Of a DNA stretch of 64,000 bases, positions 1-64,000 are shown piece after piece. Under the pieces are notes generated by a model. The model made no database searches and was not told the DNA's origin. It worked only from the letters and a program-made list of their open reading frames with translations. Position 1 is the stretch's first letter; the number at the start of each line of letters is the position of its first letter. The DNA lies in NCBI RefSeq assembly GCF_022045235.1, contig NW_027266341.1, positions 33,356,001 through 33,420,000 on the forward strand. The letters run 5' to 3'. The DNA comes from Haliotis cracherodii. Lineage: Eukaryota. The position numbers and the translations under genes were made by a program.

Positions 1-93
1 AGACTCGATTATGTAGCTTGAATAATGCTGAGTTGACGTTAAACAATTAACATACATGCAGTCCTTCACTGGGACAATCTTGTCACGTTCATA

Positions 94-372
94 GTGAGTG
101 AGTGAGTTGGGTTAAATGCCGCTTTTAACAGTATTCCAGTTATATCAAGACGTGTCAGCTTAATGTGGGAGGAAAGCCTGAAGTGATGCAGGTCTCAGAC
201 GTTTACCACTTCGGTGAGACCCACGGTTAAGGGTATGGTGCTGACAAACCTAGAAACATAATTGGGGAGAACCGGGATTCGAACCTACAATCATAGGTTT
301 CTGGCGTCCCCAAGGGACGCAACTCTACACAGAGCATCGCTGCGCCTTAGACGACTGGGCCACCCGTGCCCC
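94..372 (-). mobile_element. SINE family A (tRNA-Leu-like head, long A-B box spacing, (ACTC)n tail)
   Basis: On the minus strand: TGGCCCAGTCGTCTAAGGCGC ... GGTTCGAATCC. TSD gtcac(g/a)ttcata at 82-93 and 373-384. Three further copies in the window. Confidence 0.85.
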
Positions 373-1229
373 GTCACATTCATAAATAACAACACTTGAG
401 TCATGGCCGTGATGATGTCATGTATGTTGAGCAGATTGTGATTATGAGACTGATCGTCAGTATGTTGCCAGCCCTTGAACATGAAGGAGAGATGGCAGTA
501 GTGCTGGTGCATATAACACTAAGTAAGCAAGACGCCTGCTCCAAGGTAGTAGTGAGTGTGAAACAAGTCCGCCACAACCTCCTTCCAGATGTTTGGTGGT
601 CACCCAAATCTTCTCACCAGACTGACAGTGTCATATTGCAGCAGACCTTGGAGAGAGGAGAAGTGCCCCAGACGGGGCATCTGAAAAGCAACTTTCAAAA
701 TATTGATACAGACAGTTGTTGGATGCTGGTGTTGTGTAAACATCCCCAACTGACATACATTCATGTGATATTTCCTGTGATCAGCAATTTACCTCATCAC
801 CTATGTATGGCTGCAAGAGGGGCCTGCATCAGCATCACCAGCTTCAGGACAATTGGAACAAGATGCTCGGGGAGGGGTCAGGCTGTTGTTGATGTTGCCT
901 GGGCTTCATTAGCACCAAGTGTTCCTTCAGTGCTGGAGTTGACCCAGTCATAATAAATATGGTGGTGGCCCTGTTCCCAGGTACCTGGTGCCACCCCTGA
1001 CTACCCTGGCAGTTGCCACAGCTCAGGCAGCAGCAACAACAGCAACAACAGTAGCTTCAGGGCAGTGAGTGTCCAGAGGGTTTCTTTCAAGAAAGGCTAC
1101 CATCATAGATCGCAAAACCTTCAAGATGCAGCAAGCACACTGTTACCATTGCTACATATCTGAATGTGTTTCAGTTGTGGAGGGGGAAAATTTAAACGCT
1201 GCGTAGATATTTTTCTTATTCCTGAAGGC

Positions 1230-1415
1230 ACATCTTGGTATCTCTGAGTTAGAGTAGGTCTCCAGCAACCTCTGCTGGTCATCAGAGGCGATCAAATGGA
1301 TTGTTGGGTTATCAGGCTGAGGGATTTGGTTGATAGCTTGTCTTAGTGCCCTGATGGTGCAGATTATTGCTTTCAATATTGATCACTGGATTGTGTGGTC
1401 CACACTTGATTACAA
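1230..1415 (+). mobile_element. Old, diverged family C copy (other fragments at 1-51, 25380-25652, 36645-36720, 39880-40030, 42520-42598, 56200-56362)
   Basis: ggtctccagcaacctctgctggtcatcagaggcgatc...gatcactggattgtgtggtcc aligns with the family C consensus. Confidence 0.6.
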
Positions 1416-3409
1416 GATTGCAACAAATACCAATGTGCATTGAAATCTTGAATGAGTTTGTATGGAAATTGGTATTTGTGAATGAAATGACCTAGACAGA
1501 ATATCAGTGATATGCATTTGGGTGCAAATGGCAACCAAATGCCTTTTTTCTCAGATGGTAATAAACTTTATCCTTCTGTTATCTGGGGTCAGGTTGCCGA
1601 ATTACGAACATGCAAATGTCTCAAGGACAATTGTCTATGAGTGTCTGGAGCAGGAGTGAAAAGGACAGACTACGAGAGTAACATTTAGTGCGTAACAAGT
1701 GGTGACATTTGCAGTGAAAGTATATCTCCTGAAGCCCTTGTGTGTCGTAAGTGGAGGCCCTGCACCTGAAGTAGAAGCTGCCTCTCACCCACTGCTTGAC
1801 TCTGCCGTGGCGGTAATGGTGCAGCAGGGTTGTCGTCACTGCAGCGACACGAGTGATGATTGACGAGGGACTGCTCCACCTTGATGTGAAGGTCAATGAT
1901 AGATAGATAACAAATTCCATGTGGAATGTTTGTACCACTGCCTCTATCAACATCCTTTTCTTGGCTTCTTGATGTATCTGAACAGTAAGGTGTGAGGTTC
2001 CTGATGACAAAATTTGCCTTCTATCTCATGGTTTCCTTGATGTGTCTCACCAGTAAGACAGAGTTTTACCTAGACTTACGGACCCTGAATGCCCAATAAT
2101 AAATTTTATGGGTCCTTGCAAGCAGTATGAGGGTCCTGTAAAGTAATGAAATGGTGCAGTCAACTTTAGAGCCTGGAATGAATCAATGATCATGTGGACA
2201 CTGGTCATGATTGATGGATGAAATGACAGACACCCATTGCTCTTGATTCACTGCAAGCACAATGAATATCATTGTGCACCCCTTGTTACGCAGTCTATTC
2301 TTTTTCTGTGTTCAGTCTCAACATTTGTAGGTATTGGGCGCACATTTGTTCATCGCGTAAAACCCTGGTAAGGTGTCTGGTTCCTTGGAGAAAATTGGTC
2401 CCTCTGTCAACTTCTTTCTCTTGGTTAATTGATGTATCTCAACAGTAAGGTGATCCTTTCTCTTGATCACTGTACTATCATTCTTGGTAGTAACATACCT
2501 GTGTTCATGGGTTTCACCAATGTGGTAATATCTTAAGGCCTTATTCACTCTAGGTTTTTGGCCCACATTAAGCTGGCATGCTGTGATACAACTGAAACAC
2601 TGTTCAAAGAGGCACTAAACCAGACAGAAAATCTCACACATCTTTGTTGCTTGATGTAGCTCAACAGTAAGTGTATGGTCTTGTTCTTTGGGACAGGAAA
2701 TACTATTGTCCTGTACAACCTCATTGTGTTCAGACCTGCTTATTATATCCTATTCCTAATGACTATCATCTACCTTAACACCTTCAATATGTACGTGTCA
2801 AGGGTTACTTATTATAAGCTCAATGATCAAAAGTGCATCTATCTACAGTGCAGAGTTGTGTCCCTTACCTGTGCCAGGATGCTCTTGTCATTGGTTTGAA
2901 TCTCATATTAGATCTTATTTGGCCCTTATCTGTCAAAATCATGTCCATGTTTGCTAAAATGCAATATGTTTGTTCTGCAACACTGGGCTGCTCTTCAACA
3001 TTAAAGTGACAAGTGATAAAACAGTGAAAAGCGGCATCAAACCCATGTCTCTCACTGACACGCAAGCTCGGAGGTTCACACAGTTTAACCAGCGCTTTTA
3101 AATCGGTCACACTTCAATGAACCCATCCAAACTGACGTTCAATTCCTAAGGAAGGACCAGGAAGGGAAATGTCAATGGTGGTTCATTAGTACAGACCTAT
3201 CTCAAAATGCATCTTTTCATCAACATCTTCAGGATTTAGATTTAAGCCAGCCTGGTCATCCGGCCCTTCAGCCAGTATCCCTGATGGACCTTGAGTGATG
3301 TAGCTGGATATGTTCAGTGTATTGTTCTGTTCAATGTCTAGCTACCTCTGATGCACACTGAAAACACATCTTTCCTGCTGTCGCCTTCACCTCATTGCAC
3401 AGCAGCACT

Positions 3410-3940
3410 GCAGGGCACGCTATCTGGAGACTGGGCCTATACAGGGCACGCTATCTGGAGACTGGGCATATACAGGGCATGCTATCTGGAGACTGGGCCT
3501 ATACAGGGCACGCTATCTGGAGACTGGGCATATACAGGGCACGCTATCTAGAGACTGGGCCTATACAGGGCACGCTATCTGGAGACTGGGCATATACAGG
3601 GCACGCTATCGGGAGACTGGGCATATACAGGGCACACTATCTGGAGACTGGGCCTATACAGGGCACGCTATCTGGAGACTGGGCATATACAGGGCACGCT
3701 ATCTGGAGACTGGGCCTATACAGGGCACGCTATCTGGAGACTGGGCCTATACAGGGCACGCTATCTGGAGACTGGGCATATACAGGGCACGCTATCTGGA
3801 GACTGGACATATACAGGGCACGCTATCTGGAGACTGGGCATATACAGGGCACGCTATCTGGAGACTGGGCATATACAGGGCACGCTATCTGGAGACTGGG
3901 CATATACAGGGCACGCTATCCAGAGACCGGGCATATACAC
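3410..3940. repeat. Minisatellite, 31-bp unit, ~17 copies
   Basis: cagggcacgctatctggagactgggc(c/a)tata at 3411, 3442, 3473 and onward. Confidence 0.95.
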
Positions 3941-3986
3941 AGACATATAGAAATATGTTATCCTCATTGTACTGCAGTCATGAGGA

Positions 3987-4442
3987 CAGTGTTCTCACTG
4001 GTTTTTGAAACTGCTGGTCCTGGTGGACTGGCAATTCAAAAACTTCAAAAAATATAAAAAAGTATGAACATTACCATATTTTTTATGGTGTCATCTCTGA
4101 AGTAACTTACTGAGATCTACAAATCCTTCACACAAAGTTGACTCACGACTTTCTCTTTTTTGTTTGAATATTTCGTGATTAAATCACAACAAATACGTAT
4201 TTAATCTGGAAGCAAATCGAAATGTTATTGCCTTGCACTAAAAATAGACAAGGGGAAACCCTGATGGCAACAGACAAGCTACTTTGGTCGAAAAATATAC
4301 TCAGATGAATATCACCGCTGTTTTGTTCAACCTCAAAGATTAATGAGGTACTTTATTTGCTGATCCACAGTCACATGAATTACCGGTCCAAGCCTAATTT
4401 TACCGGTAAAAAACTGGTAATTACCGGTAAAGGGGAACACTG
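3987..4442. mobile_element. hAT-like MITE relic
   Basis: TIRs CAGTGTTCTC / GGGAACACTG and subterminal ttaccggt repeats. No TSD recognisable. Confidence 0.5.
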
Positions 4443-6134
4443 TAGACGGCAAGCTCTCTTGTGTAAGACTACAATTCTGGGTGTACAAACACATGAAGAA
4501 ATCAGTTAAATCTCTTTGTACAACTGATCTGGTTCTCATTATGAATATTTTACATGACACGTATCAAACATCATCATGAAACAGATTTAGGCATGTGCTA
4601 CTTTTACAATAACATGTACCGGTAGATATGATTCTATATTGTTTGTCTTGATACAGTAACACCATCATCTAGCATGTGAATACTCATATGATCAGGTAGA
4701 TACTTGGTAATAACGAACTAGTTAATGATTCGATTGATTCTCCACACGAGCATGGATACACAATGCTATATGTTCTCTCTCTGTAGTAGATGTTGTAGTC
4801 TTTATCTAAACTGTCTATTTGCATTTAGGTGGCAAGGTTGTATCTTCTACAGTCAGCAAGGGTACGTAACCTAGTGCTGCCAGAAAGATTGGCGCTAGTG
4901 TGACAGCTGTCTTGTGTTCTCTGTTCGCACTTCTCAGGGTCGAATCTGTTGGTTTGCTGCAACCTAACCCCTAAACCATACATTTTTACAAGTAGGGGGT
5001 TTTGTATTTACAGAGAAATATTTAAGAAAGATTTTCATTGATCTGGAATTTGTCTATTACATTCAAGGAATGAATGAGTGAAGTTAACAACTACCTTTAT
5101 AACGAACACTTTTATAATGAACAGACCGATATAACAAACTTATTTTTTAGTCCTGGCCATTTGTTGCATATATGCTGTATATATGCTTATAACGAACTGT
5201 GGTTATTACGAAGTAAATTTAGTGGTCCCTTTGAGTATATTATAACAGTAGTTTACTGTATGGTGTTAGTTGCATCTAAAGAGTAGCTTATGACTTAATG
5301 ATTCCGTGCCTTCAGAGGGTGTAATTGATCATGACCAGACGTTAACGCAAGCCAGCAGTATTTGTTCCCATTTCGTTCTGTGCATCATCGTCATGTGTCG
5401 TTGTTCTGGACAGCTATGACATGATTGCTTCTTGTCTTTCATTCAGCTATGTTCAAATGTACAAATGCCTTTTCTGTTGCTTGTGTTTTTATTATGCACT
5501 AACCAACCTCACAGCATTGTTTTGCAGGTTATTCTAACGTCTTTTTGAGAAATAACATGCAGTATTACACTGTTTGTGATCTTTGTACAAATACTACAAA
5601 CATTGCAATGGTTCTCTTGATTCAAGTGTAATCCCTGCATCCTATAGTTCAAATTGGTTTTCTTACTTCTGTACTAACTAAATGGTGTGACGTTGGTGGT
5701 CCCTTTCGTACAAGCCCTGTACCCTCAATGGCGCTATATTGGTTTGTCAGACAAAACCTAATCCCTGCACTCTGTGGTGACAAATTGGTATTGTTGACTA
5801 AGATACAAGCCCTGCGCCTGTGTGCTCCAACTGCATGGATACTTGCTCCTGCTAACAGACACCGATTTTACCCTTCCCCCTATCCAGACTGCAGTGATGA
5901 CTCAGTGTTCCTTTGAATACATAACCTCTATTACATCATGGCCATGAATCCTGCATCTTGGCTGTCCTCACACTGTAAAATCTTTAGATTTTCAACAGAT
6001 GATTCTTTTCACTTCCAACTAATTAATAGTCTTGAGGGAAATAGTATTCTCCAACCTACATCTGTTCATGTGAGAGGCAGGAAAACTTCATGCATACTGT
6101 TCCCCATAAAGTCTCCCTTGCAGTGTGTGATATA

Positions 6135-9100
6135 ACATTGTGTCTGACATATAGTTCCCGTACACAATATCCGACTCACAGTTCCCATACACTATGCCTG
6201 ACCTAAAGTTCCCATACACTATGCCCGACCTATAATTCCCATACACCATGTCCAACATATAGTTCCCATACACTATGCCCGACCTAAAGTTCCCATACAC
6301 TATGCCCGACCTATAATTCCCATACACCATGTCCAACATAGAGTTCCCATACACTATGCCCGACCTAAAGTTCCCATACACTATGCCAGACCTATAATTC
6401 CCATACACCATGTCCAACATATAGTTCCCGTACAATTTGTCCGACATAGTTCCCACACACTATGTCCGACATAATTCCCATACACTATGTCAGATGTATA
6501 ATTCCCATACACTCTGTACAACGTATAGTTCCCATACACTATGTCCGACGTATAATTCCCATACACCATGTCCAATATATAGTTCCCCTACACTATGTCC
6601 GACATATAATTCCCATACACTATGTCCGACATATAGTTCCCATACACTATGTCCAACATATAGTTCCCATACACTGACATATAGTTCCCATACACCATGT
6701 CCAACATATAGTTCCCATACACCATGTCCGACATAGTTCCAATACACTATGTCGGACCTAAAGTTCCCATACACTATGCCCGACCTATAATTCCCATACA
6801 CCATGTCCAACATATAGTTCCCGTACACTATGTCCGACATAGTTCCCACACACTATGTCCGACATAATTCCCATACACTATGTCAGATGTATAATTCCCA
6901 TACACTCTGTACAACGTATAGTTCCCATACACTGTCCAACGTATTGTTCCCATACACTTTGTCCGATGTATAATTCCCAAACACCATGTCCAACATATAG
7001 TTCCCATACACTATGTCCGACGTATAGTTCCCATACACTGACATATAGTTCCCATACCCTATATCCGACGTATAGTTTCCACACACTATGTCCGACATAT
7101 AGTTCCCATACACTATGTCCAACATATAGTTCCCATACACTGACATATAGTTCCCATATACCATGTCCAACATATAGTTCCCATACACCATGTCCGACAT
7201 AGTTCCCATACACTATGTCGGACCTAAAGTTCCCATACACTATGCCCGACCTATAATTCCCATACACCATGTCCAACATATAGTTCCCGTACACTATGCC
7301 CGACATAGTTCCCACACACTATGTCCGACATAATTCCCATACACTATGTCAGATGTATAATTCCCATACACTCTGTACAACGTATAGTTCCCATACACTG
7401 TCCAACGTATTGTTCCCATACACTTTGTCCGATGTATAATTCCCAAACACCATGTCCAACATATAGTTCCCATACACTATGTCCGACGTATAGTTCCCAT
7501 ACACTGACATATAGTTCCCATACCCTATATCCGACGTATAGTTTCCACACACTATGTCCGACATATAGTTCCCATACACTATGTCCAACATATAGTTCCC
7601 ATACACTGACATATAGTTCCCATATACCATGTCCAACATATAGTTCCCATACACCATGTCCGACATAGTTCCCATACACTATGTCGGACCTAAAGTTCCC
7701 ATACACTATGCCCGACCTATAATTCCCATACACCATGTCCAACATATAGTTCCCGTACACTATGCCCGACATAGTTCCCACACACTATGTCCGACATAAT
7801 TCCCATACACTATGTCAGATGTATAATTCCCATACACTCTGTACAACGTATAGTTCCCATACACTGTCCAACGTATTGTTCCCATACACTTTGTCCGATG
7901 TATAATTCCCAAACACCATGTCCAACATATAGTTCCCATACACTATGTCCGATGTATAGTTCCCATACACTGACATATAGTTCCCATACCCTATATCCGA
8001 CGTATAGTTTCCACACACTATGTCCGACATATAGTTCCCATACACTATGTCCGACATATAGTTCCCATACACTATGTCCGACATATAATTCCCATACACT
8101 TTTTCCGACATAATTCCCATACACTTTGTCCGATGTATAATTCCCATACACTATGTCCAACGTATAATTCCCATACACTATGTCCAATGTATAGTTCCCA
8201 TACACTATGTCCGACATAATTCCCATACACTATGTCCGATGTACAATTCTCATACACTCTGTCTGAAATATGGTTCCCATAATACACTATGTCCGACATA
8301 GTTCCCATACACTATGTCCAACATATAGTTCCCATACACTATGTCCAACGTATAATTCCCATACACTATGTCCAGCGTATAATTCCCATACACTATGTCT
8401 GACATAGTTCCCATACACTATGTCGGACCTAAAGTTCCCATACACTATGCCCGACCTATAATTCCCATACACCATGTCCAACATATAGTTCCCGTACACT
8501 ATGTCCGACATAGTTCCCACACACTATGTCCGACATAATTCCCATACACTATGTCAGATGTATAATTCCCATACACTCTGTACAACGTATAGTTCCCATA
8601 CACTGTCCAACGTATTGTTCCCATACACTTTGTCCGATGTATAATTCCCAAACACCATGTCCAACATATAGTTCCCATACACTATGTCCAACGTATAATT
8701 CCCATACACTATGTCCAGCGTATAATTCCCATACACTATGTCTGACATAGTTCCCATACACTATGTCCGACATATAGTTCCCATGCGCTATGTCCGACAT
8801 ATAGTTCCCATACACTATGTCCGACATATAGTTCCCTTACACTATGTCCGACATATAGTTCCCATGCACTATGTCTGACATATAGTTCCCACACACTATG
8901 TCCGACATAATTCCCATACACTATGTCAGATGTATAATTCCCATACACTCTGTTCAACGTATAGTTCCCATACACTATGTCCGACGTATAATTCCCATAC
9001 ACCATGTCCAACATATAGTTCCCCTACACTATGTCCGACATATAATTCCCATACACTATGTCCGACATATAGTTCCCATACACTATGTCCAACATATAGT

Positions 9101-11040
9101 TCCCATACACTGACATATAGTTCCCATACACCTTGTCCAACATATAGTTCCCATACACCATGTCCAACATAGTTCCCATACACTATGTCGGACCTAAAGT
9201 TCCCATACACTATGTCGGACCTAAAGTTCCCATACACTATGCCCGACCTATAATTCCCATACACCATGTCCAACATATAGTTCCCGTACACTATGTCCGA
9301 CATAGTTCCCACACACTATGTCCGACATAATTCCCATACACTATGTCAGATGTATAATTCCCATACACTCTGTACAACGTATAGTTCCCATACACTGTCC
9401 AACGTATTGTTCCCATACACTTTGTCCGATGTATAATTCCCAAACACCATGTCCAACATATAGTTCCCATACACTATGTCCGACGTATAGTTCCCATACA
9501 CTGACATATAGTTCCCATACCCTATATCCGACGTATAGTTTCCACACACTATGTCCGACATATAGTTCCCATACACTATGTCCGACATATAATTCCCATA
9601 CACTTTGTCCGACATAATTCCCATACACTTTGTCCGATGTATATTTCCCATACACTATGTCCAATTATAGTTCCCATACACTATGTCCGACATAATTCCC
9701 ATACACTATGTCCGATGTACAATTCTCATACACTCTGTCTGAAATATGGTTCCCATAATACACTATGTCCGACATATAGTTCCCATACACTATGTCCAAC
9801 ATATAGTTCCCATACACTATGTCCAACGTATAATTCCCATACACTATGTCCAGCGTATAATTCCCATACACTATGTCTGACATAGTTCCCATACACTATG
9901 TCCAACATATAGTTCCCATACACTATGTCCAACATATAGTTCCCATACACTATGTCCAACGTATAATTCCCATACACTATGTCCAGCGTATAATTCCCAT
10001 ACACTATGTCTGACATAGTTCCCATACACTATGTCCAACATATAGTTCCCATACACTATGTCCAACATATAGTTCCCATACACTATGTCCGACATAGTTT
10101 CCATGCACTATGTCCGACATATAGTTCCAATACACTATGTCCGACATATAGTTCCCATACACTATGTCCGACATAATTCCCATACACTATGTCTGACATA
10201 TAGTTCCCATACACTATGTCCGACATAATTCCCATACACTATGTCCAACATATAGTTCCCTTACACTATGTCCGACATATAGTTCCCATGCACTATGTCC
10301 GACATATAGTTCCCATGCACTATGTCCGACATATAGTTCCCATACACTATGTCCGACATAATTCCCATACACTATGTCTGACATATAGTTCCCATACACT
10401 ATGTCCGACATAGTTCCCATACACTATGTCCAACATATAGTTCCCTTACACTATGTCCGACATATAGTTCCCAAACACTATGTCCGACATATAGTTCCCA
10501 TACACTATGTCCGACATATAGTTCCCATGCGCTATGTCCGACATATAGTTCCCATACACTATGTCCAACATATAGTTCCCTTACACTATGTCCGACATAT
10601 AGTTCCCATACACTGACATATAGTTCCCATACACTGACATATAGTCCCCATACACTGACATATAGTCCCCATACACTGACATATAGTTCCCATACACTGA
10701 CGTATAGTCCCCATACATTGACGTATAGTCCCCATACACTGACGTATAGTCCCCATACACTATGTCCGAGGTATAGTTCCTATACACTGACATATAGTTC
10801 CCATACACTGACGTATAGTCCCCCATACACTGATGTATAGTTCCCATACACTGATGTATAGTCCCCATACACTGACGTATAGTTCCCATACACTGACATA
10901 TAGTCCCCATACACTGACGTATAGTCCCCATACACTGACGTATAGTCCCCATACACTGACGTATAGTCCCCATACACTGACGTATAGTTCCCATACACTG
11001 ACGTATAGTCCCCATACACTATGTCCGAGGTATAGTTCCC
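6135..11040. repeat. 4.9-kb satellite, 27-bp unit (25- and 21-bp variants) with higher-order repeats
   Basis: Unit catatagttcccatacactatgtccga; identical blocks at 6855, 7321 and 7787. Confidence 0.97.
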
Positions 11041-11512
11041 CGTCAAGCCCCTCCAGCCCTGCATGATGTTGCACACACTGACATATACCCCTGACTTATG
11101 GAGGTAAACAATACACTCTGGTGGAGACAGTGTATATACACTTGTGCCTAATAGTCTGTCTCTGTCTGCAGTCTCACTATTAATACCCACACACTGGAGT
11201 AGGATAGACATTTGCTTACAATAATTTACACCAGTAACATACACACAGAGGGTCAGCCTGGGCCTTCCCCCAGCTGCCCATTTTTCTCTTTTTTAGGCAG
11301 TTGGTTGGTCTGTGATCTTTCCGAGACATAAACTGCCTAGTGCATAATTGTACACACTTTGTAGTACGTCTGCTTCTTGTCTGGTTACAGTGTAGGCTTA
11401 AGTGTTCTCTGTCCATACTTAGATTGTCTTCAGCTTAGAAGAGCAAGTAAGAAATTATTAGTTTTCTTAACTTAAAACTGTTATTTTGTCTTAGTATATC
11501 TATTATTTTGAA

Positions 11513-11720
11513 ACTTTGTTTGTTGTTTAATGCCACACTCAAAATATTCCAGCTATATGACAGCAGTCTGTAAATAATCAAGTCTGGACTGGACAATCTA
11601 GTGATTGACATCATAAGCATCGATTGTTTGGAGTGAGCCTGACCACCTGATTCCGTTAGTCGCCTCTTACAACAAGCATCGGTTGCTGAAGATAAATTCT
11701 AACCTGCATCTTTGCAGGGC
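11513..11720 (-). mobile_element. SINE-like family C copy (internally deleted, single hairpin unit)
   Basis: tttgtttgttgtttaatgccacactcaaaatattccagc...ttagtcgcctcttacaacaagca. Confidence 0.8.
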
Positions 11721-11879
11721 AATTAGTGGTAGCAAGTAGTTGTCATTGCACAACCTAGTTTGCTTCCTCATAAATACCTGGCAGCAATCCTCTACTGACA
11801 CCTGCTTCATACTGCATGTCAGGAGTTAGTTATTGTAATTTGACAATCAGGGTTTCCATGTACCCAACATTGTGGGGCA

Positions 11880-14800
11880 ACCACAGACGCCCCATCACCA
11901 AACACATGCCCTGCCTGATTCCGGTTGTCCTTGTACTTGACATGGGGGACACCCACAGACTCCCAACACATGCCCTGCCTGCTTCAAAGTGTCCTTGTAC
12001 TTGACATGGGGACACCCACAGACTCCCAACACATGCCGTGCCTGATTCTAAGTGTCCTTGTACTTGACATGGGGACACCCACAGACTCCCAACACATGCC
12101 GTGCCTGATTCTAAGTGTCCTTGTACTTGACATGGGGACACCCACAGACTCCCAACACATGCCCTGCCTGCTTCAAAGTGTCCTTGTACTTGACATGGGG
12201 ACACCCACAGACGCCCAACACATGCCCTGCCTGATTCTAAGTGTCCTTGTACTTGACATGGGGACACCCACAGACTCCCAACACATGCCCTGCCTGATTC
12301 TAAGTGTCCTCGTACTTGACACGGTGGACACCCACAGACGCCCAACACATGCCCTGCCTGCTTCAAAGTGTCCTTGTACTTGACATGGGGACACCCACAG
12401 ACTCCCAACCCATGCCCTGCCTGCTTCAAAGTGTCCTTGTACTTGACATGGCGGACACCCCCAGACGCCCAACACATGCCGTGCCTGATTCTAAGTGTCC
12501 TTGTACTTGACATGGGGGACACCCACAGACTCCCAACACATGCCCTGCCTGCTTCAAAGTGTCCTTGTACTTGACATGGCGGACACCCACAGACGCCCAA
12601 CACATGCCGTGCCTGATTCTAAGTGTCCTTGTACTTGACATGGGGGACACCCACAGACTCCCAACACATGCCCTGCCTGCTTCAAAGTGTCCTTGTACTT
12701 GACATGGCGGACACCCCCAGACGCCCAACACATGCCGTGCCTGATTCTAAGTGTCCTTGTACTTGACATGGGGGACACCCACAGACTCCCAACACATGCC
12801 CTGCCTGCTTCAAAGTGTCCTTGTACTTGACATGGGGACACCCACAGACTCCCAACACATGCCGTGCCTGATTCTAAGTGTCCTTGTACTTGACATGGGG
12901 ACACCCACAGACTCCCAACACATGCCCTGCCTGATTCTAAGTGTCCTTGTACTTGACATGGGGACACCCACAGACTCCCAACACATGCCCTGCCTGATTC
13001 TAAGTGTCCTCGTACTTGACATGGTGGACACCCACAGACGCCCAACACATGCCCTGCCTGATTCTAAGTGTCCTTGTACTTGACATGGGGACACCCACAG
13101 ACTCCCAACACATGCCCTGCCTGATTCTAAGTATCCTTGTACTTGACATGGGGACACCCACAGACTCCCAACACATGCCCTGCCTGCTTCAAAGTGTCCT
13201 TGTACTTGACATGGGGACACCCACAGACTCCCAACACATACCCTGCCTGATTCTAAGTGTCCTTGTACTTGACATGGGGACACCCACAGACGCCCAACAC
13301 ATGCCCTGCCTGATTCTAAGTGTCCTTGTACTTGACATGGGGACACCCACAGACTCCCAACACATGCCCTGCCTGATTCTAAGTGTCCTCGTACTTGACA
13401 TGGTGGACACCCACAGACGCCCAACACATGCCCTGCCTGATTCTAAGTGTCCTTGTACTTGACATGGGGACACCCACAGACTCCCAACACATGCCCTGCC
13501 TGCTTCAAAGTGTCCTTGTACTTGACATGGCGGACACCCCCAGACTCCCAACACATGCCCTGCCTGCTTCAAAGTGTCCTTGTACTTGACATGGCGGACA
13601 CCCACAGACTCCCAACACATGCCCTGCCTGCTTCAAAGTGTCCTTGTACTTGACATGGGGAACACCCACAGACTCCCAACACATGCCCTGCCTGATTCTA
13701 AGTGTCCTTGTACTTGACATGGGGGACACCCACAGACGCCCAACACATGCCGTGCCTGATTCTAAGTGTCCTTGTACTTGACATGGGGGACACCCACAGA
13801 CTCCCAACACATGCCCTGCCTGCTTCAAAGTGTCCTTGTACTTGACATGGCGGACACCCACAGACTCCCAACACATGCCCTGCCTGCTTCAAAGTGTCCT
13901 TGTACTTGACATGGGGGACACCCACAGACTCCCAACACATGCCCTGCCTGATTCTAAGTGTCCTTGTACTTGACATGGGGGACACCCACAGACTCCCAAC
14001 ACATGCCCTGCCTGCTTCAAAGTGTCCTTGTACTTGACATGGCGGACACCCCCAGACGCCCAACACATGCCGTGCCTGATTCTAAGTGTCCTTGTACTTG
14101 ACATGGGGGACACCCACAGACTCCCAACACATGCCCTGCCTGCTTCAAAGTGTCCTTGTACTTGACATGGCGGACACCCACAGACGCCCAACACATGCCG
14201 TGCCTGATTCTAAGTGTCCTTGTACTTGACATGGGGGACACCCACAGACTCCCAACACATGCCCTGCCTGCTTCAAAGTGTCCTTGTACTTGACATGGCG
14301 GACACCCCCAGACGCCCAACACATGCCGTGCCTGATTCTAAGTGTCCTTGTACTTGACATGGGGGACACCCACAGACTCCCAACACATGCCCTGCCTGCT
14401 TCAAAGTGTCCTTGTACTTGACATGGCGGACACCCACAGACGCCCAACACATGCCGTGCCTGATTCTAAGTGTCCTTGTACTTGACATGGGGACACCCAC
14501 AGACTCCCAACACATGCCCTGCCTGCTTCAAAGTGTCCTTGTACTTGACATGGGGGACACCCACAGACGCCCAACACATGCCCTGCCTGCTTCAAAGTGT
14601 CCTTGTACTTGACATGGGGACACCCACAGACTCCCAACACATGCCGTGCCTGATTCTAAGTGTCCTTGTACTTGACATGGGGACACCCACAGACTCCCAA
14701 CACATGCCCTGCCTGATTCTAAGTGTCCTTGTACTTGACATGGGGGACACCCACAGACTCCCAACACATGCCCTGCCTGCTTCAAAGTGTCGTTGTACTT

Positions 14801-15352
14801 GACATGGCGGACACCCACAGACGCCCAACACATGCCCTGCCTGATTCTAAGTGTCCTTGTACTTGACATGGGGACACCCACAGACTCCCAACACATGCCC
14901 TGCCTGCTTCTAAGTGTCCTTGTACTTGACATGGCGGACACCCACAGACGCCCAACACATGCCCTGCCTGATTCTAAGTGTCCATGTACTTGACATGGGG
15001 ACACCCACAGACTCCCAACACATGCCCTGCCTGCTTCAAAGCGTCCTTGTACTTGACATGGCGGACACCCCCAGACGCCCAACGCATGCCCTGCCTGATT
15101 CTAAGTGTCCTTGTACTTGACATGGGGACACCCACAGACTCCCAACACATGCCCTGCCTGCTTCAAAGTGTCCTTGTACTTGACATGGCGGACACCCCCA
15201 GACGCCCAACGCATGCCCTGCCTGATTCTAAGTGTCCATGTACTTGACATGGGGACACCCACAGACGCCCAACACATGCCCTGCCTGCTTCAAAGTGTCC
15301 TTGTACTTGACATGGCGGACACCCACAGACGCCCAACGCATGCCCTGCCTGA
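11880..15352. repeat. 3.5-kb minisatellite, 63/64-bp unit with 128-bp dimers
   Basis: Unit gtccttgtacttgacatggggacacccacagactcccaacacatgccctgcctg(attct/cttca)aagt. Confidence 0.97.
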
Positions 15353-15841
15353 TAAGGAGGGTCATCCTATCGACCATGGTGTGTCTGATCCAAACCTCAA
15401 ACACTCCTCCGACTTTAGTCTTCCTGACTTTGTCATTAATCATTTATTACTTTGATGATAGTTTTGGAGCGTTCCTCCCCACATCGTTATTTAGTTTTCA
15501 ATGAGTAATTATAAATAGCAGCCTTTATGATCGCGAGAGGCTTTGTCTGTCTACAGCAAATAATTGTGCGTCAAATCATGCAAGCAGACTGGCGCTGCTG
15601 CAAGAATCAGAAAGTCTTGTGGCAGCGGAAATGAGGCAGCTGAACACATTGCAGGAACCATTCCCCATTTGATGTGGATGAGTTTAAAATTTTAGAAAAA
15701 AATTACATGAATATGACAACTAATTGAACCCATTCACTAACAACACACAAGTTAGTAAAGTGAAGACTTTTTGTTCTGCCTGTTTGAATGTCTCCCAGCT
15801 TGATCCTACAACTGCATAGTAATAGCATTAGTGCATGACTT

Positions 15842-16110
15842 GACCCATGAAGATCCGGGGTAGAATAGGTCTTCAGCAACCCATACTTGCCGTTAAAGGT
15901 GATTATGCTTGTCGTAAGAGGCAACTAACGGGATTGGGTGGTCTGGCTCGCTGACTTGGTTGATGCATGTCATCATATCCCAATTGCGTGAATCGATGCT
16001 CATGAAGTCAATCACTGGATTGTCTGGTTCAGATTTGATTGTTTACAGACCGCCGTCATATAGCTGGAATATTGCTGAGTGTGGCGATAAACATCAAACA
16101 AGCAAACAAG
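15842..16110 (+). mobile_element. SINE-like family C (no tRNA head, (AAAC)n tail), full-length copy
   Basis: gacccatgaagatccggggtagaataggtcttcagcaacccat...gctggaatattgctgagtgtggcg..aaac. More than ten related copies or fragments in the window. Confidence 0.85.
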
Positions 16111-16397
16111 CAAAAGTTGATTGGGATATGTATTTTCCTTTGTAGTCATGTGTACATACAGGTACTATTTTACACAGTTTATGCTCATCTCTACTTTGCG
16201 TGTGGCATTGAAGTTCAAAGAGAAAATTATGTTTCAACCATTGAAGGGGGCCTGCCATTGCTGTTGAAAATTATCATTTAATTGCACCTGTAATCAGGTA
16301 CCTGTGTTGCATTGAGGTGTTCTGGAACAGCACTAGACCACCATGCATATCTGTGATGAGGTTAACAGTTTGGTTGTGTTTCATGGTTGTATTGACA

Positions 16398-16465
16398 CTG
16401 TTTACGACATGATTTGCATTGTTTACGACATGATTTGCATTGTTTACGACATGATTTGCATTGTT
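16398..16465. repeat. 21-bp tandem repeat, three copies
   Basis: tgtttacgacatgatttgcat. Confidence 0.9.
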
Positions 16466-17089
16466 TACGACTTGATTTGCATTGTCCTAAATGTGACCTT
16501 ATATTCTTGAAATATACACAAATTCTAAATTTAAAACCAGAAATAATTATTTGTGTTGAAGGCAGCTGATGAAGTTGAATTTGTTTATGAAAGTCTGACA
16601 TTGGATGCGTGGATGACCTGTCAGATATGCCTATCAATAGTGGTGGTCTGTGGCATCAAAGGGGTTTCTTTCAACACTGAGTTAGTCATCAACTGTCTGC
16701 TGCTTCCGTCACTATAATTACTTTCAAGATAAGGACTTGTTTTAGAAGTTTGACCTAATGAAATGTAATGTTGCTATCAGATTTGAAATGAGATGGTTTT
16801 AATGTAATGCCAACGTGATGCCCTGGGGATAAGATTGATGAAACTGAGATTGGTTGCAGAAACACAAATGTACATGAACGCAGGAAATGAAATGAGAGAA
16901 GTTCCAAGCTAAACATGTCTTGAATTTGCAGGAGATAAATCTGAATAAGTAAACCATTTTAAATTGACATGTATTTGGATAGACATCTTCCAGGTTGAGG
17001 TGCATAAACATGCACTGGAAATACTTGACTTCTAATTTAATTAACAGATGAAGCAGAGGTTTGCTGTATTACCGGTCTACACTATGATT

Positions 17090-17358
17090 GGGTTGGTTGG
17101 TTTGTTGTTTAACGCCGCACTCAGCAATATTCCAGCTATGTGACGGCGGTCTGTAAATAATCGAGTCTGGACCAGACAATCCAGTGATGAATATCATGAG
17201 CATCGATCCACGCAATTGGGATCAATGACAAGCATCAACAAAGTCAGCGAACCTGACCACCCGATCCTGTTAGTCGCCTTTTACGACAAGCATAGTCGCC
17301 TTCTACGGCAAGCATGGGTTGCTGAAGACCTATTCTACCCTGGAATCTTCACAGGTCG
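17090..17358 (-). mobile_element. SINE-like family C, full-length copy
   Basis: Reverse complement of the family C consensus, including the duplicated tgcttgYcgtaRaaggcgacta unit. Confidence 0.85.
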
Positions 17359-17942
17359 TATTCATTTTGAAATACTAAAGACTCCAATACAATACATTTG
17401 AAAAACACAGGGGAGAATACAGCATTTTTCAAATATGCTTATTTGCATATGTTGGCAAAGTTTACTTAAGTCACAAGTCAAATGACTTTTACAGGAATTA
17501 GCAACAGTTTCTTGGAAACAAAAATGCGAAACTATACGTGGCCAGATTCCTGCATATAATGTGTCTGTTACTCGTGCGTTGTAACCATAGCAACATCAAA
17601 CAAAATGGTGGACGACAGTGAAGTTGACGAATGTGTAGGGGAAATTTTGGTTTTTGTTAAGGTTCATAACAAATTACAGCTGAAAGAACGCATGCAATAT
17701 ATTGTGGTACAGTAATTTGCAAGACAAATGTCGAGCCAATGCACTTCGCTAAGATAAAGTAGAACATGGATGCTGTTCTTGATGTTTTGCTCAAAGAATT
17801 CCTAGTTCCTTTCTGCTTTAGTCTCTTCATTTGTCTTCCATGGTAGTTGAAACTGCTTGCTTTACTGAGTCAGACTTTAAAGGTTAATAGTTGAGTCTTG
17901 AATAGATGTGTGTGTGGGTGTGTGGGTGGGTGTGGGTGTGTA

Positions 17943-18087
17943 GACCACCTCCGTGGGCTAGCACTATTAGTCAAGATTAGTACAAGCAGCCACACACACA
18001 CACATGCATTCACCTCGCTATATAAGTGCAATAATCTTGGACGTGACGGTAAATCCCATTTCACCTCACCTCACTTCACCTCACCTC
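17943..18087 (+). mobile_element. SINE family D deletion derivative
   Basis: Head gaccacctccgtgg is fused directly to gctagcacta, followed by (CA)n and the (CACCT)n tail. Confidence 0.65.
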
Positions 18088-18144
18088 TGATGTTCCTTGT
18101 CATATTTGGCATGCTACATTAGGTACTACCTAGGAACCATCATG

Positions 18145-18360
18145 ATGACCCGGCTTAGAATTGGGTCTTCAGCAACCCATGCTTGTCGTAAAAGGCTACT
18201 AACAGGATATGGTGGTCAGACTAAAGTGTCATCTTATCCCAATTGCTTAAATTGATGATCATAATGTCAATCACTGGTTTGTCTGGTTCAGACCACTATT
18301 TACAGACCGCCATGAAATAGCTGGAATATTGCTGAGTGCGGTGTTTAGCAACAAACAAAC
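18145..18360 (+). mobile_element. SINE-like family C copy (single hairpin unit)
   Basis: ggtcttcagcaacccatgcttgtcgtaaaagg...gctggaatattgctgagtgcgg..aaacaaac. Confidence 0.8.
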
Positions 18361-18470
18361 TGCATTAAGGTGGATAGTTAGCGAGTTACATAATATGCAG
18401 ACATATGATACTCTACAGAATGACTTCAACACCATGACTGATTTATTATAGAAATATGAAAGATCTGTTT

Positions 18471-18628
18471 ACTTATCCTGCATTACTCCATAATGCATTC
18501 ACTGCTTAAGGAGTAATGCAGGATAAGTATACAAATAATAAAAATATCTGGACATTACTGGATTTTTTAACTTATCCTGCATTACTCCTTAAAGCAGCGA
18601 ATGCATTAAGGAGTAATGCAGGATAAGT
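18471..18628. repeat. Pair of ~58-bp hairpins with mutually reverse-complementary loops
   Basis: The stem acttatcctgcattactcc/ggagtaatgcaggataagt occurs at 18471-18528 and again at 18570-18628. Confidence 0.9.
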
Positions 18629-19099
18629 ATAAAAATATCTAGATTGTACTAGTATTGGTTGTTCGGTAACTTGTGGGTAGTATATGCTGCACTAGATTAC
18701 TTCCGAATTATTTCAAGAGGTTTTTTTACAGACAACTGTGTGATACCACCCAAGGTTTGACACAGCTTTGATGAATAAGGAGTTTTCCCCAACTGACCCT
18801 GTAGCTCGACGTAGGCACCACAAATTCAAATGCCCCCTTTTTGATGAGAATGGGGCTAGTTGCCTCTTTAATTCCGTGGTAAGCAGGATGTGAGATGTTC
18901 AGGTATAAAGCGGAGTAATTACCTCACAGGTAAGTGAAAATGGTGGGGGGGGGGGGGGGGGTGCGGGGGTTTGGCGAACAGGCAGGGCTAATGACCTCAT
19001 TCAAAAAATAGAGGGGTATCACATACGTGTGCCATCTATGAAAGATTTAAGTACTTGAGGTTAATTATTGTTGAGTAGATGTTTGAGTAGTAACATGGG

Positions 19100-19660
19100 A
19101 TTATGTTTTTTGAAGATGACATGTATGTGTTGTAGACCGAGTGTTTTAGGATTAAGGGTTTTGAAGATCACATGTATGTGTTGTAGATCGAGTGTTTTAG
19201 GATTAAGGGTTTTGAAGATCACATGTATGTGTTGTAGACTGGATGTGTTAGGATTAAGGGTTTTGAAGATAGTGTCTATGTGTTGTAGACGGATGTGTTA
19301 GGATGAATGTGTTTGAAGATAGTGTGTATGTGTTGAAGACCGGATGTGTTAGGATGAATGTGTTTGAAGATAGTGTCTATGTGTTGTAGACTGGATGTGT
19401 TAGGATGAATGTGTTTGAAGATAGTGTGTATGTGTTGAAGACCGGATGTGTTTGGATTAAGGGTTTTGAAGATAGTGTGTATGTGTTGTAGACGGATGTG
19501 TTAGGATGAATGTGTTTGAAGATAGTGTGTATGTGTTGTAGACGGATGTGTTAGGATGAATGTGTTTGAAGATAGTGTGTATGTGTTGAAGACCGGATGT
19601 GTTTGGATTAAGGGTTTTGAAGGTGGTGTGTATGTGTTGTAGACTGGATGTTTTGGATAG
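19100..19660. repeat. Minisatellite, 50/51-bp unit
   Basis: gattaagggttttgaagat at 19150, 19201 and 19252. Confidence 0.92.
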
Positions 19661-20469
19661 TACCATATTAGGATTTTGCTTTTGAAGGTCTTGTGTGTGT
19701 GACATCCATGTCTTTGAGGTAACTTGACCACATGTTTATATTTGTGGCATGTGATTTCATTTCCAGCAAACTGTTATCACTGAGATGTTTGCAGATGTTG
19801 CCTCATTGGCTTTCGGCCATGTTGTCGGTCACCATACATTCCCTGATGGCGACTGTAAGAGAATACACAATGATGATACCATACTAGAAAGCACCAAGGG
19901 TCCGGTGTATTGTGTGTAACTATATGTATGGCTTGATGCTCACACTATTGACCACATGGTTGCTTGATTTCACGCAAGGCAAATGTCTGTTGCATGTAGT
20001 CATGTTGAATATGAACATCTACGGTGGTACAGTCACTCTGCTACCTACAGACATGCTGTTTTGCCAGCAGTGTAGACATCATCAATAAGAGCAAGCACCT
20101 GTGTTTTATTGAATGATGTTTGTATATCTACATTTTCCTTCCAAGCTTATTTACTATAATACAACGAGAGGGGTGCTGCCTCAGACTGGCCTTGAAGTGT
20201 GGCAGATGGTTCCTAGGTGTGTCTTTGCCAAACTAGTTCTGTTTGAGTGGAAGTATGAGGCACATCAGGTAGATTATTTGTAGTGGCATCTGATAGTCAC
20301 GTTATGCTAAAGATGCTTCATTCCGGTATCAGAACGATACACTCATCACACAGCTGTTGTATGCATATCTAGCATAACTAATGCTCGTAGGCGTGAAGAT
20401 GTCACCTATCGAAGCCAAGTTCAAGGTCATGATAATGTGGGCTAAGGCAGTTGTCTCTCTATTTGATGC

Positions 20470-21255
20470 TTGTCATGTTAAGGTGGGCCAAGGTTGTTGT
20501 CTGGTGTCTGTTTGATGCTCGTCATGTTAAGGTTAGGGTAGTCTCAGTCTACAGACAGATGTGCCAAGGTTGTTGTCTGATGTCTGTTCGATGCTCGTCA
20601 TGTTAAGGTCTGGGGTAGTTTCAGTCTACAGACAGATGTGCTGAGGTTGTAGTCCAATGTCTGTTTGATGCTCATCATGTTAAGGTCTAGGGTAGTTTCA
20701 GTCTACAGACAGATGTGCTGAGGTTGTAGTCCCATGTCTGTTTGATGCTCATCATGTTAAGGTCTAGGGTAGTTTCAGTCTACAGACAGATGTGCTGAGG
20801 TTGTAGTCCCATGTCTGTTTGATGCTCATCATGTTAAGGTCTAGGGTAGTTTCAGTCTACAGACAGATGTGCTGAGGTTGTAGTCCAATGTCTGTTTGAT
20901 GCTCGTCATGTTATGGTCTAGAATAGTTTCAATCTACAGACAGATGTGCTGAGGTTGTAGTCCAATGTCTGTTTGATGCTCGTCATGTTATGGTCTAGGG
21001 TAGTTTCAATCTACAGACAGATGTGCTGAGGTTGTAGTCCAATGTCTGTTTGATGCTCGTCATGTTATGGTCTAGAATAGTTTCAATCTACAGACAGATG
21101 TGCTGAGGTTGTTGTTCGATGTCTGTTTGATGACCGTCATGTTAATGTTAGGGTAATTTTAGTCTACAGACAGATGTGCTGAGGTTGTTGTTCGATGTCT
21201 GTTTGATGCTCGTCATGTTAAGGTTATAAGGTTAGGGTAGTTTCAGTCTACAGAC
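20470..21255. repeat. Minisatellite, 77-bp unit
   Basis: ctgaggttgtagtcc at 20641, 20718 and 20795. Confidence 0.93.
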
Positions 21256-22029
21256 CTGGCTATGTTATCAGGACATATGAGGCAGGAAGGAATGCATCTG
21301 TGAGTCACAGCATTCAGTATGTGGAAATCTGATTGGTGACATTGGGGTGCATCCCACATGTTGAATTCAGGCAGGGAAGGCTGCAGCTGTGATAAGCATT
21401 GATAGTGAGAACTGTGATGGGTTTCACATCACCAACATGTGTCAGCTGATTCAAGCGAACGTCTCGAGTGCTGCCGCCTCCGCCATGGAATGCAGGTGCA
21501 TTTGTGAATGGAGAACCATCGACTGACCTGCAGTTGGTGCCAGACTATGCCTTCTATGTATGTGGTTGACAGCGAGGCAAGACAGTTCTTTATTGGTTGC
21601 ATGCTTCTCTATTATTGCAAACCGTTTACAATCAGTTAAGATTGAAGACTTCTACCAGACTTGTCGTTTTATGATGTGCTGACTGCCTCCATGGTCTTGT
21701 GGATAAAGCCTCTGATACTAAAAGACATTAGAAGATGGTACTTGTTGTTACCCTGCCTGGCAACACTCACTCACTCACTCACACTTGAGTTTCAGAAGGT
21801 CTGTAAAGATAAGCCGTCATTGCATAGGAAACATAGTGAATTGATGGGGAAAGGAATGCTAATTAGAATTTCCATAAAGATAAACATAAAAATCCCTTCC
21901 ATGTTGATGTAAGGTCATGAGTACAACTGTGGAGGTTTGGAGGAGTGCGGAGACTAATTGTCCTCAGTGTCACCTCGTGAGTCTGGTCATTGTCCAGTCC
22001 TAAACACCATAGATGGTCCTTGTGATCTG

Positions 22030-23070
22030 GCCAGGACAGGGTTGACGTCACTCCTACACCTCACGGTGGTCAGACAAGGAGAGGTTTGACGTCACCCCCA
22101 CACCTCAGGTTGGTCAGACCGTGAGAGGGCTTGATGTCACCCCCACAACTTCAGGGTGGCCAGACCAGGAGAGGCTTGACGTCACCCCCACAACTTCAGG
22201 GTGGTCAGACCAGGAGAGGCTTGACGTCACCCCCACAACTTCAAGGTGGTCAGACCAGGAGACGCTTGACGTCACCCCCACAACTTCAGGGTGGTCAGAC
22301 CAGGAGAGGGTTGACGTCACCCCCACAACTTCAGGGTGGTCAAACCAGGAGAGGCTTGACGTCACCCCCACAACTTCAGGGTGGTCAGACCAGGAGAGGC
22401 TTGACATCACCCCCACAACTTCAGGGTGGTCAGACCAGGAGAGGCTTGATGTCACCCCCACAACTTCAGGGTGGTCAGACCAGGAGAGGGTTGACGTCAT
22501 CCCCACAACTTCAGGGTGGTCAGACCAGGAGAGGGTTGACGTCACCCCCACAACTTCAGGGTGGTCAGACCAGGAGAGGGTTGACGTCACCCCCACAACT
22601 TCAGGGTGGTCAGACCAGGAGAGGCTTGACGTCACCCCCACAACTTCAGGGTGGTCAGACCAGGAGAGGGTTGACGTCATCCCCACAACTTCAGGGTGGT
22701 CAGACCAGGAGAGGGTTGACGTCACCCCCACAACTTCAGGGTGGTCAGACCAGGAGAGGGTTGACGTCACCCCCACAACTTCAGGGTGGTCAGACCAGGA
22801 GAGGCTTGACGTCACCCCCACAACTTCAAGGTGGTCAGACCAAGAAAGGCTTGACGTCACCCCCACAACTTCAGGGTGGTCAGACGAGGAGAGGCTTGAC
22901 GTCACCCCGACAACTTCAAGGTGGTCAGACCAGGAGAGGCTTGACGTCACCCCCACAACTTCAGGGTGGTCAAACCAGGACAGGGTTGATGTCACCCCCA
23001 CACCTCAGGGTGGTCAGATCAGGACAGGGTTGACGTCACCACCACTACCTCAGGGTGGTCAGACCAGGAT
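22030..23070. repeat. Minisatellite, 45-bp unit with TGACGTCA; degenerate relatives continue to ~23840
   Basis: ttgacgtcacccccacaacttcagggtggtcagaccaggagagg(c/g). Confidence 0.96.
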
Positions 23071-24727
23071 AGGGGTCAACTTAAGGTGGTCTTGCTGGTT
23101 TCTCACCCCACCACCCACAGTGGTCTGGAGCTAACTCACCCCACCACACATTTGTGAACCACTGGAAGTTGGTTCACCCTCGCTACTTCATACTAGTCGC
23201 AGGGACAGGGGTGACCTCACCTCACCACCTCAGAGTTGCCTGACAATGTCAGAGCACCACCTCATCCCCACCCGGACCCCAAAAAAACCCATCACAGCCA
23301 GGGTGGATTGATGAGGTCAAAACATCAACTCACCCCATCACCTCAGGGGTGCCTGACAGGGTCAGAGCCACCTCATCTCCACCTAGACCCACCCCAACTC
23401 ACCCAAACACATCCAGGGTGGCTTGATGAGGTCAAAGCATCACCTCACCCCATCACGTCAGGGGTGCCTGACAGGGTCAGAGGCACCTCACCCCCACCTA
23501 GACCCACCCCAACCCACCCCAACACACCCAGGGTGACTTGATGAGGTCAGAGCCACCACACCCCCACCTAGACCCACCCCAACACACCCAGGGTGACTTG
23601 ATGAGGTCAGAGCCACCTCACCCCCATTACCCAGGCATGCCCGACAGGGACAGGGTGACCACGCCTATCCCATCCCCCACCCACCCAGGGTGGTTTGACA
23701 GAAAGTATCACCTCACCCCATCACCTCAGGGTGGTTTGACAAGGGTAGTGTGTCACCTCACCCCCATCCCATCCCCAACCCACCCAGGGTGGCTTGACAG
23801 AAAGAGTATCACCTCATTCCCTCACCCCAGGGTGGTCTAACATGGCCACTGAGAAGTGGACATATGGGAGGGTCACGATGTCCACTGGAATCCACAGTTG
23901 GCCTGAATCCTCACAACAACAATTAGTGCTTGTTTAATTGAAGTCATTGTTCCGCAGACACCTGTCTTTGGCCCCGGCTGCCTGAATCAGGTAGCATTTC
24001 TCCAGCTCCCTTACAGAATCAGTTTGTGCAAACTAGAGGGCAGGAGCGCGTGTCCCGGACGCGAACCTCCTCGGGGACAGATGGTCCCAGGAGCCGAACT
24101 GATGAAGCAACAGAAATTGCTTGTCGTCATTGTTGTTCCAGATTAATCCCTTTGTCTCCCCATGAACAAATGGTGTATCCCCCTGACCTGCTGACTCGAG
24201 GTCGCCACAGACACTCCATGGCTATATGCTCATCTTCTTCTTATGAAAGGTTTTAATTTTAGATTTACGGACAATCTAAACAAATAACAAGGGATGGCAA
24301 GTGATGCTTCGCTTCATTTAATTTGTTCCGGGTGTCCCGACAATAGGGGCGGCCTGCTTTTTGCCGGCCACAATTTGGACTTACATAACCCTCTTGATGA
24401 GGGGGGTAAAGTAAAGCAGGGCTGTGGGGTATTGTTGGGAGAAAGGACACAAGCTGCCCATGAGGTACTGGCTGGCCGGTGGAGGTCAGGGGTCACCGGT
24501 GTTAGGCTACGTTTGCTTAATCTTAAATTGACCATGTAATGAGGCTATTGGAGTTGAGGATGCACTCCAATTGACATTGGTTAAATGGAGAGAGTTTGGG
24601 ATGAAATGTAATGCACTGTAGATTTCTTTATGGTTAGTGATACAGCTCTTCAACCCTGTGTCAGTGTGTTCAGTCATAGCTTTACAGAATGTACTAATTA
24701 ATCCATTTGATGTGTACATTGCTACTT

Positions 24728-24890
24728 GGGGCTGTCAGGTAGCCTAGTGGTTAAAGCATTCACTTGTCACACGGAATACCTGGGTTCGATTCCCGACATG
24801 GGTACAATGAGTAAAGACCAATTCTGGTGTCCCCGACCATGATATTGCTGGAATATTGCTAAAGCGACGTAAAACAATACTCACTCACTT
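24728..24890 (+). mobile_element. SINE family B (short, tRNA-Asp-like head)
   Basis: A box TAGCCTAGTGG, tgtcac anticodon-like loop, B box GGTTCGATTCC, tail gatattgctggaatattgctaaagcgacgtaaaac(ACTC)n, TSD gctactt. Confidence 0.8.
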
Positions 24891-24942
24891 TATGGCTACT
24901 TAGTTTTATGAACACCCAATGCCATTTAGAAAGTGGTCAAAT

Positions 24943-25062
24943 GTAACAAATGTTATATTTGGGATAACACTTTCTTAGTAAAGTACAGATTCTCTTACCA
25001 AAAAACGTAAGAAAATCTGTACTTTACTTAGAAAGTTTTATCCCAAATATAACATTTGTTAC
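24943..25062. repeat. 120-bp hairpin
   Basis: gtaacaaatgttatatttgggataa..agtaaagtacagatt / aatctgtactttact..ttatcccaaatataacatttgttac. Confidence 0.85.
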
Positions 25063-25808
25063 TTAGTTTTATGTTTAAAAGTTAGTTGTTATGAAGTTAT
25101 GTTAACCTGACAGACCTGATGAAACTTGTTTGATGCTTTAGTTCAAAATAATACTTCTTCTAAATATAATAATGTCCAAATTTATGATGCACCAGATCCA
25201 CACCCCAGAGCATGCTTGAGGCGCTACATTACTACCCCGGTCAATGGATCAGTGTGGACTCAATTTGCATCAGACGCATCTGTCATAACGTTCCTATAGG
25301 TTCCACTTACAATGTGTTTGAATGGACTGTCAGTTCTTTGGCAAAAATAGTTGAGATTCACTCAGGCTCCCCGACCCCTCATTACAACCCCTTAAAATAG
25401 GTCCTCAACACCCTATGCTGGTTGTAAGAGGACAATGGATTGGGTGACTTGGTTGATTGATTTAAACAAATTTTGTTCACAAAAAGTGAACCTTAGGAAC
25501 CTTAGGACACCTGATCCTATGACATTGTAATCTGACTGCGTGGATTGTTGTATACAGTATCAATCACTGCATTGTCTGGTCCAGACTCAGTTATTTACAG
25601 GCTGATGTCTATAGTTGGAATATTGCTGAGTGTGGCTTTAAACAACAAACAAGCCTTTCAATACATGCTAGACCATCATCGCATCCCAATTACATAGATC
25701 GATGCTCATGACTGACTAAAACACTAACTGTGTGATAGGTAATAGACCATATAATAGACCATTTGGGGCAATAGGATTATAGCAAACAGCAACTCTTTCA
25801 TCAGAGGG

Positions 25809-26093
25809 GGGCACAGGTGGCCCAGGTGACCCAGTCGTCTAAGGCGCAGTGATTCGCTGTCCAGAGTTGCGTCCCTTGGGCACGCCAGAAACCTATGATT
25901 GTTGGTTCAAATCCCGGTTTGCCCCGATTATGTTTCTAGGTTTGTCAGCACCATACCCGTGCTCATGGGTTCCACCGAAGTGGTACACGTCTGAGACCTG
26001 AATCACTTTGGGCTTTCTTCCTCATTAAGTTGACACGTCGCTATATAACTGGATTACTGTTAAAAGCGGAGTTAAACCCAACTCACTCACTCA
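25809..26093 (+). mobile_element. SINE family A copy
   Basis: Same head, body and (ACTC)n tail. TSD ctttcat(c/t)agaggg on both sides. Confidence 0.85.
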
Positions 26094-27684
26094 CTTTCAT
26101 TAGAGGGAAACAGTGACATCTTCATCTTGTTGGGGCAGTAATGGCTGCATGTGATGTAAGAATGTCAAGAGATACAGTGTAACAAGTATTCGCATTATGC
26201 GGAATGAAATTATGTCAGCAAGTAATTCCTGCTTGTTGCTTTGTAAAGCAGGTAGCTCCTCCAGAAATCTGCCTCTGCTTTTAGCCATTCATTGTTATGT
26301 TGTTTTTTTCGTAAAACAGTGTTGTGTATGTGTTTTATTGTTTTGTGTGTTTCATTCAAAACATCACGGATGTTGACCGACATAAGCAATCTTGCTATTT
26401 ATATATCTTTGTTTCAAATAAATGAAAATTCAAGTCAATCCTGAAATTGAAAACCAAATATTTTGTCTGAAATGTAAAAAAATATATGAAAATCGATAAA
26501 ATATACAAGCTTACCTTGATATGGAAGATGCTGCATAGCTCTGACCAATACAGACCATGTCCAGACGAGGAATGGCCCCAACCATGTGAAATAATTGTCA
26601 TAACTCACTAACATCGGGAAACTTGCTAAGATCTATATTTAGCTGGGATTCCCTCCTTGCATCAGTCCCCGATATAGTAGCCCCTGCAGGTGAGAATGAC
26701 CTACCTAGGATGTACTGAGTAAACAATGCAACACATGGCCGTGGGACGAAGTGGGTTATTTTACCCAAGTCCTTGTGTAGGGGCGATGTTCTTGTGGGAC
26801 ATCATTTTAAATGTCAATAAAAACATTTCTATTTTTATTTGTAATTTCAGTCTGGCGTTGATACTTTTATGGAATATAATTTTATTTATCCAACTGAAAA
26901 TGATATGGACATTGGATTAATTGTTTTCACAGGCAAATTGAGGTGTGCTTCTACTGCGTTGGCTGTGGTATAAGTGCTTCACCTACCGAGCTGTCTTTGC
27001 TATAACAATTTATTACCTACCATGAATGAAACACACCATGAATCGAATCACAGATGCAGCTCATTGATGTTAAATGTCAGCGTATTTTATATTACTTTTA
27101 TATTCAATGACGGGCAGCCATGCTATTTCATTCAAGGTGTTGCACAAGACTCTATTCTCAAGCAGATAAGGGGAAACTAAATGCTGAGTTGACAAGACTT
27201 GTCGTTGCCCGCCTCGACTATTGCATGTATGCCAAATTTACATGGCTGGGACGATCCCACTTTATTGCCGTCCTACCTGTGCTAGTTTCATTCACAAGTA
27301 GGTAAATAGCTAGCTGCCTGTCATTCATACATTTCCTAGAAGCCTATCTTAGGTGAGGACAATATGATAAATGAAGGCTGATAGACCGTGCCAGAGGAAC
27401 CTTATTGAATGCAGAAAGGGAATCCATATCGAAATATACTTTTGTGTTGGGCAAGATGTTTTCTTATTCAAACGCCTGAAAAGAAATTGTGTATCATCTT
27501 GGTGTTATGTACATTGAAGACTGATATTTTAGATGAGTGTGCAGGACATAATAACTAGATACTTTCAGGGTTCCCCTAGGTGTTTTTATTTTTGGGAGTT
27601 TAAATAAAACATTTGATTTGACATCATGATTTTATTTGCGAATTGCTGCTGTGTGCATTATTACATTGACTGTGATGTCTACTA

Positions 27685-28715
27685 GTGGGTGAGACAGTGC
27701 ATGCACTGGTATGTTGTAGGTCTACTAATGTGTGTAGTGTGTTCGTGGGTGAGACAGTGCATGCACTGGTATGTTGTGAGTCTACTAATGTGTGTAGTGT
27801 GTTTGTGGGTGAGACAGTGCATGCACTGGTATGTTGTGAGTCTACTAATGTGTGTAGTGTGTTCGTGGGTGAGACAGTGCATGCACTGGTATGTTGTGAG
27901 TCTACTAATGTGTGTAGTGTGTTCGTGGGTGAGACAGTGCATGCACTGGTATGTTGTGAGTCTACTAATGTGTGTAGTGTGTTCGTGGGTGAGACAGTGC
28001 ATGCACTGGTATGTTGTGGGTCTACTAATGTGTGTAGTGTGTTCGTGGGTGAGACAGTGCATGCACTGGTATGTTGTGAGTCTACTAATGTGTGTAGTGT
28101 GTTTGTGGGTGAGACAGTGCATTCACTGGTATGTTGTGAGTCTACTAATGTGTGTAGTGTGTTCATGGGTGAGACAGTGCATGCACTGGTATGTTGTGGG
28201 TCTACTAATGTGTGTAGTGTGTTCGTGGGTGAGACAGTGCATGCACTGGTATGTTGTGAGTCTACTAATGTGTGTAGTGTGTTCGTGGGTGAGACAGTGC
28301 ATGCACTGGTATGTTGTGAGTCTACTAATGTGTGTAGTGTGTTCGTGGGTGAGACAGTGCATGCACTGGTATGTTGTGAGTCTACTAATGTGTGTAGTGT
28401 GTTCGTGGGTGAGACAGTGCATGCACTGGTATGTTGTGAGTCTACTAATGTGTGTAGTGTGTTCGTGGGTGAGACAGTGCATGCACTGGTATGTTGTGAG
28501 TCTACTAATGTGTGTAGTGTGTTCGTGGGTGAGACAGTGCATTCACTGGTATGTTGTGAGTCTACTAATGTGTGTAGTGTGTTCGTGGGTGAGACAGTGC
28601 ATGCACTGGTATGTTGTGAGTCTACTAATGTGTGTAGTGTGTTCGTGGGTGAGACAGTGCATTCACTGGTATGTTGTGAGTCTACTAATGTGTGTAGTGT
28701 GTTTGTGGGTGAGAC
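27685..28715. repeat. Minisatellite, 60-bp unit, 17 copies, highly homogeneous
   Basis: gtgggtgagacagtgcatgcactggtatgttgtgagtctactaatgtgtgtagtgtgttc. Confidence 0.97.
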
Positions 28716-28791
28716 GCAAGTTATAACAGGTCATACACCAAAGTGCTTCCCTTATGATTTCTTTTCATATTGGGTATTTCTAACTGTCCAA

Positions 28792-29092
28792 ACCACCTCT
28801 GTGGTCTAGTGGTAGAGTTTCCACCTAGAGAGAGGAAGGTCCAGGGTTCGATTGGCAGTAAGTGGTTAAAGAAGGACTGATTGGCTCACAGACAGTATAC
28901 TGAGTCTGAGTGGGCTATTCATGTTAAGCAGCGGCATGGTATCTCAGTGGGCTAGCACTATAAATCGGCATCAGTCTGGACTAGTACATGCAGCCACACA
29001 CACACACACACACACACACATGAATGCACGTCGCAATATAAGTGCAATAATCTTGGATGCAACATTTAAACCCATTTCACCTGTCCTCACCA
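28792..29092 (+). mobile_element. SINE family D (tRNA head, internal (CA)n, (CACCT)n tail), internally deleted copy
   Basis: A box TGGTCTAGTGG, B box GGTTCGATT, then gggctagcacta...gactagtac..cacacac...aaacccatttcacc. Confidence 0.75.
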
Positions 29093-29189
29093 CGCCTAAC
29101 TGTCCATATGTATTTTGTGTCCTTAAAAGTCAAAGGCTATTGTATTAAAGACTCAAATCATATGATCATGCTTCTGTAATGTGGATTCC

Positions 29190-29545
29190 AGGACAGGGAA
29201 GTCTACCGTACTTGTTACACAGTGCTTGTTGTAAGAAGGGCCAGTCTGGGGATTATAGGACGGCATAGTCTGCAGTAAACCATACTTGTTAGAAGGGCCA
29301 GTCTGGGGATTGTTGGACAGGGAAGTCTAAAGTAGACCGTGTTTGTTGTAAGAAGGGCCAGTCTGGGGATTATAGGATGGCATAATCTGCAGTAAACCAT
29401 ACTTGTAAGAAGCGCCAGTCTGGGGATTGTAGGACAGGGAAGTCTACCGTACACCGTGCTTGTTGGAAGAAGGGCCAGTCTGGGGATTATAGGACGGCAT
29501 AGTCTGCAGTAAACCATACTTGTAAGAAGGGCCAATCTGGGGATT
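29190..29545. repeat. Minisatellite, 117-bp dimer (57+60), three copies
   Basis: gggccagtctggggatt at 29238, 29295 and 29355. Confidence 0.9.
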
Positions 29546-31289
29546 CCACGACAGTATAGTCCACTGATTACTGAAAAGCAAGTTCCAAATGAAGGAAATC
29601 CAAGGTTCAAAAACACTGAAAAAACACAGCAAGAGCCCAAAATAAATCAGTATTTTCACAAGTGACCCCAGACTGGCAACATGAAGTGTGGATGGGACAT
29701 TTAGGTTACTTTCCCATTTCAATGATAGCCAGTAACAATAGCAAGATCTGAATAGGTAATTTTCTCCATCAAACATGGCATGAATGTAGTCAGCCAGCCT
29801 GCACATTGCCACCTACTAGTGCTGTCTGGGGGTGGTATTCACCTACCTATATCTGTTGTAGTCTAGTCTATGTCTACACACACACACAGTCAATAGTGCT
29901 GCTCCCTACACAGTGGTCGGTATTCAGGGGACCAGCAGTGTGGAGAACATTGGGGGGCCGGCAGACATATGTAGTTGGTATTCACAACACTGTACAATAA
30001 TGGCTTTGTAGAAATGGTATTGAAAGAGAATGATATTTGTGATAGCTTTGGGAAGTCTTCACGTCTATGCTTTACAATTTTGTGTTTTGGATAATAGCTG
30101 AATTCATTTATGATAATCAATTTTTCGCATCTTTGAAACCAGGGCGGCGGCACAATTTGCTCACCTGCACAATATATATTCTTGGACATTGGTGATAAGC
30201 AATTAATCATGGTGGAGGAATGTCAGATGCTGTATGTAGCAAGTTCATGGGAAACCCAGCCAATCAGATGTTTTCACTTAGGCATGACAGGGAATAACAC
30301 TTTAACAGGGTGCTACGACAGGTCTGTGATGCATATTTTACCCTTATTATACATTTGGTTGGGTGGCCTTATGGTTAAAACTTTCAAAGTTTTTGATTCC
30401 GTAACTGGTTGTAATGTGTCCATTCTGGCTATCCCTGTCCTTGATGTTGCTTAAATTAGGATGAAATTAGTCATCATCTTTAGATTAAACTACAAGAGCC
30501 AACAGCAAATGGGCCAGAGTACCTCCTTTACCTTCCAACACAGGTATGATGGTTCTGTCTCAGGCATATCCAGTCAAAATAAGTTCTAAAAAGGTTAAAT
30601 TTTCTCAACGTGTCTACACCCTAAAATTGAAAATAAGACTGATCCTAATGATAGTAAAGAGTTCTCAAGGGCTGAGACTACTCCTGGAAATCTCCCCTAT
30701 GGTTTGCTCCATAAACAGAGAGAGAAATATTAATTAACACACTGAGTGTGATATATGTGTCAGGTCGGGTAGTATGTCAGGCTTACTTGTCGACAGCAGC
30801 ACCAGAATATCAGGATGATTTGCTGTCCCTCAGCGACCTTTCTGTGAGCCTAATGCCGTCTCCTGATGGCATCATGCTGTCAATATGCTTTTATCTCGGG
30901 GATAGTTAGAAATCAAAATGTTTCTCAGATTACGCCAGTATATGGAAGCCATTTCTGGAAAATTAGATTTGAAAGAGGAATGTGATGATGAAGAAGATGT
31001 TCCAACTTTTCTTAGATGATACATAGTGTATTGATTGTGTGAGGCTCCCGTGCCACCATGGTATCTGATGTGAGGAGCCTAGTCTAAACACACATCAGCA
31101 GTCAATTAAATGATGAAAAACCTTATCTTTATTGGTGGGAATGTGCATGAGTGCGTGGGGATAGTGTGACCTCCCACACACATCTGGGATATTCAGGGGG
31201 CAACGTGGGTAGTGGAGACTTGGAAATGTGTGAGCCTTGACAGTCATATTGTGTGATGTGTGTTGACGGGTGTGGGGATTTGTGTGTAT

Positions 31290-31780
31290 TGACTGTCACA
31301 GAGTTTACTATTGACAGTCACAGTGAATTGTGCGCATTAACTATCACAGCGAATTACGGGTTTTATGTGTATTGAGAGTCACTGGGATTTACGTGGATTG
31401 ACAGTCACAAGGAATTACGTGTGTTGACAGTAACGGGGGGATAATGTGTATTGTCAGTCATAGGGAATTACGTGTATTGACAGTCGTAGGGAATTATGTT
31501 TATTGACAGTCACAGGGAATTACGTGTATTGACAGTCACAGGGAATTACGTGTACTGACAGTCGTAGGGAATTATGTTTATTGACAGTCGCAGGGACTTA
31601 CGTGTATTGACAGTCACATGGAATTACGTGGATTGACAGTCACAAGGAATTACGTGTATTGACAGTCGCAGGGAATTACGTGTATTGACAGTCACAGGGA
31701 ATTACTTGTATTGACAGTCACAGGGAATTATGTGTATTGTCAGTCATAGGGAATTACGGTATTGTCAGTCATAGGGAATC
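31290..31780. repeat. Minisatellite, 26-bp unit
   Basis: gacagtcacagggaattacgtgtatt. Confidence 0.92.
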
Positions 31781-32786
31781 ATAGATTTATACTATTTCCA
31801 TGAAATTACTTGTTAAAGTACCATTGTTGGCAAACTAATAGACTGACATGCGACAAGTTTATGTTTGTTTGGGTGTGATCTGACAGATTGAACCATCCAT
31901 ACCAATTTTAGTTAAATCTAATGACCGTCACTACAAGTCTGACCTCCTCCTGTAAAGAAACAAGTGTAGGAAATATGTATTGCAAACTGTTGTAGAAATG
32001 AAACTTGTATGAAAGAAGAATTAAATGTAGCATTATCTGCCTCCAGGTGTTTCAAGTATTTGTTGATGTTATTCTCAAAATCTTGTTTGTGACCTTCCTT
32101 GTCTGAACAATAGTAGGAAGATATTGAGGTCGTTATGTTTGTGAATTAAGACTACCTCCACTGTCTGCGACATCAGCTACTAATACGAAGCCTGAGGCTA
32201 GAAAAATTCTGATCATCGAGTTAACTCTGCTAGTAATTTTATATAGTCTATTATAAATAACAACCTGAAAAGCTACAGAGAATTATTCTTACAGCTGAGT
32301 TCGGGCAAGTGGACTCCGAGGTATTTTGTACAGACTGCCTCCATTTCACATCAGTATGAAATCTTGTATTGTCAATTTTCAGCCTGATATAAGTACCTTA
32401 ACATAGAAATACGCCAATTCCACCATTTGGATGTTTGGATTTGCTGCCAACGGTATGCTTGACGTCTTGATAAAAACCTCCTCTTCAATAAACACAACTC
32501 CATGGGGAGCAAGAAACATCTCCCATAATCTTGTCTTGGAATGTTTAGTTATGGCGAATATTCTCTTTAGATTCGTGAATGTGACAGGGATCTTATCCTT
32601 GCCATGCAACATTATAGTAAACAACTTACGACTTTCTTCAACATCCAGTGTTAATTGTTCCATTATGCAACATATCTGTTGATTCTGTAAATTTGTGTGA
32701 TGTCTGTTTGCCATGTTTGAGATAATAGATGGACATAGAAAATGGATAAAATGCTTGTTTGATCATAAGGACAAAATCTTGATACT

Positions 32787-32990
32787 GTTTGTTTGTTGTT
32801 TAACGCTGCACTCAGCAATATTCCAGCTATATGACAGCAGTCTGTAAATAATCGAGTCTAGACCAGACAAACCAGTGATCAACATCATGAGCATCGATCC
32901 ACGCAATTGGGATACGATGACATGCATCAACCAAGTCAGCGAGTCTGAACACCCGATCCCGTTAGTCGCCTCTTACGGCAAGCATTGGTG
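32787..32990 (-). mobile_element. SINE-like family C, 5'-truncated copy
   Basis: Tail and body match the family C consensus. Confidence 0.8.
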
Positions 32991-33157
32991 GATCAGCAAG
33001 GTCTCCAGTGATTATTTATCGTCCACCACATACTAACCGAGGACATCAGTTCTCAAGCACCAAACACTTTTGATGCAACTAAATGGGCATTTGGTGGCCA
33101 CAATGGATGTTGGAGGCGTTGGGCCTGATGTCAGTGACCTGCCTGCTTAACTTTCAG

Positions 33158-33324
33158 TGGGGGCGGTCCGGTAGCCTTGTGGTTAAAGAGTTCGCTCGTT
33201 ATGCCGAAGACGCGGGTTAAATTCTCAACATGGGTACAATTTTTGAAGCCCATTTCTGGTGGCCCCCGCCGTGATATTGCAGGAATATTGCTAAAAACGG
33301 AGTAAAACCATACTCACTCACTCA
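33158..33324 (+). mobile_element. SINE family B copy
   Basis: Homologous to 24728-24890. TSD cttaac(t/a)ttcag. Confidence 0.8.
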
Positions 33325-33349
33325 CTTAACATTCAGATATGGGTCTTCA

Positions 33350-33685
33350 GGATTCCAGGCTTGTCTCCCTATTGGGATTCAGGGTCAGAATAGGCCCCCA
33401 GTACCCCAAGCTTGTCTCCCTGTGAGGAGTCATGGTCAGAATAGGCCTCCAGTATCCCATGCTTGTCTCCCTGTGAGGAGTCATGGTCAGAATAGGCCTC
33501 TAGTATCCCAAGCTTGTCTCCCTGTGAGGAGTCAGGGTCAGAATAGGCCTCCAGTACCCCAAGCTTGTCTCCCTGTGAGGAGTCATGGTCAGAATAGGCC
33601 TCTAGTATCCCAAGCTTGTCTCCCTGTGATGATTCAGGTCAGAATAGGCCTCTAGTATCCCATGCTTGTCTCCCTGTGAGGAGTC
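33350..33685. repeat. Minisatellite, 51-bp unit
   Basis: tgtgaggagtcatggtcagaataggcctc..agtatcccaagcttgtctccc. Confidence 0.92.
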
Positions 33686-33937
33686 TCTAACACACCAACC
33701 CATGCTTGCTGTAACAATGAAATGAAATGAGCATTGAGTGGTTAGAATGCATAACCTGATTGATTGTCTTCCTGTAGAGCATTGCTCAAGCTATCAACCA
33801 CTAGTTTTCCTAACACTAACTTGATGTTATCTACCCCTGACCTCAGTGCAAGTGTTGTTGTTACCGTGGCTAATGTTGTGTAGGCAATTCCTTGAAAATG
33901 TTTTGAAGTGTCTGATAATGCATACTTTACATTTCAG

Positions 33938-34020
33938 AGCCAAGATCTGGTTTTCGTATCGCCTTCAACATGTTTGACACTGACGGTAACCAAATAGTTG
34001 ACAAGAAAGAGTTTCTGGTG
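33938..34020 (+). CDS. MICU3: MICU3-like calcium uptake protein, internal exon carrying EF-hand 1: (K)PRSGFRIAFNMFDTDGNQIVDKKEFLV
   Basis: Boundaries are tttcag| and |gtaagt, 83 bp (phase 1 to 0). The peptide closely matches vertebrate MICU3 KPHAGFRIAFNMFDTDGNEMVDKKEFLV (from memory) and has the canonical EF loop DTDGNQIVDKKE. Confidence 0.93.
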
Positions 34021-34059
34021 GTAAGTACAAGATTTGGAGCTGTAAGGAGGAGCCCATCT

Positions 34060-35452
34060 AATTGGTGGCCATCTCATGAAGCACCTGGAGCATCAGGGCG
34101 TGGGTGAGGGTTGTTGGGAGGTGCTTGGTGCCCATCTCATGGTGCACCTGGAGCATCAGAGGTGGGTGAGGGTTGTTGGGAGGTGCTTGGTGGCCATCTC
34201 TTGGTACACCTGGAGCATCAGAGGTGGGTGAGGATTGTTGGGAGGTGCTTGGTGGCCATCTCATGAAGCACCTAGAGCATCAGAGGTGGGTGAGGATTGT
34301 TGGGAGGTGCTTTGTGGCCATCTCTTGTTGCACCTGGAGCATCAGAGGTGGGTGAGGGTTGTTGGGAGGGGCCTAGGTGCTTTGTGGCCATCTCTTGGTG
34401 CACCCGGAGCATCAGGGCGTGGGTGAGGGTTGTTGGGAGGTGCTTGGTGGCCATCTCTTGGTGCACCTGGAGCATCAGAGGTGGGTGAGGGTTGTTGGGA
34501 GGCGCCTAGGTGCTTTGTGGCCATCTCTTGGTGCACCTGGAGCATCAGAGGTGGGTGAGGGTTGTTGGGAGGTGCTTGGTGGCCATCTCTTGGTGCACCT
34601 GGAGCATCAGAGGTGGGTGGGGTTTGTTGGGAGGTGCTTGGTGGTCATCCCTTGTTGCACCTGGAGCATCAGGGCGTGGGTGAGGGTTGTTGGGAGGTGC
34701 TTGGTGGCCATCTCTTGGTGCACCTGGAGCATCAGGGCGTGGGTGAGGGTTGTTGGGAGGTGCTTGGTGGCCATCTCTTGGTGCACCTGGAGCATCAGGG
34801 CGTGGGTGGGGGTTGTTGGGAGGTGCTTGGTGGTCATCCCTTGTTGCACCTGGAGCATCAGAGGTGGGTGAGGGTTGTTGGGAGGTGCTTGGTGGCCATC
34901 TCTTGGTGCACCTGGAGCATCAGGGCGTGGGTGGGGGTTGTTGGGAGGTGCTTGGTGGCCATCTCTTGGTGCACCTGGAGCATCAGGGCATGGATGAGGG
35001 TTGTTGGGAGGTGCTTGGTGGCCATCTCTTGGTGCACCTGGAGCATCAGGGCGTGGGTGGGGGTTGTTGGGAGGTGCTTTGTGGCCATCTCTTGGTGCAC
35101 CTAGAGCATCAGGGCATGGATGGGGGTTGTTGGGAGGTGCTTGGTGGCCATCTCTTGGTGCACCTGGAGCATCAGGACGTGGGTGAGGGTTGTTGGGAGG
35201 TGCTTGGTGGCCATCTCTTGGTGCACCTGGAGCATCAGGGCGTGGGTGGGGGTTGTTTGGAGGTGCTTTGTGGCCATCTTTTGGTGCACCTGGAGCATCA
35301 GGACGTGGGTGAGGGTTGTTGGGAGGTGCTTGGTGGCCATCTCTTCGTGCACCTGGAGCATCAGGGCGTGGGTGAGGGTTGTTGGGAGGTGCTTTGTGGC
35401 CATCTCTTGTTTGCACCTGGAGCATCAGGGCGTGGGTGGGGGTTGTTGGGAG
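34060..35452. repeat. G-rich minisatellite, 62/63-bp unit
   Basis: ggtggccatctcttggtgcacctggagcatcagggcgtgggtgagggttgttgggaggtgctt. Confidence 0.95.
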
Positions 35453-37610
35453 GAGACCTGGTAATTGGTGGGCATCTTGTGGGACACCTGGATCATTAAG
35501 GATAAATTAATTATATTTTGATGTCTCTAGCTTCTCTTTGTTGAGGGCATTCCATTGGCCATGTAAGGTTATTGAGGTTTCTTAGGGCAAAGAGATTTCA
35601 TAGGACATAGGCTATATATGTTTTTGAGGTCATTTTTTAGTTTCTGAAAGTTTGTTGGGGTGATTTAGCTTGTCAAGTTCATGGAGTTTCAAGTAATTTT
35701 TGTTTAATTTTGTTATGATGTGGGAATTATCCAAATGTTCCAGTGACCTTAACAGCCTCTATTTATTTTGATTTATCTTAGTTTATGGTGTTCAGATTGA
35801 CTATAGTCGAGACCTGTTGGATGTGATGTCATAACAGTTGTGCTGATTCTATAAACAAATATGTTACCTCAATTTTTTCATCTTTTGGGCTGAAAGCGTG
35901 GACACCAGTCTATTATTTCGAGTGTACAGTGCTGCCCCAAACATGCTGCATCGTAATGGAGTATATGGTATAAGTTTCTCTTATGTCCCCATGTTGATCG
36001 CTACACAAAATCGAGTTCAGATACATTGGTACCCCATTAGTTCAGACACCTTGCCCTCCGGATGATTACTGATGGAAAGGTCTTTATATTAAGGGGCATT
36101 ACAACTTGTTAATACTTCGATAATCGTGAAGTTTGTTAATCTGGTAGATCTTGCTCGGAGCAGCACTGTTGGTAACTTCATTTTCATTAAACACTTCCGT
36201 TCCCATACTGATCATGTGTTAGTCTGTCTCTCAGACCCTAGAGAATAATTTAAAAAATTAATCCAAATCAAGTGTAGAATGATTTGGCATGTCTAGATTG
36301 CCTCCGCTCCAGATATTATGGGTTGTTCTGTGCTCCATTTGGATTATATTTTATGTTTTTGTACATATGTATCCTTAAGTAAGATAACTTTCGGGGAGAT
36401 GAAATGCTAGACTACTGAATTGGTGTGCTGTGTGAGATATGAAGCAGGACTTCGCCTTTGAGTCACAGGTGCATTGGGTGGAGAAAATGTATAGAGTATT
36501 AGTATAGTCTGTGATTTTCAGTAGACTTTAATAGACTAACATGACCAGAGCATACTAGACAGAGAAGTATTTCACTGGACTTCAGACTGGTGTCCTACAT
36601 GATGAACCGCAGGCCTATGATGATGATGAAGACCCCAACAACACGGGACTCGTGCTATCAATCACTGGATTGTCTGGTACATGTGGCTGGAATATTGCCG
36701 AATGTCGTGTTGGCCTTTTGTTTTAGAAAAAAAACATTGAAACTGCTGGCAAGGTTGTACATGGATGGCTGGACAGGTTGCCAGGAGGTTATTCCAGTAT
36801 ATAGGAGTTTCTATACGTCTTTACAGCCCACTTCCGTGAATTGTGTTCGGAATAGATACATACCCAGCACGCCATGAATTACATGCAGAATGTTATCATT
36901 CCAACAGTTTTTGACAAATGAGCTGTCCATTTAATAACAACATTGAAAGACCACGAGTCACAATATCCTCCCTATGAGGTCCCTGTCAATGGCTGTGATC
37001 ATTATTTACTGCCAGGAATTAGCAAGGGTGAAAAAAAACTGTATTGTTTGGTAGTCAATTGTAATAGGTATTTGTGACTGAGACCCCCAGGTGTATCGGT
37101 GTGGGGTAGGAGGCAAATTACCTCAGCTAATTTCTTGTATTTCTGATGTTTATCTGCATAAATGTAACAGCAAGAGGTTGATAAAGAGATAGTACTCAAG
37201 GTGGGCATTTCCATGAATTTCTTTTTAAAGAAATCTTTATATTCTTGAACTTTCTGATATGTTAAGGAGTAGCAGATGTTTGTTCCCCCTGGAGGTTTGA
37301 CGTGGTTCAGACACTGGTAATGCTTGGGGAACAGATATATGGTCAAAGGGGGGCAACTGTGTAAGGTTTGGCTGCCAGATACTCTCCATAATTAAGGGCA
37401 TAAATTAATCATTGACCTGAATCACTGTATGAACATTAAATAAGGAATAAATCATTGGTGATTTGGTAAATGTGTATGTCACTGTGTGTTACATTGTGAC
37501 ATTGCCTCCCGAACAAAGTTATGCAATTACCATGGGTCACAAGTGGACAAGTAGTGATGATGTTAGGACTCACCCACTCACTCACTCACTCACTCACTCA
37601 CTCTCTCACT

Positions 37611-37851
37611 CGGACATGCCAGAAACCTATGATTGAGGGTTCGAATCCTGGTTCGCCCCAATTATGTTTCTAGATTTGTCAGCACCATACCAGTGCTCGT
37701 GGGTTTCACCAAAGTGGTAAACGTCTGAGACCTGTATCACCCCTGCTGTCCTCCCACATTAAGCTGACACGCTTCGCTATAACTGGGATACTATTAAAAG
37801 CAGCGTAAAACCAAACTCACTCACTCACTCACTCACTCACTCACTCACTCA
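37611..37851 (+). mobile_element. SINE family A, 5'-truncated copy between (ACTC)n tracts
   Basis: Starts at gccagaaacctatgatt..GGTTCGAATCC; body and tail match the other copies. Confidence 0.8.
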
Positions 37852-38354
37852 CCTTTGTATTCTGCAGGATAATAAGTCCAAACATTTAGGTCGGTAGGTC
37901 GAAAACAATTTCAATATTTTAATATATGTTTTATGTTTCATCAAAATGTTAAAAAGATAATGGAAAAAACATGGGGGTGAAGGAGTAGGGAGAGAAACAA
38001 CAATAAATATCTAGGCTGGATTCACTGTTCAATGCAATCATAGATTTCTGTAAAATATTTCATTATCAGTGGAATGAAAAAACAGTTTTTCATTTTTTTA
38101 TTATTTATTTATTTTTTAAATGACAAATTTGGGAAGTCAGCACATTCATAAACCATGCGTTAAAATAAGTCTGGCCTAAGGGCACTGCTATATCAGTAGG
38201 AGAACTACAGGAATTACAGCCCTCCCCCTCCTCGGTGGCGTCCTCGCACATGTGCACGATTAATTCCGTGTCAGCAGTTTCAGTAGCCTGGATGAATAAA
38301 ACAGAAGACACCAGACACAAGATACCATGTATTTACTTTGGACACATATTGCTG

Positions 38355-38620
38355 ATGTGATCCGGGATAGAATAGGTCTTCAGCAACCCATGCTTGGCGT
38401 AAAAGGCGACTCTGCTTGTCCTAAGAGGCGACTAATGGGATCGGGTGGTCAGGCTCGCTGACTTGGTTGATGCATGCCATCGTATCCCTGTTGTGTGGAT
38501 CCATGCTCATGATGTCAATCACTGGATTGTCTGGTCCAGACTCGATTATTTACTGACTGACGTCATGTAGCTGGAATATTGCTGAGTGTGGCTTTAAACA
38601 ACAAACAAACAAAACAAAAC
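38355..38620 (+). mobile_element. SINE-like family C copy
   Basis: gatccgggatagaataggtcttcagcaaccc...aaacaacaaacaaac. Confidence 0.85.
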
Positions 38621-40223
38621 CTTTACACCCTGCACCAGAATACCTTGGAGACTCTGAGCTTATATAAGACTACCAAGGTTACAAAGCTTACATCGGACTC
38701 CCATTGGATGCAGTGGCCCAAAACAACTAAGAGGAAGTCTTTGTGTCGTCTGTCCTTGTAAAATTAACATACATAAACAAATCTGTTATCGCTAGCATCC
38801 TCTTTGATGGTGTTGCGTGCCGTGATGGGGTGAGTTGGGTATGTGAGATGGCTACAAGTCAAGCTTTGTCGGTGGTCAGGACGTGTGACACGACCAGCAC
38901 TCCCCACTGCCACCTCTGCGTAACCCGACCCACCAGCAACATAGAAAGGACTGTTTATTGCTGATCAATATCTTGTACCTAACAGGAAAGTGCCTTCTTG
39001 ATTATTCTCAGTGATTTGTAAAACAGGGATGGATGACTTGGCTTTGGTCAGGACTGATCCACTGCTCAGGAAATATTATCGTCCGTCTTGTTTTTTTCAC
39101 TGTTTTGGAGATACAATGTGAGATATAGCAACTTCTGTTGGACTGAATTGGAGAAGTATGTTCAGAATGTGGACCGTGTTGGCAGATCGCTGCGTCATAT
39201 CTGTTCCGCGTCCTCCTGCCAGGTAGATAGTATGTCCTCTGGTATGTCGTCCCTTGATCCTGTTGGAATGCCAGTTAGTTTCCCTGACTGCTGATCCACA
39301 AGGATCAGGCTAGATCTGATAAACAATAAACGTTTGTCCTGATGTGAAATACGAGCTTGTTGTCCACTAAATAACGTGTGACAGTAACTGTTATGCCCTT
39401 TATCACTGATGACCCTTGCCACTTTCAGGCTAACTTACAACAAGAGGTACATGTGACAGTAGTGGAGACAGTTCGTGGGTTTGTGAAAGTCTAAGGGAGG
39501 CAACTCTTGCAAGCTGTATGATGATTCCCTCTTGCGTTTTAATGATTTCAGACCTGAAGAATCAATTAATCAAGACCCAGAGAATCAATGAATCCATAAT
39601 CAATCAATGTGGTCCTTTTTGAGGAGTTGTAAACGATGCTGAATTTCAAGCATAGATACCAGGAGTTAAATGCATCCAGACAACAGGTCATTTTGAAAAA
39701 AAATAATATATTTTTCATTGCTATTATTAGGGCACAAAAAAAAACTTTTCTCAGAATGCAGACCATATCAAACCCTAAATTAGGATGAAATCTTGCATTG
39801 AAATTGTTGGGTCATAATTTTTCTTTATTTCTTCTGTGTTTTTAGTGTTTGTTTGCAGACATCCATGTGGAATGTTTTTTGGTTGGTTTGTTGCTTAATG
39901 CCGTACTCAGCAATATTTCAGCTATATGACGATGGCCTGTCAATAGTCAAGACTGGACCAGACAAACCAGTGATCGATATTGTGAGCAATATGTATTATG
40001 AGTGGTATGATGACACTCAATCAGCCAAGTGCCCAAGCCTAAAAATTCCAAACCATGTGATGTGATTTGAACCACGGATCACCTGATCCGAAGTCGGGCA
40101 CCTTGTCCATATCACCAAAGAGATTACCTTTTCAAATGTCTATGTAAAGCTGAAAAATCAGAGGCTGCAAAGGGTGTTTCAGTTGTGGGCTGACATTCAA
40201 CTGCAGACAAGGACAACATGAAG

Positions 40224-40261
<38 letters not shown>
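40224..40261. repeat. (GAT)n microsatellite
   Basis: About 12 perfect units. Confidence 0.95.
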
Positions 40262-40264
<3 letters not shown>

Positions 40265-40392
40265 GAAGTAAATTTAGATACAAATGTAGATGTAGACTAA
40301 TGGTGCTTAACACCACCGACCGGCTACATTAGTAACACTGAACAATAATGCCAGAAGCAACATTAAACCCATTTTGTTCACTGATTCAAGTG

Positions 40393-42260
40393 TCCTAGGT
40401 TGTGTGATATGTCCTTCTGTTGAAGTCTACATGCAAGGGGAATAACTGACAGCTATGACAGTATACATCAAGCAGTATCCCTAGGTTGTGTGATATGTCC
40501 TGTTGAAGTCTACATGCAAGGGGAATAACTGACAGCTATGACAGTATACATCAAGCAGTATCCTAGGTTGTGTGATATGTCCTTCTGTTGAAGTCTACAT
40601 GCAAGGGGAATAACTCTGTCAGATATGGCAGTATACATCAAGCAGTATCCTAGGTTGTGTGATATGTCCTTCTGTTGAAGTCTATGTGCAAGGGGAATAA
40701 CTCCGTCAGATATGGCAGTATACATCAAGCAGTATCCTAGGTTGTGTGATATGTCCTTCTGTTGAAGTCTACATGCAAGGGGAATAACTCCGTCAGATAT
40801 GGCAGTATACATCAAGCAGTATCCCCAGGTTGTGTGATATGTCCTTCTGTTGAAGTCTACATGCAAGGGGAATAACTGACAGCTATGACAGTATACATCA
40901 AGCAGTATCCTAGGTTGTGTGATATGTCCTTCTGTTGAAGTCTACATGCAAAGGGAATAACTCCGTCAGATATGGCAGTATACATCAAGCAGTATCCTAG
41001 GTTGTGTGATATGTCCTTCTGTTGAAGTGTACATGCAAGGGGAATAACTCTGTCAGATATGGCAGTATACATCAAGCAGTATCCCAGGTTGTGTGATATG
41101 TCCTTCTGTTGAAGTCTATGTGCAAGGGGAATAACTCCGTCAGATATGGCAGTATACATCAAGCAGTATCCTAGGTTGTGTGATATGTCCTTCTGTTGAA
41201 GTCTACATGCAAGGGGAATAACTCCGTCAGATATGGCAGTATACATCAAGCAGTATCCCTAGGTTGTGTGATATGTCCTTCTGTTGAAGTCTACATGCAA
41301 GGGGAATAACTGACAGCTATGACAGTATACATCAAGCAGTATCCTAGGTTGTGTGATATGTCCTTCTGTTGAAGTCTACATGCAAAGGGAATAACTCCGT
41401 CAGATATGGCAGTATACATCAAGCAGTATCCTAGGTTGTGTGATATGTCCTTCTGTTGAAGTGTACATGCAAGGGGAATAACTCTGTCAGATATGGCAGT
41501 ATACATCAAGCAGTATCCCAGGTTGTGTGATATGTCCTTCTGTTGAAGTCTATGTGCAAGGGGAATAACTCCGTCAGATATGGCAGTATACATCAAGCAG
41601 TATCCTAGGTTGTGTGATATGTCCTTCTGTTGAAGTCTACATGCAAGGGGAATAACTCCGTCAGATATGGCAGTATACATCAAGCAGTATCCCTAGGTTG
41701 TGTGATATGTCCTTCTGTTGAAGTCTACATGCAAGGGGAATAACTGACAGCTATGACAGTATACATCAAGCAGTATCCTAGGTTGTGTGATATGTCCTTC
41801 TGTTGAAGTCTACATGCAAAGGGAATAACTCCGTCAGATATGGCAGTATACATCAAGCAGTATCCTAGGTTGTGTGATATGTCCTTCTGTTGAAGTCTAC
41901 ATGCAAGGGGAATAACTCTGTCAGATATGGCAGTATACATCAAGCAGTATCCCCAGGTTGTGTGATATGTCCTTCTGTTGAAGTCTACATGCAAGGGGAA
42001 TAACTCCGTCAGATATGGCAGTATACATCAAGCAGTATCCCTAGGTTGTGTGATATGTCCTCCTGTTGAAGTCTACATGCAAGGGGAATAACTCCGTCAG
42101 ATATGGCAGTATACATCAAGCAGTATCCCTAGGTTGTGTGATATGTCCTTCTGTTGAAGTCTACATGCAAAGGGAATAACTCCGTCAGATATGGCAGTAT
42201 ACATCAAGCAGTATCCTAGGTTGTGTGATATGTCCTTCTGTTGTAGTCTACATGGAAAGG
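40393..42260. repeat. Minisatellite, 87-bp unit with a 434-bp five-unit higher-order repeat
   Basis: aagtctac at 40591 and 40678; identical blocks at 40857, 41291 and 41725. Confidence 0.96.
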
Positions 42261-43705
42261 GAAGTATTGCAGTTAGTTTGTAATAATGATTCTGTGGCAT
42301 AGTCTTTTGAATCTGCATGCAAGGGAAATAACTTATGATATACAAGTCAGTAGACATCAAGCTGTACATAGGTTGTGTGATATATATGTCCTCTTGATGT
42401 TTACATTCAAGGGAATAACTCTGTGATTGTAATACACTGTAGAGCCTCAATCACCAATCCTCTAGAAGAGAGACTGTAAGACACATGATACCAGTACCTG
42501 ACAGAGCCATCATCTAGTGTTTTTGTTGTTTAACGCCGCACTCGGCAATATCCAATACGACAGCAGCTTGTAAATAATCAAGTCTGGACGAGACAATCTC
42601 TCAGTTGCAGGTTAAGATGTTGAGATTTTTTGTTGACAGGTCTTCAGGAATACATCAAGAGGCTTGACTCCACCACTCTGAGTTTCTGCCCCCTTAACAA
42701 GTGTTTTTGAGGTTTTATTTCAGCCCTGCATATAAACTTGTACCAGAATAATACCTTCCTTTACATAAACACTGAAGCCTGCCCCCTGTCCAATGTGGTA
42801 CTTGTCCTTGGTTTACACCTGATTGAGTTCTCACCAAACCTAAAGGGACAACGTGTCTGTGTATACATGTAACTGGAACATGGTAGACTGGGTCTAGTCT
42901 CTGTTGGAGTGTTCTTCCTTGATACAATGATACTACTTGTATAAGCCAGCTGTCTCCAGGCAGAGCCACTTACACACTATGTACTAGATCAGCGTTTTAT
43001 ACAAATAGCCACACTCTAGCCAGGAAAACACACTTTGCAGACAATATTTTCTTGTTTGGTAATTCATTTTTATTTATTTTGGGGGCGCAGGGGGGGATTA
43101 ATTTTTTTTTTTAGTTGGTTTACTGAACTTTGTTTTGTTCTTGTAATAATAGATGCAGCGTTAAACTTGAACTCACTCACTCACTCACTCTTACAATGAT
43201 GGTGGTTGAAAATATGGAAATATTATATGTAAATGACCATCGGTTAATTTCCTGAATTTATGCCCATTTTTCATGGCTTAACGACTGCCCAACAGGATTT
43301 GTCATATCTGAGGGCTGTAAATCAACATGGCTTCAAACTTTGCGGTAAACACTTAGCTCTGAATTACAATTTTCGCAATGAATACTCTTTTCAACACAAA
43401 GTGATATTGCATGTTAACTTCAGTTTTGTTTCTTTTTTATTGCATTTGAGTCGGTGTTTAAATATTATCCCGAAAGTCATTTTAATATTATTTTCATTTT
43501 GCTATTTTTCATTCAGTAAATCCGTAAATAACAACAATGAAATTAATCTCCTCTGTTGTATCGTGAGATGTAAGAAATTAAAGAATTAAAATTCATTATA
43601 TCTTGATACAAAGGGACATAACTCCATTCTACGTTCTTCAGGAAATTTGGCAATTGAGACGGTATCAGTTGGAAGAAGACTGTCCAGATTAGCAGGGTTT
43701 GACTG

Positions 43706-43962
43706 TACAGAGACTACGACCCAGTCTAGTTGCATCAGTTCAGGACACTGTCCGGTATACAGAGACTACGACCCAGTCTAGTTGCACCAGTTCGGGACAC
43801 TGTCTGGTATACAGAGACTATGACCCAGTCTAGTTGCACCAGTTCGGGACACTGTCCGGTATAAAGAGACTATGACCCAGTCTAGTTGCACCAGTTCGGG
43901 ACACTGTCCCGTATACAGAGACTACAACCCAGTCTAGTTGCACCAGTTCAGGACACTGTCCG
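43706..43962. repeat. Minisatellite, 52-bp unit, five copies
   Basis: tacagagactacgacccagtctagttgcaccagttcgggacactgtccggta. Confidence 0.93.
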
Positions 43963-44484
43963 ACACACAAGTCTGCACAGATCACGCATGGGTTACAATG
44001 ATCAGAGTCTGTCATGGTACAGAATACATCACCGGGGCAGTGGTGCCGGCCATGTCTTACCGTTTCTCCTCCATCACATAGAATATATTTTCTGTTCAAG
44101 CTCTGCATGTAAATGGTGCCAAGATTTTGTCTGTCTGAAGTGTCTTTCGTTCCAAGGAGGCATTTCTCTGTTACATGTTGTATTGCACTCTGACAACATT
44201 CAACAATGATTTATCACATTCTTGACAGTGTCTCACTGTAATGTTTTTGTCCTTTTTAATATTTTTGTATCTCATTTTATATGACCAAGGTAAATTCATG
44301 TCAAGTGTGTAGTTATATTTGGTCAGTGTTTTCTATAATTTTTGGATATTTTTGTAAGTGATTTTGATGGCTCATTAATGCTATGTTGGATGCGAGCCTG
44401 TTTTTCAGTATGACCCTGAGGTTTTCGGAGGGTGAAGGTATCAGTATTTTTTTTTCACAATGTCTTTCATCTCTTTCTTTTCAG

Positions 44485-44565
44485 TTGGAATCTTTCTTCA
44501 TTCTTCCCCCTCATGAGCGAAAGTTTGTACCTCGGGAAAGACAAAGACTACAGACAATGTTAGCT
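44485..44565 (+). CDS. MICU3: Candidate alternative MICU3 exon: LESFFILPPHERKFVPRERQRLQTMLA
   Basis: Strong pyrimidine tract tctttcatctctttcttttcag|, donor |gtacgt, 81 bp, phase 0-0, no stop. It begins LExxF like the next exon. Confidence 0.5.
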
Positions 44566-44957
44566 GTACGTCTCCCTAGTCACTACTGTTCCCAGAATCA
44601 CAACACGCAATCTAGGTCACATTTATCACGGTCTGGGTCCTAAACCTTCATTAAGGAAAATTATTACAAGCCACTAATATTCTTAATATGAATTCCCTAA
44701 TGTAAAAGAAGACAGGAATCATTAAATGTGATTATATGAATCACAATAATAATTGATCCTTGATATTATTATCCCTTCTTATGTAATAAGTAATTGAAAC
44801 CCTGGTAATTGTATATATATAAAGTTCTAATGAGTCTTGTTGAACTTTGATGTACAGAGCTAAACAAGATTTCCTTCACCATCAGCTCTCAGGGCTAGAC
44901 TAGAGTCCTGCAGCGTCAGGGTTCATGTAGACTTTTTTGTTAATTAGTGTCACCCAG

Positions 44958-44999
44958 TATAGCATCATCACCTCTTTATCAGTTTCGCCTCTCCCCACG
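44958..44999 (+). CDS. Weak candidate cassette mini-exon: YSIITSLSVSPLPT
   Basis: cccag| ... acg|gtaccg, 42 bp, phase 0-0, with three TGCATG 35-65 nt downstream. The donor is weak and there is no homology support. Confidence 0.2.
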
Positions 45000-45247
45000 G
45001 TACCGACCTATTGCTTCCCCCCTCATCCCCCCCTGCATGTGCATGTGCATTGTGTGCTGCATGTTGTGACACGTTTGGTTGCTTGGTATTTAGACTGGGA
45101 CTTTGCAGTGCTTGCCAGTCTTTGCTAGACCCTTTGCCTGGTGTGTTCTGTTGCCTGCAATGCTTGTTTATGTTTTGTTCTTAACCACTTAACAGTGATG
45201 CGTTTCCTGTTTAATTGACCCACTACACATCTGTGTGTTTTAATTGA

Positions 45248-45362
45248 CCAGGGCCCACTTGCACAAAGCGATTTTAGCGCTAAGATGATGGTAACTCCCA
45301 TACTTTAACATGGGCTTACAATAGTCTTAGCGCTAAGATCGCTTTGTGCATGTGGGCCCTGG
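45248..45362. mobile_element. Short foldback MITE (GGGCCC termini, Harbinger-like)
   Basis: ccagggcccacttgcacaaagcgattttagcgctaaga ... tcttagcgctaagatcgctttgtgcatgtgggccctgg. Confidence 0.75.
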
Positions 45363-45454
45363 ATTAACAAATCCATAACCCAACAGCATGTCTGAAACTG
45401 CTTACCGTGGAGACCACCGGAGTGTGACTGTATACAGATATATACCGTGTATAC

Positions 45455-46130
45455 AGACTCTCCACTAGGTGTATATGTCAGAGACCCTCAACATAGGTGT
45501 ATAGATCTATGTCAAGATCCCTCTGCTTGGGGTTATATATCAACGACTCCTTGCTAGGTATATATTGATTCTGCTAGGTTTATATGTCAACAACTTTTCT
45601 ATAGGAATATATCTCAACGACTCTCTGCTAGGTGTATACATCAACGACTCTGTACTAGGTGTATATATCGACTCTCTGCAAGGTGTATATATCAATGACT
45701 TTTCTAAAGGTATATATGTCAATGTCTCTCCGCTAGGGGTAATATATCAATGACTATATGCTAGGTATATATATCCACTACTCTCTGGTAAGGGTATATA
45801 TCAATGACTATCTGCTGGGTATATATATCCATGACTCTCTGCTAAGGGTATATATCAATGACTATCTGCTGGGTATATATATCCACGACTCTCTGCTAAG
45901 GGTATATATCAATGACTATCTGCTAGGTATATATATCCAGGACTCTCTGCTAGGTGTATATATCAATGACTTTTCTAAAGGGATATATTGACCCCACTAG
46001 GTCTATATGTCAACAACTTCTCACTAAGTGTATATATCAACAATTCTGCCAAGGTGTGCATGTCAGCGACTTTTCACTAGGTGAATATATCAACAACTCT
46101 GCCAGATGTATGTATCAACGACTCTGCTGG
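45455..46130. repeat. Degenerate minisatellite, 27-bp unit (54-bp dimer core)
   Basis: gactctctgctaggtgtatatatcaa. Confidence 0.85.
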
Positions 46131-46236
46131 GGATAATTCTCATTGACCCTCAGCAAGGTGTATATAATAACCACTGTATGCAAGGCATGCTAATATCAAT
46201 GACTATCAGATAGTGGGCATATATATATATATAAAC

Positions 46237-46688
46237 ACAACTCGCAGCTAGGTGTTCTACATCGCTGTTCTCAGCTACGATTCATATATCCATGAGTCTG
46301 CTAGGTGTTTTTATCCAACTCGCGAGATACAACTCGCAGCTTGGTGTTCTACATCGCTGCTGTCAGCTACGATTCATATATCCATGAGTCTGCTAGGTGT
46401 TTTTATCCAACTCGCGAGATACAACTCGCAGCTTGGTGTTCTACATCGCTGCTGTCAGCTACGATTCATATATCCATGAGTCTGCTAGGTGTTTTTATCC
46501 AACTCGCGAGATACAACTCGCAGCTTGGTGTTCTACATCGCTGCTGTCAGCTACGATTCATATATCCATGAGTCTGCTAGGTGTTTTTATCCAACTCGCG
46601 AGATACAACTCGCAGCTAGGTGTTCTACATCGCTGCTGTCAGCTACGATTCATATATCCATGAGTCTGCTAGGTGTTTTTATCCATGA
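46237..46688. repeat. Minisatellite, 92-bp unit, ~5 copies
   Basis: Identical ORF-track entries at 46305, 46397 and 46489. Confidence 0.95.
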
Positions 46689-48563
46689 CCCTCCGATGTT
46701 AATATCACCTCTCTCAGCTAGGCATGTACGCATCACAAGCTCTCACTGAGGAATATTCTCTACAACCTGCTTCAGCATGGGTAGAAAACTGCCAGGAACT
46801 CCCTCCGCAGGAGTTCTATTTCTTCCATTTCTCAGTCTAGATGAATTTGAACCATGTTCAACGATGTATGTTTCACGTGTTGATTGACATGGATTGTTCC
46901 TTGCTGTCATCACTGGGTCAGTCACTTGTCACTGAGCCATCGATTGTGTCGATCATGTCATTGATTGCTTCGTTGACAACTGACAGTTCTAGGCCGTTTG
47001 TCATGTTAAGTCATATGTGACAGGTAAGTCGTCCATGGCCAGAGTGTAGAGTTATGAAATTATGACAGATACTATAGCATTGGAATGTTGGATTTCAGGA
47101 ATACCTGTCGATAGTATGAAGAATGTGACAGAAACGTGTGGTTATGAATGCATATCTTGGAGAACTAGCTGATCATTAGTGATCTGACAGAGACCGTATA
47201 GTTTGCATGGAAACCTGTAATATCAGATGTTGATTATTTATTACCCGTGTACACACCCATCAGAATCATGCATCAATTGCTCACGGATTGTCACACCTAG
47301 TTTTCTGCCATTGGAGAAGGCATTCATATTAGGACTCAAAATCTCAAAATTATAACTCTCGGAAGGATAAATATATGAAGTCACGTTAAAGGTGTCGATC
47401 ATTTGTTGGACACTGATGAAGTAGATGATCGAAGTCCATCTTTGGTGTATGTGTGCCAGTGAATTAACCTTTGTAGTGAATATTGTACAACATGTTCGTG
47501 AAATAATACACTGTGGATTTCAGCTATTACATTTGGTTTGGTATATTGTTTTGTAAGAATGGGCTGCATATTATAGCTATGCATTATCATATTTTGCAAT
47601 ATTATTGGATGTAATGGCCAGCTTTTGGATAGCAGTGTATGGAGACGATCTAACACATAATTGACTGCATAATGGTAACATTGTGGGATATTTGGATATT
47701 ATATCTTTTTACTTGATTTTTAAGATATTGCAAAGTACTAACTCATTTTGTTCACTGGCTGGGATTTTAAAACTTGACTTTTAATATTTTTTATGTGTAT
47801 CATCTACACCATACAAGTAACTTCCGTGTCGTTGAAATCACACTGTTAGCTTAGTCTTGTGGGTTAAGTTAAAATCAACCTTACCTGAAATTTACACTTA
47901 AAATATGTTCCAAATATGAAATTTCAAACAACATTCAGGGATAGAACGCTAAATGACTTCAGAAAATTTAGAAACAAGAAAAACCTGAAAAAATAGTTTG
48001 AAGTACTGTTTTTTTGTGTGTGTGTGAGACTCAATCAGGTTCAAAGTCAAATCAAACATTGGACGTATGAACAAAAGTTGTGTCAAGCTGAGTTGAAATA
48101 CCATTTTTGAGACATGTATTGACCAACAGATGTACTTTTCTGTTTCTCTTGAAGTCAATAAAGTTGAAAGGAACATTGTCGCATATCCTGAAGTGTTTTC
48201 AACTTTACCGCTAATTTGCCCAAAATTTGCATTTGACTTAAACACAAAAATTCAGTCGCTTATTAGTGAGTGGGATTCTCGAAAAATGTCCTAACTTTAT
48301 GATTCATATTTACCAACATTTTCCCTCCCCTGATCATGCTTTTGACATGATCTACAAAACTACACCAGAATTTGCCACAGAAATAGGATTTTCAGTGTGA
48401 AACACACAGTGTAGGTGCGATGATACTTGATGGATTATAAGCTGGCTGTGTACCAGGTAAGTGATGGACAGCTATGTATTTTTGACATGTAATTGACATG
48501 TAATAGACATGCCATCTACGTGCCGAGTGTGACAGGTCATGTGATATTGCCCGACTATTGCAG

Positions 48564-48623
48564 CTGGAGCGAGTGTTTAGCAAGCAGCCTGACTCTGAGG
48601 ATGGCGAGGGAAGGAAGATGGAA
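48564..48623 (+). CDS. MICU3: MICU3-like exon: LERVFSKQPDSEDGEGRKME
   Basis: ttgcag| and |gtaggt, 60 bp, phase 0-0. LERVFSK corresponds to the LQEIFRK helix that follows EFLV in vertebrate MICU3. Confidence 0.8.
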
Positions 48624-49200
48624 GTAGGTGGCGCCACTGTCTAACAAACTCTGACATAGTAATGCATGCTGTTTTGCATACATACCTCCAGTATAATATA
48701 AGTTTGATATTTTTGTATTAGTCGGTTCTTTTTAATACATTTTGGCATATACAGTATGCCTGGATTATGAAATTCAAGTGTATGCCATTTCAAGGATCTT
48801 ATTTACCTGTAGATTTCAGTTATGTTGTATGAGTAATTTTAAGTAAAGTTTTATTTCTCTAGCAATATTTATGTAGAATTCTGAATGTTCCTCAATGTTA
48901 TTCATAAGTTTAGTTCGATTTATGTTTTAAACGTGACGAAGATTAGCTACATTTTGAATTAGATGTCAAAGAACTGATCAAAGTAGCAATATGCCGTCAA
49001 TATTATGATCAAAACATTTTCTTTGTCTGATGACATAAATATTAGTTCCATTTATCACATCAATATTCCTTAAAAATCGAAAACAAGAAAGTTTTGTTTG
49101 ACCTTATCTTACTTGGTTTCCACATTACCCTTCCACTTAAGATGAAGAACCATCTGTAAAAGGCTTTGATCCTGGCCTCTGTGGGCTACATACAAGGCTG

Positions 49201-49350
49201 CAGGGTTAGAAATTGGCATTATAGTCCTTGCCAATCTGCCCTATAGTTAAGGTATCATAAGGACTAGTAGATATTTGCCATTTCTAAGGGTTTTGCTATA
49301 TATTATCATTATAAAGACTAGTCGACTAAAAATGTTAGTTTCTACCGCTG
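49201..49350. mobile_element. MITE with CAGGGTTAGAAA / TTTCTACCGCTG termini
   Basis: Imperfect TIRs flanked by a ggctg direct repeat. Confidence 0.5.
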
Positions 49351-50739
49351 GGCTGCGGGTGATGCTCCTATATAAATCCAGCGTCCGATAATACGGGGGT
49401 CGTATGTTCTGTTCCTGCAAGTGGTCCTAGTATCAGAATATTGACGGTAGCTGCATTGAGAGAAAGACAGCTGGTACTACCTAGACACATGTACATTTCT
49501 TCCTGCTAGGTTTTGTCCAAAGTGATTCCAGTAAGTATAGCTAACCACATAGACACAGGTCACGCCGGCGCCGGCATTGGCGCCGACAGTTCCGGTCACC
49601 TATAGTTCCGGTCACCTATAGACAAGTAGTACACTAACCACAATGGTAGTGAATACACAGTGCGGTGTTGGTGCTTCTTAATAGCTTCTAGACACTAGAT
49701 GTTTTACCTAGGCGTTGTTCGCCCTGTGATGCACACTTTTTCCCACATCGTCCATGCTGGATAAATCAGGTCTCTCATTTCATATGAAATAAAATTATGG
49801 TGAGATTTCTTTTTTCCATATATTTATATAACAGTACTTATTTATTACTTACACCCAATTATGATCTAATTTTCTATACGTGTGATAACTGAATAAGTAC
49901 CTATGTTAATTTAGTAACATACTTATATCTTACTTACACCAATATTGAATGTGATTGTTTATATACAAGTGAGATAATTGAATTGGTTCCTATGTGTTAT
50001 TAAGTTTTATCATACTTACCGATAGAGTCTATATATGTATCACCCTAACAAATTCTGTGTATCACCCTAACTGTCTTAGTTGTTGAACTAAGAGTTGGTG
50101 TAGTGGGCGGCTGTTCAATTCATTGTTTTACTAACATTTGAACATTGATGTCACCAATATGTGACGGTGAGATGTTTTCACAAGTTTATTCATTTTTAAT
50201 GGTCTTGATTTACTTTCTGACCTTTTAAAAGCTTAACAGCAGATTACAACCTTGTGTACTTAAACTAATTCTCTATAACTACAGCTGTTGGCAGGTTTAA
50301 CTGCTTGTGTTGTTTGTTTTATTGTTAACATGAGGATATGCTCATTTCTGACAGTTAACAGGGCCGTCATTAACTATGGTAGCACCTTGACCGCAGTCAA
50401 AATTTGAAAATGAAAAAATCAACCCCACACAATATGACCCTTTTTTCCAAGCAAGCAAATCTTTCTAATATGGTGCCAATATGTTATATTTGTTGGAATT
50501 GTATTTTGAAAAAATGTTCTGTTTGCCTTTGAACTCTTGTCCAGTTGAGGTGTTGCCTTCATTGAAGGGAGACAACTCTGCTGTTACACATGGGAACTGT
50601 TATTGGCTCTGTTGGTCCGACTGTAGAGATGAGCATATATCTGTCTGAGTTTCCTACTGGGAGCAAGTGTTGTGATTGGTTCACTCTTGAAGGTGTTTTG
50701 TGAACCTCATGTGACATGTTGGTCGTCTGTGTTGTGTAG

Positions 50740-50831
50740 GCAGTGGAGACGAGAATACAGGACACGTCTCTGATGATCCACTTCTTTGGCAAGTATGGAA
50801 AGGACGTCCTCAAGTATGACGACTTTCACAG
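50740..50831 (+). CDS. MICU3: MICU3-like exon: AVETRIQDTSLMIHFFGKYGKDVLKYDDFH(R)
   Basis: gtgtag| and |gtaagc, 92 bp, phase 0-2. Contains the MICU-family DTxLxxHFFGxxG motif. Confidence 0.93.
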
Positions 50832-51216
50832 GTAAGCCAGACGCACAGGGGTGCTGTGAAAATATCCTACTGAAAACAAGTTAAGGAACACTCACAATTG
50901 GAAGTCAGTGTGTTGCAGCATCCAGCAGCCATGAGAGATTAACTGCTGTCATATAAAAAAAAAATCATGCGTTCTTTAACTTCTTTTAAGTAGTATAGAA
51001 TTGTGAGTCAACTCCCAGGCATATCGGCCCTTCTGTGATACATGGATTTAAGAACAGAATGGGACTTTACAGGAGACATGTTGCTGGATGTTGCGGATTA
51101 ATCTGTGACCATGTCAGCCACATCGGGGTTGGGGGACGGGCGTTCATGGGCAGAATGTGAGTTTGTCACATACTTCTGTCAACCCATGGAATAACATGGC
51201 ATCTTGTGTTGACCAG

Positions 51217-51394
51217 ATTCATGGAGAACCTGCAGAGTGAGGTGATTGAGCTGGAGTTCCTGGAGTTCTCCAAGGGCATGAACACGATCTCTGAGGTGGA
51301 CTTCGCCCACATCCTCCTCCGCTACACCCTGCTTGACCGCGCCGAGATTGACGAGTGCATTGCCAGGGTCAAGGACAGGATTCAGCAAGAGAAG
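51217..51394 (+). CDS. MICU3: MICU3-like exon: FMENLQSEVIELEFLEFSKGMNTISEVDFAHILLRYTLLDRAEIDECIARVKDRIQQEK
   Basis: gaccag| and |gtaact, 178 bp, phase 2-0. Matches MICU3 FMDNLQTEVLEIEF...GMNTISEEDFAHILLRYT. Confidence 0.95.
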
Positions 51395-51813
51395 GTAACT
51401 TTGTCAGATGCTGGATAAAAATGGGGTTATTGTCTCCTAGAGACACTGAAACAAAAATTTCCAAACATTTTGAAGTCTACTTTAGCAAGTGCACATTTTT
51501 TCAGTTTTTTGGAAGAACTTCTCAGGGCTCATGTCTATTATTTCAAGAGACAATTAAACAATAAGAATCCTCAAATGTATACTTATTTGAGAGATTAAGT
51601 GTTAGTCAAGAAGTTATCTTGCAAACACATTCGCTTTCAGTATTGCACTGCACAGCCTTTGACAGGGAAACTTTTCTTGGCCCATAAGTCCAAATTGAGA
51701 TTTATCAGTTTTGTGTTTTATGAAAGTTTTGCATGTTGATGAACATGGCAGTGTTTTTGCTGTTTAATCTGATTGGCATTGCCAGCTATTCTGAGACTTT
51801 GTGGACATTTCAG

Positions 51814-51922
51814 GGCATTACTTTCCAAGAGTTCAAGAAGTTCTGTCAGTTCTTGAACAACCTGGATGATTTCTCGATCGCCATGAAGATGTATACCTAT
51901 GCCCAACAGCCTGTCTCCCAAG
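51814..51922 (+). CDS. MICU3: MICU3-like exon: GITFQEFKKFCQFLNNLDDFSIAMKMYTYAQQPVSQ
   Basis: tttcag| and |gtatgt, 109 bp, phase 0-1. Contains the MICU motif GITFxEFxxFxQFLNNLxDF. Confidence 0.95.
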
Positions 51923-52259
51923 GTATGTTATTCACACTGCGGAGTTGCAGCCCTTAGTTGTACAAGGATGTACTGGTCGTTGGTTGGATTCCCAGACACA
52001 TTCCATGATGATTCTGGGCCTGTAGATGCATGCTTGATGGATGTTTGACAAATTGGTGAAATCCAAAACACACAGAGTTGATTATATACAGACTGATGTG
52101 AGATTAAAAGGATTGGCAAGCACAGTACTGTTAAGCTTGAATTTAATTTGTTTTCAATAATAAAATGCATTTGTTGTATGGTTCTTCCTACTGAGGCTTT
52201 GTAGGCGAGTACATGGTTAATGATTGGTGTTTGAGCACATCTTGGCATGTGTGTTTCAG

Positions 52260-52417
52260 ATGAGTTCCAGAGGGCAGTGAGGGTATGTACGGGCTTCACG
52301 CTGGGCAAGGACGTTGTCAACACTGTGTTCCAGATCTTTGATTCCGACGGTGATGGTCACCTCAGCTCCCCGGAGTTCATCGCCATCATGAAGGACAGGT
52401 TACACCGAGGTTCCAGG
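52260..52417 (+). CDS. MICU3: MICU3-like exon with EF-hand 4: (D)EFQRAVRVCTGFTLGKDVVNTVFQIFDSDGDGHLSSPEFIAIMKDRLHRGSR
   Basis: tttcag| and |gtcagt, 158 bp, phase 1-0. Canonical EF loop DSDGDGHLSSPE plus the MICU2/3 signature IMKDRLHRG. Confidence 0.95.
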
Positions 52418-52934
52418 GTCAGTAGAGTCGGACCAGTAGCCACACCAGTAACCACACAACTAGTCACACCAGTAGCCACACAAAACATCACATCACACAG
52501 CGTCTTCTTGCTTGTTTCGGTAAACGTTGAAACAATGCATGCTCCAGCATAATTTTCAATCAATACTCAATGTTGTTGACACAATGTTGTGGTATGACTG
52601 AAATACTCTTCAAAATTTGGTAAAATCCATTCCTGGAATATAGATGTGATATTGCCATTAGAGTGGACAGCCCGAATAATTATGTACTGTAAATCTGAAA
52701 AGTTTTGCAAAAACAGCGGGTGACAAACATTCACAATAGTTTCATGACAGTTACCTCTTTGCAGACCAACGAAGACGTAAGGAGACATATTATATTAGTC
52801 ACTCCCACTCATTGTCAAACCAGCCAGTATATGATTGAATTAATATACCCTCACATCCGGTTTCCTTAATTACATATTGTCACACAATGTATAATCAAGA
52901 AAGTTCATTTACCTGCAAAATCTTGTCAAGTTAT

Positions 52935-53214
52935 GGGGCACGGATGGCCCCGTCGTCTTAGGTGCCACGATGCGCTGTCCAGAGTTCGCCCCTTTGGCAC
53001 GCCAGAAATCTATGATTTGTGGGTTCGAATCCTGGTTCGCCTCGATTATGTTTCTAGGTTTGTCAGCACCATACCCGTGCTCGTGGGTTTCACCGAAGTG
53101 GTAAACGTCTGAGACCTACATCACTTCTGGCTTTCCTCCCACATTAAGCTGACACTCTCTGTGATATAACTAGAATACTTTTAAAAGCGGTGTTAAACCC
53201 AACTCACTCACTTA
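52935..53214 (+). mobile_element. SINE family A copy
   Basis: Full head-to-tail match. Perfect 11-bp TSD cttgtcaagtt at 52922-52932 and 53215-53225. Confidence 0.88.
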
Positions 53215-53456
53215 CTTGTCAAGTTGCTAACATACCACTGACTAGTCAAGACATACACCGGCCATGAGTATTGTTACCACCAAACTCCTCCAACCTCCCT
53301 GCTAACTACGATAACACATGCATCTGTAGTTAAAGAATCACTGACACTGTCAACTTTACACCACACTGCTTCTTATGCTTACAAAAAGAAATAGCTTTGA
53401 TCTTTGGTAATCCTGTCAACAGGCTGTTGCAAACTGTCCAGATGTAGTGAAGGCTA

Positions 53457-53551
53457 CACAGGAACTTGTTATTGGTCAGTAAATAAAAATATATACCCCC
53501 CCCCCCCAGGGGTATATATTTTTATTTACTGACCAGTAACGAGTTCCTGTG
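53457..53551. repeat. 95-bp hairpin (about 42-bp arms, poly-C loop)
   Basis: cacaggaacttgttattggtcagtaaataaaaatatatacccc / ggggtatatatttttatttactgaccagtaacgagttcctgtg. Confidence 0.85.
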
Positions 53552-53711
53552 GAAAGCTATTGGTCACTCGCACTAATTTCATGGCACCAATGTTTCCAGA
53601 ATGACAGTAATTAGTTTGCCTGGCCTAGATGTGATCGTTTACAGAACACTTGGATACAGCTGGAATATTTATGACTGCTGCGTGACAGATGCACACGCGC
53701 TGTTTCATTGG

Positions 53712-54012
53712 GCCACTTCCGTGATCTCATGGATAGAGCGGAAGGTCGGTGGTTCGATCTCCTTGCTGCATCATTCCGATGGATGTTAAAAGATGGTACT
53801 TGTTGTTGCCCTGATTGGTACTTGGCATAAAGGGGCTAAAACAAGGACAGGTCGTCCCAGGGCTGTATACTATGTCTGAGTCAGGTATCCATGTTAAACT
53901 GCATCATATCTCAGCAGCCAGTTTGATGGTCCGTCTGGACTAGTACACACAGCCACACACATATCACTCTATCAATGAATGCAGTGTTAAACCCCATTCC
54001 ACCTCACCTCAT
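53712..54012 (+). mobile_element. SINE family D copy with Meta-domain-like central motif
   Basis: GGTTCGATCT B box, then gatgttaaaagatggtacttgttgttgccctg, which resembles the MetaSINE central domain as I recall it. Tail is aaaccccattccacctcacctc. Confidence 0.65.
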
Positions 54013-54093
54013 TTTGATGTGGTTTGCCAGTCGCATACTTGATTATTTAAAGGCAGCTATCGTAAAACTCATCCCTGTTTTTCTACTCGACAG

Positions 54094-54168
54094 TCTCATC
54101 TGATGCACACACAGGGGAACTGGGAAGCCTTCCGGCAGTGTATCCGCAATGAGATGAAGAGCAACTAG
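54094..54168 (+). CDS. MICU3: MICU3-like terminal coding exon: SHLMHTQGNWEAFRQCIRNEMKSN*
   Basis: Pyrimidine tract then gacag|, phase 0, TAG at 54166-54168. Encodes the C-terminal FxxCxxxE helix with the Cys that MICU proteins use for disulfide-linked dimers. Confidence 0.88.
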   Translation, partial: SHLMHTQGNWEAFRQCIRNEMKSN

Positions 54169-56136
54169 CTCCCACCTCCATCTCCATATATCTACAATGA
54201 GTGTCTGCACATCCACTTTCTCACAACTCTCCTCATGTCTGCATGTGATGAAGTGCAGGCATCTGCTCGTTTGTTTCAAGTGACAACTCCCACAGGTGAT
54301 GGAGGCTGTTCCTTAAACATGGCTCCTCTCTTAACAGTAAACATACAGGATAATATTGAAATGAAGGAATACAAACATTGCCGCCACCGAACTGGTCAAG
54401 ATAGTACAACTGGTTATTTGTTCAAAAGTCTGGAGTCATGTTTGGTGCCAGTTACCTCCCTTTACATGCAGCAAGGAGTCGTCTCCCTTGACTTTCGATG
54501 ATGAAATGATGGCATCTTCAAGAGAGACATACAAACAAAAGGAGGACAATGCTGTTTTTCTGACTGTGCCACACTTCACCTAATTATTAAACACAATAGC
54601 CAAAGTCTTCATGAGCTATTAAAAGTAGATCTTTCAAATATTAAATACTGCCAAAAATATCCCAGCCAACTAGAAGAGGTTACAATTTGTAATAAACCAG
54701 TAATGATTTATGATATTTTAGACACATTTGAATAGTAATGAAATATATACTACTCAAGTTTTCTTAGGGTTCTGATATATTTAATCTGTTTCAAATCTCA
54801 GGACAATAATGCCAGAATAGATTGCTTGTGTGGCGTTAGCAAATAATCTCTCCACAGACGACTATGTCAGTTGCTTACATGGCAATATGGAATACTATTC
54901 TCCATCAACCGCCATGTAACATCCCTATCAAAAGATGTGTTGTATATTTGACATCATGGACAGTCTGGTGATTCACTGGCCATCACAGTAACTCCCTGGC
55001 ACATCTTTTCTTGTATGGAATAATATTTCCAGCACAGATATGATACAATCTTTTGTGAATTAACCTTTTATAAAGATAGATGAGAATCTTCCAATAATTA
55101 TGCACAAATTTACTTAAATAACATGCACGTTTGTCATTTTTCCCAAGTCCTTCCATCATATCTTGAATGTTTTTTTCTCAAATTACTCTTGTTTCGCTTT
55201 AAGATCTGTTTGTTATCTTGTTGATGGGGTTACTCCACTCGTGCGGTAACCACTTAGGACACTGTGATACAGGGAGCAATCTGTGTACATACTGTTTGAG
55301 TGAGTGAAGGTGCCTGTCAGACTTTACAGTGATTCTGTTTGTTGAATGAATTTGTTATGTTATACAAATCAACATTTCATGATTGGATGGTTGATAACTG
55401 ACTTAAAGATTAGGAATCAGCTTCAGAATGGTGACAAAATTTGATACATCTTTCCCATCAATTTGTGATATAAAATATGCTTGCTTGACAATATTTGATC
55501 AGTGATGTACATATTATTTTTATATCTCAGTCAGGGGACACTTTATGGGTTGAAATTCAAATTTATTTAAGTGTTATCAAGCTATCCTTCATGATAGGTT
55601 TATGTGTTAACACAAGTACCTAATTGTACCACATGATGTCCCGTAATTGAGTGCTTGAAGGGGGCCTGTTTTCTTCCTGTTTGTATGTTGAGTGTGTGAA
55701 CTGTCCAAGTCCTGAGGATAAATGTTAACTTATAACATGTGTTCTGTTCTCCTCCTTGTGGAAAAACACAACATCAGAATGGCCAACTTGAATTCATCCT
55801 TGATTAATCATGTGTTATAGCCATCGTTTCAGCAGGTAGATATTCTTCATAATGACCCCACACGTGCAGCACCAGGGTTCCGTTCTGCATCATCACTTCT
55901 ATTTCTGACTTAACAAAGAATTTATTTGATTGAATGGGTGTTTTTAGTAGTGCCATTTGAATTGAGCTCAAGACGAGGCTATGGTAGTGATTAGGTCATC
56001 GGTGTTCATGATACCCTGGATTATCAAGGATGATTTAATGTGAATTTCTCCAGAAATGCACGAGCAATTAAGTTCATTCTGATGTTTTGTTTCTCTGCTA
56101 AGGAAAGCTTATTTTTGTACAGAAATTTTATGAAAT

Positions 56137-56170
56137 ATTAAACAAAATGATATCCTAGTGTTTGGTTATT
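56137..56170 (+). terminator. Probable poly(A) signal (ATTAAA) and downstream GT-rich element of MICU3, implying a ~2-kb 3'UTR
   Basis: ATTAAA at 56137-56142 followed by tagtgtttggttatt. The interval 54169-56170 is free of the repeats that fill the introns. Confidence 0.4.
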
Positions 56171-56940
56171 ATTCACTTTCACTCACTGGTCCAGACTTAA
56201 GCATTTGTTTGCTTGGCGGTGCTCAAGCCATATGAAAGCAGTGTGTACCGGTATATTATCAAGCCTGGACCAGACAATCTAGTGATTGACATCACAATCA
56301 TCAATCATCAATGTACAATTGGGAAACAATAACACATGATGGTGAGTGAGCCTGACCACCCTTATGGCAGCAGGAAATATTTAAATCATGTAGGACAAAC
56401 TTTGGTTGCTTGGGACTAATATTCTTACCTGAAATCCCCATTGATATAAAGTATGCATGGCTCATCTACTGTACTGACTCTACCACCTGTAGAACACAAG
56501 GTGACTAAAGTGTGGATACACTTTCAGAAACAAAACAACCCTGCAAACAGAATGGCCCTCTCCAAGTTCCTGAAACTGGAGGCCAAACAATTGATTGAAA
56601 GCTGCTTGAAATACAAAGGTGTAACTTAATTGTTATCATGGGTTTTGAGAAAATATGTGTAGTAGCACCTAGTTGTCGGGGTTGTTAACACACAACAAAC
56701 GGCTACAGGGTGTGAGCTGATGGCTGTTTATTCTCTCAGAAGAGAAAGGTGAATAAATACAGCCTGCAACAATGTATAAATAATAAGACATACTGCATAC
56801 AAGACATAGAACATTGACATTGTTATAATATACATAATGGCCTTACATCTAATGGACATTCAATTATATGCACTTAAAATAGCAAGAAACCAATGTTACT
56901 CATGTAGGAAGTAACCTGCACAATGATATATATATTATAT

Positions 56941-57956
56941 TTTATCATATAATGGGTAGGTTTCTCGGCAGGATAAAGCCAACGGATGAAAACGATATCC
57001 GTTGGGGTCATATGCGGATAGAGATGCAAATATCAAATGTCAAGTAGGGACTACTTTCACTGTTTATAAACAAACATGGCGTCGCCCTTGTCATTCGGCG
57101 ATCGAGTCAGAATTAACCATCGTGAATCTGGATAAACAACAGGGATAATTGCTATCATTATCAAAAGAACAGTCTAATATACTGAAAATCTGTGTCTAAC
57201 TGTAACGTAGCTAAGGCATTTTATAAGTTTTGGCAACTTTGGAGATATAAATTTCGAAGCAATTTGGCGAGGGCACGTGGCCTAGCCAAGCGGGATCAGT
57301 AGCCATATCTGTGCTTGTAGACCTCTGCGGCTTGAAACCTCCTCCACAAATTAAAATAGTTGGATTTGGCGGAAATATGTTTGAATTGTTACCTTGTTTC
57401 GTTTTATCGCTGTGTGTACATCTGACTACACTTCTTATCGTTATGACAGGACAGACCGACTTTCAACGTCTGACCGTGGCCGTGACGTCTCATAGACTAG
57501 GGTTAGAGTAGCTTCCCTTTGACAAAGGGCAGTTACTCTAGCGGACAGACCGATGGATTGCCGCGAAAGGCAATTAAAAACAATTGTTGTTTTGCGTATA
57601 TGTTGCTTCGCCACTGTATAAGAAACAGATTTCAGTTGGAACTATATTGGCTACTGTCACTGTCCGACTGACATATCACTTACCCTGTGACGTAATAAAT
57701 ATTAATGCGCGCATTCCAGGAAAACTCGCAATGTTTCGGTAATGTTTGTGAGTGAGGGAAAGCGATTTTGAAGCACAGAATTAAAGAATGACATTATATG
57801 ATAAAGAGGTTATCACGCTTGTGTGTTTGGGGATGGTAAATATCCTGTATTAGGAATAAACACTATGTATTTAGCTTGCCAAGGCTCGCTAAATACAATG
57901 TTTATTCCTAATGCAGGATATTTACCATCCCCAAACACACTCGCGTGATAACCTCT
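56941..57956 (+). mobile_element. 1016-bp non-autonomous DNA element, copy A (14-bp asymmetric inverted repeat plus ~150-bp terminal hairpin)
   Basis: tttatcatataatg (56941-56954) pairs with cattatatgataaa (57792-57805), followed by a hairpin at 57805-57956 centred on gcttgccaaggctcgc. Near-identical copies follow. Confidence 0.85.
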
Positions 57957-58087
57957 ATGTATCTATATATATGCTGACGACGAATATCTTTGTAATTATC
58001 ATGTAGTATTGTACTTGTCTAGTGTTATGACAGTAGACATGGTTTATGTTTAGTTTAAACTGATTATAGGGTTATAAGCAGATATAT

Positions 58088-59103
58088 AGAGGTTATCACG
58101 CTTGTGTGTTTGGGGATGGTAAATATCCTGCATTAGGAATAAACATTGTATTTAGCGAGCCTTGGCGAGCTAAATACATAGTGTTTATTCCTAATACAGG
58201 ATATTTACCATCCCCAAACACACAAGCGTGATAACCTCTTTATCATATAATGTCATTCTTTAATTCTGTGCTTCAAAATCGCTTTCCCTCACTCACAAAC
58301 ATTACCGAAACATTGCGAGTTTTCCTGGAATGCGCGCATTACTATTTATTACGTCACAGGGTAAGTGATATGTCAGTCGGACAGTGACAGTAGCCAATAT
58401 AGATCCAACTGAAATCTGTTTCTTATACAGTGGCGAAGCAACATATACGCAAAACAACAATTGTTTTTAATTGCCTTTCGCGGCAATCCATCGGTCTGTC
58501 CGCTAGAGTAACTGCCCTTTGTCAAAGGGAAGCTACTCTAACCCTAGTCTATGAGACGTCACGGCCACGGTCAGACGTTGAAAGTCGGTCTGTCCTGTCA
58601 TAACGATAAGAAGTGTAGTCAGATGTACACACAGCGACAAAACGAAACAAGGTAACAATTCAAACATATTTCCGCCAAATCCAACTATTTTAATTTGTGG
58701 AGGAGGTTTCAAGCCGCAGAGGTCTACAAGCACAGATATGGCTACTGATCCCGCTTGGCTAGGCCACGTGCCCTCGCCAAATTGCTTCGAAATTTATATC
58801 TCCAAAGTTGCCAAAACTTATAAAATGCCTTAGCTACGTTACAGTTAGACACAGATTTTCAGTATATTAGACTGTTCTTTTGATAATGATAGCAATCATC
58901 CCTGTTGTTTATCCAGATTCACGATGGTTAATTCTGACTCGATCGCCGAATGACAAGGGCGACGCCATGTTTGTTTATAAACAGTGAAAGTAGTCCCTAC
59001 TTGACCTTTGATATTTGCATCTCTATCCGCATATGACCCCAACGGATATCGTTTTTATCCGTTGGCTTTATCCTGCCGAGAAACCTACCCATTATATGAT
59101 AAA
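58088..59103 (-). mobile_element. Same element, copy B (inverted, tail-to-tail with A)
   Basis: Reverse complement of A with about nine substitutions counted by eye. Confidence 0.85.
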
Positions 59104-59577
59104 TACATTTATACATTCATGAATAACACATAAACAATACATACCAGATTGGTGAAACTGTGCCGTTTTACCAAGGCTTCGAAGATTGTACCAGTTAATC
59201 TGCATTGACAAAGTATAAACTAATGCAGATACTATTTACACTATAATTATACACAACACATAAGTAAAATAGGTATTTAAAATAAGGATTGATCAAATTA
59301 CTTAAATAATGCACTTTCACACATACGCATACATTCTTATGCACAATTAACACTATGTATTTAGCTTGCCAAGGCTCGCTAAATACAATGTTTATTCCTA
59401 ATGCAGGATATTTACCATCCCCAAACACACTCGCGTGATAACCTCTATGTATCTATATATATGCTGACGACGAATATCTTTGTAATTATCATGTAGTATT
59501 GTACTTGTCTAGTGTTATGACAGTAGACATGGTTTATGTTTAGTTTAAACTGATTATAGGGTTATAAGCAGATATAT

Positions 59578-60593
59578 AGAGGTTATCACGCTTGTGTGTT
59601 TGGGGATGGTAAATATCCTGCATTAGGAATAAACATTGTATTTAGCGAGCCTTGGCGAGCTAAATACATAGTGTTTATTCCTAATACAGGATATTTACCA
59701 TCCCCAAACACACAAGCGTGATAACCTCTTTATCATATAATGTCATTCTTTAATTCTGTGCTTCAAAATCGCTTTCCCTCACTCACAAACATTACCGAAA
59801 CATTGCGAGTTTTCCTGGAATGCGCGCATTAATATTTATTACGTCACAGGGTAAGTGATATGTCAGTCGGACAGTGACAGTAGCCAATATAGATCCAACT
59901 GAAATCTGTTTCTTATACAGTGGCGAAGCAACATATACGCAAAACAACAATTGTTTTTAATTGCCTTTCGCGGCAATCCATCGGTCTGTCCGCTAGAGTA
60001 ACTGCCCTTTGTCAAAGGGAAGCTACTCTAACCCTAGTCTATGAGACGTCACGGCCACGGTCAGACGTTGAAAGTCGGTCTGTCCTGTCATAACGATAAG
60101 AAGTGTAGTCAGATGTACACACAGCGACAAAACGAAACAAGGTAACAATTCAAACATATTTCCGCCAAATCCAACTATTTTAATTTGTGGAGGAGGTTTC
60201 AAGCCGCAGAGGTCTACAAGCACAGATATGGCTACTGATCCCGCTTGGCTAGGCCACGTGCCCTCGCCAAATTGCTTCGAAATTTATATCTCCAAAGTTG
60301 CCAAAACTTATAAAATGCCTTAGCTACGTTACAGTTAGACACAGATTTTCAGTATATTAGACTGTTCTTTTGATAATGATAGCAATCATCCCTGTTGTTT
60401 ATCCAGATTCACGATGGTTAATTCTGACTCGATCGCCGAATGACAAGGGCGACGCCATGTTTGTTTATAAACAGTGAAAGTAGTCCCTACTTGACCTTTG
60501 ATATTTGCATCTCTATCCGCATATGACCCCAACGGATATCGTTTTTATCCGTTGGCTTTATCCTGCCGAGAAACCTACCCATTATATGATAAA
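59578..60593 (-). mobile_element. Same element, copy C (inside the 1490-bp tandem duplication)
   Basis: Direct repeat of B at +1490 together with B's flanks. Confidence 0.85.
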
Positions 60594-60895
60594 TACATTT
60601 ATACATTCATGAATAACACATAAACAATACATACCAGATTGGTGAAACTGTGCCGTTTTACCAAGGCTTCGAAGATTGTACCAGTTAATCTGCATTGACA
60701 AAGTATAAACTAATGCAGATACTATTTACACTATAATTATACACAACACATAAGTAAAATAGGTATTTAAAATAAGGATTGATCAAATTACTTAAATAAT
60801 GCACTTTCACACATACGCATACATTCTTATGCACAATTAACACGATTACCTCAATGTGATATGAGGTATAGAATTACTACAGTTTATTTAGGGTT

Positions 60896-61088
60896 TAGTT
60901 TTATTTAGTTAATGTTTAAGTTAAGCTGATAATAGACTAGGATAAATTAGCTATTTATCAATTAAAGAAACTGCTTTATAATACTTTATCATAGTTTTAT
61001 TTAGTTAATGTTTAAGTTAAGCTGATAATAGCCTAGGATAAATTAGCTATTTATCAATTAAAGAAACTGTTTATAATACTTTATCATA
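60896..61088. repeat. 96-bp AT-rich tandem duplication
   Basis: tagttttatttagttaatgtttaagttaagctgataatag at 60896 and 60992. Confidence 0.9.
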
Positions 61089-62199
61089 TAAAATAATCGT
61101 AACCAGAATACACTGAACTGTAGATTCAATACACAACCTGATTAGCAATAAACCAAGCACAACTTATTTCTAACTTTAAGAATTAGAAATACACAAATAC
61201 ATATAAAGTATAACAGAAGAAATATACTACGACTAACCTTCAAGTCCATGAAATAATCACATCCATGAATACAAGACAAGATCCATTCAAAATATATACA
61301 AAATGACTATGAAGTACATATGTCAAGTGTGATCTGGCAACTGCCCAGATCACAAGCAAACAAAGGTATACCTGTGGTCGGCTGTGAGTGACCACAGAGA
61401 ACAATAGAGTACTCTATGCGCGGGGTGGGATACTAAGTGCTGTGGGTGAAAAGCATGCAGTGGTATGGTTAGTCAAGGCTGGATAAATAATAGACTGAAT
61501 GAAACAGATAAGCTATGGTATTAATGTTTAAGTTGAAATACAATTATATGGCAAAAGTAAGACATAGTAAATAAACTATGTACTTAATTCAAATATGAAA
61601 TAGAATGTGTATAAAACTATAGCTAAAATAGAATTAAAACCGAACTTGTATGTAGAAAATATTACTCTGCCACATATGCAGTATTGTGAAGGGACAAGTT
61701 CCATCAGTTTATTATAACATAATTATGCAAAATAGATACCTATACTTTATCGGAACGTACTGAAAATGTCCACACCCATGAAACATGGGTTAAGCAGGTA
61801 GGCTCAAGAAGTCAAAACGACTGACAAATCACATGGTGTGTACACTTCTTGTCAAGCTGAGAGTACTATAATACCAGCATAACTCCGGACTGGTACAATC
61901 AGCTACACAAACACGAGTATACAGTGAAATAATCTTGCGAAGTAGATAAAAAAAATCAAAGCCAGTCCGCTGAAACAGGTCTCACTGTGCATAAAAGTAA
62001 AGAAATATGGGTGAAAATTATATGAATGGATCAGTGATGACACAGGTGCTAGCCAAAAGGGTAATTCTGCCCCGATTTGACCTGATCTGGCGAATAAACA
62101 TTTCCAATTAATGTGAGCCTACACATCCTAGATGAAAGAGTTACTGAAACAGACATAAAATATTTACGCATGTTCCACCACCACCCACACTAACAGAGC

Positions 62200-62648
62200 C
62201 GTGATACCACACAGCGACGTGCATGTGTGTGTGTGTGTGTCAGCGCGCTTGTCCTCCCAGCCCGGACTATTGCCGGTTCGTAGTGCCAGCCCACTTGGAT
62301 GTCCTGCGGCAGTTTAACATGGTTACCCCACTCAGCCACACATACTGATTCCAAGCTGACCAGTACTTGTTCGTCATTTGTGATAGGCGGATCCAGGCGG
62401 GGTCCAGGGAGTCTGGATCCTTGCCCCGCCCATTATGAAAATCAAATGTAGTATGTTGTCCAGTAAAATTATCTGAGAAAGGATTTTGATATTTGAACCC
62501 CTCCCTTTAAAAAATGCTGGATCCGTCCTTGTTCGTTAATGCCGAGCGGCAGTGGGTACAGAAAGTACCATCTGTTAACATGTTTTGGTATGCAACGGGG
62601 GTTCGAACCACCGACCTTCCAGGCAGACGATCTATCCACTAGACCTCA
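62200..62648 (-). mobile_element. SINE family D copy interrupted by a MITE
   Basis: Minus strand: ggtctagtggatag..ggttcgaacc..cataccaaaacatgttaacagatggtac...gtgggctggcacta..(CA)n. Confidence 0.7.
62385..62529. mobile_element. MITE with AGGCGGATCCAG / CTGGATCCGTCCT terminal inverted repeats (PIF/Harbinger-like)
   Basis: Imperfect TIRs; nested in the family D SINE. Confidence 0.6.
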
Positions 62649-63039
62649 GTATAAAATATGAATCGTCATATAAATATCAAGATAGGTGTACCCATTGCAA
62701 TTGGGACACGATGATGCATAAATTAAGTCCTAAATAATAAAAAAATAATTGTGAATTACTTGCTGTCGAGTCTTAACATATACAGAAAGAAAAATGTTAA
62801 GCACCTCTGGAAATAATTAATACTGATATATTCCCATTCAAAACAACTGCAAATTTCTTGATGAATTTGTCAAGAATGACGTTCAATCAAAATGCAAGGA
62901 CAGTACAATGGCACCTGTGAAGTCACATCGCACCAGATGCACGTGCAGCATGCCACCCATGCATCTTTTTCAAAATGTATCTGTTCAATGCAATTTTGGG
63001 TCGTCATTGACTTGAACTGTTGAAATATCATCAATGAAC

Positions 63040-64000
63040 ATGGCTTGGAGGTTATCAGAGGCGCTAAGATGGCGTATTTTGGGTATGCGTTCGACAGGCA
63101 TGACCTACAACAGCATAGGACGTCAACTGGGTTATTTCACCGTATAATCAGCAGACCGGCAGACCAATGCTGTACAGGATCTCCCACGGTCAGGAGGTCC
63201 TCGCATGATGTCAAGGCGTGGGGACATGGCCCTGCTTCGGCTTGTATGTCGTCAACCATTTGCAGCATCTCCTGTTCTGAAGCGCCTATGGTTACCCTAT
63301 AGACTGATGTCAACCAGAACTTGGAAGAAACGACTGAAATCGGTGGGAATGAAGTCCATGAGGGTAATCAAGGGTCCCTTCCTTTCGGTCATCGTCGGGG
63401 AGTTCGTTCAGCATGGCGTTTGGCCCGGAGACCTTGTATGGTTGGTTGTTGTTTGTTGTTTAACGCCGCACTCAGCATTATTCATGCTATATGACGGCGG
63501 TCTGAATCAAATCTGGACCAGACAATCCAGTGGTTGATGCCATGACCATCGATCCTAGCATTTGGGAAACGATGACATGCATCAACCAAGTCAGTGAGCT
63601 CGACGACCCGATCCCGTTAGTCGCCTCTGACGACGAGAAAGTCGCCTTGCATGGGTTGCTGAAGACCTATTCTACCCGGATCTTAAAGGGACGGAGAGCT
63701 TGGAATCTGAGGACTAGGCGAAGAGTCCACTGGTCCTATAAGTGCACGTTCCTGCTCCATGTCACGGAAGGCCGATGGGGGATTTAGAGGCATACAAATA
63801 TGGCCTACACACCAAGGAACATTAGACCTACGACGTCGTATGGTGGAGGTTCGGTAATGGTTTGGGGTTGTCTGTCACATGATTGTAAGCTGGATCTTGT
63901 CACAACCAGGGAAACCTCCATTCCCCTAACGTCCTGCAACCAGTTGTTGTGCCGCATTGCGACAACCATCCACTCACCACCCGACCTGTGTACATGGATG
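63040..64000 (+). pseudogene. Decayed Tc1-family DDE transposase (continues beyond the window)
   Basis: Successive fragments: MAWRLSEALRWRILGM..GMTYNSIGRQLG (HTH), DLPRSGGPR, second HTH (MSTRTWKKRLKSVG), VHWSYKCTF (decayed V.FSDES.F), GGGSVMVWGC, and VLQPVVVPH...YMD. Frameshifts, stops, a deletion and a SINE insertion disrupt it. Confidence 0.88.
63437..63691 (-). mobile_element. SINE-like family C copy inserted into the Tc1 transposase
   Basis: 11-bp TSD cggaga(c/g)cttg at 63426-63436 and 63692-63702. Confidence 0.88.

Follow-up and report, generated by a model that had tools for sequence, protein, structure and literature searches.

The window, by which we mean the whole 64,000-nucleotide stretch of DNA that was analysed, holds part of the abalone gene MICU3 and, behind it, three copies of a 1016-bp gene-less element. 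MICU3 exons span 33934-54165 on the plus strand, with an optional exon at 44485-44568 in a longer isoform, and the exon at 52259-52417 matches Haliotis MICU3 at 98-100% (top 11 of 120 listed matches). The last coding exon ends at 54165 and the elements begin approximately 2.8 kb behind the stop codon. The region 3287-46749 is very densely populated with minisatellites having periods of ~21, 26, 27, 31, 45, 51, 60, 62-64, 77, and 87 bp and higher-order periods of 434 and 466 bp, many of them with strong GC skew. A second very high-copy dispersed repeat of ~200 bp is present in both orientations at 56223-56361 and at about eight further places, examples being 15905-16107, 32786-32985, 38413-38618, and 63505-63637; our guess is that it is possibly a SINE. 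A decayed remnant of a Tc1/mariner transposase lies at 63148-63990, where the match to HTH_Tnp_Tc3_2 is weak (E 0.018, below the curated cut-off), and no homologue was found for a 45-aa frame at 56492-56626. The features discussed below are as follows.

50740-54165, plus strand: last coding exons of the host gene MICU3 (Haliotis)
56941-57956, plus strand: copy 1 of the 1016-bp element; each terminal T could be part of the element or of its target
56941-56954, plus strand: left-end 14-bp arm, complementary to 57792-57805
56979-57005, plus strand: small hairpin with a 9-bp stem near the left end, the 14-bp arm not being involved
57073-57081, plus strand: the 9-mer AACATGGCG, at a confirmed exact position
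57792-57818, plus strand: core of the internal mirror, in which the 14-bp repeat abuts the start of the hairpin arm, giving TGATAA-5 bp-TTATCA
57806-57955, plus strand: terminal hairpin of 150 nt with ~70-bp arms, reaching the last base of the element
57876-57887, plus strand: asymmetric 12-nt loop of that hairpin; in copies 2 and 3 the opposite strand of the loop has CGAG..CGAG
57957-58087, no strand: spacer of 131 bp, AT-rich, within moderately repeated host sequence
58088-59103, minus strand: copy 2, inverted, placed by sequence comparison
57864-59353, plus strand: duplication unit 1 of 1490 bp, comprising half the hairpin of copy 1, the spacer, copy 2, and 250 bp of flank
59345-59353, plus strand: duplication junction with 9-bp microhomology, 8 of 9 positions being shared with copy 1 at 57855-57863, within its left hairpin arm
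59354-60843, plus strand: duplication unit 2, head-to-tail, with one substitution relative to unit 1
59354-59446: half hairpin within duplication unit 2
59578-60593, minus strand: copy 3, within duplication unit 2

Much of the anatomy described by the sequence-only reading is borne out. The first two copies are inverted and aligned without gaps over 1016 bases with nine differences, in agreement with the ~99% identity and the 131-bp separation claimed, their hairpin ends face each other, and the flanks are TA-rich. The 14-bp inverted repeat linking the left end to a subterminal site is present, and an exact 14-mer at a fixed place has a chance probability of 2e-8. So is the ~150-bp hairpin with its asymmetric loop, which folds at -67.7 kcal/mol (z -21), with none of 200 shuffled sequences as stable. 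The loop strand of copies 2 and 3 could, we presume, form tandem sheared G.A pairs, which the folding program does not score; the computed folding energies of the two strands are nearly equal. The first 80 nt of the element have a folding z of -2.3. Comparison of the two ends confirms that the 1016-bp element has no symmetric terminal inverted repeats, and it also has no long direct repeats and no internal tandem array that we could find. The absence of a credible open reading frame likewise holds: the longest frame starting with ATG is 44 aa, none of the six frames (stops read as X) matches Pfam, Rfam gives no match across the 64-kb window, and a crude motif scan of the six frames of the window found no recombinase or Rep motif. 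We take AACATGGCG at 57073 to be a putative YY1-like motif, which is not diagnostic of an element class. A non-autonomous, dispersed, gene-less DNA element is supported.

The extent of the family was gauged from 21 listed sequencing runs, 17 of which contain the sequence wholly or in part; in 11 of the 21, under five organism labels, 50% or more of its words are present. Four runs, two of contigs (X1 and X7) and two of raw reads (X20 and X21), were aligned to 54700-58087, which covers the left flank, copy 1, and the spacer. Raw-read depth in the nine element bins, with both directions summed, is high and fairly even at 75-133 in X20 and 273-469 in X21, while the 13 bins covering 54700-56168 have 0-1.3, and the element depths are a floor, C>T and G>A changes being dominant and ~99% of the reads fitting only partly. 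Both raw-read runs are labelled whole-genome and we infer that they are likely of bisulfite type, such that they could show methylation of the element. Given the ~1.9 billion letters read, a genome larger than 1 Gb, and the depth floor, the family has a minimum of hundreds of copies and likely thousands; summed contig depth is not a copy number.

The borders of the element are sharp. Loose ends immediately before 56941 occur in all four runs (41, 85, 92, and 124 records, with agreement of ~0.4), and the flanking consensus ends in TA in each; on the right, the two contig runs each have loose ends past 57958 and past 57962 (41 and 53; 58 and 83), with a low-agreement flank consensus of TAT. Because the loose ends are sharp at both borders, the 1016-bp unit is a dispersed element residing in TA-rich sites. 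Contigs covering the flank differ from the window at 24 of 1980 bases for X1 and at 72 of 1572 for X7, from which organism A, the source of X1, would be the species of the window or one very close to it, and organism B, the source of X7, a sister species; the family is present in both. The description of the element as young is apt for the pair in the window but not for the family, which occurs in 11 of 21 runs under five organism labels, and to call it a recently active family is too strong, given its occurrence in several species and the 4183 of 9994 X1 records that align at only 90-95% identity (a count that includes the second repeat in the flank). No paper describing the abalone family is among those listed by full-text searches (Repbase, Dfam, and most subscription journals lying outside this scope), and it may already be named in a repeat library.

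The most distinctive property of the element, which the sequence-only reading missed, concerns its joined ends: when the right end is placed directly before the left end, the reverse complement of the combined sequence lies without a gap inside the element, in all three copies. In copy 1 this internal mirror matches 14 nt of the left end and 13 nt of the right end before the first mismatch, and in copies 2 and 3 it matches 14 nt and 42 nt, respectively. Within the 64 kb, the resulting arm-spacer-arm site, TGATAA-5 bp-TTATCA, is confined to the three copies. When a single strand of copy 2 is folded in full, the 14 bases at each terminus are predicted to pair with internal bases that adjoin one another, with a nick between the two ends, and this end pairing is predicted for both strands. 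The mirror has a single T at the junction, compared to a T at both ends of inserted copies, and we would therefore predict TA-repeat-like empty sites without TT. An end mimic is absent from the other four long hairpin arms tested in the window. Long hairpins with 31-56-bp arms, none with the mimic, lie at 18463-18636 (a duplicated hairpin pair), 24943-25062, and 53455-53553. The full-text searches mentioned above likewise listed no paper that describes such a mimic in Crypton-type DNA elements.

The spacer between copies 1 and 2 is AT-rich as claimed (28% GC), but it is not unique: its bin has a summed contig depth of 205 in X1 and 3381 in X7, compared to 6-16 and 48-76, respectively, in unique flank. 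Because the flanks of copy 1 on both sides (56621-56940 and 57957-58087) are moderately repeated in X1 and X7, the host site is likely inside another repeat, further copies of which would supply the empty site.

Nor are there only two copies. A third full copy (59578-60593, minus strand) and a half hairpin (59354-59446), overlooked by the sequence-only reading, are also present, both as parts of the second of two head-to-tail 1490-bp units, and copy 3 likely arose through a later, local, microhomology-mediated tandem duplication. The units differ at one base of 1490, where copy 3 has the state of copy 1. Such near-identity is also what an assembly artefact could produce, although we consider it unlikely that the duplication is one. 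The duplication has created a new 335-bp palindrome at 59345-59679. The window's own duplication begins about 12 bases before the hairpin loop, and 11 of 23 distinct within-element joints among the best-supported rows (15 of 347 and 12 of 147) land at 57874-57888, on the loop, one of them running backwards; palindromic arms, or contig breaks at palindromes, may bias joint calls towards the loop. Breakage or template switching provoked by the hairpin is the likely cause of this clustering. Differences between the window copies are evenly spread, and copies 1 and 3 differ by seven events with no over-long identical tract (P 0.83), such that gene conversion between the arms is unnecessary as an explanation. 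About 50 bp past the large duplication there is a 96-bp tandem duplication at 60896-61088 (two copies, 97%), which ends in a 10-nt match to the left end of the element at 61080.

The alleles of the window copies provide insight into how the pair arose. At position 57259 all three have G where the family has A (37953.8 of 37953.8 in X1 depth and 99.7% in X7), and at 57278 all three have T where the family has A (19782.6 of 19789.9 in X1 and 99.5% in X7), the window base accounting for at most 7.3 of the 19789.9; at 57462 all three have T, whereas G is the base in the loose-end consensus of both X1 and X7. Because the alleles common to the window copies are so rare elsewhere in the family, one of copies 1 and 2 is likely the daughter of the other, through a local hop in either direction that landed 131 bp away, and in the simplest reading the age of this hop is roughly comparable to that of allelic divergence. 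Alternatively, the shared rare alleles could be explained by a subfamily belonging to the window's own species, in keeping with the 1.2% by which organism A departs from the window in the flanks. Reinsertion of the element next to itself, which had been proposed from the sequence, is favoured both by the shared alleles and by one further neighbour pair in X7, about 44 bp apart; this pair is arranged head-to-tail, 57962 of one copy being separated by 37 letters from 56941 of the next (among 12 of 147 rows listed).

Two other origins of the palindrome are much less probable. Replication via the hairpin, also proposed earlier, fares poorly: the ends of each copy are complete, the flanks differ, the spacer is asymmetric, and the loop is unflipped, with the same orientation in 2 of 2 independent copies. 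A rolling-hairpin element with parvovirus-like ends, in which tail-to-tail dimers are replication products, could explain why a long terminal hairpin with an asymmetric loop is present and why the hairpin ends face each other, but it does not sit well with 131 bp of host sequence between the copies, with a hairpin at one element end only, or with loops in the same orientation in both of two independent copies; moreover, no strand-change joint is seen among the rows listed, and the other neighbour pair listed is head-to-tail. We regard it as hardly probable at all. An assembly or fold-back artefact giving rise to the inversion or to the third copy is very improbable too: no listed contig spans the palindrome locus, but a fold-back predicts arms that are identical, flank included, whereas these arms differ at nine positions, terminate at the true ends of the family, and are bordered by dissimilar flanks, with an asymmetric spacer between them. 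These points bear on the inversion and not on the tandem duplication. As such, the palindrome amounts to transposon clustering of an ordinary kind with a duplication added.

Assignment of the element to a class turns on its ends. The sequence-only reading favoured a Helentron, and a non-autonomous Helentron/Helitron2 mobilized by a rolling-circle Rep/helicase, with an unusually enlarged 3' hairpin, does share several properties with the abalone element when judged by criteria in the accessible parts of PMC3627910, PMC4067079, PMC11417382, PMC7492417, and PMC5148889. The asymmetric repeat of 14 bp is positioned at the 5' end with an offset of 0 (8-16 bp within 0-4 nt being the criterion), the 5' base is a T, the second repeat is immediately upstream of the 3' hairpin as in Helitron2, and copies 1 and 2 do not have the same number of T's at the left end, a variation also known from HINEs. 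As far as the accessible text of these sources goes, HINEs are abundant in molluscs (PMC7492417) and neighbouring insertions are reported (PMC5148889). However, three end features fail. A distance of 151 bp separates the 3' repeat from the end, compared with 20-30 or 38-60 bp in published elements, and ~70-bp hairpin arms reach the last base, instead of the expected palindrome of 5-10 bp located 8-35 bp inward. Beyond the right end, both in the two copies and in the loose ends of the family, there is a single T and then A, whereas at least two T's on each end and insertion into TT are expected. The 5' arm has no hairpin of its own, with the first 40 nt folding at -1.3 kcal/mol (z 0.08) and only a 6-bp partial partner ~25 nt downstream. 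The internal tandem array is missing as well, and a Helentron origin is thus unlikely.

A gene-less derivative of a DIRS-type retrotransposon, reduced to the internal complementary region and the ends and moved through RNA, would account for a mirror of both ends near the 3' end, as in DIRS, and six of the 21 runs, recorded or guessed to be RNA, hold parts of the stretch (shares of 0.19-0.38), which is not evidence of expression. The termini are not inverted repeats of each other, though, the mirror overlaps by 1 nt rather than forming a 3-nt NTT junction, and there is no remnant of gag, RT/RNase H, or recombinase, making this origin highly improbable. Cut-and-paste transposons commonly hop locally, and a miniature DDE element with lopsided ends and a TA duplication would fit this behaviour as well as the TA-element-TA arrangement of copy 2 and the loose ends of the family (left TA, right TAT). 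Against it, symmetric terminal repeats of the Tc1/mariner type are absent, copy 1 requires an extra T, and an exact end mimic has no role in cut-and-paste movement; we find this reading quite improbable.

The second guess of the sequence-only reading, a Crypton, fits better than its Helentron. We propose that the element is a non-autonomous, Crypton-like candidate moved by a tyrosine recombinase made elsewhere, to which we give a probability of roughly 0.55. The end mimic shares its geometry with the internal complementary region of DIRS, a group of tyrosine-recombinase elements, and this favours the proposal. Recombinase sites consist of inverted arms flanking a short spacer, and Cryptons have short terminal direct repeats of 4-6 bp (available text of PMC3212892) that resemble each other across copies (available text of PMC8969392). 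TRTA is present on both sides of both copies, with the R differing within each copy. Non-autonomous animal Cryptons of 353-709 bp occur in up to 705 copies, and a gastropod CryptonA, CryptonA-1_LG, is recorded (PMC3212892 supplement 1). On the other hand, Kojima and Jurka, in the part of PMC3212892 available, give animal Cryptons no terminal repeats, direct or inverted. No recombinase could be tied to the element ends, either by Pfam (none of six frames) or by the crude motif scan of the window, and there is no empty-site joint among the joint rows listed (15 of 347 and 12 of 147). In Repbase and Dfam, gene-less repeats with hairpin ends from fish, cnidarians, and insects carry Crypton labels, and the tie between the hairpin layout and Cryptons rests on such labels, which do not amount to evidence.

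The mirror suggests a route by which such an element might move. One strand would fold back on itself, the internal mirror holding its two ends side by side by base pairing with a nick between them; cleavage and ligation there would then yield a circle, in which the circle junction and the internal mirror would make up a double-stranded TGATAA-spacer-TTATCA site. A tyrosine recombinase acting in trans would integrate this site into TATRTA-like targets, often near the donor and with no true target duplication. Finally, the hairpin or long palindrome would stall replication; the template would then switch from 59353 to 57864, duplicating 1490 bp. The broader proposal, that animal Crypton-type transposons move as folded single strands with a hairpin and mirror splinting the ends into a recombinase site, is tentative and we hold it to be doubtful. 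The available text of a 2026 review (PMC13565253) describes the Crypton mechanism as lacking experimental demonstration, a double-stranded circle being assumed, and that of a preprint (bioRxiv 10.1101/2022.05.23.493040) notes that the rise in copy number of active Cryptons is not explained by simple excision.

Searches beyond the window gave one candidate relative. A blastn search of a phage collection with the element gave no match. Exact-pattern searches returned 44 loci (32 viral ones with a 17-mer, nine in prokaryote genomes, and three viral ones with a 19-mer) in which the far-end match is 5-9 nt and the hairpin partner 0-9 nt; the layout is absent from all of them and they were treated as chance. 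A metagenome locus on an animal-like contig (L001) contains the 24-nt core exactly, with a 9-nt far-end partner 337 nt upstream and a broken hairpin, these features lying at 752-775 and about 1100-1115. A far-end match of 9 nt is also seen in two of the 44 control loci, and the body alignment score of 70 is no better than the maximum of 73.5 in 100 shuffles. In the light of these controls the locus is no more than suggestive, and it may represent a related family. An adjacent exon presumably resembles carnitine palmitoyltransferase and gives no Pfam match.

The value of the locus lies in the end design rather than in the palindrome. An exact mimic in a very high-copy family makes a concrete prediction of the junction sequence and provides a small test substrate, and if the proposal is true, a family that hops within ~100 bp and builds rearranging kilobase palindromes would be a natural substrate for a first Crypton mechanism. 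Some mollusc repeats called Helentron-like from an asymmetric repeat plus hairpin alone may be misassigned, and the locus shows how hairpins could seed local rearrangements beside genes.

Among known systems, the folded single strands of integron attC and CTX phage attP create a double-stranded site for a tyrosine recombinase, although these are bacterial and the folded-strand step in abalone is inferred only. As far as the sources available to us describe them, DINE-1, HINE, Cg_HINE, and FoHeli resemble the abalone element in having a 12-16-bp asymmetric 5' repeat, a T as the 5' base, and a 3' hairpin behind the second repeat, and Helentron/Helitron2 elements differ from it in that the abalone hairpin is far longer and exactly terminal, with no right T-run and no tandem array. 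The DIRS elements are themselves tyrosine-recombinase elements in which the internal complementary region is essential, and DIRS-1 makes no target duplication and prefers to insert into its own copies (available text of PMC7192593 and PMC3266345); the same sources show in DIRS-1 an internal stretch near the 3' end that is complementary to both ends side by side, but the right end of the abalone element folds straight back on a 12-nt loop. The likeness to CryptonA-1N1_OL, CryptonI-1N1_RPro, CryptonA-1_LG, and Eulor5/6 is that all are gene-less, abundant, and sub-kilobase to 1 kb in size (PMC3212892, PMC5753468, in the parts available). From the same partial accounts, animal Cryptons also lack symmetric terminal repeats and a clear duplication, and Cryptons have a short AT-rich word on both sides, which in CryptonS is TATGG. 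Published arms are 11-13 bp with a spacer of 6-8 bp, and the abalone element has a shared arm of 6 bp and a spacer of 5 bp. Compared with the animal Cryptons as they are portrayed in the accessible text of PMC3212892 and PMC5753468, the abalone element stands apart in having both a terminal hairpin and an internal mimic of its joined ends.
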